The notes under the pieces: generated by a model
Told to the model about the DNA's origin: nothing
The model's database searches: none
Seen by the model: only the letters and a program-made list of their open reading frames with translations
Source of the DNA: Bacilli bacterium
Lineage (GTDB): Bacteria > Bacillota_I > Bacilli_A > RF39 > UBA660
Length of the DNA: 32,000 bases
Direction: 5' to 3'
Assembly (NCBI GenBank): GCA_017442305.1
Contig: JAFRZY010000006.1
Location: forward strand, 95,880-127,879
Part shown: positions 1 through 32,000 of the stretch, piece by piece
Numbering within the stretch: position 1 is the first letter of the stretch
Layout of the letters: each line of letters begins with the position of its first letter
Program-made: the position numbers and the translations under genes

Positions 1-103
1 TGAAGTACTTGTCAAATTACAAGAATCTGAAAATAATGATTAATAAATAATTACTATTAGAAATATTTTATGATAAAATTATATAGTAGGAAGGTTGATA
101 GAA

Positions 104-646
104 ATGGCAAAGAAAAAAAGTTTGAAATATATACCAACTAAAAATTATATTATTGCAGCTTTGTTAATAGCAGTTTCTATATTCTTAGTATTTTATTTGT
201 TTGAATGGTATAAAGTTAAACAAATTGATAAGTATGGTAGAAGTTATTTAATGGAAAGTAATACTTTAAATTTAGAAATTAAAAGTTTTGAAGAAATACC
301 AATAGTACTTATGGAAGCTCCATCAGATTATTTTGTGTTTATAAATTATCTAAATGAAAAAGCAAATTACAAATTAGAAAAAAATCTAAAAAAAATTATT
401 GATGATTACAACTTAAAAGATATTTTCTATTACATGAATGTTACTGATATCAGAGAAAAAGATGATGATTATATAAATAATTTAAATAAACATTTTAATA
501 GTGATGATAAAATTAAAAATGTTCCTGTAATACTTTATTATCGCAGCGGAAAACTTACAGAAGTAATTAATTCCAACGAAGATAATATAATATCAGCATC
601 AGAGCTAAAAAAAATATTAGAAATATACGAAATAAAAAAGCCATAA
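104..646 (+). CDS. membrane-anchored hypothetical protein, possibly a thioredoxin-like fold lacking CxxC
   Basis: ORF track gives 95..646. I prefer the ATG at 104 because AGGAAGG (88-94) lies 9 nt upstream. One N-terminal TM helix (IIAALLIAVSIFLVFYLF). The C-terminal VPVILYYRSGKL pattern is thioredoxin-like, but no CxxC is present. A hairpin with T-run follows. Confidence 0.55.
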   Translation: MAKKKSLKYIPTKNYIIAALLIAVSIFLVFYLFEWYKVKQIDKYGRSYLMESNTLNLEIKSFEEIPIVLMEAPSDYFVFINYLNEKANYKLEKNLKKIIDDYNLKDIFYYMNVTDIREKDDDYINNLNKHFNSDDKIKNVPVILYYRSGKLTEVINSNEDNIISASELKKILEIYEIKKP

Positions 647-657
647 GGCTTTTTTTA
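634..657 (+). terminator. rho-independent terminator
   Basis: aaaaaagcc-ataa-ggctttttt stem-loop followed by a T-run. The stop codon sits in the loop. Confidence 0.6.
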
Positions 658-715
658 TTGCTATTTTTACTATTTTAAAATATAATCTATTTAGATTTGT
701 AAATGAGGGATAATT

Positions 716-1234
716 ATGTTAAATGTTGTTTTATTTGAACCAGAAATACCAGGAAATACTGGTAATATTATGCGAACTTGTATTGCATGCAATGCTCGCC
801 TTCACCTTATCAAACCATTAGGATTCTCTTTAGATGAAAAATATATTCGTCGTAGTGGTGTAAATTATATTGATCATTGTGATTATACTGTTTACGAAAA
901 TATTGAGGATTTCTTTAGCAAAAATAAAGGCAAGTTTTTCTTCTCTACTCGTTATGGTCACAAACCACATACAAGTTTTGATTTTAGCGATAATTCAGAA
1001 AACATCTATTTTGTCTTCGGAAAAGAAAGTACAGGAATACCTCGAGATATTTTAAAACCACATTTAGATACATGTATGCGTTTACCTATGACAAGAAACG
1101 TAAGAAGTCTTAATCTTTCAAATACAGTAGCAATTGTTCTTTATGAAGCTCTAAGACAGCAAAACTATAATGATTTATTATTTGATGAACCACACAAAAG
1201 TAACACATTTATTGAAGATTATGAAACCGAGTAG
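716..1234 (+). CDS. trmL: tRNA (cytidine/uridine-2'-O)-methyltransferase, SpoU/TrmH superfamily, TrmL type
   Basis: 172 aa. N-terminal LFEPEIPGNTGNIMRTC and C-terminal SLNLSNTVAIVLYEA motifs are typical of TrmL/YibK/CspR. GAGGGA RBS precedes the ATG. Confidence 0.85.
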   Translation: MLNVVLFEPEIPGNTGNIMRTCIACNARLHLIKPLGFSLDEKYIRRSGVNYIDHCDYTVYENIEDFFSKNKGKFFFSTRYGHKPHTSFDFSDNSENIYFVFGKESTGIPRDILKPHLDTCMRLPMTRNVRSLNLSNTVAIVLYEALRQQNYNDLLFDEPHKSNTFIEDYETE

Positions 1235-1252
1235 AAATCTACTCGGTTTTTA
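1224..1252. terminator. bidirectional hairpin terminator between convergent trmL and the ATPase gene
   Basis: Perfect 11-bp stem aaaccgagtag / ctactcggttt (1224-1234 / 1239-1249), 4-nt loop, T-run. It overlaps both stop codons. Confidence 0.7.
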
Positions 1253-3862
1253 TACTCCTTTTTTTAAATGTTTTTTTCTTAAATATATTTTTCTAACCCA
1301 GTCTACTGGTATAACAGTAAAAGCAATTATTAAAACAAGTGCAAATTCACGAGCTGTAAGTCCATACGTTCTAAAAAGTGTACCGCCAAAATATATTAAA
1401 TATATTTGAACAACTACAATAAACGCTATAACAAAGATAAACACTTTATTTTTTTTAAGATTAGCTAATATATTAATTCTTTCTGAACGAGCATTAAAAG
1501 AATTAAATATTCCAATGAATATAAATAAAGCAAAATACGCTGTCATTAAATAAGCATTATTAACATCAAATCTTATAAACTCCTTAATTATAGGAGATTT
1601 TAAAAAGAAAATACATAGTAAAGCTGAATATAAACCGGTGCATATTATCTCGCCATACATATAAGAATTGATAATCGGTTCATTCTTATCTTTGGGAGGT
1701 TCATACATGTAATCGTTTAAAGGTGGTTCAAAAGAAAAAGCTAAACCAGCAAAAGTGTCCATTATCATATTTAACCATAACATTTGAATTATAGTTATTG
1801 GTGTATCAATTCCAATAAAAGGACCGATTATCGATAAAACTAAAGCACACATGTTAGTTGTTAATTGATAAATTATAAACTTTCGAATACTTTTAAACGT
1901 TGTTCTACCAAATAGTATTGCTTTACTAATAGATAAAATATTATCATCTAAAATAACTATATCAGCAGCTTCTTTGGCAACTTCTGTACCACTTCCCATT
2001 GCAAAACCGACATTAGCTTTTTTTAGGGCCGGAGCATCATTAACTCCATCACCAGTCATCCCCACTATTAAATTCATATTTTCTAAAATTTTAACTAATC
2101 TACTTTTATCTTGCGGCAAAGCCCTAGCAACTACCTTTAAGTTCATAACAAACTTTTCTATTTCTTCATCTGTATATTTATTTAATTCTTCACTAGATAG
2201 TATTATGTCTTTTTTATCATTTATTAAACCTACTTCTTTAGCAATACTTGTAGCCGTATCTTTAGCATCACCAGTAATCATAATTGTATGAATTCCTGCG
2301 CTTCTGATTAAGCTAATACCTTCTTTAGCTTCCTCACGTAATTCATCCTTAATAACTAAAAAGCCAATAAAAGTAAGATTTTCTAAAGAAGTGTTTTTAT
2401 CATTACAAGCTAAAATAATAACGCGACTCCCCGTTTTAGTAATTGCCTCTATTTTTTTTAAACAATTATTTTTATTTAAAAACAAACTTTTATCACCATT
2501 ATTATTTATAAAATGAGTACATTTTGGCATTAGTTTTTCGGCAGCACCTTTAATATAAGTTATCTTATTACCATTATCTATGGTAACTGTACTATACTTA
2601 TTTTTACTATCAAATGGTAAAGCATTAATTATTTTGACTTGACTTGCTTGTTTTTTTACAAATTTTAAAAGTGCCCTATCAGTAGAATTTCCCCCAATTA
2701 TCTCGCCTTTATGATTATACATACTGCTATTGTTATAAACTAATGATTCATACACAACTTTATGTAACTTAGGAAAAGCTTTTAAACTTAATTCGTTTTT
2801 AAACGCCACCAAATTTGCGCTTACAAATTCCGTTACTTCTAGTTTACCTTTAGTTAAAGTACCAGTCTTATCTGTAAGCAATACATTTAAACTACCGGCA
2901 GTTTCAATCCCAACCAATTTTCTTACTAAAACATTATTTTTAAGCATGCGCTTCATATTACTTGATAACACCAATGTAATCATCATTGGTAAGCCTTCAG
3001 GTACTGCAACCACTATAATAGTAACGCTAAGAGTTAAAGCATATATTATGTGATTAGCCATAGTATGAAAATCTGTAATAGTTGATATGATTAAATCAAG
3101 ATTAAAATCATTTTTTATAACTATTACAGAAAATAAATAAGAGAGTGTAACCAAAATTGCCCCAATATAGCCTAATCTACTTATAACATTTGCTAAACCT
3201 CTTAATCTTAGTTTTAGAGGACTTACCGGTTCTTTTTCTTGAACTTCACGAGCTAAAGCACCATATATAGTTTTATCTCCTACACTGGTTACTACCATTT
3301 TACCTTCTTTAGAATAAACAACTGAGCCTCGAAAAACTTGATTCTCTTTTTTAGGAGAACTGGAGACAATTAATACACTTGTTTTAGTTACTTCTTTAGT
3401 CTCACCATTTAAAGCAGATTCATCTACTGTTATTACCCCTTCTATTAAATAACCATCAGCGGGGATTCTATCACCGCTTGCAAGAATTACAATATCATTG
3501 GTAACAACATCATCTATATTTATTTCCACAACTTTTCCATTTCGTAATACTTTTACTCTTATCTTAGATGATTCTTCTTGTAAACGCGCAAAAGCTGCTT
3601 CACTACCATATTCTGATAAAGAAGAAATAAATGATGCTAAAAATATAGCTATTAAAATACCAATTGTTTCATACCAATCAAAGTCTTTAAATAGAAATAA
3701 AACTTTAATAGCTAATGCAATTAAAAGAATTCTAATAATAGGATCACCTAACGACTCTAAAAGCAATTTAAAAAAGCCATTACGCTTCACTTGAGTAATT
3801 TTGTTTGTTCCATTTAGTTTTCGTTCCACATTTACTTCTTCATCAGTTAATCCGTTTTTCAT
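1250..3862 (-). CDS. P-type cation-transporting ATPase, Ca2+-type (P2)
   Basis: 870 aa. DKTGTLT phosphorylation motif, TGDGVNDAPALKKA hinge, PEGLP in TM4, multiple TM helices at both ends. AGGAGG RBS. Confidence 0.9.
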   Translation of the reverse strand: MKNGLTDEEVNVERKLNGTNKITQVKRNGFFKLLLESLGDPIIRILLIALAIKVLFLFKDFDWYETIGILIAIFLASFISSLSEYGSEAAFARLQEESSKIRVKVLRNGKVVEINIDDVVTNDIVILASGDRIPADGYLIEGVITVDESALNGETKEVTKTSVLIVSSSPKKENQVFRGSVVYSKEGKMVVTSVGDKTIYGALAREVQEKEPVSPLKLRLRGLANVISRLGYIGAILVTLSYLFSVIVIKNDFNLDLIISTITDFHTMANHIIYALTLSVTIIVVAVPEGLPMMITLVLSSNMKRMLKNNVLVRKLVGIETAGSLNVLLTDKTGTLTKGKLEVTEFVSANLVAFKNELSLKAFPKLHKVVYESLVYNNSSMYNHKGEIIGGNSTDRALLKFVKKQASQVKIINALPFDSKNKYSTVTIDNGNKITYIKGAAEKLMPKCTHFINNNGDKSLFLNKNNCLKKIEAITKTGSRVIILACNDKNTSLENLTFIGFLVIKDELREEAKEGISLIRSAGIHTIMITGDAKDTATSIAKEVGLINDKKDIILSSEELNKYTDEEIEKFVMNLKVVARALPQDKSRLVKILENMNLIVGMTGDGVNDAPALKKANVGFAMGSGTEVAKEAADIVILDDNILSISKAILFGRTTFKSIRKFIIYQLTTNMCALVLSIIGPFIGIDTPITIIQMLWLNMIMDTFAGLAFSFEPPLNDYMYEPPKDKNEPIINSYMYGEIICTGLYSALLCIFFLKSPIIKEFIRFDVNNAYLMTAYFALFIFIGIFNSFNARSERINILANLKKNKVFIFVIAFIVVVQIYLIYFGGTLFRTYGLTAREFALVLIIAFTVIPVDWVRKIYLRKKHLKKGV

Positions 3863-3913
3863 CTCTGCTTGTCCTCCTAAAAAATTATATGAGACAAGCT
3901 ATAAAATTAACAC

Positions 3914-3937
3914 AAAAAAAGATAGCTGATGCTATCT
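3914..3937 (-). terminator. rho-independent terminator of the ABC transporter gene
   Basis: agatagc-tgat-gctatct stem-loop. On the minus strand it is followed by T7. It overlaps the TAG stop at 3936-3938. Confidence 0.65.
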
Positions 3938-6239
3938 ATTCAGTTCTAAGGGCAATTACCGGATCTTTTTTACTAGCCATTTTAGCAGGCAACCAACCAC
4001 CTATTAATGTAAGGATTACGCTTATGGTTATTAAAATAAGAGCATGAATCGGATTTAAAATTGCAACATTCTCTAAATTAGTTAAATTAAGTAATAAAGC
4101 ATTTACCGGAAATAATAGTAGTCTCGCAATTAAAATACCTAATAAACCAGATGCAACACCTATTATAAAAGTTTCAGCATTAAATACTCGAGAAATATCT
4201 CTTTTTCGAGCACCCAAACTTCTTAAAATACCAATTTCTTTAGTCCTTTCTAAAACTGATATATACATAATAATACCTATCATTATAGAAGATACTACTA
4301 ATGAGATACCAGAAAACGCAACTAAAACTATTGTTATAGCGTCCATAATATCACTAGATAAAGAAGACATTATTTCTGCTTGATCTGTATAAACAATTTT
4401 GTCTTCAATATCTTTATCTTCGTTAAATTTATCTAAATAATTAATAACTTCTTCTTTAGCTTCAAAATCTCGAGGATAAAGCGCAATATAATAAGGAGAT
4501 GATTCTTTTCCTAAATGTGCTAAAGTTGATTCATATAACATTTTACTTTCCGGGTTATTGAAATCATATGGTTCACCGGTTAAAACGTTGTACTCACTCT
4601 TTTGTTGCTTTTTAACAATATCAGAATCCTTATTTTCATCAATTACATATTCAAGTAAATCTTCGGTATATGCTAAACCTGAGGCAGCAATATAACTAGG
4701 AAAATCTTCTTTTAATCGAATAATTCCAACCACTTCTAAAGATTCAGAATTATTATACAATTTATTTAAATCCGTGTTAATTGAAAAATAAGAGCCATTA
4801 TTAACATAGTAATCATTATTTAATACAAGTTTGATTTCAGAACCGATTATATCTTTAAAAGCAACTTTATCTTTACTTTCTAATCCTAAAGCTTTTATTA
4901 CGTTTAAAGATACATGATTTTTACTATCGACTATTAAAACTAATTCATTATAAGCTTTAGCTTCTCTACCAGCTAAAACATCATATCTTTCTTCAATTAC
5001 TGTTTTCTTATCCTCATCCAAACTTTTAGGAATGCTGCTTATATTTAACTTAGAATTATCTAATATTGTGATCTTATTATCTATCTTATTAACTAAATTT
5101 AAGCCAGTATAACGCATGTATGAAATACCTGAAACAAATTCTGAATCAGCACTTTCTAAATATTTGATAAAATCTTCGGTAATATTATTTTTATGAATAA
5201 CCGTTTCAATTATTTCTTCTTCTGGAATTACATAATCTATATCTTGATATGTATCATCAGTATTTGATACTTCGTTTTGTAATTCCATCATAGTCTCTTC
5301 ATCTAAATTCATTGATTGCTCACTTATAATAATAGGCATACTAGATAAAGTATTTCTTTCAAATGTATCAATTTGCTTATCAAAACCATTTGATAAACTT
5401 AATATCAACGCGATTCCAATAATACCGATCGATGAAGCAAAAGCAGTTAACAAGGTTCTTCCTTTTTTAGTACGAATATTATTAAGCGACAACTTTAATG
5501 CTGTTAAGAAACTCATAGCAGTTTTTTTTATATTATAAGTTGCCTCGTTTTTTTCACTTTTTTCAATCGGGTTAGAATCTTCGGTAATTTTACCATCTTT
5601 CATCGAAATAATTCTAGTTGAATATTCTTTAGCTAATTCCGGATTATGAGTAACCATAATTACCAATTTGTCTTTAGCTATTTCTTTTATAAGTTCCATT
5701 ATTTGAACACTTGTTTTAGAATCTAGAGCCCCCGTCGGTTCATCAGCCAAAATTATATCAGGATCATTAGCTAAAGCTCTGGCAATAGCAACCCTTTGCA
5801 TTTGTCCACCAGAAAGTTGATTTGGTTTTTTGTGTGCGTGTTCTAAAAGCCCAACTTTTTTTAAAACCTCTAAAGCTTTTTTTCGACGCACTTTAGATGA
5901 TATTCCGCTTAAAGTCATACCCATTTCAACATTTTCTAAAACATTAATGTGTGAAATTAAATTATAGTTTTGAAAAACAAATCCAATACAATTATTACGG
6001 TATGCATCCCAATCTGTTGCCTTAAATTTTTTTGTTGATTTATTGTTTATAACTAAATCTCCTGAGTCATATCTATCAAGACCACCGATTATATTTAAAA
6101 GTGTTGTTTTACCACTTCCGCTAGGTCCTAATATAGCTACAAATTCATTTTGTCTAAACTCTAAAGAAACATCTTTTAAAGCATTTTGTGTAAAATCACC
6201 AGTTGTATAACTTTTATTTATCTTTTTTAATTTTAGCAT
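3936..6239 (-). CDS. fused ABC transporter ATP-binding protein / FtsX-family permease (MacB-like)
   Basis: 767 aa. Walker [10 protein letters not shown], signature [15 protein letters not shown], Walker B IILADEPT. These are followed by a TM helix, a large extracytoplasmic domain and a C-terminal FtsX-type TM bundle. AGGAG RBS. Confidence 0.9.
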
Positions 6240-6297
6240 TTTTTATCTCCTTTTTCTAACTCAATAAGCCACCCACACTATTTGTTAGATAATAAAT

Positions 6298-6326
6298 ATT
6301 ATAGTACTATTTAGTTAAGTGGTCAA
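6298..6326 (-). promoter_or_regulatory. near-consensus sigma-A promoter for the ABC transporter gene
   Basis: Minus strand reads TTGACC (6326-6321), a 17-nt spacer, then TATAAT (6303-6298), about 55 nt upstream of the ATG at 6239. Confidence 0.55.
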
Positions 6327-6360
6327 ATTAAAAAGATTACCAAAAAGTTTATTATTACTT

Positions 6361-8502
6361 TTAATTAATTTGAAAATTTTGATATTTTGCAATAATATTT
6401 TTAACATTTCGCAAACCATACTTTTCAAATTCTGATTCAGCTATTATTTTTTCGATATTTAAATTATTATCTAAATTTAATTTTTTGAGATATTCTCGAA
6501 CTGCAGCCTCATCAATATTAACAAATTCAATTACATCGTTAAATCGGCCAATTATTTCTTTCGTAAGGATTTCTTCAATATTATTATTGCTACTGTTACT
6601 AAATCCCATTTTGATATTATTAACTACATTTGATGTCATAAATATACAAGTATTTTCAAAATATATTTTCTCACCTTTGGAATCTGTAATAAATCCTTCA
6701 TCCAATATTTGTAAAAATAAATTTAAAACTTTAGGATGAGCTTTTTCAATTTCATCTACTAAGATGATTGAATAAGGATTTAATTTTACTTGTTTAAAAA
6801 CACATTCATCATCATAGCCAATATAACCCGCACTAGTACCTATTAACTTATTAACTGAGGTTTCCAAATTATATTCACTCATATCTAAACGAATAAGTTT
6901 GCTTTTCTTAGATAAAGATTGGGCAATTACTTTTACAGTTTCAGTTTTTCCAACCCCAGTTGGTCCTACCAACAGAAGAGATAAAGGTTTATTGGTACCA
7001 TTTAATTTTACTTTTAAATTACTAAGTATTTTTTTAATAGCTGCTTTTTGACCTATGATATTTTTGTTTAAATTATTTTTTATTGCATTAAAAATGAGCT
7101 CTTTATCTTCTAATATTGGAATATTACTTTTATTTTCAATGACTTTTAATATATCTTCTTTAGTTATTATTAAACATCTATTTTTTATAATATTTTCAAT
7201 TTTATCTTTTAATTTAATTTCTTCTTTTCTTAAAGTTAAGGCTTTATCAAAATCATTTAACAAAACACACTTTTCTTTTTCTTTAGTAATATTATCTAAT
7301 TTGATTTTTAATTTATTTATTAAAGTAATCTCTTTAGTTTTGTTTTTGACTTTAGCACATACAGTATCCAAAAGATCTATTGCTTTATCTGGATTGTTTT
7401 TATTGTGAATATATTTATTTGATAATGAAACTATATCATTTATATTTTCTTCACTAATTGTAATATTATGATGATTTTCATATTCAGTTTTGATATTTCG
7501 GATAATTTCCTTAGTCTCATCTGCATCAGGTTCTTCTATAAAGATGTATTCAAATCGTCTTTCTAAAGCCTTATCTTTTGCAATAAACTTATTATATTCC
7601 TCAACCGTTGTTGCTCCAATACATTTTATATCGCCTCTAGCTAAATACGGTTTTAATATATCACTAGCATTTATAGCACCTTCTGCTCCACCAGCATTAA
7701 CCATCGTATGAATTTCATCGATAAACAAAATAATATTCTTTTCATTAATTATTTCTTTTATTATTTTAGTAAGTTTTTCTTCAAACTCCCCACGATATTT
7801 TGTGCCCGCTACTAAAGAACCCATTTCTAACGAAATAATTTTTTTATCCTGTAATTCTTCTGGAACATTTTTATTAATTATCATTCTTGTAAGCTCTTCT
7901 ATAATAGCAGTTTTACCCACTCCTGCTTTACCAACCAACAAAGGATTATTTTTCTTTTTTCGCAAAAGAGTTTCAATTATAATTTCTATTTCATTATTGC
8001 GACCTACTACTGATTCACTTAATGATACATATTCGTTTAGCAGTGTTCCAATTTCATATATTTCTAATTTACTTTTATGTACATTACTATGATGTAATTC
8101 CTTATATAAACCATCCAAATCAACGTCCATACCAACTAACAACCGAATTGCAATTCCCTCTCCTTCTTCAAGCATTGCAAGTAATAAATGATTAATGGTT
8201 ACTAATCCATTATTATTTTCTTTAGCATCATCTAAAGCATTTAAAATTACCCTTTTTAATAAAGGGGTATAAAGGTTTAATTCGCTTCCTTTAGTTGCAC
8301 TGCCTACAACTTTTATTAGTTCTTTTCTAAATTTATCATAGGTTAAATTATATTGCTTTAAAGTATCTACAACCTGATCTTTTGATTTAAGTATTGCAAG
8401 TAATAAGTGTTCACTTCCTACATAAGGATGTTTTAATATAAATCTTTCTTCTTCTGCTTCTTTAAATAGTTTTGTTATTTCTAATCCAAAATTTTCAAAC
8501 AT
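6361..8502 (-). CDS. clpC: ATP-dependent Clp protease ATP-binding subunit, ClpC-like (short, 713 aa)
   Basis: Two Clp_N repeats. AAA+ D1 Walker A GKAGVGKT with ILFIDEIH. D2 Walker A GPTGVGKT with IILVDEIEKA. A KMGF loop resembles the ClpP-docking (I/L)GF tripeptide. AGGAGG RBS. Confidence 0.85.
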   Translation of the reverse strand: MFENFGLEITKLFKEAEEERFILKHPYVGSEHLLLAILKSKDQVVDTLKQYNLTYDKFRKELIKVVGSATKGSELNLYTPLLKRVILNALDDAKENNNGLVTINHLLLAMLEEGEGIAIRLLVGMDVDLDGLYKELHHSNVHKSKLEIYEIGTLLNEYVSLSESVVGRNNEIEIIIETLLRKKKNNPLLVGKAGVGKTAIIEELTRMIINKNVPEELQDKKIISLEMGSLVAGTKYRGEFEEKLTKIIKEIINEKNIILFIDEIHTMVNAGGAEGAINASDILKPYLARGDIKCIGATTVEEYNKFIAKDKALERRFEYIFIEEPDADETKEIIRNIKTEYENHHNITISEENINDIVSLSNKYIHNKNNPDKAIDLLDTVCAKVKNKTKEITLINKLKIKLDNITKEKEKCVLLNDFDKALTLRKEEIKLKDKIENIIKNRCLIITKEDILKVIENKSNIPILEDKELIFNAIKNNLNKNIIGQKAAIKKILSNLKVKLNGTNKPLSLLLVGPTGVGKTETVKVIAQSLSKKSKLIRLDMSEYNLETSVNKLIGTSAGYIGYDDECVFKQVKLNPYSIILVDEIEKAHPKVLNLFLQILDEGFITDSKGEKIYFENTCIFMTSNVVNNIKMGFSNSSNNNIEEILTKEIIGRFNDVIEFVNIDEAAVREYLKKLNLDNNLNIEKIIAESEFEKYGLRNVKNIIAKYQNFQIN

Positions 8503-8558
8503 AGAATCCTCCTTTTTAATTCTATGTTAGTTATGTATTTTTAATTATAATTTTATAC

Positions 8559-8586
8559 AAAAAAATAGTTAACATTTGTTAACTAT
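8559..8586 (-). terminator. rho-independent terminator
   Basis: 9-bp stem atagttaac / gttaactat (8565-8573 / 8578-8586), 4-nt loop. A T-run follows on the minus strand. It overlaps the stop codon of the 8583..9899 gene. Confidence 0.65.
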
Positions 8587-9899
8587 TCTATTACAATTTC
8601 ATATGGTGAGTTTGTATCTATTCTTCCGTTACCAGTAAATGTTACATTACCTTTTAAGTTAATAACTGGGCGAACACCTAAAGATTCAAATGCAGCCGAT
8701 GTACTAATTAAAGTACCCCTTAAAAGCCAAGCATTTGCGGTTCCGTCATTACAGCTACTAGGTGAGGAAGTCCAATAACTTTCACCACTATACAAATAAT
8801 GTGTCTCCCAACCATCTATTGCTCCGGCAAACACAATCTCATCTGCAGTTAATAATCCTACCGGATTATTTAATAAACCATTACCTTTCTTTTCGCTTGT
8901 TGTATATCTATCACTTTTGTTTGTACATTTCAATTCAGGACTTTTGACTTCTACTCTCCATGTAGGACCATAGTTTATACCTACTGATACAGCTAGCGCT
9001 GGATTGTCAATTAAATCAAAGTTATAATCATAATAATCATAACTTTGTATTTCACGATCATTACAAAAGATACCATCTGCTATATATTTTTCGTAGTTTT
9101 CTTTTAGATTAGCTTCATACCAGTCATCTACTACACCTTTAATTGTACTATCTGTTTCAACACCATTTACATCATATGTATATCCTACATATTTAGTATC
9201 ATCTGCATCTCCATTATACGCGGTACTCGCAATGGATGCTGTATGTGCTACTCCATTAGCTATCGGACTTGTTCCATCATAAATCATACGAATGGTTCCG
9301 TCGCCATTAATTCTGATGATTCGCCAATACATTGAATCATTATTTGAATTAAAACCAAATTTTACATAATTATTCGTAGACCCTCCTCTAAAATAGTAAG
9401 AAGTTCCTAAATCATCTTCGGCTTTATATAAATTAGTATTTGCCTCATGAGCTGATGTATCAAAATTTGGAGTGGTTTCAACTATGGTACTATTAGCTAT
9501 AATTGCTTTAGCAAGAGCTCCTAGTTCATTAAAATACATTGTGCATTTTTCTTTTCCGTTTAATCCTTCAATTTCTGCTTTGCCATTAACATAATTTATA
9601 GTTGCGCCATTTACACAATAACTCTTTTCCAAATCAAAAACATAACCTTCTGTTGGTATCTCTTCAACATAGTTTACAGTACCATCTTCTTCAACTAGTT
9701 TAACCGCAATAGTTAAATCTCTTTTTTCAAAAAAATCTATATTACCTTTTAAAATGTTATATGAATTGGTAACTTTGTAAGCTGCATATGTTCCGTATAT
9801 GGTTACACCAATTAATAAAAACATTACTACTAGGCCCGCTATAATCAACGGTTTCTTTTTGTTTTCTTTAATTTTATAATTAAATTTTTTTAATCCCAT
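8583..9899 (-). CDS. membrane-anchored surface protein, non-diversified paralog of the DGR target; C-terminal DUF1566/DUF6273-like (CLec-like) module
   Basis: 438 aa. N-terminal TM anchor (LIIAGLVVMFLLIGVTIYGTYAAY). The central block MYWRIIRINGDGTIRMIYDGTSP...YEKYIADGIFCNDREI is about 84% identical (my hand count, about 95 aa) to ORF 31278..31928. C-terminal motif YWTSSP...GVRPVINLK. Confidence 0.7.
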   Translation of the reverse strand: MGLKKFNYKIKENKKKPLIIAGLVVMFLLIGVTIYGTYAAYKVTNSYNILKGNIDFFEKRDLTIAVKLVEEDGTVNYVEEIPTEGYVFDLEKSYCVNGATINYVNGKAEIEGLNGKEKCTMYFNELGALAKAIIANSTIVETTPNFDTSAHEANTNLYKAEDDLGTSYYFRGGSTNNYVKFGFNSNNDSMYWRIIRINGDGTIRMIYDGTSPIANGVAHTASIASTAYNGDADDTKYVGYTYDVNGVETDSTIKGVVDDWYEANLKENYEKYIADGIFCNDREIQSYDYYDYNFDLIDNPALAVSVGINYGPTWRVEVKSPELKCTNKSDRYTTSEKKGNGLLNNPVGLLTADEIVFAGAIDGWETHYLYSGESYWTSSPSSCNDGTANAWLLRGTLISTSAAFESLGVRPVINLKGNVTFTGNGRIDTNSPYEIVIE

Positions 9900-9982
9900 A
9901 ACCTAGCCTACTTTCTATACTACTACTGTTAGTATAATATATTTCGCAAATTTTATCAAGACTCGATGAGCTTTTTATAAAC

Positions 9983-10009
9983 AAAAAAAGAACTTCTTTT
10001 TGAAGTTCT
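9983..10009 (-). terminator. rho-independent terminator
   Basis: agaacttc-ttttt-gaagttct stem-loop (9989-10009). T7 follows on the minus strand, downstream of the stop at 10018. Confidence 0.65.
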
Positions 10010-10017
10010 CTAATTTA

Positions 10018-11757
10018 TTATAGTACAGCTAGCAAAACAAACAATACTGCTAAAATTACTAGAATACTTAATAAGAAAATCCATGCATATTTAAACCATG
10101 ATTTATAATCTAACTTAGTATAAGTTAAACCAACCATTAGTAATACACTTGTAGGTGCTACTAATTGTAGGAATCCATATACTAATAAGTAGATTAAGAA
10201 TATGATTGTTAATGCAACAGCGCCAAAGCTTGATACTAAATATGCTCCAACAGAATATCCTGTGTAACCTAAATCAACATGGAATAGATTTGTGATAACT
10301 GCCGCTAAAACTGTTTTTGCAACGCTAAATTCAGTAGTAACATTTACATCTGGAACTCCGTTTCCGTCAGAATCATAATTTAAACTTGAAATACCAACGA
10401 TATCTTCAGCTAATTCTTTATCAGTTTTAGATATTTCACCATCAGCATCAAAGTCTAAATTCTTATCTGGATATCCATCTTTGTTGGTATCACAGTTTAG
10501 ATCACATTTACCATCTTTATCTGTATCTTGATTAATTAAATTATAATCAGCTTCAAAGTCATTATTTGTATCGATATTGAAATATGCAGATCCACTACCT
10601 TTGTAATCTAAGTTAATACTAGGAGTTTCAGATACTGGTAATAATTTTGCAGTAATTGTTGGCATTACTGGAGTCATATATAGCCCAATAAATGCAGCAT
10701 ATACTCCAACTAACACTAATACTGGTTTACCAATTCTAATAAATCCATTTCCAATATTTGCTAAATAATCACTGAAATTTACTTTACAAATAATAGCTAC
10801 AACAATAGATGCAATAAATAATAATGTACATAAAGTGAATAAATCCCAAGCACCAAAAGCATTTGCTGCAGTACCTAAGATGTAAGCAAATATAGTAATA
10901 TCTTTTCCAATAGTTAATTCTGTTAACCATGTATGGAAATCATTAAATACTTCTATTCCAAATCCACCTGACCAATTTATTATACCTAAAAGCGAAATAA
11001 CAGATACTATTGCTAAAACAATAATAAGTGGTAAAGTTTTAACTTTTTTGTCTGTATTATTTTCTACCTCAAATAGATCTTCTTTAGATTCTTCTAATTT
11101 CTTATTACCTAGTACTTTTTTTGCGTGTAATACATTAAAGAAATTAAATAATACTAACGAAACTAATAAAATTACGCTTCTAATTATTAATGTTGACCCT
11201 AGTACATCAGTTCCTAAATTTCCTGCATAGTAATTGTTGAATGCAATTAAACTATCAGTACCAAATGTAGCACCCAATATACCAATTAGAATTGAACCAA
11301 ATGTAGCTGCAAAAACAGACATTCTATCTAATTTCATTTTAAATAATATTGAAACTAAGAATGGAACAAATAGTAATATAGCATATGCAGATGTACTAAT
11401 TGATGTTAACCCAGCAACAATTACTGATGTAACTACTAAAGAAACAATTTCCTTCCCTTTTAATTTTTTGGCAATGCTAGTAGTTATTTTTTGATATGCA
11501 CTAGTTTTAGATAATAGTCCATAAAATCCACCTAAGATAAGTAAAAATGTTACTTTATCAATAGCGAAATAAGCACCATAATAACCTAAAGTAGTTAAAT
11601 CGGTTAATCCTAAACGATTCATTCCATACTCATAATAAGTAGCTCCTGAAAAATATCCGTAAGGTATAAACCAAGTCAAAATAACTGCTATTAAAATCAT
11701 TGCGCCAATAGCTTTAGCTATGTCATTTTTAGATATGTTTTTCCAAAAATTCTTCAT
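10018..11757 (-). CDS. polytopic membrane transporter, YfcC/DcuC-family-like, with an inserted acidic Ca-binding-like loop
   Basis: 579 aa with more than 10 predicted TM helices. The N-terminus (ILTWFIPYGYFSG) is reminiscent of YfcC-type carriers. About 100 aa of DxDxDG repeats are inserted near residues 378-480. AGGAGG RBS. Confidence 0.55.
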   Translation of the reverse strand: MKNFWKNISKNDIAKAIGAMILIAVILTWFIPYGYFSGATYYEYGMNRLGLTDLTTLGYYGAYFAIDKVTFLLILGGFYGLLSKTSAYQKITTSIAKKLKGKEIVSLVVTSVIVAGLTSISTSAYAILLFVPFLVSILFKMKLDRMSVFAATFGSILIGILGATFGTDSLIAFNNYYAGNLGTDVLGSTLIIRSVILLVSLVLFNFFNVLHAKKVLGNKKLEESKEDLFEVENNTDKKVKTLPLIIVLAIVSVISLLGIINWSGGFGIEVFNDFHTWLTELTIGKDITIFAYILGTAANAFGAWDLFTLCTLLFIASIVVAIICKVNFSDYLANIGNGFIRIGKPVLVLVGVYAAFIGLYMTPVMPTITAKLLPVSETPSINLDYKGSGSAYFNIDTNNDFEADYNLINQDTDKDGKCDLNCDTNKDGYPDKNLDFDADGEISKTDKELAEDIVGISSLNYDSDGNGVPDVNVTTEFSVAKTVLAAVITNLFHVDLGYTGYSVGAYLVSSFGAVALTIIFLIYLLVYGFLQLVAPTSVLLMVGLTYTKLDYKSWFKYAWIFLLSILVILAVLFVLLAVL

Positions 11758-11798
11758 TCTTTAACCTCCTTATTACGATTATATCACTAAAATATTGC

Positions 11799-11847
11799 AA
11801 AAAAAAGAGTTTTATGTCGTTTAATATTAATTAAACTACATAAAACT
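11799..11847 (-). terminator. rho-independent terminator of lysS
   Basis: Long interrupted hairpin: outer stem agttttatgt / acataaaact, inner stem gtttaat / attaaac. It is followed by C-T8 on the minus strand. Confidence 0.7.
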
Positions 11848-11850
11848 ATT

Positions 11851-13332
11851 TTAATTTCTATTTTTCATAGTTGGGAATAAAATTACATCTCTAATTGACT
11901 CAGATTCAGTAAATAACATACATAGTCTGTCAATTCCATAACCTATTCCACCTGCTGGTGGCATACCATATTCTAATGCTTCGATAAAGTCCATATCAAT
12001 ATCATTGGCTTCATCATTTCCTAAATCTCTTTCTTTTAATTGATTTTCAAATCTTTCTAATTGATCTATTGGATCGTTAAGCTCTGTATAAGCATTAGCA
12101 AACTCTTTTCCACCAATAAATAATTCAAATCTATCAACAAATCTTGGATCTTCTGGATTCTTTTTAGTAAGTGGTGAAATTTCCACTGGATGACCATATA
12201 GAAATGTAGGTTGAATTAATGTTTCTTCAACATATTTTTCAAAGAAAGCATTTATTATATGGCCAACACTAAAGTGTTCTTCAACTTCAATATTATGCTC
12301 ACTAGCTAATTTTTTAGCTTCTTCTAGTGTCATTTCATTTTTAAAATCAATACCAGTTTGTTCTTTAATTGCATCTACCATACTAATTCTTTTCCAAGGT
12401 CCTTCAAGATTAATTTCGTCGCCACACCAATTATATGTCATTTTACCCATTACATCACGAGCAATAGTAGTAAACATACCTTCAGTTAAATCCATCATAC
12501 CTTCTAAATCAGAGTACGCTAAATATGCTTCCATTAATGTAAATTCCGGATTATGTTTTGGATCCATTCCTTCATTTCTAAATACTCTACCGATTTCATA
12601 AACCGCTTCCATACCACCAACTAATAATCTTTTTAATGGTAATTCTAAAGCAATTCTTAAATACATATCTAAATCTTGGGTATTATGATGTGTTATAAAT
12701 GGTCTAGCTGATGCGCCTGTAAGTAGAGTTGTTAATACTGGAGTTTCAACTTCGGTAAAACCTTGGTTATCCATATAATTTTGAATACATCTGATAATCT
12801 TTGGACGAGTAAATGCAATATTTTTTGCTTCTTCATTCATTATTAAATCAACATAACGTCTTCTATATCTTTCCTCGATATCAGTAAGCCCATGGAATTT
12901 TTCTGGTAATGGTCTTAAAGACTTTACTAAATGGGTATATTCTAAACATTTAATAGTAACTTCTCCAGTCTTAGTTTTCATAACTTTACCATATACCCCA
13001 ACAATATCTCCTAAATCTGCTGTTTTAAATAAATTATAAGCGTCTTCTCCGATATCATTTATAGATATATATATTTGAATTTTTTCTGTTTTGTCTTGGA
13101 TTGTAAAAAATGAAGCTTTTCCCATTTTTCTAATAAACATTATACGCCCTGCTACTTTAGCAGTATCAGTCATATTTTCGAATGCTTCGTGATCTATTTC
13201 TGCATATTTTTCTTTAATGTCTTTTGCATAATCAGTTCTTTCATATTTTTGACCAAAAGGGTCCATGCCTAAACTTCTTATGTTTTCGGCTTTTTCTCTT
13301 CTTACTAATTCTTGATCTGAAAATTCTCTCAT
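11851..13332 (-). CDS. lysS: lysine--tRNA ligase, class II
   Basis: 493 aa. Typical LysS N-terminal OB anticodon-binding domain and class II core motifs ([19 protein letters not shown]). AGGAAG RBS. Confidence 0.95.
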
Positions 13333-13381
13333 AAAATCACTTCCTGCAGTTATTTTAACACAAAATAACTAAATAAACATT

Positions 13382-13405
13382 AAAAAAACACCCATTTCGG
13401 TGTTT
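13382..13405 (-). terminator. rho-independent terminator
   Basis: aaacacc-catttc-ggtgttt hairpin flanked by an A-run and a T-run, downstream of the stop at 13421. Confidence 0.6.
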
Positions 13406-13420
13406 TTAAATACTTTTTTA

Positions 13421-13957
13421 TTAGATTTTGTACATTTTAGTGTTTTTTCTAGATAAAACAAATGCTCCAGCAACTAATAATACTCCAGCAGCGATAGTAA
13501 CATAAGATACTGCACTACCTGTTTTAGGATTTTCAACTTCTACATCAATTTTTTCTGCACCTGTTGGTGTAAATGTAAAACTACATGATTTAGCTAAATC
13601 TTTAATATAGTAAGTAAATTTACCTAGTTCTATTTTTTCACCAGTTTGTGCTGTTGCTGCATTAAAGCTAATTGTATTACCAGCTACTACAGCTTCAAAA
13701 GAACCTGAACCTTTAACTGAAGCTTCATCTAATTCAATATTAGATGGTTCATTAAATGCTAAATCAAATGCAAAAGAAGTTAATGATTCATTTTCTGTAG
13801 TTGTAGCAGTAAGTGTACAAGTTACAAAATTTCTTCCCTCACTATCCTTTGCTGGTTTAGTACAGCTCATTCCGTTTTCAACGCTTATAGCAGCGTTTGC
13901 TGATAATGGTAAACAAACAAATAAAGCTAAAGCAATAAAACCTAAAAACTTTTTCAT
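13421..13957 (-). CDS. secreted cell-wall-anchored protein with an NPKTG sorting signal (putative sortase B substrate)
   Basis: ORF track starts at GTG 13963. I prefer the ATG at 13957, 7 nt after AGGAG. Signal peptide MKKFLGFIALALFVCLPLSANA. The C-terminus has NPKTG, a hydrophobic helix (AVSYVTIAAGVLLVAGAFVL) and a basic tail SRKNTKMYKI. Confidence 0.7.
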   Translation of the reverse strand: MKKFLGFIALALFVCLPLSANAAISVENGMSCTKPAKDSEGRNFVTCTLTATTTENESLTSFAFDLAFNEPSNIELDEASVKGSGSFEAVVAGNTISFNAATAQTGEKIELGKFTYYIKDLAKSCSFTFTPTGAEKIDVEVENPKTGSAVSYVTIAAGVLLVAGAFVLSRKNTKMYKI

Positions 13958-14089
13958 AAACACACTCCTATTCTTTTACCCTTATTATGCTTACATTATA
14001 ACATAAAAATACTATTTTGAAATAAATTTTAATATTTTTTTATGAAAAATGTAAAGTTTATGATATTATTATAATAAGGTGGTCGACTA

Positions 14090-15664
14090 ATGAAAAAGGT
14101 GTTAATAACAATCGAAAATAATAATCTTACTTTTTCTTACAAAAAAAGTCATTCTAAAATATCTAATGATTTAATTAATACTAATATCATTAGTGATAAT
14201 GAATTAATTTTTAGCGATGAATATATAAAAGAAAACTTAAAAATAATTTCAACTTTTGTTAAAGAGTTAATTATTCAATATAATATAAATCAAGTAAACA
14301 TCAAAAATATAGAATTAACAATTTTGGTTTTAGACATTCTTAACAGAGTTGATACTATAAATTGTTTAAACATTAGCGACGATGAAACAATAACTTACGC
14401 AATATGTGAAAAATTAATAAAAATTAAAAAAATAACTTCTTTAAGCTGTTATAACATTCCAACATTTATGCTAGAACTGCTTGACCAAAACAATATAAAA
14501 GTTGTCTCTAGAAGCGAAATATTATTTACTAGTAGTTTTATGCAAGGTAATAATTTAAGTCAATTTAGCAAAATTTATTACAAAATGTCTGTAAGATTAG
14601 AACTCCCCATTTCTAAGGAAGACGAAGAAGATTTTATAACTTTTTGTAAAATTAATCACTATTTAAAAACTATTCATATAAATATCTTTAATAAGGATGG
14701 TATTGAATTTATTATTAATATTCTAAGAAAAAATAAAATTAAAAATGTAAAAATTTTGTTACATGATAATATAACAAAAGAAAGTAATGCAGAATATTTA
14801 AAAAATTTAAATAAAAAACATGCTAAAGATAAGATTTCTATAAAATTAGTGTATTCAGATAACTATTTAGAAAATAATATTTTTAATCAGTTAATTGTTA
14901 ACACATTAAAAATATGTGGGGTTATTATTGCTTCACTAGTTCTTTCTGTCATTGGATATTTAGCATTTAATAATCATATATCAATGAAACAAGTAACTGA
15001 AATTAAAAATGATTTAGATAAAGTAATTGAAGAAACTAATCCTGAAGAAGTAATCGAAGAATTAGAATTAGAACCGGAAACAGAAGAATTAAAAATTGTT
15101 AATGATTATCTTGCTACTCTTTTAACTGTTAATCCAGATACTGTGGGATGGTTAAAAGTTAATAATACTAATATTGATTATCCTGTTGTTCAAGGAAAAG
15201 ATAATAAAGAGTATTTAGAATATGATTATAATCGCGAAAAAAATCGTGATGGTTGGATATACATGGACTATCGAAATGACTCTGTTAATTTAAGCAAAAA
15301 CACTATTATCTATGGACATAACAGATATTATAGTGGTGTAATGTTTGGAACACTTTATAAAACTGCATATAAAAGTTGGTACGGCAACCCTGAAAATCAA
15401 ATTATAAAATTTGATACTTTATATGGCACAATGGAATGGCAAATATTCTCAATTTATAAAATTGATGTAACTACGGATTATTTAAAAGTTAATTTTTCAG
15501 AAGATGCAATATGGGCTGAATTTTTAAATATGATAACCGAAAGAAGCATTTATGATTTTAATATTGAAGTCGGTGTAACTGATAAAATATTAACATTGTC
15601 TACGTGTTCTTCTACACGTAATCAAAGATTAGTAATACATGCAAAATTATTAAATAAAGAGTAG
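14090..15664 (+). CDS. srtB: class B sortase with an unusually long (about 270 aa) N-terminal cytoplasmic extension
   Basis: 524 aa. TM helix near residues 270-292. The C-terminal domain has DYPVVQGKDNKEYL, IIYGHN and the catalytic TLSTC followed by R (NQRLVIHAKL), typical of SrtB. AAGGTGG RBS. Confidence 0.8.
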   Translation: MKKVLITIENNNLTFSYKKSHSKISNDLINTNIISDNELIFSDEYIKENLKIISTFVKELIIQYNINQVNIKNIELTILVLDILNRVDTINCLNISDDETITYAICEKLIKIKKITSLSCYNIPTFMLELLDQNNIKVVSRSEILFTSSFMQGNNLSQFSKIYYKMSVRLELPISKEDEEDFITFCKINHYLKTIHINIFNKDGIEFIINILRKNKIKNVKILLHDNITKESNAEYLKNLNKKHAKDKISIKLVYSDNYLENNIFNQLIVNTLKICGVIIASLVLSVIGYLAFNNHISMKQVTEIKNDLDKVIEETNPEEVIEELELEPETEELKIVNDYLATLLTVNPDTVGWLKVNNTNIDYPVVQGKDNKEYLEYDYNREKNRDGWIYMDYRNDSVNLSKNTIIYGHNRYYSGVMFGTLYKTAYKSWYGNPENQIIKFDTLYGTMEWQIFSIYKIDVTTDYLKVNFSEDAIWAEFLNMITERSIYDFNIEVGVTDKILTLSTCSSTRNQRLVIHAKLLNKE

Positions 15665-15682
15665 ATTTTAACTACTCTTTTT
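15656..15682. terminator. bidirectional hairpin terminator between convergent genes
   Basis: 9-bp stem aaagagtag / ctactcttt with a 7-nt loop and T-run. It overlaps the sortase stop codon. Confidence 0.6.
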
Positions 15683-15692
15683 CTTATGTTAA

Positions 15693-16769
15693 TTAGTTTT
15701 TCATAATTTCTAAATTATTTTTTATTCTTTCATTATTAGGATTTAATTTATTAGCTATCTCACAGTATTTAATTGCTTCTTGTTTTTTACCTATAGCATA
15801 AGCATTAACGCTCATTAAATCATATATAAAATAATTCCAACAAAATTCTTCATTTATATATGAATTGCTCTTATTAGGAATTTTTAAAGCTTTGTTTAAT
15901 AAATCATACGAATTATTGTAATTCTCTTTCATATATTCCAAGTATGCTTTTTCGACATAAGCTTCTCTTAAATTTGGTTCCTCTAAAATTGCTTTATCAT
16001 ACCACATACTAGCTTCTTCTAATCGATTTAAACCTATATAACTTCTAGCTATAAAACGCATAGAAGCACATCTTTCGGGCTTCCATGTTGCTTTTGGCAT
16101 CTTTAAATGTTTTATCAAGGTATCAATACTTTCATTCCACTTATGATAAAACATATATTCTCTGCCTAAATAATGCATATTTCGATCATCTTCTGGATCT
16201 TCTAAAACGCTCATTTCTAAAAGTGGCAGATAAGAACTTCTAGATTTAGAATTATCAGCATAATGATTAAGCAAAATATTGTCACACGTTTTTTCGTTTT
16301 CTTTATTATCTCCTATATAAGTCAAAACCTCGTGTACAGGATGAGTCCATTTATATTCATGTCGACCGTGAATTTTATTAATATAAAATGAAGTTGCCGG
16401 GTTACCATACTCATCAAAATTCCAATTATAATTATATCGCAATCTAGTTACTCCTTCATCCCAACATGCTTCGACTTTATCTCGCCATCCGCTTAAAAAG
16501 ACTTCATCTAAGTCGGTACAAACACAAATATCTATGTCATCAGGTACTAATTTTAATGACTCATTTCTTGCTTTATCAAAACGCCATGGCGTAATATTAA
16601 TAGATGTTACTTTAACTCCCATTTCTTTTAATTTTTTAACAGTATTATCTGTTGAACCTGTATCTGCTACAACAATTAAATCTGCCTCTTTCATCGAATT
16701 AACCCAACGCTCAACAAATTTTTCTTCGTTTTTGCAAATTGCATAAACACAAACTTTATATTTTTTCAT
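15693..16769 (-). CDS. glycosyltransferase (GT2-like) fused to TPR repeats
   Basis: ORF track starts at TTG 16781. I prefer the ATG at 16769, 7 nt after GGAGG. The N-terminus VYAICKNEEKFVERW...VVADTGSTDNT...TDLDE is GT-A-like with a DxD motif. The C-terminal half carries TPR-like helices. Confidence 0.75.
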   Translation of the reverse strand: MKKYKVCVYAICKNEEKFVERWVNSMKEADLIVVADTGSTDNTVKKLKEMGVKVTSINITPWRFDKARNESLKLVPDDIDICVCTDLDEVFLSGWRDKVEACWDEGVTRLRYNYNWNFDEYGNPATSFYINKIHGRHEYKWTHPVHEVLTYIGDNKENEKTCDNILLNHYADNSKSRSSYLPLLEMSVLEDPEDDRNMHYLGREYMFYHKWNESIDTLIKHLKMPKATWKPERCASMRFIARSYIGLNRLEEASMWYDKAILEEPNLREAYVEKAYLEYMKENYNNSYDLLNKALKIPNKSNSYINEEFCWNYFIYDLMSVNAYAIGKKQEAIKYCEIANKLNPNNERIKNNLEIMKN

Positions 16770-16849
16770 ATAATCCTCCAAAATATTCTATGCAAACATT
16801 GATAAAAAGTTAAATTTATAAGCAATTTGCTCTTACTGTTTACCTCTTA

Positions 16850-18749
<1,900 letters not shown>

Positions 18750-18799
18750 TTTATCAGCCCCTTTTATTATATCTATTAATAATTATAGCTATTTATAAA

Positions 18800-18826
18800 T
18801 AAAAAATCAAGTTTTTATCTTGATTT
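18800..18826 (-). terminator. possible rho-independent terminator
   Basis: aaatcaag / cttgattt stem with a 7-nt loop overlapping the gene's 3-prime end. A T-rich tract follows on the minus strand. Confidence 0.4.
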
Positions 18827-19417
18827 AATTTCATTAACGTAGTACTCAACCGTTTTATACCAATTTGGATTTTCAGCATATTTTTTATTCATTTGTTTAG
18901 GAGTTGTTAATCCCTTTTTGTAATAATTATTTGAAAGGTTTTTAAAAAATGCTTCTATCCCAGCGTCTAAACTATCAAATTTAGCATATGCTGAGCCGGA
19001 ACACTTATTTTTACCTTTCATTCCACCAATGTTATTACATTTTTTAACTAATTTACTACAATTCCATTTACAACCAGTTTCTAAAAGTACTATAGAGGTA
19101 GCGACATACGGGTCAACCTCATATTCTAATGAATATTTTGCAAAAGTTTTTCCATACCCTTTTAATGTTGAGTTTAAGTTGTTATCTAATCTTTGACTTA
19201 ATTCATCAATAGTTAAGCCATCATAGACTATTTTTTCTTCTTTGTCATGTACATCAACCATTTTTAAGGCTTTTTTTGAATTATAGTTTATTTCAATATT
19301 TACATCATTTGTTTTTTTTGCATCACCTTTAATATTTAGTGATGAAACTGTTATATTTATTAATAAAGTAACGACAAACATCATTAAAACTAACTTTGTC
19401 GATCGATATTTTTTCAT
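18815..19417 (-). CDS. secreted N-acetylglucosaminidase-domain (GH73-like) peptidoglycan hydrolase
   Basis: ORF track starts at TTG 19435. I prefer the ATG at 19417 after GGAGGAG. N-terminal signal or TM helix. SIVLLETG...NNIGGMKG...FDSLDAGIEAFFKNL resembles the glucosaminidase (PF01832-type) core. Confidence 0.7.
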   Translation of the reverse strand: MKKYRSTKLVLMMFVVTLLINITVSSLNIKGDAKKTNDVNIEINYNSKKALKMVDVHDKEEKIVYDGLTIDELSQRLDNNLNSTLKGYGKTFAKYSLEYEVDPYVATSIVLLETGCKWNCSKLVKKCNNIGGMKGKNKCSGSAYAKFDSLDAGIEAFFKNLSNNYYKKGLTTPKQMNKKYAENPNWYKTVEYYVNEIKSR

Positions 19418-19608
19418 TATAAATTTCTCCTCCAATTTAACGGAACGTGCATTATAATACCAAAAAAATTAAAAAAAGTCAAATTTTAGCGAACTCAAGT
19501 TCGTTTAATTGCTATAAAAGTGTCTAAAAATGCCTAAATAGTTGGCTTTTTATTGCGAATAAAAAAGTAATCATAATATAATTATATTAAGATAATTGAG
19601 GAGTTTTT

Positions 19609-20991
19609 ATGAAAGAAAATATAGTAAATAAGTATAAAAATGTTTTTATGATAGGTATCGGCGGTATAAGTATGAGTGGTATTGCCGAAATAATTAAAGC
19701 TTGGGGTATAAATATTAGTGGCTCAAACAATACAGAATCAAAGATTACCAAACATTTAATGGATATTGGAATAGATGTTAAAATAGGTCATGATGAAAGA
19801 AATATTACTAATCAAGACTTGGTTATTTATACAGCAGCTATACCAGTAGATAATCCAGAATTACAAAAAGCAAAAGAATTAGGTATTCCTACTATGGAAA
19901 GAGCAGATTTTGTCGGAGAAATGACAAAATACTTTGATGAAACTATTTGTATTTCTGGAACTCACGGTAAAAGTACCACTTCCTCAATGATTTCAAGTTG
20001 TTTTTTACAAGCTAAATTAGACCCAACTATTCAAATTGGGGCTGAATTAAACTTAATAAATGGTAATTTTCATGTTGGAAAAAATAAATATTTTATTTTA
20101 GAGGCTTGTGAATATGTAGATAGTTTTTTAAAGTTTTATCCTAAAACTGAAATAATCCTAAATATTGATAATGATCATTTAAATTATTTTAAAAACTTAG
20201 ACAATATAAAAAAATCATTTACTAAATATATTAATTTGCTTCCAGCTAATGGTTTACTAATTATCAATGACGATGATGAAAATTGTAAAGATATATACAA
20301 AGATTGCAAAGGTAAAATTATTAAATACAGTATCAAAAATAATACAGCAGATTACTACGCTACAAACATTAAGTTTAATGATTTAGGATTCCCTACTTTT
20401 GATGTTTATCACAATTGTAAATATTATCTTACTGTTACATTAAGTGTATTAGGCATTCACAATGTTTCTAATGCTTTAGCAACTGTAGCGTTATGTAACG
20501 AATATAAAATCGATAATGCAAGTATTATTGAAGGTTTAAAATCATATACTGGTGTTGGAAGACGATTTGAATATATAGGAACATATAATGAAAATGTTTT
20601 AGTTTACGATGATTATGCTCACCATCCTACCGAAATAGCAACGACTGTAGACTCAGTAAATTGTATCAAGCATCGTAAGTCATGGGCTATATTTCAGCCA
20701 CATACTTATAGTAGAACCAAAGAGCATTACGAAGAGTTTGGTCATATTTTAGCTAATTTTGATTACATTATTATTGCTGAAATTTATGCAGCAAGAGAAA
20801 CTAATATTTATAATATTAAAGAAGAAGATATAGTTAGTGTAATAAAAAGAACTAATCCTAATGCTAAAGTAATTTTAAAATATGATGATATTGTTGCTTA
20901 TTTAAAAGAAAACGTTAAGCCTGATGATTTAGTAATCACAATCGGTGCTGGACCTGTTAATGAAGTAGGATTAAAGTTAATCAACAACTAA
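19609..20991 (+). CDS. murC: UDP-N-acetylmuramate--L-alanine ligase
   Basis: 460 aa. N-terminal GIGGISMSGIAEI Rossmann motif, Mur ligase P-loop GTHGKSTT, DDYAHHPTEI motif. Confidence 0.9.
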   Translation: MKENIVNKYKNVFMIGIGGISMSGIAEIIKAWGINISGSNNTESKITKHLMDIGIDVKIGHDERNITNQDLVIYTAAIPVDNPELQKAKELGIPTMERADFVGEMTKYFDETICISGTHGKSTTSSMISSCFLQAKLDPTIQIGAELNLINGNFHVGKNKYFILEACEYVDSFLKFYPKTEIILNIDNDHLNYFKNLDNIKKSFTKYINLLPANGLLIINDDDENCKDIYKDCKGKIIKYSIKNNTADYYATNIKFNDLGFPTFDVYHNCKYYLTVTLSVLGIHNVSNALATVALCNEYKIDNASIIEGLKSYTGVGRRFEYIGTYNENVLVYDDYAHHPTEIATTVDSVNCIKHRKSWAIFQPHTYSRTKEHYEEFGHILANFDYIIIAEIYAARETNIYNIKEEDIVSVIKRTNPNAKVILKYDDIVAYLKENVKPDDLVITIGAGPVNEVGLKLINN

Positions 20992-21019
20992 AAAGAAATC
21001 GAACTATTCGATTTCTTTT
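20991..21019. terminator. bidirectional hairpin terminator between convergent murC and dusB
   Basis: 13-bp perfect stem aaaagaaatcgaa / ttcgatttctttt with loop cta. The dusB stop lies in the loop and its last codons in the stem. Confidence 0.7.
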
Positions 21020-21981
21020 TTATATGCTTCTAGAACACTTAATAATTCTTCACTTGTTTTTGTAGCACAAACTCTATTTTTCATCTCTTTACTATTTGGC
21101 ATCCCTTTTAAATAATAAAGAATGTGAGTTCTTATTTCCATAGTAGCTACTTTTTCGTTTTTATCATTTATAAGTAAATTATAATGTTCTTTAATCATAG
21201 CAAGTTTTTCACTATTGCTAATTTCTTCGGGCAATTTTCCAGTTTCTAAGTATTCTACACATTCTTTAATAAGCCATGGATTTCCTAATACTCCCCTGCC
21301 TATCATAACAGCATCGCAACCAGTTTCTTTAAGCATCCTTGCACATTCTAATGCACTTGTTACATCCCCATTACCTATTACTGGAATTTTAACAGATTCT
21401 TTAACCTTTTTAATTATATTCCAATCAGCATGACCACTATAGCCTTGAGATCTAGTTCTAGCATGAATTGTAATAGCACTAGCACCAGCTTCTTCAATAA
21501 TTTTGGCTACTTCTACAGCATTAATACTTGATTCATCCCAACCACTTCTTATCTTAACTGTTACCGGTACTTTTACGGCTTTAACTACTGCACTTACTAT
21601 TTCTCTGATTTTTTCAGGATTTTTAAGAAGAGCACTGCCAGCCTGATTCTTTATTGCCACTTTAGGCACTGGACACCCCATATTAATATCAATTATATCT
21701 GGATGCATTTTTTCTTCAACTATTTTAGCGGCACTTACAAATGATTCTAAATCACTTCCAAAAATTTGTTGGGCAATTGGACGCTCTTCTTCACTCATCG
21801 ATAACATATTAACTGTTTTTTCGTTATCGTAAACTATAGCTTTATCACTAACCATTTCAGCATAAATTAATCCAGCTCCCATACGTTTTATGATTTTTCG
21901 AAAACTAGTATTAGAAATACCAGCCATTGGTGCAAGGACTACTTTGTTTTTTATGTTTATGTTACCAATTTTAAAACTCAT
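21004..21981 (-). CDS. dusB: tRNA-dihydrouridine synthase
   Basis: 325 aa. LAPMAGISN start, DINMGCP, catalytic Cys region and TIHARTR motifs of the Dus family. Its start overlaps the stop of the upstream gene (ATGA). Confidence 0.9.
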   Translation of the reverse strand: MSFKIGNINIKNKVVLAPMAGISNTSFRKIIKRMGAGLIYAEMVSDKAIVYDNEKTVNMLSMSEEERPIAQQIFGSDLESFVSAAKIVEEKMHPDIIDINMGCPVPKVAIKNQAGSALLKNPEKIREIVSAVVKAVKVPVTVKIRSGWDESSINAVEVAKIIEEAGASAITIHARTRSQGYSGHADWNIIKKVKESVKIPVIGNGDVTSALECARMLKETGCDAVMIGRGVLGNPWLIKECVEYLETGKLPEEISNSEKLAMIKEHYNLLINDKNEKVATMEIRTHILYYLKGMPNSKEMKNRVCATKTSEELLSVLEAYKKEIE

Positions 21982-22541
21982 AGTAAGACTTCAACCTCAT
22001 CATTATTATTTAATAAAAATGCGTTAGCGTCATCTCTATCAATATGCATTTCAAAATAACCATTTTCAGTTATTTTGACAAAAGCTGTTACTACTCCACT
22101 TTTGTCGCCGGCTATCTTTACATTAACTAGTTGATTATTAGTAACACCTAAAGATAAAGCTTTTTCTGGATTCATATGAATATGGCGATTAGCAATAATA
22201 CAAGCATTTTCTAATGTAATAGACCGATCACCATTTATTAATGTAATTTTTTCACTATTTTCTAAATCACCACTGGTTCTTACTGGTGGGTTTAAACCTA
22301 AAACATATGCATCACTTTTTGATATTTCCACTTGGTTATAATTTCTAAATGGTCCTAAAACTCTAACGTTTCCAATGCTTCCTTTTGGTGTTTTAATTGT
22401 TAATGTTTCTATAGAAGCAAATTCTCCAGGTTGATTAAGCTCATTTTTTAAAGTTAGTTCTTCATCAAATAATTCCTCATAAACTTCTTTTGTTAAATGA
22501 ACGTGACGATTACTTATTCCTACAGGTACTTTTATATTCAT
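21978..22541 (-). CDS. pduL: phosphate propanoyltransferase / phosphotransacylase, PduL family
   Basis: Duplicated SNRHVHL / ANRHIHM motifs are diagnostic of PduL. ORF track starts at TTG 22556. I prefer the ATG at 22541 after GGAG. Confidence 0.8.
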   Translation of the reverse strand: MNIKVPVGISNRHVHLTKEVYEELFDEELTLKNELNQPGEFASIETLTIKTPKGSIGNVRVLGPFRNYNQVEISKSDAYVLGLNPPVRTSGDLENSEKITLINGDRSITLENACIIANRHIHMNPEKALSLGVTNNQLVNVKIAGDKSGVVTAFVKITENGYFEMHIDRDDANAFLLNNNDEVEVLL

Positions 22542-22570
22542 TTTTATCAACTCCAAATTAATTATAATAC

Positions 22571-22595
22571 AAAAAAGAGTTTAAATAAACTCTTT
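22571..22595 (-). terminator. rho-independent terminator
   Basis: aaagagttt-aaat-aaactcttt hairpin. A T-run follows on the minus strand. It overlaps the stop at 22594. Confidence 0.6.
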
Positions 22596-23781
22596 AATCA
22601 TTTGCTAAGTTGTCAAAATATCCTTGAATGAAGACAACTGGAGTACCTTTATCCCCACTACCACTAGTTAAATCACATAAGGAACCAATTAAATCGGTTA
22701 ATCTTCTTGGAGTAGTTCCTAAAGATAAGTTTTGCCCTTTCATATTAGCATTTTTCTTCTTTATTTCTTCTTTTATGGCATTTTTTAATTCTTCACCTTT
22801 TAAATCAGCAAATTGGTTATCAGAAACATATTTTAATTTTATTTCATTAGGAGTACCTTCTAATCCGCTTGTATAAGCAGGTGATACAACTGGGTCTGCT
22901 AATTCCCAAATCTTACCTACAGGATCTTTAAAAGCACCATCCCCATATACCATGACCTCTATATTTTTACCAGTTAATTCTTTTAATTTAGTAGCAATTC
23001 TTTGAACTAATTCTGGACCAGTTTTCGGAAAAAGTTTTAACCTTTCTTCTGTTGATTTATTTGATCCTAAAAGACCATAACTTGGATTAAACCCACTATT
23101 ATTTATTGGCGAACTCATGACTTCAAAAAGACCATAAACTGTTTTTGCACCATTATTAATTAACATTTTTTTAGTATGATTTCTTGTATGAATATCACAA
23201 TTTAAAACATCTTCAGTATATTTTAAAATATCTAAAGGATTATTGGAGAAAACAAATTCAATCTCACAATTTTCACTTTCTACTAATTCTTTATAGTAAT
23301 CAACCATATTTATTCCTGTAAACGGATGCAAGAAATCACCGAAATATTTTTTATATTCTTCTTCGCTTATTATACTTCCTAAAGTAAAAGGACTATTTAA
23401 GAAATCTTCTTCATCCATTATGCCATTTCCTACTTCATCAGAAGGAAAACTAAGCAACATAGTGATTTTATCCATACCTCTAGCAATACCTTTTAATATC
23501 ATTGAAAATCTATTACGACTTAATATAGGATAAACCACTCCAATATTTTTACTTGGATATTTAGCTTGTATATCGCTAGCAATATCATCAACACTTACAA
23601 AATTACCTTCCGAAATTGCCACTACTGCTTCTGTTATTGCTACGATATCTTTATCGCGAAATTCAAAGTTTTCACTTTCTTGAGCTTTCATTAGTGATTC
23701 AACAACAATACTAGCTAAATCGTCATTTTCTTTAATAATTGGAGTCCTTATTCCTCTTACTACTGTACCTACGTTTCTCAT
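22594..23781 (-). CDS. coenzyme F420-0:L-glutamate ligase-like (CofE family) protein
   Basis: 395 aa. N-terminal VRGIRTPIIKENDDLASIV...DKDIVAITEAVVAISEG resembles the CofE/F420 ligase fold. The assignment is from motif memory only. Confidence 0.55.
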   Translation of the reverse strand: MRNVGTVVRGIRTPIIKENDDLASIVVESLMKAQESENFEFRDKDIVAITEAVVAISEGNFVSVDDIASDIQAKYPSKNIGVVYPILSRNRFSMILKGIARGMDKITMLLSFPSDEVGNGIMDEEDFLNSPFTLGSIISEEEYKKYFGDFLHPFTGINMVDYYKELVESENCEIEFVFSNNPLDILKYTEDVLNCDIHTRNHTKKMLINNGAKTVYGLFEVMSSPINNSGFNPSYGLLGSNKSTEERLKLFPKTGPELVQRIATKLKELTGKNIEVMVYGDGAFKDPVGKIWELADPVVSPAYTSGLEGTPNEIKLKYVSDNQFADLKGEELKNAIKEEIKKKNANMKGQNLSLGTTPRRLTDLIGSLCDLTSGSGDKGTPVVFIQGYFDNLAND

Positions 23782-23876
23782 ACTTCACCTCTTCTACTTT
23801 AATTATATCAAATATTGTTAGTATAAGTATATTTTTTTGTTTATAACACAAATTAATTATGAAAGGAGATACAACT

Positions 23877-24056
23877 ATGGGATGCAATAATTGTGATAAA
23901 AAAGCAGAACAAGGTCGGGCTTATATTGACCCTGATACAGGAATTCTGTGTGTTAGTTTAGAAGAAAAGTATGACAAACCAAAAGGAAAAAAAGTATTAG
24001 TACCATTTGTATGTACCGATTGCGGGAAAACCGAGTGGAAAACTATAGATAATTAA
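23877..24056 (+). CDS. small zinc-ribbon protein
   Basis: ATG at 23877 follows AAGGAG by 8 nt (ORF track start is 23859). Two CxxC pairs (CNNC ... CTDC). A strong hairpin terminator follows. Confidence 0.5.
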   Translation: MGCNNCDKKAEQGRAYIDPDTGILCVSLEEKYDKPKGKKVLVPFVCTDCGKTEWKTIDN

Positions 24057-24087
24057 AAGACTTATGTAATAAAAACATAAGTCTTTT
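24055..24087. terminator. bidirectional hairpin terminator
   Basis: 13-bp perfect stem aaaagacttatgt / acataagtctttt with a 7-nt loop and T-run, between convergent genes. Confidence 0.75.
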
Positions 24088-24088
24088 T

Positions 24089-24703
24089 TTATAGTTTTTC
24101 AATGTCAATAATTTTATTGTTATCAACAATTATTTTATAAATGTCTACCCCATTAGTAGTTCCGTCAACAATAACATTATTTTTATAATTTAGAATTAAA
24201 CGTTCATCTAAGTTATAACCAGTCTCACAATAATTTAATAGATAACTTGTTATAGCGACACTATGAGTTGCTACTAAAATATTTAAATCTTCATTATCTT
24301 TTAAAATGTCATTAATCGCATTAGTAATTCTAGTCTTAGTAGAGTTTATACTTTCTCCTCCACTTAAACGATAGTTAAAATCATGCTCTTGATGTTCTTT
24401 AAAAAAACGCAATGTTTTATCTTCAAGTAAACCAATCTTTCTTTCATTAAGTTTATTTTCTACATTTATAGTTAATTCTAACTTATCAGCAAGATATTTC
24501 GTAGTAGCTAAAGCACTTGCATACCCTGATGAATAAATTACATTGATATCCTGTAATTCTTCAAATTCTGCTAACATTTTAGCTTTTTGTTCACCTTCAA
24601 TACTAAGAGGGCGTTTTTCTCTTTTTAACTCTAAAGATTCATCACTTTTATACGCTAAATTATTTAAAACACAATTATTACTAACTAGATATAATGTTGT
24701 CAA
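24089..24703 (-). CDS. histidine phosphatase (PGAM-like) superfamily protein with a degenerate active site
   Basis: 204 aa. Overall pattern LYLV-x-x-x...SSGYASALATT...GGES...VATHSVAI matches the histidine phosphatase fold. The RHG position reads SNN. The TTG start overlaps the upstream stop codon. Confidence 0.55.
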   Translation of the reverse strand: MTTLYLVSNNCVLNNLAYKSDESLELKREKRPLSIEGEQKAKMLAEFEELQDINVIYSSGYASALATTKYLADKLELTINVENKLNERKIGLLEDKTLRFFKEHQEHDFNYRLSGGESINSTKTRITNAINDILKDNEDLNILVATHSVAITSYLLNYCETGYNLDERLILNYKNNVIVDGTTNGVDIYKIIVDNNKIIDIEKL

Positions 24704-25215
24704 TTTACTAAGCCTCCTATTATGCCGTAAGAAACAATTAACATAATAACACCTGCTGATAAAACTCCTAGAAGAATTGTTAATAATGACTTTTTCTTAT
24801 CCATATTAAGTAATGCCGCAATTAATGCACCCATCCATGCCCCAGTTCCTGGAAGAGGTACTGCGACAAATAAATATAGTCCTAAATATTTCAACTTTTC
24901 TATTTGGTCTTTTTTATTATTAGCTTTTTCTTCACACCATCTTACTACTTTACCCATAAAATTAAATTTCTTTAACCATTCAAATATTTTTGTAATAAGC
25001 CATAAGATAAACGGTATTGGTAAAATATTACCTATTACGCATATTATAAAAGCATTTATAGCGGGTACATCTAATAGTGATGCCGCAATTAAACCACCAC
25101 GCAACTCCAATATCGGAAATAAAGAAATAATAAATATTGTTAAATATTTCCCAATTAATGTTGTTCCTAAAAACGAAAAAATTCCTACAAAAATTCCTAC
25201 TATTTTTTCTGTCAT
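24700..25215 (-). CDS. small membrane protein, COG2426 / putative small multidrug export family
   Basis: 171 aa with 4-5 TM helices. The ELRGGLIAA motif is typical of this family. GAGGT RBS. Confidence 0.6.
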   Translation of the reverse strand: MTEKIVGIFVGIFSFLGTTLIGKYLTIFIISLFPILELRGGLIAASLLDVPAINAFIICVIGNILPIPFILWLITKIFEWLKKFNFMGKVVRWCEEKANNKKDQIEKLKYLGLYLFVAVPLPGTGAWMGALIAALLNMDKKKSLLTILLGVLSAGVIMLIVSYGIIGGLVN

Positions 25216-25274
25216 TTTATTACCTCAATTCTTTTTGTATTATATCATAAAATGAATATATAAAACAATATTAT

Positions 25275-25295
25275 AAAAAAAGAGCTAGTGCTCTT
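25275..25295 (-). terminator. rho-independent terminator
   Basis: aagagc-tagt-gctctt hairpin. A T-run follows on the minus strand. It overlaps the yebC stop. Confidence 0.55.
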
Positions 25296-26013
25296 AATCT
25301 AAATTAACATTATGATAAATGTCAGTTACATCATCGATATCTTCTAATAAAGCATATAATCGATTAAACAACTCTAAATCTTCGCCGGTAAGTGTTACTT
25401 TATCTCTTGCGAACATTCCAACTTCATCAAATTCATAATCAACATCAGAAATTATTTTTTCTACTACATCTTTAACTTTATTATGATCTGTCGGATTAAC
25501 ACTTATAGTAATATATCCATCTTCTGATTCAAATTCTACAGGTTCAATCCCTTCATTTAATAAAGCTTCAAATATTTCTTCCTCTTTGTTTGATTCAAAA
25601 CTCATTACAGCTAGATAATCATAGTTATACGATACAGAGTTTGTAACTCCTAAACTTTTATGAACTTTGTTAAAAGCTTCTCTTACATAACTAACTGTAC
25701 GATTTACATTATCAGTTAAAGTTTTAATAATTAAAGTTGATGCGCCAGGGCCAAACCCTTCATACACTACAGTTTGATAGTCTTCGCCACCTGCACCTTT
25801 TGCTTTATCAATTGCTCTATTTATAATATCACTAGGTACTTGTAGTTTTTTTGCTTTATCCACCATTCTTTTTAAGTCAATGTTCGAATCAATTTCTGGA
25901 ACACCTTTTTTTGCAGCTAAATAAATTTCTTTTGCAAAGTTAGAATATAATTTTGCTTTTGCTGCTCCTGTTTTTTGAATACTAGCTTTTCTTACTTCAT
26001 ATGCTCTTCCCAT
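25294..26013 (-). CDS. yebC: YebC/PmpR family DNA-binding regulator / translation factor
   Basis: 239 aa. The N-terminus MGRAYEVRKASIQKTGAAKAKLYSNFAKEI is characteristic of the family. AGGAG RBS. Confidence 0.9.
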   Translation of the reverse strand: MGRAYEVRKASIQKTGAAKAKLYSNFAKEIYLAAKKGVPEIDSNIDLKRMVDKAKKLQVPSDIINRAIDKAKGAGGEDYQTVVYEGFGPGASTLIIKTLTDNVNRTVSYVREAFNKVHKSLGVTNSVSYNYDYLAVMSFESNKEEEIFEALLNEGIEPVEFESEDGYITISVNPTDHNKVKDVVEKIISDVDYEFDEVGMFARDKVTLTGEDLELFNRLYALLEDIDDVTDIYHNVNLD

Positions 26014-26025
26014 AATCTCACTCCT

Positions 26026-27057
26026 TTATATTTTTCTTAAACTACGTATAAAGTCATATACGAAATACTTTTTAGTAGTACTTTTACGTATTTTTTTAAT
26101 AACTTTATAAGGAATATAAATATCGTAGTAATTATAGCCTTCTTTTTCCATAATATATTCTAAAGACTTGATTACAGCTTCTTTAAAATTATCTACATCA
26201 AAGAAATTATAAATACGTTTTAATAACCTCTTATTAACTTTACGACATATAAATTTATAATACGCATTAGAACGTACTTTAAATACATATTTATATCCAT
26301 CTAATTTTTTGAGCACTCTTATTGTATCATAATAACCCATTTTTATGTTATCTTTTGTAGTTTCTCCATCTAAATTTAAAATACTACCTAAATATCTAGA
26401 AGGTTCAATAACAGTTAAATCAACATTTTTAGTTAGTTTTTGGGTTACTCCAAAACTATTTAATTTAACTAAATATATTTTTTGATAGCCTTTTTTTATC
26501 AGCATATTAACCGGGCTATTATCATAAATTCCACCATCAAAATAATAATTATCATCAATTATTTTTTGCTTTTTAAAGACTGGTAAATAGCAACTAGCTA
26601 AAATATATTCTTTTAGTTTTTCTTTAGGTATATCTTCTTTATACTTTATAATAGGCTTTAAATCTTTAACACGAAAAGTCACTAACCCAAAATCTTTTTT
26701 GCTGGCATATAAAGAATCAACATCTAACACCTTATCTAGAGTTAATAACATATTTTGAACATCGATACCTTTATTTTTTAAAAGTTTTAAATAACTATTT
26801 ATAGAATTCTTTATATCCTTTAAATCTGCTTCTTTTAAATCTAAAGGCTGAATATCAAATAATTTAGCTACATCTACATTTTCCCAAAAGTCTAATAGTT
26901 CATAATGTTTGTTACTTGCTAACATCGCAGCATTAAAAGAACCAATAGAGGTACCTACAAAGCCATCAATTTTTATACCACAATCATATAATGCGATAAA
27001 AGCTCCAATTTGATAAGAGCCTCTTACACCGCCACCCTCTAGAGCTAAACCTACCAT
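26026..27057 (-). CDS. patatin-like phospholipase
   Basis: GLALEGGGVRG oxyanion motif, GTSIGS nucleophile elbow (GxSxG) and DGGIYDN catalytic Asp motif. The ATG at 27057 is preferred over the GTG at 27066. Confidence 0.85.
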   Translation of the reverse strand: MVGLALEGGGVRGSYQIGAFIALYDCGIKIDGFVGTSIGSFNAAMLASNKHYELLDFWENVDVAKLFDIQPLDLKEADLKDIKNSINSYLKLLKNKGIDVQNMLLTLDKVLDVDSLYASKKDFGLVTFRVKDLKPIIKYKEDIPKEKLKEYILASCYLPVFKKQKIIDDNYYFDGGIYDNSPVNMLIKKGYQKIYLVKLNSFGVTQKLTKNVDLTVIEPSRYLGSILNLDGETTKDNIKMGYYDTIRVLKKLDGYKYVFKVRSNAYYKFICRKVNKRLLKRIYNFFDVDNFKEAVIKSLEYIMEKEGYNYYDIYIPYKVIKKIRKSTTKKYFVYDFIRSLRKI

Positions 27058-27058
27058 C

Positions 27059-28003
27059 TTATTCACCTTTTTCTTGACGTTTTAAAAACCAAATTACAGG
27101 TTTTGCTAAAAGTTTATTTAATGTTCTATTTTTAGAACTTCTTTTTAAACGCATGTAATAAGATGCTAAAGAATCGTTTCGATAATGTAAAATGTTTTCT
27201 AAATTATCACTATCTTTGTACACGTGACAATAATAGTTTTTATCTAAAAATATTTTTGATAGGATATAATTAAAGCTTAAACCATAAATTTCTAAAACAT
27301 TAATTAACAAATCCTTGTAGGTAGTAATACAAGTTTCACCACCACCAACATTGTAAGTTTTTCCTTTTAACTTTTTATCATAATCAATTGCTTTAACTAA
27401 AGCATAAGCAACATCACGATTAGTTGTTACTTCAATAGTTTCAGTATTTACCCCATTATATATAAACTTTTCTGTTTTAGGATTAGCCAAAATAATTGGT
27501 AAACGAAATATTGTATAATTTTCTAGTCTGTTTTTTATTAATTTTTCAGTATCAAATTTTGTTTTAGTATAATAATCTGTATCATTAATACTTTCTTTTG
27601 TCTTAGTAGTTATTTCTTTACTATTTTTACCATAAATTGTTGTACTTGATGGATATATCAAATAACATGCTGGATTAAAGAAAGTAATAGAACGAATTAT
27701 ATTTTCTGTACCCTTATAATCTATAATCTTACTTAAATCTTTTTTCATATCAGCAAGAGGTGGCATAACACCTGCTAAATGAATAATATAATCATGATCT
27801 TTTACTAAAGCGTCCATTAAAATTGGATCTGATACGTCTCCATAAACAATATTAATGCGACGACGATATCTTTTTAATTTTTTATATGACCCACTATTTT
27901 TTAAATCTAGGGCCGTAATCTCATATTTACCTTCGCTTAATAAATATTTGACAGTAAATAACCCAATACTTCCAGCAGCACCAGTGACTAAAACTTTTTT
28001 CAT
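27059..28003 (-). CDS. NAD-dependent epimerase/dehydratase family (SDR) protein
   Basis: 314 aa. VLVTGAAGSIG Rossmann motif and a YxxxK-type YTKTK. GAGGTG RBS. Confidence 0.8.
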   Translation of the reverse strand: MKKVLVTGAAGSIGLFTVKYLLSEGKYEITALDLKNSGSYKKLKRYRRRINIVYGDVSDPILMDALVKDHDYIIHLAGVMPPLADMKKDLSKIIDYKGTENIIRSITFFNPACYLIYPSSTTIYGKNSKEITTKTKESINDTDYYTKTKFDTEKLIKNRLENYTIFRLPIILANPKTEKFIYNGVNTETIEVTTNRDVAYALVKAIDYDKKLKGKTYNVGGGETCITTYKDLLINVLEIYGLSFNYILSKIFLDKNYYCHVYKDSDNLENILHYRNDSLASYYMRLKRSSKNRTLNKLLAKPVIWFLKRQEKGE

Positions 28004-28013
28004 ACTTCACCTC

Positions 28014-28763
28014 TTAAATAATTAAAGATAGTAATATTATTATTACACCTGTAATTATACCACAATATATCTCTTTATGCTTGCGGTTATTATAAATTTC
28101 CGGTAAGAACTCAAAGAAAGCCAGATAAATGATCATTCCTAAAGTTAAACATGAAATAATTCCTAAGAAAAGTTCATTAATATTTCCAAATAATGATACC
28201 AAAAGAGCTCCGAAAAGACTTGATAACGCTAAGGCAGTAATTAAAACTTTATTAAAACCTTTTTTATTGCGTTCTTTCGATAATGATATAGCTATTTCAA
28301 TTCCTAAAGGTATATTGTGAAGCGCTACACCAATACACATAAATAAGCCTAGTTTTATATTGTTAGTAGCTAAGCTATAAATTGCTATTCCTTCTATAAT
28401 ATTATGCAAGAAAAGCGAAATTAATGTAACTATACCAATATGGTAAACATGAGAGTTATGTTCTTCATGAATATCTTCTTCATCTTTATGTTCATGATGA
28501 TGAGCGGGTATGAAACAGTCTAAAACTTTTAGAACACCTAACCCTCCTAAAATTAATAATATAGCAATAAAATATGTACCTTTAAAAATTTCTATAACCT
28601 CTGGAATTAGATCAAATATTATTAAATTTAACATAACCACGAAAGCTAAAGAAATAGCAAAATATGATAACTTATCTTTATTTTTTATTTTACTTGTAAT
28701 AACATATCCTATAACAAAAAACAATCCTGATATTAATGCTAAAAGTAATCCTAATAATTTCAT
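28014..28763 (-). CDS. ZIP family divalent metal transporter
   Basis: His-rich loop HHHEHKDEEDIHEEHNSH. LHNIIEGIAI and ALHNIPLGIEIA motifs of the ZIP/ZupT family. The ATG at 28763 is preferred over the TTG at 28793. Confidence 0.85.
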   Translation of the reverse strand: MKLLGLLLALISGLFFVIGYVITSKIKNKDKLSYFAISLAFVVMLNLIIFDLIPEVIEIFKGTYFIAILLILGGLGVLKVLDCFIPAHHHEHKDEEDIHEEHNSHVYHIGIVTLISLFLHNIIEGIAIYSLATNNIKLGLFMCIGVALHNIPLGIEIAISLSKERNKKGFNKVLITALALSSLFGALLVSLFGNINELFLGIISCLTLGMIIYLAFFEFLPEIYNNRKHKEIYCGIITGVIIILLSLII

Positions 28764-28798
28764 ATAATCAATCCTTTTATTCCTAAAATTCAAAGTAA

Positions 28799-28827
28799 AT
28801 TATACAAAAATGGTATCTGTTTGTCAA
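28799..28827 (-). promoter_or_regulatory. consensus sigma-A promoter for the ZIP transporter gene
   Basis: Minus strand reads TTGACA (28827-28822), a 17-nt spacer, then TATAAT (28804-28799). Confidence 0.6.
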
Positions 28828-28830
28828 TTT

Positions 28831-29970
28831 TTAATTATAAGTTTCTGTAAGTGATGCTTTAAAACTTTTACTGTCCGCAATATTTAAATACCCGTTATAG
28901 TTTTTTATAATTTCTAAACAATCTTCATTATTCTTATTAGCTTTTTTTAAGCGTTTTTTTATTCTTTTTTTTGTTTTAGCGCTAAGTAAAATATGTAATC
29001 TTTTATTCTTTAACAAAAATTTATACCCTAAAAACGGTAATCCTGATTCTAAATCATATATTTGAGTTTTATTATTAATTTTTAATTTATATTTTTTTAC
29101 TTCCTCTTCAATTGCTACTATACATTTTCTTAAAAAATCTTTATTCGGATCTATTATAACTAAATCATCCATATAACGTATATAATATTTTGCATGCAAC
29201 TTTTCCTTTATAAAATGGTCTAAATCATTCAAATAATATATTGCTAAAATTTGACTAGTCATATTCCCAATGGGCAATCCCTTGCCTTTAACATAATATG
29301 GAATGTTGTTTAACTCAGAAATCTTTAGCTTTTTCTCATTATTGCTAATTTTCATATTCATAACTGCTTTTTTTTGCTTAATTATAGTATTATAAATAAT
29401 ATTATTTACATAATCTTCATCAGTACTTTTAATCATGTTTTTTATTAATGCATATATTTCTTGATCAGCTATTAAACTTTTTAACTTATCAAGTAATATT
29501 TCATGATCAATAGAATAAAAAAACTTTTCTATATCGCATTTTAAAGCATAAATTTTTTGATTTTTATTTTTTAATTTATTAACATATTTTAAAAGATAGT
29601 TTATTGCTTCTTTAGTTCCTTTATTTTTTCTAGTTGCAACATTTGTATTAATAAGCTGAGGTTCAATAAGTGGAAATAATACATATTTACTTATTAGATG
29701 ATTAACAACTTTATCTACCATACATTCGCTCATTATTATACGTTTTTTTGGCTTAGTAATAAGAAAAATATTATATTTACTATGTTTATACGTTCTAGTT
29801 TCCAACAAATTATAAACATTGGTTAAATTACTACTAAAAAATAATTCAAATTTAAATAATTTATCTTTATTCTTTGTGTGTTTTCTTATTAAGAAATACA
29901 TTAGTTTAATTTTATTAATATCAATTAAATCAGTGTAATTAATCTGATTTTTGGTTTCTGAGAATTCCAT
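28831..29970 (-). CDS. DGR reverse transcriptase
   Basis: 379 aa. Motifs are LKCDIEKFFYSIDH (motifs 1-2), LPIGNMTSQILAIYYLNDLDHF (the (I/L/V)GxxxSQ motif 4 characteristic of DGR RTs), YIRYMDDLVII (YMDD at 29164-29175) and PFLGYKF. There are no maturase or endonuclease domains. The start overlaps avd by 32 nt. Confidence 0.9.
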   Translation of the reverse strand: MEFSETKNQINYTDLIDINKIKLMYFLIRKHTKNKDKLFKFELFFSSNLTNVYNLLETRTYKHSKYNIFLITKPKKRIIMSECMVDKVVNHLISKYVLFPLIEPQLINTNVATRKNKGTKEAINYLLKYVNKLKNKNQKIYALKCDIEKFFYSIDHEILLDKLKSLIADQEIYALIKNMIKSTDEDYVNNIIYNTIIKQKKAVMNMKISNNEKKLKISELNNIPYYVKGKGLPIGNMTSQILAIYYLNDLDHFIKEKLHAKYYIRYMDDLVIIDPNKDFLRKCIVAIEEEVKKYKLKINNKTQIYDLESGLPFLGYKFLLKNKRLHILLSAKTKKRIKKRLKKANKNNEDCLEIIKNYNGYLNIADSKSFKASLTETYN

Positions 29971-30292
29971 ACGTTATTTTCCTTATTTCCACAATAAAAT
30001 TACTACTCGATGTATATTGTTTTTTACTTATAATCTTTTTTTCATAACTTACATTCATATAATAATCTAACATTGATAACTTTACTATAATATCTTTCAA
30101 ATATTTTTCCTTAATACGTTGATTAGTATTAATATTGTAAGAAAAAATTAATTCAACTAGAATATATAAATTTTTTTCAATTGAATCAATTAACACTCTT
30201 TCTTTATTCGGAAAATTTATTAGCAAACGATTTATATAAGCAGAAGTTTTTTTTGTATTATTTAAAAGATTAAAATTATAATTCATTGACAT
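29939..30292 (-). CDS. avd: DGR accessory variability determinant (Avd-like four-helix-bundle protein)
   Basis: 117 aa, helical and basic, placed immediately upstream of and overlapping the RT. FPNKERVLIDSIEKNLYILVELI resembles the FPK-E..L..Q...A motif of the Avd / 23S-rRNA-IVS protein family. Confidence 0.7.
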   Translation of the reverse strand: MSMNYNFNLLNNTKKTSAYINRLLINFPNKERVLIDSIEKNLYILVELIFSYNINTNQRIKEKYLKDIIVKLSMLDYYMNVSYEKKIISKKQYTSSSNFIVEIRKITYGILRNQKSD

Positions 30293-30701
30293 ACTCTAAA
30301 ATACGATGATAATTATGTTTATCAGCATCTATCTTATTACTAATTTGTTTAAATAAACTTGCAAGATCTTCTGCTTTTTTCATAGCCTTTAAGGCTTTTT
30401 TAATAACACTAATATAATTATTATTTTTATTAAATGTTGTTAAAAAATAACTATCTTTCTCTATTATAAGATAATCAATGTTTAAGGATTTTAATTTTAA
30501 TTTAATTTTTTCTGCAATTGAAATAGGAAACCCCACTCTATTGTCTATTATTTTATAGCCAAACAAATAATTCATCAAAGTAGCATCTTCTAAAAAAGTA
30601 TAGAAAAAATTACCTGAATGAATTAAAACTAGGGTTTCCTTATAATTATTTTTATATGATAAATATGTATTTGCTAATTTCACAGCAAAGTCTCCTTTCA
30701 T
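30276..30701 (-). CDS. MutS domain-I-like small protein (MSL-type DGR accessory ORF)
   Basis: 141 aa. KLANTYLSYKNNYKETLVLIHSGNFFYTFLEDATLMNYLFGYKI...RVGFPISIAEKIKLKLKSLNIDYLIIEKD aligns by eye to the MutS N-terminal mismatch-binding domain (MMQQYL..K..YPD.ILFFRMGDFYELF.DDA...L.I.LT...IPMAGVP......Y...L...G..VAICEQ). The true start may be GTG 30683, 8 nt after AAGGAG, because no RBS precedes the ATG at 30701. Confidence 0.6.
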   Translation of the reverse strand: MKGDFAVKLANTYLSYKNNYKETLVLIHSGNFFYTFLEDATLMNYLFGYKIIDNRVGFPISIAEKIKLKLKSLNIDYLIIEKDSYFLTTFNKNNNYISVIKKALKAMKKAEDLASLFKQISNKIDADKHNYHRILEYVNEL

Positions 30702-30717
30702 TTAAAATATAGCAATA

Positions 30718-30744
30718 GTCACATAACTAAAAAAGTTATGTGAC
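30718..30744 (-). ncRNA. perfect 10-bp hairpin in the TR-to-accessory-gene spacer (candidate structural element of the DGR RNA)
   Basis: gtcacataac (30718-30727), loop taaaaaa, gttatgtgac (30735-30744). It lies 17 nt upstream of the MSL ATG. No T-run follows on the minus strand, so it does not look like a terminator. Confidence 0.4.
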
Positions 30745-30902
30745 GTCTATATTTATATATTTAGGTAACTAATACTGCTCATTACCAGGGAATAATCTTG
30801 TTTCCAATCTAAATAGATTACTATATAAATAGTTACTTCCTCTCATTATAAGCCTTAACTTATAACCCTCAGAATTAGTAATTTACTAACATTAGTAGGA
30901 AT

Positions 30903-31018
30903 CTGGGCGCGCACCAGGGTTGTCATTGTTGACGTTGTTGTTGTTGACATTGCCATCGTTATTGACATACCACGCATTCGCATTGTCGTTGTCATCGTTG
31001 AAGTTATACGGAGCGGAA
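30903..31018 (-). repeat. DGR template repeat (TR)
   Basis: 116 nt homologous to 31177-31293. The coding-strand frame reads SAPYNFNDDNDNANAWYVNNDGNVNNNNVNNDNPGARP, with 15 Asn codons (10 AAC + 5 AAT). It is noncoding, since a stop follows 4 codons after the homology. It ends in the GC-rich CCCTGGTGCGCGCCCAG. Confidence 0.9.
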
Positions 31019-31057
31019 AAAAGCACGCTTTTATATAGACTATCCCCAAAATTCATT

Positions 31058-31081
31058 CCCAAAACGAAGAGTCGTTTTGGG
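31058..31081 (-). terminator. hairpin between target gene stop and TR (possible terminator of the target gene)
   Basis: 9-bp stem cccaaaacg / cgttttggg with a 6-nt loop. On the minus strand it is followed by AAUGAAUUUU, a weak U-tract. Confidence 0.4.
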
Positions 31082-31099
31082 AAATTATTTCTTATCTTT

Positions 31100-31345
31100 T
31101 TATTTTACTACAATGGTATATTCTGAACCTATCTGTCCATTTCCTTCAAACTGAACATCAGCTTTCAGATTGATAACTGGGCGCGCACCAGGGAAGTCAT
31201 AGTTGACGCTGTAGTTGCTGACATCGCCATCGTTACCGACAGACCACGCACTCGCATCGCCGTCGCCATCGTAGAAGTTAATGGGGAGCGGAAGTCCAAT
31301 ACATTTCATTGCTATACAGATAATATGTACTGTTGCCTGCCACAT
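31100..31345 (-). CDS. C-terminal, VR-containing fragment of the DGR target (variable) protein, in a different frame from the upstream part
   Basis: The frame encodes ...INFYDGDGDASAWSVGNDGDVSNYSVNYDFPGARPVINLKADVQFEGNGQIGSEYTIVVK*. This is homologous to the C-terminus of the paralog 8583..9899 (GVRPVINLKGNVTFTGNGRIDTNSPYEIVIE*). The annotated Met start is probably not real. Confidence 0.7.
   Translation of the reverse strand: MWQATVHIICIAMKCIGLPLPINFYDGDGDASAWSVGNDGDVSNYSVNYDFPGARPVINLKADVQFEGNGQIGSEYTIVVK
31177..31293 (-). repeat. DGR variable repeat (VR) at the 3-prime end of the target gene
   Basis: 117 nt aligned to TR with an offset of +274. In the core (31194-31273) there are 16 mismatches, all at positions where the TR coding strand has A. 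The shared GC-rich 17-mer at the 3-prime end (31177-31193) is a candidate IMH core. Confidence 0.9.
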
Positions 31346-32000
31346 TATTTCCTCCTGCTAAATATGCTTCATCTGCTGTTAATAAACCAACCGGATTTGA
31401 TAATAACCCATTTCCTAATGATTCACTTGTTGTATATCTATCACTTTTATTTGCGCATGTTAATTCTGGTGCTTTATTATCTCCTAATCTGCCCATTGGG
31501 CCATAATATTCATTTGTATATACTGCAGCATTTGGATCTGTTGTTACTGACCAATCTTCATTTAAATATTCATACTTATATATTTCTCTATCGTTGCAGA
31601 AAATAGAGTCTGCTATATATTTTTCATAATTCTCTTTTAAGTGTTCTTCATACCAATCATCTACTACACTTTTAATTGTACTATCTGTTTCAACACCATT
31701 TACATCATAAGTATATCCTACATATTTTGCTTCGTTATAATCTGTGTTATATGCTGTATTTGCTATTGTTGCTGTATGAGAAACTCCATTTTCTACAGGT
31801 GATGTCCCATCATAAATCATACGAATTGTTCCATCACCATTAATTCTAACAATTCGCCAATACATTGGTGTTCCTGACGCCACTTCAACTTCTTTTGTTG
31901 TCCAATTATTATAATCATATACTGTCAACGTTGTATCTTTCGCATATGTTCCAAATTTGACATAGTTGTTGGTTGGTGCTCCTCTAAAGTAATAACTAAT
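31278..32000 (-). CDS. N-terminal/central part of the DGR target protein (5-prime end lies beyond the window; terminated by TAA inside the VR 5-prime edge)
   Basis: The frame is open to position 32000 (..SYYFRGAPTNNYVKFGTYAKD.. upstream of the ORF-track Met). It is about 84% identical to paralog 8583..9899 across MYWRI..CNDREI. It ends ...EMYWTSAPH*, where the paralog continues YWTSSPSS... Confidence 0.75.
   Translation of the reverse strand: MSYYFRGAPTNNYVKFGTYAKDTTLTVYDYNNWTTKEVEVASGTPMYWRIVRINGDGTIRMIYDGTSPVENGVSHTATIANTAYNTDYNEAKYVGYTYDVNGVETDSTIKSVVDDWYEEHLKENYEKYIADSIFCNDREIYKYEYLNEDWSVTTDPNAAVYTNEYYGPMGRLGDNKAPELTCANKSDRYTTSESLGNGLLSNPVGLLTADEAYLAGGNNVAGNSTYYLYSNEMYWTSAPH

Follow-up and report, generated by a model that had tools for sequence, protein, structure and literature searches.

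An MSL-class chromosomal diversity-generating retroelement of gut or rumen Bacilli with a target gene frameshifted at the 5' junction of its variable repeat

Whether the cassette at the end of a 32,000-nucleotide stretch of a Bacilli genome (hereafter the window, meaning the whole stretch that was analysed) is a diversity-generating retroelement (DGR), and in which state element and target are found, is the question raised by this locus. The host is an uncultured low-GC member of the Bacilli, represented by a MAG from animal gut or rumen. The preliminary description had placed all protein parts of a DGR co-oriented on the minus strand within a chromosomal, non-prophage context, and both statements were confirmed. 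The ORFs for reverse transcriptase (RT), Avd and MutS_I form a single co-oriented minus-strand block, whereby the gene order on that strand is target with variable repeat (VR), template repeat (TR) with a structured RNA, msl, avd and RT (Table 1). The remaining 28 kb of the window was found to hold housekeeping genes and no phage or integrase genes, and beyond the far side of the cassette, in L004, another assembly of the same strain, genes for an Asn synthase and a sulfatase were identified, i.e., housekeeping genes too. In two syntenic sister species (RTs 72-75% identical) msl-avd-RT resides at the same site, where the cassette precedes ZIP-epimerase-patatin-YebC. The cassette is a chromosomal one, inherited at a fixed site.

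Table 1. Features of the cassette and of the target paralogue, in window coordinates.
Feature	Position	Strand	Basis or remark
DGR reverse transcriptase, 379 aa, intact	28831..29970	-	Pfam RVT_1 3.8e-21
Avd accessory protein, 117-aa ORF, pI 9.7	29939..30292	-	Pfam bAvd PF22296 3.7e-10
MSL/Msl (MutS-like) accessory protein	30276..30701	-	Pfam MutS_I 2.5e-5, 24.9 bits vs cut-off 20.6
Structured non-coding RNA directly 3' of TR, Sp-like	30707..30902	-	alignment of 14 loci
Long terminal hairpin of TR-flanking RNA (predicted)	30765-30707	-	visual comparison and single-sequence fold; outside the 23 scored pairs
3' arm (AGAUUAUUCCC) of TR-bracketing duplex (predicted)	30798-30788	-	pairs with 31037..31047
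Covarying hairpin with UUAAGG loop	30867-30844	-	14-locus alignment
Helix UUCC/GGAA in TR-flanking RNA	UUCC at 30901-30898	-	14-locus alignment
Template repeat (TR), 116 nt, non-coding	30903..31018	-	repeat family D1; alignment with VR
5' arm (GGGGAUAGUCU) of 11-bp TR-bracketing long-range duplex (predicted)	31037..31047	-	single-sequence fold
Terminator-like hairpin: 12-bp stem, 4-nt loop, then T-rich run	31056..31083	-	between the target's natural stop and TR
Displaced C-terminal coding segment of target (NFYDGDGDASAWSVGNDGDVSNYSVNYDFPGARPVINLKADVQFEGNGQIGSEYTIVVK*), contains VR core	31100..31279	-	target-family HMM match
Variable repeat (VR), 117 nt	31177..31293	-	alignment with TR
VR core, 104 nt, 16 adenine-site substitutions	31280-31177	-	ungapped TR/VR alignment
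Frameshift lesion, VR 5' junction	31280..31284	-	VR CCCCATTAAC vs TR CCGTATAAC
VR 5' anchor TTCCGCTCC, 9 nt	31293-31285	-	TR/VR alignment
Target gene, last 240 codons before premature stop	31278..32000	-	P0001 100% identical, annotated partial
Target paralogue P0007, 438 aa, 58% identical, intact C-terminus	8583..9899	-	sequence comparison

The identity of the element as a DGR, as claimed beforehand, is strongly supported by its RT motifs, the best match of its RT, its Avd, the adenine-only mismatches of the VR core and a covarying RNA next to TR. The two RT motifs named at the outset, IGNMTSQ and YMDD, were located at residues 234 and 266, and an SQ motif was reported to be characteristic of DGR RTs in a published survey (PMC3521204). 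The best PDB match is the Bordetella bRT (8ub7_A, E 5.1e-24), the top-ranked group II intron RT reaching 1.5e-12; all columns invariant across 16 RT homologues are retained, and the identical RT protein was found on 6 contigs. Were the RT instead that of a group II intron, a retron or a defence system (Abi/DRT), the repeat would have to be coincidental. NCBIfam does yield weak matches to the respective group II RT/maturase, Drt3a, Drt2 and retron RT models, but their scores of 109.7, 72, 55 and 37 stay far below the cut-offs of 300, 200, 390 and 235, and a search of Rfam found no intron or retron RNA. Given furthermore that bRT is the best solved relative, that Avd adjoins the RT, that the TR/VR pattern is adenine-only (p = 5e-9) and that adenine-biased TR/VR pairs occur in more than 50 related loci, the probability of a non-DGR origin is close to nil and this reading is effectively refuted.

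The Avd-like ORF noted earlier exceeds the Pfam bAvd PF22296 cut-off (40.7 bits, cut-off 40), and its match to NCBIfam DivGenRetAVD (1.4e-10) lies under the cut-off. Gene callers place the start at 30286, giving 115 aa; the avd ORF overlaps the MSL stop and the RT start, and Avd orthologues were identified in 76 related loci. The ORF between TR and avd, previously termed an extra MutS-like ORF, is indeed MutS-like by Pfam MutS_I but not extra, as MSL has been published as an accessory gene of DGRs (architecture D, Wu et al. 2018, PMC5758913; bioRxiv 10.1101/2024.11.15.621889), found in 62 of the about 95 related loci. Read from ATG 30701 the ORF comprises 141 aa, while orthologues and gene calls suggest that the true start is probably GTG 30683 (135 aa), located 8 nt after AGGAG 30696-30692. 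An MSL profile built from 28 orthologues matches MSH6 and MutS in the PDB (best E 3.6e-5), its positions 4-75 correspond in the alignment to residues 14-94 of E. coli MutS, i.e., the MutS N-terminal region, and the GxF motif has an invariant Phe.

TR and VR had been described as GC-rich islands with a noncoding TR 158 nt downstream of VR; the gap was found to be exactly 158 nt, and the GC content amounts to 0.47 for TR and 0.58 for VR against 0.28 for the window. The virtual reading frame of TR is SAPYNFNDDNDNANAWYVNNDGNVNNNNVNNDNPGARP, in which AAY codons are abundant, and VR ends in the GC-rich CCTGGTGCGCGCCCAG that is common to TR. Alignment of both repeats bore out the expected adenine bias: 16/16 mismatches in the ungapped core fall on TR adenines, of which the core holds 37 (hypergeometric p = 4.9e-9), all of them at codon positions 1 or 2, and outside the 6-nt lesion considered below this core holds not one non-adenine mismatch. 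Past homing left these 16 adenine-only changes in VR. In the sister-species locus L014, where TR and VR align without gaps, every TR/VR difference likewise resides at a TR adenine. TR is identical in L004, L005 and L006, and VR is identical in the window, L004 and L005, as expected either if the element is quiescent or dead or if the assemblies are merely clonal.

Comparison of 14 loci indicates that TR is flanked by a covarying RNA structure. RNAalifold predicted 23 pairs, 12 with compensatory changes; 96.6% of cells are paired as opposed to 26-48% with the partners slid, and 0/500 shuffles reached the observed pairing. Next to the helix and hairpins of Table 1, a GUAAC hairpin, AAUC/GAUU and the conserved GAUUGGAAAC belong to the predicted structure. 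The duplex which would bracket TR has an equivalent of 10-13 bp, at the same relative position and with different, covarying sequences, in 11/14 related loci (arms such as GGATTAATCA/TGATTAATCC and AGGGATTAACCTT/AAGGTTAATTCCT), and resembles the 'cPRT Stop' duplex described for Bordetella DGR RNA. The terminator-like hairpin was also found after the target stop in L012, L014, L016 and L098-L105.

The window contig ends at 32000, inside the target gene (L006 starts at TR, L007 in avd), and the target N-terminus lies past this end. Extension via the L004/L005 copies recovered the full ORF of 572 aa with an N-terminal hydrophobic anchor; the TM anchor of the preliminary description is absent from the target part inside the window but present in the 572-aa copy and in the paralogue. 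No Pfam family passes threshold with the target, whose family comprises more than 1,654 members and supplies, in 22 related cassettes, the gene that carries VR. DUF6273 matches within the family, over the YW..SP...RPV..L module, are weak or partial, only a distant member passing the Pfam threshold, and some relatives carry a prepilin-type N_methyl signal at the N-terminus instead of the membrane anchor. The paralogue has no DGR part adjacent and no similarity to TR, and the motif string WRIIRINGDGTIRMIYDG, formerly given for the target family, belongs to this paralogue, the target reading WRIVRING... instead. The AF2 model of the paralogue (pLDDT 90) shows a TM helix, a beta domain and a large globular domain, and Foldseek searches with this model returned the Thomasclavelia ramosa IgA peptidase 9qa6, the N-terminal domain of which is annotated DUF6273, and DUF6273 phage proteins. 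Hence the target family, formerly unrecognised, appears by the fold match of the modelled paralogue to resemble DUF6273 domains; one study reports DUF6273 proteins as targets of DGRs and compares their domain to a C-type lectin (PMC10743442). In gut Bacilli, DGRs commonly target a membrane-anchored DUF6273-like protein of this kind.

The element had been called complete and VR the last ~115 nt of the target gene, neither of which holds in this strain, as a disruption at the VR 5' junction throws the target out of frame. Compared to TR, VR carries G>C, T>C and one additional nucleotide, all within 6 nt and separated by 9 nt from the 5' limit of the homology between TR and VR. The lesion creates an in-frame stop (TAA 31280-31278) at the VR 5' edge, with which the target ORF ends ...YWTSAPH*, and because of the broken frame VR does not become part of the translated protein. 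Both VR and the next 75 nt continue the C-terminal coding sequence in the +1 frame relative to the target gene, up to the stop 31102-31100. By the target-family HMM this displaced segment is a separate ORF only in the window, L004 and L005, whereas homologues have it in frame; VR resides in frame inside one target-family ORF in 22/22 related cassettes, both syntenic sister species included, and the lesion is absent from the 19 relatives aligned at the junction. L004 and L005, two other assemblies, carry the same lesion; they differ from the window by a single SNP, at 28471, and at 99.98-99.99% identity the three represent in essence a single strain, which limits their independence. In the paralogue model YWTSSP locates to residues 375-380 of 438, from which the truncation is predicted to remove about 58 residues including 5-6 strands. 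This junction frameshift is the sole unusual point of an element which otherwise offers little new, it being a DGR of known class with an MSL accessory and a target type already published.

As all protein parts (RT, Avd, MSL) and RNA parts are, judged by sequence, intact while the target is frameshifted, the locus was read as a chromosomal MSL-class DGR that is probably still competent and the cognate target of which is now a pseudogene or in an OFF state. By analogy to characterised DGRs, a transcript spanning TR and the flanking scaffold would be bound by RT-Avd and reverse-transcribed with misincorporation opposite adenines, whereupon the mutagenised cDNA would replace VR. The latter would code for the strands at the C-terminal end of a DUF6273-like domain, carried by a surface protein with a membrane anchor. 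As a MutS mismatch-binding domain encoded on its own, Msl may, speculatively, target the heteroduplex of cDNA and VR with its many mismatches and, for instance, keep mismatch repair away from it; in Bacteroides, host MutS was reported to cut retrohoming 5-10 fold (bioRxiv 10.1101/2024.11.15.621889), but MSL has no conserved Glu at the position of MutS Glu38, which counts against such a role. In this strain, the compound lesion cuts the target short at ...YWTSAPH, VR remaining untranslated. Counted against a competent DGR was the terminator-like hairpin just upstream of TR. That the whole element is instead a fossil, with the target frameshift as one step of its decay, would agree with the broken target, with a VR identical in every assembly seen, with the non-adenine differences between TR and VR and with inactivated DGRs on record that possess clean TR/VR pairs (PMC3521204). 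It is nonetheless unlikely, as RT, Avd and MSL are full-length, the RT keeps every invariant column, the RNA scaffold retains its conserved nucleotides and pairings, and zero non-adenine mismatches in the 104 nt outside the lesion imply that any inactivation would be very recent.

The lesion itself might be unreal, the DGR fully working and its target intact, if the extra base arose in sequencing or assembly, for instance as a miscalled homopolymer or from a chimeric consensus over heterogeneous VR reads. It does lie in a run of four C (CCCC) at the edge of a repeat that assemblers cope with poorly, contigs break nearby and all assemblies are of one strain; yet the same three-change lesion recurs in all three assemblies, each of which names its contigs differently, the SNP at 28471 suggests that the reads are probably not identical, a simple homopolymer error would not also give G>C and T>C, and L004 and L005 assemble cleanly through VR, making an artefact quite improbable. 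A very unlikely reading, too, is that of a reversible OFF state, caused by aberrant cDNA integration at the 5' junction and overwritable by later homing with a crossover in the 9-nt anchor, or of +1 recoding on CCC-C. The lesion resides within the TR-covered segment, so that TR carries the correcting information, the three changes in 6 nt look like one event, and ribosomes that slip by +1 at CCC-C would be back in precisely the right frame (SAP-I-NFYDG...), so that some protein of full length could be produced. Neither lesion nor slippery site occurs in the 19 relatives aligned at the junction, however, and it is therefore not a conserved feature; no stimulatory element was found, the stop lying one codon beyond the slip site and an SD-like sequence being absent, and no assembly holds an in-frame revertant allele.

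Among known systems, the Bordetella phage BPP-1 DGR (mtd-avd-TR-brt) is the prototype. Its RT is the closest solved relative of the RT described here, and the two elements share an Avd partner, a VR near the target C-terminus and a GC-rich 3' end of VR and TR. The Mtd target domain of BPP-1 adopts a C-type lectin fold. Unlike that phage-borne DGR, the element is chromosomal and has an additional Msl, its TR precedes the accessory genes instead of residing between avd and brt, and there is no hairpin directly after VR, the nearest one being terminator-like and 93 nt downstream. DUF6273 DGR targets of gut phages comprise 'tentaclins' and Mtd-like proteins (PMC10743442), and the T. ramosa IgA peptidase (PDB 9qa6) possesses a DUF6273 N-terminal domain (PMC12402451). 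Foldseek matches the paralogue model to these proteins, but the target itself stays below the Pfam threshold, its domain is larger (about 290 aa), and the family carries an N-terminal membrane anchor or N_methyl signal in place of the phage tail or peptidase modules of known DUF6273 proteins.

Also comparable are the MSL-containing DGRs, including the Msl-encoding Bacteroides DGRs Bfr, Bth and Bun (bioRxiv 10.1101/2024.11.15.621889) and one Legionella DGR with an MSL. Like these, the element combines a small stand-alone MutS-domain-I protein with avd, without HRDC, in one co-oriented cassette and shows adenine-specific TR/VR differences; it differs in its uncultured low-GC Bacilli host, its order target-TR-msl-avd-RT, its basic Msl (pI 9.3 versus a mean of about 7.2 in the 2018 set, PMC5758913), its DUF6273-like, membrane-anchored target in place of a type V pilus tip adhesin or lipoprotein, and in the target being frameshifted in this strain. 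For the inactivated DGRs of Schillinger et al. 2012, disruption of the RT by nonsense mutation, frameshift or IS insertion was reported (PMC3521204). Here as there, a point lesion disabled one component and nearly all differences between TR and VR are still at adenines, wherefore the knock-out event is taken to be recent in both cases; in those DGRs, however, the RT was hit, whereas here RT, Avd and Msl are intact and it is the target that was struck, precisely at the VR 5' junction.

The reverse transcriptase (RT) of the cassette at 28831-32000, the DGR features of which all lie on the minus strand, was compared with solved structures, whereby the Bordetella DGR enzyme bRT (8ub7) was identified as top match (E 5e-24), followed by group II intron RTs (1.5e-12). 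The enzyme combines the DGR-type [I/L/V]GxxxSQ motif with YxDD, in the form of the IGNMTSQ and YMDD sequences already pointed out in the preliminary description, and the SQ dipeptide has been reported as characteristic of DGR RTs (PMC3521204). Assignment to other RT classes was rejected on the basis of NCBIfam scores, which amount to 109.7 against a threshold of 300 for group II intron RTs (TIGR04416), 72 against 200 (Drt3a) and 55 against 390 (Drt2) for DRT defence RTs, and 37 against 235 for retron RTs (retron St85). An Rfam scan of the window gave zero matches, hence no intron or retron RNA, and a tRNA scan of the window was empty. With NCBIfam DivGenRetAVD the accessory variability determinant (Avd) ORF scores 41 bits, under the cut-off of 80. 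The rest of the window is of housekeeping nature (LysS, Clp ATPase, Mur ligase, Dus, YebC, ZIP transporter, sortase and others) and free of phage and integrase genes, so that the non-prophage setting described before holds. It also contains a collagen-like tandem array, the copy number of which differs between the window and another contig of the same strain (L001), with the BLAST alignment breaking and overlapping there, and an ORF (17439-18749) that is conserved in the strain's other assemblies and for which no Pfam family above threshold and only faint Ig-like or surface-protein-type matches were identified.

Features of the DGR cassette and of the remaining window
Feature	Position	Strand	Remarks
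P0007, target paralogue	8583-9899	-	438 aa; intact; 58% identical to target
Collagen-like tandem array	16976-17251	+	in ORF 16878-17402; 27-nt and 81-nt periods (TRF); consensus encodes Gly-X-Y triplets
ORF	17439-18749	-	436 aa
RT	28831-29970	-	379 aa; Pfam RVT_1, 3.8e-21; IGNMTSQ at residue 234, YMDD at residue 266
Avd ORF	29939-30292	-	117 aa; Pfam bAvd, 40.7 bits, just above the cut-off of 40; pI 9.7
MutS-like (Msl) ORF	30276-30701	-	141 aa; Pfam MutS_I, above threshold
Template repeat (TR)	30903-31018	-	copy of a GC-rich direct repeat of ~104-117 nt
Hairpin	31083-31056	-	between target stop and TR; terminator-like; T-run after
Variable repeat (VR)	31177-31293	-	second copy of the direct repeat
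Target gene, 3' part	up to 32000	-	larger ORF, running off the window edge

The GC content of the two repeats (0.47 for the TR and 0.58 for the VR, as compared to 0.28 for the window) and the gap of 158 nt between them agree with the preliminary description of GC-rich islands in this spacing. Within the ungapped 104-nt core all 16 TR/VR mismatches locate to TR adenines (37 A in 104 nt; hypergeometric p = 4.9e-9), and the pattern of substitutions not biased to adenines, which had been named as an argument against a DGR, was not found. In the VR reading frame, each of the 16 changes affects the first or the second codon position, whereby the AAY-rich template NFNDDNDNANAWYVNNDGNVNNNNVNNDNPGARP is converted into NFYDGDGDASAWSVGNDGDVSNYSVNYDFPGARP. 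When the alignment is extended to the full 117 nt, 16 of the 18 substitutions are at TR adenines and one indel is present, the exceptions residing all within one 6-nt stretch. Within the window, the GC-rich sequence CCTGGTGCGCGCCCAG is present at two sites in all (0 expected by chance), where it forms the 3' termini of TR and VR, which part company immediately past CCCAG; this shared boundary is a putative IMH-like element. A search of the window for a second VR, or for a remote one, found none. Taken with the RT motifs and with bRT as nearest solved relative, the adenine-only differences bear out the earlier DGR call, and the element is a real DGR of a known class with what is probably a known type of target. 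As such it adds little, as RT, Avd, Msl, adenine-specific TR/VR pair and targets of the putative DUF6273-like type have all been described before.

What sets this cassette apart is its target, for the DGR previously described as complete carries a frameshift, and the target ORF (ending ...NEMYWTSAPH*, TAA at 31280-31278) stops at the 5' edge of the VR. As a consequence, the VR and the remaining C-terminal coding sequence up to the natural stop at 31102-31100 sit in the +1 frame, and the VR, which in a DGR lies in frame within the target, does so neither in the window nor in two further contigs of the same strain (L004 and L005). At its 5' end the VR reads TTCCGCTCC-CCATT-AAC as compared to TTCCGCTCC-GTAT-AAC in the TR, meaning that the lesion consists of two non-adenine substitutions and one extra base within 6 nt, positioned 9 nt inward from the 5' boundary of the TR/VR homology. 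The junction sequence with frameshift is CCCCATTAAC, in-frame alleles would be of the CCGTNTNNC type, and the C-terminal target peptide is ADVQFEGNGQIGSEYTIVVK. The NCBI annotation, in which the MAG is named "Bacilli bacterium" and the window is situated at a contig end, gives the same 240-aa partial target product. An exact-sequence look-up with this partial target matched no contig; an exact-protein look-up with the RT identified four other contigs of the same strain, which are 99.98-99.99% identical and all of which show one SNP (position 28471) relative to the window. L004 and L005 cover the entire cassette. In both, the 572-aa target carries a hydrophobic anchor at its N-terminus and ends at the premature stop known from the window, and neither the lesion nor the VR differs from that of the window.

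Comparison with relatives allowed the lesion to be placed in its evolutionary context. In two syntenic sister species (L012 and L014), the RTs of which are 72-75% identical, the cassette occupies the corresponding place on the chromosome, where msl-avd-RT precedes ZIP, epimerase, patatin and YebC, and the element was therefore concluded to be vertically inherited in this lineage. One chromosomal site shared across species in addition permits a clean orthologous comparison of TR, VR and RNA scaffold. In both species, as well as in a more distant relative with a 59%-identical RT at a different site (L016), the VR is read in frame with the target C-terminus, as exemplified by ...YWTSAPYSFDGYGAYVWYV...GARPVINLK.... 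For L014 and L016, which align without gaps, TR and VR differ only at TR adenines within the homologous stretch (about 21 and 22 positions, respectively). The ungapped alignment of L012 (358-470 vs 631-743) runs out of register past ~83 nt; its VR is one codon longer than the TR near the 3' third, representing an in-frame TR/VR indel. Among 19 relatives aligned at the VR 5' junction, the anchor matches perfectly right after YWTxSP, with neither indels nor clustered non-adenine mismatches. As the VR is in frame in 22 of 22 related cassettes, the syntenic sister species included, its out-of-frame position in the window is, judging from these alignments, a strain-specific defect rather than a different architecture. 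The knockout is recent, given that no non-adenine difference is found in the 104 nt outside the 6-nt lesion.

Considering these data, the best reading is that of an MSL-class DGR on the chromosome which is vertically inherited and probably competent, and the cognate target of which is now out of frame. Reading the lesion as an artefact was given low weight. The lesion is very probably real because L004 and L005 possess the same stop and the same lesion, although the assemblies that carry it represent one strain. The idea of a fossil element, to which the interrupted target might point, was likewise weighted low. Here, it was argued that the machinery is probably still competent, since the RNA of the window keeps the conserved nucleotides and pairings and the RT, Avd and Msl ORFs are intact. 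A rescue of the target by programmed +1 frameshifting at CCC-C, i.e., into just the frame in which the VR is found, was judged unlikely, as CCC-C is not conserved among relatives and is devoid of a stimulatory context.

A further reading assumes the lesion to be a by-product of mutagenic retrohoming, in which case the cDNA 3' end would have been resolved with errors at the short homology anchor of 9 nt; alternatively, the lesion could have arisen spontaneously. As the TR still covers the lesion with the correct sequence, the target frame could in principle be restored by subsequent homing with a crossover in the 9-nt anchor, and the DGR would then be an ON/OFF switch for its own surface protein besides being a diversifier. 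This reversible switch, and recoding in general, received low weights too, and that retrohoming both made the lesion and later repairs it was considered a distinctly improbable course of events. The strain offers a natural case of a knockout that affects the target instead of the RT and falls exactly on the 5' integration junction. Should sequencing reads contain in-frame and out-of-frame alleles together, this would bear on the poorly understood resolution of 5' cDNA integration.

The target belongs to a family of >1,654 members. A Pfam scan of the target itself revealed no family above threshold; DUF6273 matches the in-window paralogue P0007 with E 0.067. Some relatives pass the DUF6273 threshold over the C-terminal YW..SP...RPV.NL module, and a distant homologue (P0048) passes with 25.2 bits at a cut-off of 23.5. 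Some relatives within the family possess a prepilin-type N_methyl signal. P0007 is located ~21 kb from the target between a Clp ATPase and a DcuC-type transporter, adjoins no DGR part and is without TR similarity; the motif string attributed to the DGR target in the preliminary description was in fact taken from this paralogue. At least one more paralogue (P0025) is present in the same MAG, and a sister species (L009) possesses two tandem copies at the P0007 position. Contrary to expectation, no DGR was found next to the closest target homologues elsewhere (P0003, P0009 and P0013), so that the family is one of surface proteins in general, with DGR targets among only part of its copies. In the AlphaFold2 model of P0007 (pLDDT 90.1), a TM helix is accompanied by a small beta domain and by a globular domain of ~290 aa. 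Foldseek identified the Thomasclavelia ramosa IgA peptidase, the N-terminal domain of which is annotated as DUF6273, as sole significant PDB match, and DUF6273 phage proteins as top viral matches. In PMC10743442, DUF6273 domains are compared to the C-type lectin domain and described as DGR targets. As YWTSSP resides at residues 375-380 of the model, truncation of the DGR target was estimated to remove ~58 residues, among them five or six strands of this domain. According to this model, the truncated target probably lacks the variable surface and may fail to fold.

Variation of the VR in natural populations was approached by scanning metagenomes with a 28-nt species-specific VR-flank pattern, with which nothing was found. 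A relaxed pattern identified eight human-gut contigs (L098-L105), all from another species, with a copy of the target family, near-identical flanks and hypervariable in-frame VRs, which indicates that the target family is diversified in nature. Within ~400 nt downstream no TR is present in these contigs, and their DGR is therefore probably remote. Their VRs comprise at least two length or sequence classes. The hairpin following the target stop in the window was considered as a DGR target-recognition cruciform, an idea which was set aside, as a terminator is the simpler reading of a hairpin located 93 nt from the VR, directly past the stop codon and with a T-run after it. Its core (AAAAYGA.TC.TCRTTTT) is conserved across species (window, L012, L014, L016 and L098-L105) with differing outer stem bases, is present even where no TR follows and is conserved beyond the needs of a terminator.

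Scanning the GTDB genomes with the RT as single query protein revealed no close relative, so that an alignment-based scan was needed and the source species was concluded to be outside that collection. The latter scan identified 80 further loci, mostly from uncultured gut Bacilli (CAG:451, CAG:776, CAG:822 and CAG:956 types; rumen and rabbit MAGs), then from Clostridia. In a scripted survey of ~95 loci, Msl was found in 62 and Avd in 76, adenine-biased TR/VR pairs were found in >50, and in 22 the VR-bearing gene is of the same target family and forms one ORF each time. The Msl-type cassette is hence dominant in a large clade of DGRs from uncultured gut and rumen Bacilli and Clostridia. One of the loci (L029:2925-3600) contains what look like several tandem TR-like or VR-like copies ending GGCTACGGCGTTCGCCCAATTTCCAAAA, possibly multiple templates or duplicated VR 3' ends.

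Msl, formerly viewed as an extra ORF, represents a published accessory family. MSL was defined by Wu et al. 2018 (PMC5758913) from 16 of 372 DGRs, always with avd and termed architecture D, and Msl was described in Bacteroides DGRs (Macadangdang et al. 2024, bioRxiv 10.1101/2024.11.15.621889). The window encodes a small stand-alone MutS domain I protein together with avd, with no HRDC Pfam match among the scanned cassette ORFs, and the cassette is thus an MSL-class DGR of architecture D. The true Msl start is probably GTG 30683, behind AGGAG. Single-sequence PDB searches with Msl and with Avd gave noise only; a profile of 28 Msl orthologues matched MSH6 and MutS (best E 3.6e-5), with Msl positions 4-75 aligning to residues 14-94 in the N-terminal region of E. 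coli MutS. The GxF motif has an invariant Phe in the orthologues, and the position matching the Glu of the MutS F-x-E motif reads as variable in the alignment. Host MutS reduces retrohoming in Bacteroides 5-10 fold in an all-or-nothing manner (bioRxiv 10.1101/2024.11.15.621889). It is proposed here that Msl might shield the mismatch-dense cDNA:VR heteroduplex from repair. The placement of Msl varies among loci, its gene being located on the downstream side of the RT in L029, L037-L039 and L042, rather than upstream, and being fused to the RT C-terminus in others. Such one-ORF fusions, observed in related Bacilli (L040, 1440-2981; L044, 4405-5958; L046, 2169-3725), recall three RTs from the study of Wu et al. 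2018 (PMC5758913), which are extended at the C-terminus by a MutS_I-like part, and the many natural variants, fusions included, provide material for working out Msl function.

Strong conservation was observed for the ~200 nt that separate TR and msl, and a 14-locus alignment yielded a consensus structure of 23 pairs, 12 of which show compensatory changes. Paired cells amount to 96.6% as compared to 26-48% after sliding the partners by 1-3 columns, and none of 500 shuffles reaches the observed values in four of five measures, the covariation score included. When the whole putative transcript is folded, an 11-bp duplex is predicted between GGGGAUAGUCU (31047-31037, upstream of the TR) and AGAUUAUUCCC (30798-30788), the latter coming just after the invariant GAUUGGAAAC. 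An equivalent duplex of 10-13 bp that brackets the TR was identified in 11 of the 14 loci, at the same relative positions and with different sequences. Covariation thus points to a structured, DGR-like RNA flanking the TR, with a putative role in cDNA synthesis or priming, and comparable RNA elements were reported for 207 of 278 Avd-type DGRs. In the Bordetella element a TR-bracketing duplex was seen by cryo-EM, which the predicted, covarying duplex described here resembles.

Follow-up and report, generated by a model that had tools for sequence, protein, structure and literature searches.

The last 3.2 kb of the window (i.e. the whole stretch of 32,000 nucleotides that was analysed) contain a complete diversity-generating retroelement (DGR) on the minus strand, arranged in the order target gene with variable repeat (VR), template repeat (TR), MSL (MutS-like) accessory gene, avd and reverse transcriptase (RT), with RT, TR and VR lying within 2.5 kb on the same strand. 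The RT gene (28831..29970, minus strand, 379 aa) was identified by Pfam RVT_1 (3.8e-21) as well as by NCBIfam matches, and avd, the accessory variability determinant (29939..30292, minus strand), by Pfam bAvd (3.7e-10) and NCBIfam DivGenRetAVD (1.4e-10); the two genes overlap by 32 nt. Comparison of TR and VR places the former at 30903..31018 (minus strand), where its GC-rich 3' end reads CCCTGGTGCGCGCCCAG (30903-30919), and the latter at 31177..31293 (minus strand), at the 3' end of the target gene. The two are 84% identical and 16 of their 19 differences sit at TR adenines, which is the signature of a DGR and the reason for regarding the element as bona fide.

Only the 3' part of the target gene lies in the window (31100..32000, minus strand), with its stop at 31100 and the remainder running beyond the window end. 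As assembled, the gene is frameshifted at the 5' edge of VR (window 31270-31300), where VR has one extra base compared to TR (CCCCATTAAC in VR, CCGTATAAC in TR), such that one frame stops at '...EMYWTSAPH*' while the VR-encoded C-terminus ('LPLPINFYDGDGDASAWSV...GARPVINLK...') is found in the next frame. In the orthologous loci L001-L003 the target is intact (638 aa), and the frameshift is either an assembly error of the MAG in a hypervariable region or the mark of a real pseudogene. Between the target gene stop and TR there is a strong terminator-like hairpin (31056..31083, minus strand). TR is separated from MSL by a non-coding spacer of 200 nt (30702..30902, minus strand) with a 9-11 bp hairpin at 30718-30744, and in this architecture the part played by the priming 'Sp' region in the DGR RNA of Bordetella may fall to it; no Rfam match was obtained anywhere in the window, the spacer included. 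Elsewhere the window carries housekeeping genes (lysyl-tRNA synthetase, Clp ATPase, Mur ligase, sortase and others), which means that the DGR is chromosomal, its host being an uncultured gut or rumen Bacilli bacterium. The gene following RT is that of a Zip transporter. An ORF6N-domain gene (PF10543), which is absent here, directly follows RT in several related MSL-type DGRs (L001 4600-5481, L002 4343-5224, L011 6854-7843).

Between TR and avd, where the preliminary description had placed an ORF of 141 aa overlapping avd by 17 nt, such a frame is indeed present on the minus strand (30276-30701, from an ATG at 30701), and both its position and the 17-nt overlap of its 3' end with the avd start were reproduced from the coordinates. 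The part of that description that probably does not hold is the start codon. A Shine-Dalgarno sequence read from the DNA, AAAGGAGA (30691..30698, minus strand), overlaps the ATG codon at 30701 and is located 7 nt 5' of a GTG at 30683, which is also the position at which all full-length orthologues (12/12) begin. For these two reasons the true start is probably the GTG, giving a gene at 30276..30683 (minus strand) and a protein of 135 aa, to which all residue numbers below refer. A protein identical to it is annotated in a 'Bacilli bacterium' MAG.

Against MSL, Pfam MutS_I (PF01624) scores 24.9-25.1 bits (E=2.5e-5), above its gathering score of 20.6 and in agreement with the assignment first made by eye, while NCBIfam MutS gives a weak match (E=0.006). 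The Pfam match covers only positions 5-47 of the 113 in the profile, the remainder of the domain being shown by hhalign and by the fold. At the family level the match is far beyond chance, since 108 of 118 diverse MSL relatives are also matched by MutS_I (best 1.3e-10). When the profile of this 118-member family was searched against PDB sequences, only MutS, MSH6 and MSH3 were found; a single-sequence phmmer search of MSL against PDB returned noise only, such that the family profile is needed. Using hhalign, residues 4-76 of MSL align with residues 14-95 of E. coli MutS (probability 94.3%, E 1e-7), residues 12-87 of the latter sequence being confirmed by the output of the PDB profile search. 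The motif pairings proposed earlier recur in the profile alignment to E. coli MutS, i.e. SGNFFYTF with GDFYELF (the GxF(Y/F) core), EDA with DDA, VGFP with AGIP (the (A)G(F/V)P segment) and, in the hydrophobic strand, LIIEK with AICEQ.

The AlphaFold (AF2) model of MSL based on the 118-sequence alignment is of high quality (pLDDT 97.1, pTM 0.84); from 14 close orthologues a poor model resulted (pLDDT 48.5). Up to residue 82 the former model consists of a helix, two strands, a helix, a strand, a helix and two strands, after which residues 90-134 form a helix of 31 residues and one of 12 residues. All of the top 50 Foldseek matches in PDB are MutS or MutSbeta (domain I), with 79-88 aligned columns and an rmsd of 1.7-2.3 Å, and the superposition that had been suggested as a check thus returned the MutS domain I fold. 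From these Foldseek matches it follows that, in the predicted structure, residues 1-82 are a complete MutS domain I core, to which residues 83-135 are modelled as a family-specific addition in the form of a helical hairpin. Among predicted viral structures the best Foldseek matches come from uncultured phages (stand-alone 'MutS domain I' proteins) and from giant viruses (MutS7). Taking profile and fold together, there is very little doubt that residues 1-82 are genuinely homologous to MutS domain I and that the gene is the MSL accessory gene of the DGR.

In MutS, F36 stacks on the mismatched base, this being the only role of the solvent-exposed residue, while E38 discriminates the mismatch and authorises repair. 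The MutS E38 mutants of Lebbink et al. 2006 reportedly bind mismatches yet do not support repair; 1wb9, 1wbb and 1wbd, which we take to be the structures from that work, are among the Foldseek PDB matches of the MSL model. The residues G24, F26, D33, Y43, F52-P53, L64, N88 and Y90 are near-invariant over the 118 MSL sequences. F26 aligns with the wedge Phe of MutS (F36) and is a Phe in 117 of the 118, so that the Phe of the Phe-X-Glu mismatch motif is retained, as had been noticed earlier. The Glu, on the other hand, is lost: the position equivalent to E38 (position 28) is variable over the 118 (Y19/E14/I14/R13/H9) and holds a Tyr in the window copy, again as originally described. The domain I part is mildly basic (family median pI 8.8). 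MutS domains II-V (connector, core/lever, clamp and ABC ATPase) are absent, MutS_I alone being detected, and what follows it (residues 83-135) is the helical hairpin, in line with the earlier remark that there is no ATPase or clamp. With an incomplete Phe-X-Glu motif and without MutS domains II to V, MSL is a domain homologue that stands outside the MutS family proper.

The MSL family is large. An exhaustive HMMER search yielded 555 clusters (50% identity) with a cut-off of E<=1e-3 and 91 with E<=1e-10, the length being 120-150 aa in nearly every case. Target, MSL, avd and RT are found together in all eight independent metagenome contexts (8/8), each with an adenine-specific TR/VR pair as well. 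The place of TR varies between contexts, TR either preceding MSL, following RT or lying between avd and RT, whereas the MSL-avd junction is constant, with an overlap of 8-20 nt in 7/7 called metagenome contexts irrespective of the TR position. Species genomes of GTDB were scanned for the MSL family by means of a family-specific degenerate DNA motif, giving at least 119 loci; of the matches listed, 117 encode MSL, and the hosts among them are nearly all uncultured gut or rumen Bacilli, 'Tenericutes' and Acholeplasmataceae, next to some Bacteroidota-labelled MAGs. An RT was found within the available sequence of 8 kb or less in 98 of these 117 listed MSL loci. In about 9 of the other 19 listed, the sequence stops no more than about 1 kb 3' of MSL; the remainder comprise an RT::MSL fusion at a contig end, a locus with an RT remnant, one with avd only and about 6 to 7 solitary MSL genes. 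MSL is thus located inside a DGR cassette in 99 of the ~108 assessable GTDB loci among the matches listed, in addition to the 8/8 metagenome contexts, and not mainly outside DGRs, which had been named at the outset as the observation that would speak against a DGR accessory gene.

With these data, the possibility that the open frame arose by chance, or is the fragment of a decayed gene, can be given a negligible probability. Long chance ORFs are admittedly less rare in an AT-rich window such as this one, and the neighbouring target gene is frameshifted as assembled, but 555 homologous clusters (E<=1e-3) with conserved length and motifs, a model with a pLDDT of 97, a strong Shine-Dalgarno sequence and conserved synteny together refute it. 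A phage origin of the MSL subfamily was considered as well and is unsupported: the MSL-family motif is absent from the 2.9 million IMG/VR contigs scanned, and tblastn of MSL against 50,697 phage genomes found nothing, from which it seems that the subfamily is cellular.

Two loci (L009 5001-7558, L010 1324-3881) have one DGR with two full-length MSL genes, of which one overlaps avd and the other abuts the start of RT, RT being on the strand opposite to avd. Solitary and intact-looking MSL genes are found, all on the minus strand, in L018 (5761-6141), L036 (5241-5600), L075 (4860-5213) and L081 (5658-6008). They directly follow DGR-target-like genes with C-termini of the form '...YWTxTP...GVRP...', the 3' ends of which are clearly GC-rich in three of the four (L018, L036 and L075), and no avd, RT or TR was found within 4.9-5.8 kb downstream of them. 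Two pairs were examined for trans-targeting by a DGR elsewhere in the same MAG. The genome of L036 does contain a full DGR (L135), but comparison of L135 with L036 turned up no TR with adenine-specific differences; for the L068/L053 pair, 19 of 27 differences are at TR adenines, the locus ending at a contig end. Such solitary target-MSL modules may represent either decayed DGRs or distant targets that carry an MSL of their own.

The MSL class is already present in the literature, as the preliminary description had stated for DGR surveys. Wu et al. 2018 (NAR 46:11, PMC5758913) list MSL as one of four classes of DGR accessory genes, present in 16 of 372 DGRs, among them that of Legionella, encoding proteins of 112-283 aa and defining their 'Architecture D'; it is invariably accompanied by avd and in no case by HRDC, and three RTs were reported to have weak MutS_I-like C-terminal extensions. 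The preprint of Macadangdang et al. 2024 (10.1101/2024.11.15.621889) contains Msl in the Bacteroides Bfr, Bth and Bun DGRs, with which the Bacteroidota-labelled MAGs in the family are consistent. The window gene belongs to the MSL class of Wu et al. 2018, as set by size, homology and cassette context in the published sense: it encodes 135 aa (published range 112-283 aa) with MutS_I, hhalign and Foldseek matches, its cassette has an RT and a TR/VR pair with adenine-specific differences, avd overlaps its 3' end, and no HRDC match was obtained among the cassette ORFs scanned. The window copy, from an uncultured Bacilli MAG, is outside the 2018 set. That the class exists in surveys was thus stated correctly; that it is rare is contradicted by the 555 clusters at 50% identity. 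The remark that it has no assigned function agrees with the literature searched for MSL with DGRs, in which none was assigned or tested.

Among DGR components, MSL alone has an evident connection to mismatches, and it touches on the questions of how adenine-mutagenised cDNA replaces VR and how the heteroduplex survives mismatch repair. In the mechanism proposed here, MSL would be made in step with Avd and RT and would travel with the Avd-RT-cDNA complex, its Phe wedge then binding the distorted, mismatch-dense heteroduplex of adenine-mutagenised cDNA with VR. Because the Glu, the ATPase and the MutL-recruiting parts are missing, MSL would sit on the mismatches without licensing repair or heteroduplex rejection, and would thereby keep host MutS from erasing the newly made VR sequence in an all-or-nothing fashion. 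Taken by itself, the notion that MSL shields the cDNA:VR heteroduplex from host MutS as a non-signalling mismatch-binding module is tentative and has rather less than even odds. As a whole, the identity of MSL together with this shielding mechanism is considered the best explanation, with a probability of roughly 0.45.

As far as can be told from the sequences, the presence of F26 in 117 of 118 relatives, the variability at position 28 and the mildly basic domain I part would all fit such a shield, and MSL appears to be translationally coupled to avd. A physical link between MSL and RT is moreover found in those elements in which MSL is fused to the C-terminus of RT. Points against a shield are that isolated domain I is, to our knowledge, not known to bind mismatches without the clamp domains of MutS, and that most DGRs manage without MSL. 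In addition, many of the host MAGs are labelled Tenericutes, Mycoplasma or Acholeplasmataceae, where mismatch repair may be missing.

Deletion of host mutS increased homing of a Bacteroides DGR that has no Msl by 5-10 fold, and resolution of the heteroduplex followed an all-or-nothing pattern (Macadangdang et al. 2024, 10.1101/2024.11.15.621889), and this restriction of DGR homing by host MutS lends indirect support to the idea of the preliminary description, plausible in itself, that the heteroduplex has to escape mismatch repair or be channelled through it. Against a shield stands a statement cited in PMC5758913, according to which the Bordetella phage DGR did not need MutS for homing. The heteroduplex, moreover, carries 15-45 mismatches and its repair is all-or-nothing, so that a simple coating would have to cover many sites. 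In line with the channelling named in the preliminary description and with the all-or-nothing resolution (10.1101/2024.11.15.621889), MSL could also recruit or redirect host mismatch repair, resolving the heteroduplex toward the cDNA strand. This is very improbable, since MSL does not have the connector and ATPase domains by which MutS signals to MutL, and since host MutS lowers homing rather than raising it (10.1101/2024.11.15.621889).

The fusions of RT with MSL fit a role in reverse transcription equally well, and such an RT-coupled role is the main rival to the shield. In P0033 and P0044 (about 506 aa, each adjoining avd) MSL is located at the RT C-terminus, and a further five RT::MSL fusions are found in the GTDB set among the matches listed. 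MSL could belong to the reverse-transcription complex as one of its subunits and work on the TR-RNA:cDNA hybrid, not on a DNA heteroduplex: located behind the thumb of RT, it would use its Phe wedge to stabilise A:N mispairs while the hybrid is being formed, allowing extension past misincorporations or retention of the mutagenised cDNA until hand-off. The fusion point directly after the thumb region agrees with this, as do the conserved wedge Phe, the constant company of avd (which MSL overlaps, and with which it is probably co-transcribed along with TR) and the MSL gene directly 5' of RT in L009 and L010. Yet RT and Avd of Bordetella alone reportedly perform adenine mutagenesis in vitro, MutS domain I is known for reading DNA duplexes and not RNA:DNA hybrids, and there are solitary target-MSL modules without a local RT. 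All in all, this role is regarded as unlikely, albeit less so than the others that compete with the shield.

A second, shorter and divergent MutS_I-like ORF (MSL2, about 95-150 aa) occurs in 30 of the 117 GTDB cassettes among the matches listed, either upstream of MSL or downstream of RT (e.g. L028 2914-3207, L038 2871-3194, L066 2214-2498, L096 6397-6702 and L107 1428-1874), with none in this window. MSL2 does not have the G-x-F wedge and the GFP strand, while the INY and N-x-Y motifs are kept, and in P0073 (225 aa) the two are joined as a tandem fusion, MSL2::MSL. That a paralogue without the Phe wedge is nevertheless retained in 30 cassettes (among the matches listed) would suit an exapted scaffold, i.e. 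a protein-protein or RNA adaptor among Avd, RT and the DGR RNA, or at the target site, which does not recognise mismatches at all. The loss of the mismatch-discriminating Glu points in the same direction, and so do conserved features of MSL itself that are absent from MutS (N88-x-Y90 and the C-terminal helical hairpin). However, the Phe that in MutS has a stacking role only is kept in 117 of 118 MSL proteins of the main type, and maintenance of the fold alone hardly explains F26, because its counterpart in MutS is solvent-exposed and does nothing but stack on the mismatched base. A scaffold role is consequently deemed quite unlikely.

Returning to the shield, the pairing of MSL with MSL2 brings to mind the MutS dimer, whose two domain I copies are used asymmetrically. 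By this analogy, MSL might be an anti-mismatch-repair factor encoded by the retroelement itself, which, as a homodimer here or as an asymmetric MSL-MSL2 pair elsewhere, would be delivered by Avd-RT and clamp the cDNA:VR heteroduplex. Such a dimer would mimic the two domain I copies of the MutS dimer and in this way block both recognition by host MutS and rejection of the heteroduplex. In this specific form the proposal is doubtful, and somewhat more so than shielding as such.

The hypothesis is sharpened by the near-invariance of the wedge Phe as opposed to the variable, repair-authorising Glu, by the RT fusions and the coupling to avd, and by the presence of a wedge-less paralogue in about a quarter of the cassettes (among the GTDB matches listed). 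Bacilli of gut and rumen commonly carry this class, with hundreds of clusters, and accordingly many candidates are available for biochemistry. If MSL blocks MutS, it could raise the efficiency of retron- or DGR-based genome editing without deletion of mutS. If the anti-mismatch-repair reading is true, MSL would be the first retroelement protein dedicated to evading MMR and would supply the missing step of mutagenic retrohoming.

Compared to the published MSL proteins of DGRs, the window protein is the same kind of small MutS homologue, encoded in a DGR cassette with avd and without an HRDC gene, although it is more basic (pI 9.3, versus a published mean of 7.2). With domain I of bacterial MutS and of eukaryotic MSH6 and MSH3 it shares the fold, the core motifs (G-x-F-Y, D-A, G-[FI]-P and the hydrophobic strand before E-[KQ]) and the wedge Phe, which likewise is at the tip of a beta-hairpin. 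It differs from them in standing alone and in not conserving the Glu of Phe-X-Glu. Furthermore, a loop of nine residues in E. coli MutS (R58-I66) is missing, whereas the C-terminal helical hairpin is an addition, with N88-x-Y90, at the start of its long helix, having no counterpart in MutS. The viral proteins that consist of 'MutS domain I' alone, from uncultured phages as well as giant viruses (BFVD A0A8S5PL02, A0A8S5L9N2, A0A8S5PPT8 and A0A1V0SJ64; 74-153 aa) have the same fold, but their identity to MSL is only 18-23%. Like Avd and HRDC, MSL is a small, in its case putatively nucleic-acid-binding helper encoded beside a DGR RT, while its fold is unrelated to either of them, Avd being a pentamer of four-helix bundles and HRDC a helical domain; it accompanies Avd rather than replacing it.

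Follow-up and report, generated by a model that had tools for sequence, protein, structure and literature searches.

Adenine-restricted repeat differences point to a chromosomal MSL + avd DGR with an out-of-frame target gene in an uncultured Bacilli genome

The cassette described here is a diversity-generating retroelement (DGR), a system through which a reverse transcriptase alters part of a surface-protein gene at positions templated by adenines. It lies at the right-hand end of the window, the 32,000-nucleotide stretch of contig JAFRZY010000006.1 (positions 95,880 to 127,879; assembly GCA_017442305.1, Bacilli bacterium) that was analysed at its full length, and all coordinates given below are those of the window. 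Read in the coding direction, it comprises the target gene with its variable region (VR), a hairpin, the template repeat (TR), a spacer of ~200 nt, msl, avd and a reverse transcriptase (RT) gene, all on the minus strand, with msl, avd and RT arranged as one overlapping operon (Table 1).

Table 1. Features of the cassette, in window coordinates
Feature	Position	Strand	Basis and remarks
RT of the DGR, 379 aa	28831..29970	-	RVT_1 E 3.8e-21; phrog_1423 E 8e-80
avd, accessory variability determinant	29939..30292	-	PF22296 bAvd 40.7 bits (cut-off 40)
msl, MutS-like accessory gene	30276..30701	-	MutS domain I only; PF01624 24.9 bits (cut-off 20.6)
Structured spacer RNA directly 3' of the TR	30703..30902	-	begins AUUCCUACUA, includes GAUUGGAAAC; covariation
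TR (template repeat)	30903..31018	-	repeat search, alignment, adenine and codon counts
GC-rich 3' end, identical in TR and VR	30903..30919; second copy 31177-31193	-	alignment, motif count
Terminator-like hairpin past the target stop codon	31056..31083	-	12-bp stem, 4-nt loop, then T-run
Target remainder, +1 frame	31100..31291	-	VR followed by VINLKADVQFEGNGQIGSEYTIVVK, stop 31100-31102; matches the family C-terminus G(V/A)RPVINLK...
VR (variable region)	31177..31293	-	core 31177-31280 colinear with TR; translates to NFYDGDGDASAWSVGNDGDVSNYSVNYDFPGARP, +1 with respect to the upstream ORF
Target gene, main frame	31278..32000	-	overruns the right window edge; stop TAA 31278-31280, '...NEMYWTSAPH*'
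Frameshift site, 5' VR edge in coding sense	31281..31288	-	VR CCATTAAC, TR GTATAAC

The [I/L]GxxxSQ motif is a hallmark of DGR RTs. Across 36 relatives of the RT encoded here, the motifs GLPIGNMTSQ and YIRYMDD are near-invariant, with few conservative substitutions, and the protein itself matches MBQ6687255.1, of a MAG also labelled 'Bacilli bacterium', at 100% identity. The Avd product (pI 9.7) additionally matches phrog_3206, 'Avd protein of DGR' (E 2.8e-12), and NF033474, DivGenRetAVD (E 1.4e-10, under the cut-off of that model). Translation of msl probably starts at the GTG at 30683, behind the ribosome-binding site AAAGGAG, which gives a protein of 135 aa; the gene call in L001 is also 135 aa, and the product ranges from 135 to 141 aa in size. 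Aligned with the MutS of the host, Msl keeps the Phe of the GDFYE motif and lacks the Glu of the Phe-X-Glu motif with which MutS binds mismatches. The full-length MutS gene is found on a hybrid contig (L015), the relevant part of which appears to come from the same organism.

On one side the cassette is flanked by genes for a ZIP transporter, an epimerase, a patatin and YebC, and on the other by genes for an Asn synthase, a sulfatase and a GGDEF protein. Because these neighbours are housekeeping genes and the closest RT on a viral contig is only 36% identical, the element is, as judged from its sequence context, chromosomal. Related RTs that are 59-75% identical sit in msl-avd-RT cassettes of the same order, with msl next to avd in L008, L010, L012 and L014, and two of the cassettes among L008, L010 and L012 occupy the syntenic chromosomal site; a search of genome contigs with RT peptides gave no matches. 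The terminator-like hairpin recurs at the equivalent position in L008, L012 and L010. A promoter scan between this hairpin and the TR yielded no convincing sigma-70-like promoter for a TR transcript.

A repeat search over 27000-32000 reported a single long direct repeat, present in two copies (30903-31006 and 31177-31280) at a spacing of 274 and with 85% identity. When compared base by base, the copies align without gaps and differ at 16 positions, which in TR numbering are 30920, 30921, 30927, 30935, 30939, 30944, 30951, 30962, 30963, 30968, 30977, 30984, 30986, 30990, 30992 and 30999. This is exactly the list given in an earlier sequence-only reading of the locus, which had also set the two copies at a constant offset of 274 from 30903 to 31018; the offset holds as far as TR position 31006, beyond which the VR is 1 nt longer and a gap is needed. 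Aligned over the full length by BLAST, the pair gives 117 columns with 18 mismatches and 1 gap, and the TR used as a query against the window matches itself and one VR, nothing else. The A-rich copy is the TR, because it is intergenic and lies beside the RT, and the substituted copy is the VR, because it lies within the 3' part of a gene.

All 16 mismatches fall on a plus-strand T of the TR, which is an A on the coding (minus) strand, and the VR carries A, C or G on the plus strand at these sites. No coding-strand C, G or T of the TR differs from the VR anywhere in 30903-31006, and a machine alignment with tabulation of mismatches over the 30920-30999 core showed no non-adenine mismatch, bearing out the strict adenine specificity that had been claimed from a hand alignment. 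The probability of all 16 mismatches landing on the 37 T among 104 positions is 4.9e-9, and the same all-adenine test confined to the 80-nt core (34 T) gives 8.2e-8. The number of coding-strand adenines in the core had been put at about 36; the recount is 34 (30920-30999), with 37 in 30903-31006 and 38 in the full 116 nt.

The 15 AAC/AAT Asn codons ascribed to the TR were recovered on recounting (10 AAC and 5 AAT), and the adenines of the 104-nt core are distributed over codon positions 1 : 2 : 3 as 15 : 21 : 1, so that the third position is avoided. The VR substitutions comprise ten A>G, five A>T and one A>C, and they alter 11 of the 15 AAY codons. In total, 14 codons differ between TR and VR, every one of them nonsynonymously. 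The two translations and the 14 changed residues offered previously are therefore correct as such, but the VR frame used for them is not that of the upstream target ORF. The codon design of the TR is that of a classical DGR template.

Related loci show the same pattern, with TR/VR mismatches at TR adenines in 19/19 cases in L012, 19/19 in L010 and 17/19 in L008. The earlier proposal that mutagenic retrohoming took place at this locus is supported by the adenine-only pattern (P ~5e-9), by the adjoining RT, Avd and MutS-like genes and by the likeness of these related loci. Such a clean adenine-only signature is a record of past retrohoming and not a proof of present function.

At the 3' side in coding sense, the similarity of TR and VR ends abruptly at a GC-rich block of 17 nt, CTGGGCGCGCACCAGGG, of which the window contains the TR and VR copies only, with 0 occurrences expected. 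This block sits where an IMH-type initiation element would be expected, and comparable GC-rich ends are present in L008, L012 and L010. No GC-rich GRNA-loop hairpin was found at a distance of 4-34 bp from the VR. The one strong hairpin in its vicinity is the terminator-like one, which lies 94 nt downstream and has an AGAG/CUCU (non-GRNA) loop.

Directly 3' of the TR, the spacer RNA is kept in 8 related DGR loci and closes with a terminal hairpin. RNAalifold predicts 35 pairs from the 8 sequences, 19 of them with compensatory changes, and 97.5% of cells are paired in this structure; the figure falls to 80.6% in shuffles, of which 0/500 attain it, and to 30-48% once the 3' partners are shifted along. 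A covariance model built on the spacer matches 30703-30909 with 182 bits and recovers this narrow RT clade only; neither a set of 80 viral DGR loci nor metagenomic DGR loci further removed from this clade yielded a copy, and Rfam returned no family at gathering or permissive thresholds. The spacer RNA is thus clade-specific. It is the expected counterpart of the "Sp" RNA of Bordetella phage BPP-1, which wraps bRT-Avd and primes cDNA synthesis, and Sp-like elements are reported to lie downstream of the TR in 207/278 Avd-containing DGRs. A BPP-1-style priming duplex between TR and spacer, together with an upstream/downstream 'stop' duplex, was sought by eye, and short (4-8 bp), poorly conserved complementarities were all that emerged.

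The target gene is one of a very large family whose products are predicted to be secreted. It is cellular, measures about 630 aa in its full-length form, begins with an N-terminal signal or anchor and has many chromosomal paralogues. More than 2000 homologues were collected, the full-length ones of about 620-650 aa reading through the VR, and in these a hypervariable segment is followed by the conserved C-terminus G(V/A)RPVINLKADV...PY.IV. A non-variable paralogue within the window (8583-9899) has a similar C-terminal layout. The variable stretch lies in the C-terminal DUF6273 (C-type-lectin-like) domain; the Pfam DUF6273 model is passed by the family member P0116 (25.0, cut-off 23.5), and the in-window paralogue scores below threshold (13.5). 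AlphaFold models are confident (pLDDT 93 for the paralogue P0004; 96.7 for the in-window paralogue, modelled as its C-terminal domain), and in the latter the residues equivalent to the VR form beta-hairpins. A TasA/camelysin-like N-terminus for the target was considered and set aside, having one weak Pfam match (E 0.019) and no support from structure.

Foldseek comparison of the C-terminal domain with BFVD retrieved phage DUF6273 proteins (E 3e-5, prob 1.0, TMt 0.60). Against the PDB, the same domain gave nothing significant (LOX-1, prob 0.08), a profile search of PDB sequences with the target domain gave nothing, and the direct match that might be expected to solved structures of Mtd or TvpA type was not obtained. 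The whole-protein model had a single PDB match, the T. ramosa IgA peptidase, the N-terminal domain of which is DUF6273. DUF6273 is a published scaffold of DGR targets (PMC10743442, PMC11792537), and it is on this literature that the putative CLec relationship of the target domain rests.

In DGRs, the VR is expected in frame in the 3' part of the target ORF; here the position is right and the frame is not. Over the last 12 nt (TR 31007-31018 and VR 31281-31293), the VR has one extra base and two non-adenine differences from the TR, all within a divergent stretch that is bounded by the common TTCCGCTCC and TTC and that reads GTATAAC in the TR and CCATTAAC in the VR. Because of the additional nucleotide that the VR carries at this 5' edge, the target ORF terminates immediately ahead of the VR, whose variable segment is consequently not translated in frame. 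The product predicted on longer contigs is 572 aa (P0001).

The extra base and the VR allele are identical in four assemblies with different sample accessions, namely the window, L001, L002 and L177. The 90% cluster of P0001 contains no in-frame allele of the target gene; its only other member, P0242, comes from the hybrid contig L015 and has a different C-terminal half. Neither the frame of the VR nor the sharing of a single allele by four assemblies had been noticed in the sequence-only reading.

In the orthologous loci L008 and L012, the target remains in frame, and because of this the out-of-frame VR is a strain-level lesion rather than a property of the element. The frameshift is probably recent, since the remaining 60 codons downstream of it are intact and family-like. 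The sole non-adenine differences flank the indel, which is most simply read as placing the 8-nt stretch a little outside the segment overwritten by cDNA, and from this we infer that the frameshift marks, or falls slightly beyond, the 5' limit of the converted segment. In addition, a paralogue with no DGR nearby (L178) likewise carries a frameshift, at a G7 run of the corresponding region, so that ordinary decay is a sufficient explanation for the frameshift in the target. Nothing in the four consensus assemblies with their identical allele supports current diversification of the VR, and diversification occurring now would be without consequence for the protein because the target is out of frame.

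Three other accounts of this interval were weighed against these data. If the DGR and its target were both fully functional, the frameshift would have to be an assembly or consensus artefact, or else be bypassed by +1 slippage on CCC-C to yield a protein of ~631 aa. The sequence downstream of the shift, intact in its own frame and matching the family C-terminus, would suit such an account, as would the CCCC run at which the shift occurs, since it would let tRNA-Pro pair again in the +1 frame, and the Logan contig L003, which breaks exactly at the VR edge and so hints at heterogeneity among reads. An artefact is, however, hard to reconcile with an extra base that recurs across the four assemblies and with a record that holds no in-frame allele, the one cluster partner having another C-terminal half. 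Programmed +1 frameshifting at CCC-C is likewise unlikely, as the zero-frame codon following CCC is the common CAT, neither a stop nor rare, and the in-frame orthologues have no need of recoding. We regard a functional target as improbable. The frameshift could instead have been made by retrohoming itself, through an indel introduced by the RT or a 5' cDNA junction formed imprecisely, in which case a later conversion of the whole TR could reverse it and the DGR would toggle expression of a variable adhesin on and off besides diversifying it. It is true that 8 nt at the 5' converted border take in the indel together with both non-adenine differences, that TR/VR homology resumes for 9 nt upstream of the indel, and that frameshifting TR/VR indels were recorded across the DGR tree by Wu et al. 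(PMC5758913). Ordinary mutation nevertheless explains the indel equally well, as the frameshifted, DGR-less L178 paralogue illustrates, the non-adenine differences suggest that the 8-nt stretch was not overwritten by cDNA, and no alternative alleles were observed, making an origin of the lesion in retrohoming distinctly improbable.

The remaining account would remove the DGR altogether, taking the repeats as a duplicated gene fragment in which ordinary mutation or gene conversion produced the differences, and the RT as part of another system such as a defence system, a group II intron or a retron. The RT does match group II intron and DRT (defence-RT) models, but these matches are weak and far under the family cut-offs; its best profile, well ahead of all others, is the phage RT family phrog_1423 (270 bits), and an avd gene adjoins it. 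With all 16 mismatches at one base (P about 5e-9) and the adenine pattern recurring independently in three related loci, this account is effectively refuted. We are highly confident that the two repeats are the TR and VR of a chromosomal MSL + avd DGR whose target is currently out of frame.

The DGR mechanism, in which TR RNA gives rise to adenine-mutagenized cDNA that is transferred to the VR, is established for DGRs in general. Applied to this locus, the TR and the structured spacer downstream of it would be transcribed together, and RT-Avd would bind the resulting TR-spacer RNA and copy it into cDNA, accurately at C, G and U and at random opposite template adenines. This cDNA would replace the homologous VR, beginning at the common GC-rich 3' end, and could thereby alter as many as about 21 codons of the C-terminal DUF6273 domain in a protein predicted to be secreted. 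With its single MutS domain I, the small Msl protein may shield the heavily mismatched cDNA/VR intermediate from mismatch repair.

The kind of DGR found here is already known, and the locus is a new member that is cellular rather than phage-borne. Architecture D, defined by MSL plus avd, accounts for 16/372 DGRs in the survey of Wu et al. (2018, NAR 46:11; PMC5758913), in which frameshifting TR/VR indels were also noted and which places the Legionella pneumophila DGR in this class (PMC5758913). The present locus likewise has a small MutS domain I protein with avd and no HRDC, and it shares with Architecture D the accompanying RT, the adenine-specific TR/VR differences and the chromosomal setting. 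It differs in its host, an uncultured Bacilli MAG of roughly 27% GC, in its basic Msl (pI 9.3, compared with the neutral average reported in PMC5758913) and in the order VR-TR-spacer-msl-avd-RT, which together with the spacer sequence is confined to a narrow RT clade. Msl-encoding DGRs have also been described in Bacteroides, where deletion of the host mutS raises retrohoming 5-10 fold (bioRxiv 10.1101/2024.11.15.621889).

With the prototype of Bordetella phage BPP-1 (mtd-avd-TR-brt) the locus has in common the A-rich TR with its AAY codons, a VR near the 3' end of a gene for a variable protein of ligand-binding type, the Avd and RT pair, the GC-rich 3' end common to TR and VR and a structured RNA downstream of the TR. 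It departs from the prototype in gene order, in the extra Msl and in a target fold of DUF6273 type rather than that of Mtd. In addition, the phage DGRs described in PMC3240598 carry a GC-rich GRNA-loop hairpin within 4-34 bp of the VR, which is lacking here, as is any extended IMH/IMH* similarity beyond the GC-rich block.

The DGRs of gut phages that diversify DUF6273 proteins (tentaclins, PMC10743442; Faecalibacterium prophages, PMC11792537) resemble the locus in having the variable segment in DUF6273. In the Faecalibacterium prophage targets this segment lies towards the C-terminal end of the domain (PMC11792537), and in tentaclins the VR is a beta-hairpin on a C-type-lectin-like domain (PMC10743442), in keeping with the beta-hairpins modelled at the equivalent residues. 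The difference is that the target here is one of many cellular paralogues of ~630 aa and not a phage tail protein.

A specialist in DGRs would find nothing surprising in the locus. It does add a well-documented cellular DGR of the little-studied kind that encodes Msl, and does so for an uncultured lineage of Bacilli from the gut, probably of a ruminant to judge by the 'XIEF21' sample labels. The object of its diversification is one member of a very large predicted secreted DUF6273 family. The compact cassette, with its covariation-backed spacer and small Msl, is also a reasonable candidate for probing the role of Msl, for instance a possible protection of cDNA/VR heteroduplexes against MutS.

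Finally, several other sequences bear on the variability of the family. In many related contigs the assembly breaks off at the VR or TR, or close by, and L003 ends exactly at the 3' edge of the VR; such breaks are typical of assembly across variable repeats, and the end of L003 is suggestive of heterogeneity without amounting to proof. A search of genome and metagenome contigs for further VR alleles, using the TR pattern with N at its adenines, returned no matches. A VR-like segment of P0004 type, the DNA of which is known only from the hybrid contig L015, is identical to the TR over its 5' 19 nt and its 3' GC-rich end and differs from it at 25 positions, 17 at adenines (P 4.8e-5) and 8 elsewhere. 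The corresponding segment of P0002 is more decayed, GC-rich and interrupted by a 6-nt gap. The P0004-type and P0002 paralogues may be former targets or targets in trans, and a more remote possibility is a single TR that supplies a number of paralogues at separate sites, the P0004-type gene among them.

At the 5' edge of the variable region (VR) of this diversity-generating retroelement (DGR; window 31278-31293), the sequence reads CCATTAAC where the template repeat (TR) has GTATAAC, making the VR 1 nt longer than the TR. As a consequence of this additional nucleotide, the open reading frame of the target gene terminates at TAA 31278-31280, leaving the VR out of frame. The same sequence at this edge is found in 4 assemblies. 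A member of the target protein family on another contig, P0032 (L178 5500-5900), is likewise frameshifted inside its VR-equivalent region, near a G7 homopolymer; its gene adjoins gyrB/gyrA, with no DGR nearby.

One contig of the same locus (L003) begins at a base corresponding to window 31177, placing its end exactly at the VR 3' boundary, and the 5' ends of the contigs carrying four related DGR loci (L008, L010, L012 and L014) tend to fall at or beside the VR or TR. Contig breaks at these repeats, in this locus and in its relatives alike, are what one would expect when a variable repeat has to be assembled. The TR and VR together (window 30903-31293) form an island of ~48% GC in a genome of ~27% GC.

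The target belongs to a family with more than 2000 members overall, at least 10 of them paralogues in the same metagenome-assembled genome. The non-variable paralogue in the window (see table) is ~77% identical to the target in nucleotide sequence across 510 nt and has the same C-terminal layout, YWTSSP...GVRPVINLK, with no similarity to the TR. Paralogue P0002 is encoded on a separate contig (L005) that comes from one of the same samples; its gene contains a GC-rich VR-like segment (7710-7819) that is related to the TR but has a 6-nt gap relative to it, along with several differences at non-adenine positions. This segment may be a fossil VR. A further contig, L015 (1-7848), agrees with the DGR locus in the region upstream of the target and in the target's N-terminal half; from there on, its gene carries the C-terminal half of a different paralogue, P0004 (IJN03_02250), and no DGR lies downstream. 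Its VR-like segment (7704-7819) matches both TR ends exactly, and 17 of its 25 differences lie at TR adenines. The contig is either a chimera produced by assembly or the outcome of genuine recombination.

Coordinates of non-coding elements and of the target paralogue in the window
Feature	Position	Strand	Size or structure	Description
Spacer RNA	30703-30902	minus	~200 nt	downstream of TR; kept in 8 related DGR loci
Hairpin	31056-31083		12-bp stem, 4-nt loop, T-run	between target stop codon and TR
Target paralogue, non-variable	8583-9899	minus	438 aa

Across the 8 related DGR loci, the spacer RNA shows 19 covarying pairs. It has no match among Rfam families, and a search of 80 viral DGR loci did not detect it. 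In the related locus L017, the TR-end/spacer element is present in two copies (8610-8813 and 9023-9101), which sit ~3.5 kb downstream of the reverse transcriptase gene in a different cassette arrangement. The position of the hairpin is conserved in L008, L010 and L012, and the motif TTTTGGGGATAGTCTAT, which follows the hairpin just upstream of the TR, is conserved in the window, L008 and L012.

For the MutS-like accessory gene msl, the mechanical open reading frame starts at ATG 30701, while a ribosome-binding site (AAAGGAG), homologues and gene calls agree in pointing to GTG 30683 as the start of a 135-aa protein. Compared with the GDFYE mismatch-binding motif of MutS, Msl keeps the Phe and has the Glu replaced. 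At the N-terminus of the target (L001 6544-6650; P0002, P0115), the "IGVTYAYW" segment gives a weak camelysin/TasA-type match (PF12389, E 0.019); in one family member its place is taken by an N-methylation motif of type IV pilins (PF07963).

Follow-up and report, generated by a model that had tools for sequence, protein, structure and literature searches.

A probably genuine and recent target-gene frameshift at the 5' edge of VR in a DGR whose other parts are intact, from an uncultured gut Bacilli bacterium

Introduction

The closest described relatives of the locus reported here are the BPP-1-type DGRs, in which an RT with SQ and YMDD motifs and a bAvd protein accompany a TR rich in AAC and AAT codons, TR/VR differences are confined to adenines, VR and TR end at their 3' sides in an identical GC-rich block, and VR occupies the C-terminal end of a surface-type protein. 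All of these features recur in the locus that we analyzed, which lies near one end of a 32,000-nucleotide stretch of contig JAFRZY010000006.1 (assembly GCA_017442305.1; the whole stretch is called the window below). It departs from the BPP-1 type in several respects: VR is out of frame through a 1-nt insertion that is accompanied by two non-adenine changes at its 5' edge; one more accessory ORF is present, which matches MutS domain I; the gene order, read along the minus strand, is target-VR-TR-accessory-Avd-RT; the host, a gut Bacilli bacterium of 28% GC, is uncultured; and the target comes from a large uncharacterized paralog family whose modeled structure gave no C-type lectin match by Foldseek.

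A second point of comparison is provided by the decaying DGRs of the DiGReF survey (PMC3521204), in which, as here, one component is broken while the TR/VR differences are still of the A type only, a pattern that was read there as a sign of very recent inactivation. In those cases it was the RT that had been broken, by a nonsense mutation, an IS insertion or a frameshift, whereas here it is the target that is broken, at the 5' boundary of VR, next to an intact RT, Avd and TR. Two further kinds of system resemble the break itself. Slippage by tRNA-Pro on CCC-C and prfB-type +1 sites share with it a zero-frame CCC-C and a stop shortly downstream; the break differs from them in that the stop is outside the A site, a Shine-Dalgarno-like stimulator is absent and the site is unconserved in orthologs. 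Slipped-strand phase variation of surface-protein families is comparable in that the family is large and membrane-anchored and a reversible off state is conceivable; it differs in that the lesion has no long repeat (C4, T2 and A2 only) and that no mixture of on and off states was seen in the contigs of three runs.

The DGR and its components

The locus is a DGR with an intact RT, Avd, MutS_I-like ORF and TR (Table 1). The RT matches PF00078 (E = 3.8e-21) and has IGNMTSQ at residue 239 and YMDD at residue 266, the SQ dipeptide being the criterion for DGR-clade RTs given in PMC3521204. Avd scored 40.7 bits against PF22296 (bAvd), for which the cut-off is 40, and is conserved across the orthologous loci. 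The 141-residue ORF matches MutS domain I (E = 2.5e-5); placed between TR and avd and kept in all orthologous loci, it is a candidate DGR accessory gene.

Over the 103 nt lying 3' of the lesion, TR and VR differ at 16 positions and all 16 are TR adenines; as this stretch contains 37 A and 66 non-A positions, the chance of 16 random sites all falling on A is (37/103)^16, or ~8e-8. The 5-nt lesion at the 5' edge of VR is the sole exception to this adenine-only pattern. TR/VR homology ends right after the identical GC-rich block CCTGGTGCGCGCCCAG, and a search downstream of VR identified no significant DNA hairpin (z = -0.42). There is a terminator-like hairpin between the target stop and TR, for which the orthologous locus L008 shows one compensatory C-G to G-C swap; this hairpin may be a terminator, a part of the DGR RNA, or both. 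The non-coding stretch between TR and the first accessory gene is nearly invariant in three species although their RTs are only 72-75% identical, and probably forms the structured region by which the DGR RNA primes cDNA synthesis; it had no match in Rfam.

Table 1. Coordinates of the features discussed, as window positions unless another locus is named
Feature	Coordinates	Strand	Basis or remark
DGR target gene, 3' part, upstream frame	31278..32000	-	starts beyond window; ends ...NEMYWTSAPH
Premature TAA stop from frameshift	31278..31280	-	reading frames
Lesion, VR CCATT versus TR GTAT	31280..31284	-	2 non-adenine substitutions + 1 extra base
C4 run, potential +1 slippery CCC-C quadruplet	31283..31286	-	sequence; slipperiness from PMC4519876
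9-nt block TTCCGCTCC, 5' homology block	31285..31293	-	VR = TR; also in orthologs
VR, 117 nt	31177..31293	-	TR/VR comparison
VR-encoded and conserved C-terminal coding sequence, now in +1 frame	31100..31279	-	..INFYDGDGD..GARPVINLK..IVVK*; collinear with intact homologs
GC-rich 16-nt block CCTGGTGCGCGCCCAG, VR 3' end, IMH-like	31177..31192	-	identical to TR 30903-30918
Hairpin, 12 bp + T-run, terminator-like	31056..31083	-	between target stop and TR; conserved in orthologs
TR, 116 nt	30903..31018	-	reads SAPYNFNDDNDNANAWYVNNDGNVNNNNVNNDNPGARP in target frame
Non-coding stretch, ~200 nt, TR to first accessory gene	30702..30902	-	nearly invariant, three species
Accessory ORF, 141 aa	30276..30701	-	MutS domain I match; in all orthologous loci
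bAvd accessory protein	29939..30292	-	PF22296
DGR reverse transcriptase, 379 aa, intact	28831..29970	-	IGNMTSQ and YMDD motifs
Intact target paralog, 438 aa	8583..9899	-	without TR-like sequence; collinearity control ..YWTSSPSS..GVRPVINLK..
Full 572-aa product P0001	L001:2975-4693		L001 locus from other assembly
L008 VR/TR pair	L008:345-475 vs L008:628-745		VR +3 nt, 4 non-adenine + 27 adenine-site differences
P0241	L013:6001-7902 and downstream		first ~300 residues ~identical to window target (single substitution)

A frameshift at the 5' edge of VR

The target ORF enters from beyond position 32000 and stops at the TAA; the VR-encoded C-terminus (..PINFYDGDGDASAWSVGNDGDVSNYSVNYDFPGARPVINLKADVQFEGNGQIGSEYTIVVK*) lies in the +1 frame and is open to a stop at 31102-31100, its tail (..PINFYDGDGDASAWSVGNDGDVSNYSVNYDFPGARPVINLK...IVVK) being the open +1-frame continuation of the upstream frame of the target. 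VR is therefore +1 relative to the gene body, in contrast to the usual DGR arrangement of a VR in frame in its target ORF; the element is still to be classed as a DGR, with a broken target. Our analysis agrees on this point with the initial annotation, which had described a split at the 5' edge of VR, with the upstream frame ending in MYWTSAPH-TAA, the VR tail in the +1 frame, one extra nucleotide together with non-adenine differences, and nine identical nucleotides upstream.

The derived junction of this strain reads CCCCATTAA, and its alignment to TR shows two substitutions (G>C and T>C) and one extra base directly after the 9-nt TTCCGCTCC. Written as codons, VR of this strain is TCC GCT CCC CAT T AAC, where the ancestral sequence is TCC GCT CCG TAT AAC (S-A-P-Y-N), in frame. 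A single ORF is regained on deleting any one of three bases, a C (giving SAPINF), a T (SAPHNF) or an A (SAPHYF), and each of these mends is collinear with the target family. Most parsimoniously, on the alignment, the extra base would be the T (CAT, T, AAC), at a cost of two substitutions and an insertion, as compared to three substitutions and an insertion if the extra base is a C. The earlier claim that removal of one C from the C4 run restores a collinear ORF is thus correct, but the extra base is not assignable to that run and an inserted T is the more parsimonious choice. As a second lesion is visible in neither half of the gene, the lesion looks recent. Gene callers, in other assemblies too, end the target at the TAA at 31280-31278 and so report the 572-residue product P0001.

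The ancestral junction in relatives

A search with the mended protein identified 2339 homologs; among the 120 listed, most were 610–700 residues long with 100% query coverage and had ..YWTS(A/T)P..(G/S)(A/V)RPVINLK.. unbroken in one frame. At the nucleotide level an in-frame CCG-(T/A)NN junction is found in TR itself, in the orthologous loci L008 and L010, in the allele L013 and in the paralog P0002. L008 and L010 are syntenic DGRs of related species that have their target in one frame, RTs 72-75% identical to the window RT, and the downstream genes Zip, epimerase, patatin and YebC in common with the window. For L010, VR reads TTCCGCTCCG-TAC-AGT and TR TTCCGCTCCG-AAC-AAT, the two differing at 19 positions, all of them adenines. 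For L008, VR reads TTTCTGCGCCG-TTT-ATT (..GCGCCG-TTT-ATT) and TR ..CCG-TAT-AAT; as the L008 VR is 3 nt longer than its TR, in-frame VR/TR indels do occur in this DGR lineage. In the comparison of 5' VR/TR boundaries in homologous DGRs that had been proposed for this locus, both junctions are in frame with CCG.

A closer relative of the broken gene is P0241, an intact 633-residue protein that clusters at 90% with the truncated product. It is encoded at L013, where the upstream genes correspond to those found here, 4.8 kb align to L001 at 96.8% identity, and the junction is in frame (CCGTATAAC / TGGCCTTCCGCTCCGTATAACTTC). The C-terminal half of P0241 and the genes downstream of it (YgjP, SpoU, RimM and TrmD) are those of another paralog, of P0004 type, and L013 may be a paralog recombinant or a chimeric assembly. 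Because its 3' half and downstream genes differ from those of the window, we used L013 for the junction sequence only, where L008 and L010 corroborate it. The paralog P0002, from the same metagenome, reads CCGTAT. As TR, the orthologs, the closest allele and the paralog all keep an in-frame CCG, we take CCG-TAT-AAC to be ancestral and CCCCATTAAC to be derived and specific to this strain. Of the three readings that the initial annotation put forward, without choosing among them, that of a genuine inactivating indel is supported, TR, L008, L010, L013 and P0002 all being in frame; its rider that imprecise cDNA integration created the indel is possible but unproven. A genome-collection scan with the RT identified no relative, and exact-pattern scans for the junction flank (metagenome and genome contigs) and for a conserved 25-mer of the spacer (metagenome contigs) identified nothing.

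Consequences for the target protein

The product is cut to 572 residues with the loss of ~60 C-terminal residues, including the whole VR-encoded segment. In an AlphaFold model of the closest full-length paralog, P0002 (mean pLDDT 89), the VR-encoded residues form four consecutive β-strands at 568-610, with block-mean pLDDT of ~95 or higher over most of this range; the 572-residue product is without these strands and without the conserved RPVINLK...PYxIV tail. Judging by this model, it is safe to say that the variable, presumably ligand-binding part would be lost. The target gene would be off, or would yield at best traces of full-length protein through accidental slippage on CCC-C.

The target is a member of a large uncharacterized paralog family of membrane-anchored, surface-type proteins. 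Its fold had no match in Pfam and no sequence match in the PDB, and Foldseek searches of the PDB gave no CLec match with either the full-length P0002 model (pLDDT 89) or a model of the C-terminal domain (pLDDT 77); with all three approaches, Foldseek, Pfam and PDB sequence, lacking a CLec match, the assumption of a C-type-lectin (CLec)-type target was dropped. The best structural relatives were DUF6273-annotated phage proteins in BFVD (probability 0.99-1.0), and one homolog carries PF19789. On the strength of these models, the VR-bearing C-terminal domain may carry DGR variation on another scaffold, or on one that has diverged strongly.

Origin of the lesion

On balance, and with moderate confidence, we favor the reading that the frameshift is genuine at the DNA level and recent, that the DGR is intact apart from this break in its target, and that the frameshift most likely arose by ordinary spontaneous mutation. 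Such mutation would have struck VR at its outermost 5' end, which retrohoming overwrites less often than any other part. A synonymous CCG>CCC (Pro) and a TAT>CAT (His) change would have been followed later by a single-base insertion, which would create an immediate TAA and truncate the protein ahead of the VR-encoded strands. The alternative is that the DGR made the lesion itself, an imprecise 5' retrohoming junction having left a 5-nt scar (GTAT>CCATT) with which the element knocked out its own target; candidate mechanisms for such a scar are template switching, RT slippage and non-templated addition at the cDNA 3' end. We consider this origin possible though rather unlikely, and several observations are consistent with it. 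Three changes in 5 nt resemble one complex event and not independent mutations, for which a retrohoming scar fits about as well. The two substitutions and the insertion form a cluster that is bounded by the 9-nt homology block on one side and by the first A-mutated codon on the other, and other non-A differences are absent across the following 103 nt. A-mutagenesis in the orthologs reaches the same codons (TAT>TTT in L008, AAC>TAC in L010), so that cDNA tracts would normally end at the position of the lesion, and the L008 VR itself has a +3-nt indel and four non-A changes relative to its own TR. Template switching has been proposed for 5' integration and cryptic 5' sites have been documented (PMC3240598), and template slippage by bRT and indels have been discussed (PMC12875486).

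Against a scar, this particular sequence is predicted by no mechanism; CCC and CAT look like viable ordinary substitutions that possibly predate the insertion, with His found at this position in the paralogs P0006, P0029 and P0050; and ordinary mutations at the 5' edge would survive resetting anyway. A search for a donor of the CCCCATTAAC patch, as expected from gene conversion or template switching, yielded just the site itself in the window and the fetched loci. Of the two origins, we slightly favor ordinary mutation over a complex event at the retrohoming junction.

Whichever way the lesion arose, the tract homologous to TR includes it and extends 9 perfectly matching bp further upstream, so a later retrohoming event with its 5' junction in TTCCGCTCC could restore the frame. 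In BPP-1, 5' integration of the cDNA is possible once TR and VR share at least 8 identical bp (PMC3240598), and a reconstituted DGR has been found to repair a reporter with an 18-nt deletion and stop codons (PMC12875486). By analogy with these systems, restoration of the frame by a future homing event could occur here as well. The fuller proposal, in which imprecise integration of the cDNA at its 5' side left the CCATT patch as a scar, the patch can later be rewritten through the 9 bp, and the two together form a DGR-driven reversible off/on switch, is if anything more doubtful than the scar itself. A single VR sequence was found at full depth in three runs from three samples, with no sign of current activity in these contigs, which drop rare variants. 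The same runs contain, at the same depth, a second VR-like sequence of the L013/P0004 type with an intact junction; as this has eight non-adenine differences from the window TR, the window VR (VR1) is the only perfectly matching target seen so far.

Translational bypass

A different way of reconciling the frameshift with a working gene is that tRNA-Pro slips +1 on CCC-C, after which the ribosome reads AUU AAC ... and makes full-length ..SAPINFYDG.. (junction SAPINFYDGDGDASAW), the site acting as a recoding or attenuation device. The quadruplet does permit identical +1 re-pairing in the P site (31286-31283), there is a stop two codons after CCC, the gene halves are otherwise undamaged, and the DGR is fully intact although its sole perfectly matching VR is broken, which would suit either bypass or a reversible shift. 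In E. coli, +1 frameshifting on CCC-C reaches up to ~1% where the position is most prone to shifting (PMC4519876). Even so, we regard a programmed bypass as quite improbable: CCC is followed in the A site by CAU, an ordinary codon that is neither a stop nor rare, with the stop one codon further; the 20 nt upstream contain no Shine-Dalgarno-like stimulator; the site is absent in the orthologs L008 and L010, the allele L013 and the paralog P0002, whereas programmed sites are conserved; and the Ile-containing slip product is not the most parsimonious ancestral protein. As trmD sits on L013, the contig of the closest allele, suppression of slippage by m1G37 is expected. Accidental low-level slippage on CCC-C is possible, and the +1 slip that had been put forward as a third explanation of the split (next codon CAU, stimulator absent, site unconserved) is left as a possibility only at the level of such noise.

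Is the extra base real?

A sequencing or assembly artefact could in principle have added the extra base to a gene that is truly intact, and short homopolymers (C4, TT and AA) do overlap the lesion. All of the population data come from a single gut-metagenome study and were inspected as assembled Logan contigs, which drop rare variants; within that scope, a 302-nt unitig identical to window positions 31151-31452 was found in three runs from three samples (one of the runs, SRR12529394, is the source of contig L003). Its depths of 6.6, 17.3 and 7 compare with 5.6, 16.4 and 6.3 for the TR/RT contig in the same runs, and as the unitig depth equals that of flanking single-copy DNA the frameshifted allele would make up about the whole sampled population (~100%). 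No indel variant or alternative allele at the lesion was found among the Logan contigs of the three runs. Four contigs of other assemblies (L001-L004) were retrieved through exact matching of the RT protein. Two of them, L001 and L002, span target, VR and TR without a difference from the window in that part; a single SNP, at 28471, sets each of the four apart from the window, which is thus a consensus in its own right. A search for RNA-seq runs gave none.

The same sequence is thus present at full depth in three runs and samples and in two assemblies from different pipelines, and the change from the ancestral to the derived sequence includes two substitutions, unlike a run-length error. Homopolymers of 2-4 bases are not known as error hot spots of short reads. 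We consider an artefact highly improbable, and the homopolymer or assembly error first suggested for this site is not borne out: the sequence is identical in the three runs and in L001 and L002, the change relative to the ancestral CCGTAT is not one of plain run length, and a C3 allele, which would have implied an assembly error, was seen in none of the contigs.

Least likely of all, to the point of being negligible, is a functional two-ORF state, with the 81-residue ORF at 31345-31100 having an ATG of its own for translation and providing the variable C-terminal piece separately: there is an AGGAGG 5 nt upstream of the ATG at 31345, but this (31345-31356, minus strand) encodes the family-conserved A-G-G and is thus probably incidental, the first 21 residues of the ORF are out-of-frame junk, the strands encoded by VR form part of a larger domain, an ATG is missing at this place in L013, and no two-ORF arrangement was found in relatives, with L008, L010 and L013 carrying the target as one frame. 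Judged by these sequences, the split is not the native architecture.

Other features of the surface-protein family and the window

We observed a G8 tract between a TTGACA -35 and a TATACT/TATTAT -10 element at three places (L001:2926-2933, L005:5955-5962 and L014:2957-2964), in genomes of ~28% GC. The tracts lie upstream of the DGR target (in this case ~1 kb beyond the window end), of the paralog P0002 and, in another species, of a further member of the family; the window paralog at 8583-9899 is without such a tract. By their sequence, these tracts look like phase-variable promoters of the surface-protein family. A frameshift also interrupts another family member, P0032, which lies on a 238-kb contig from a related organism, and does so at a G7 run (L014:4692-4698) following ..SPAFFAGG; this break falls at about the same place as the start of VR, with the conserved ..RPVINLRADVEF.. 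tail in another frame, and it could be either real phase variation or an assembly error. Elsewhere in the window, the plus-strand ORF at 16878-17402 encodes a collagen-like protein with ~30 G-P-T / G-x-T triplets, the DNA of which is visible as a 9-nt periodic repeat at 16971-17286.

Discussion

For annotation, the immediate consequence of this arrangement is that gene callers give a 572-residue hypothetical protein and miss the VR-encoded tail, and that DGR finders requiring VR to lie inside an ORF would lose or mis-assign this target. For the biology of these elements, the locus is a clean natural case of an intact DGR in which the break has hit the one VR that matches perfectly, where the homing tract has its 5' boundary. 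To our knowledge, 5' integration is the least understood part of retrohoming, and this case offers a test of whether 5' integration is error-prone and of whether an element can repair a frameshifted target. If ordinary mutation produced the lesion, the gene would be a routine recent pseudogene in a large, probably redundant surface-protein family. If the scar should prove true, the locus would be a natural record of DGR retrohoming introducing non-adenine changes and a frameshift at the 5' junction, and later rewriting of that junction by the same element could give a reversible off/on switch layered on hypervariation.
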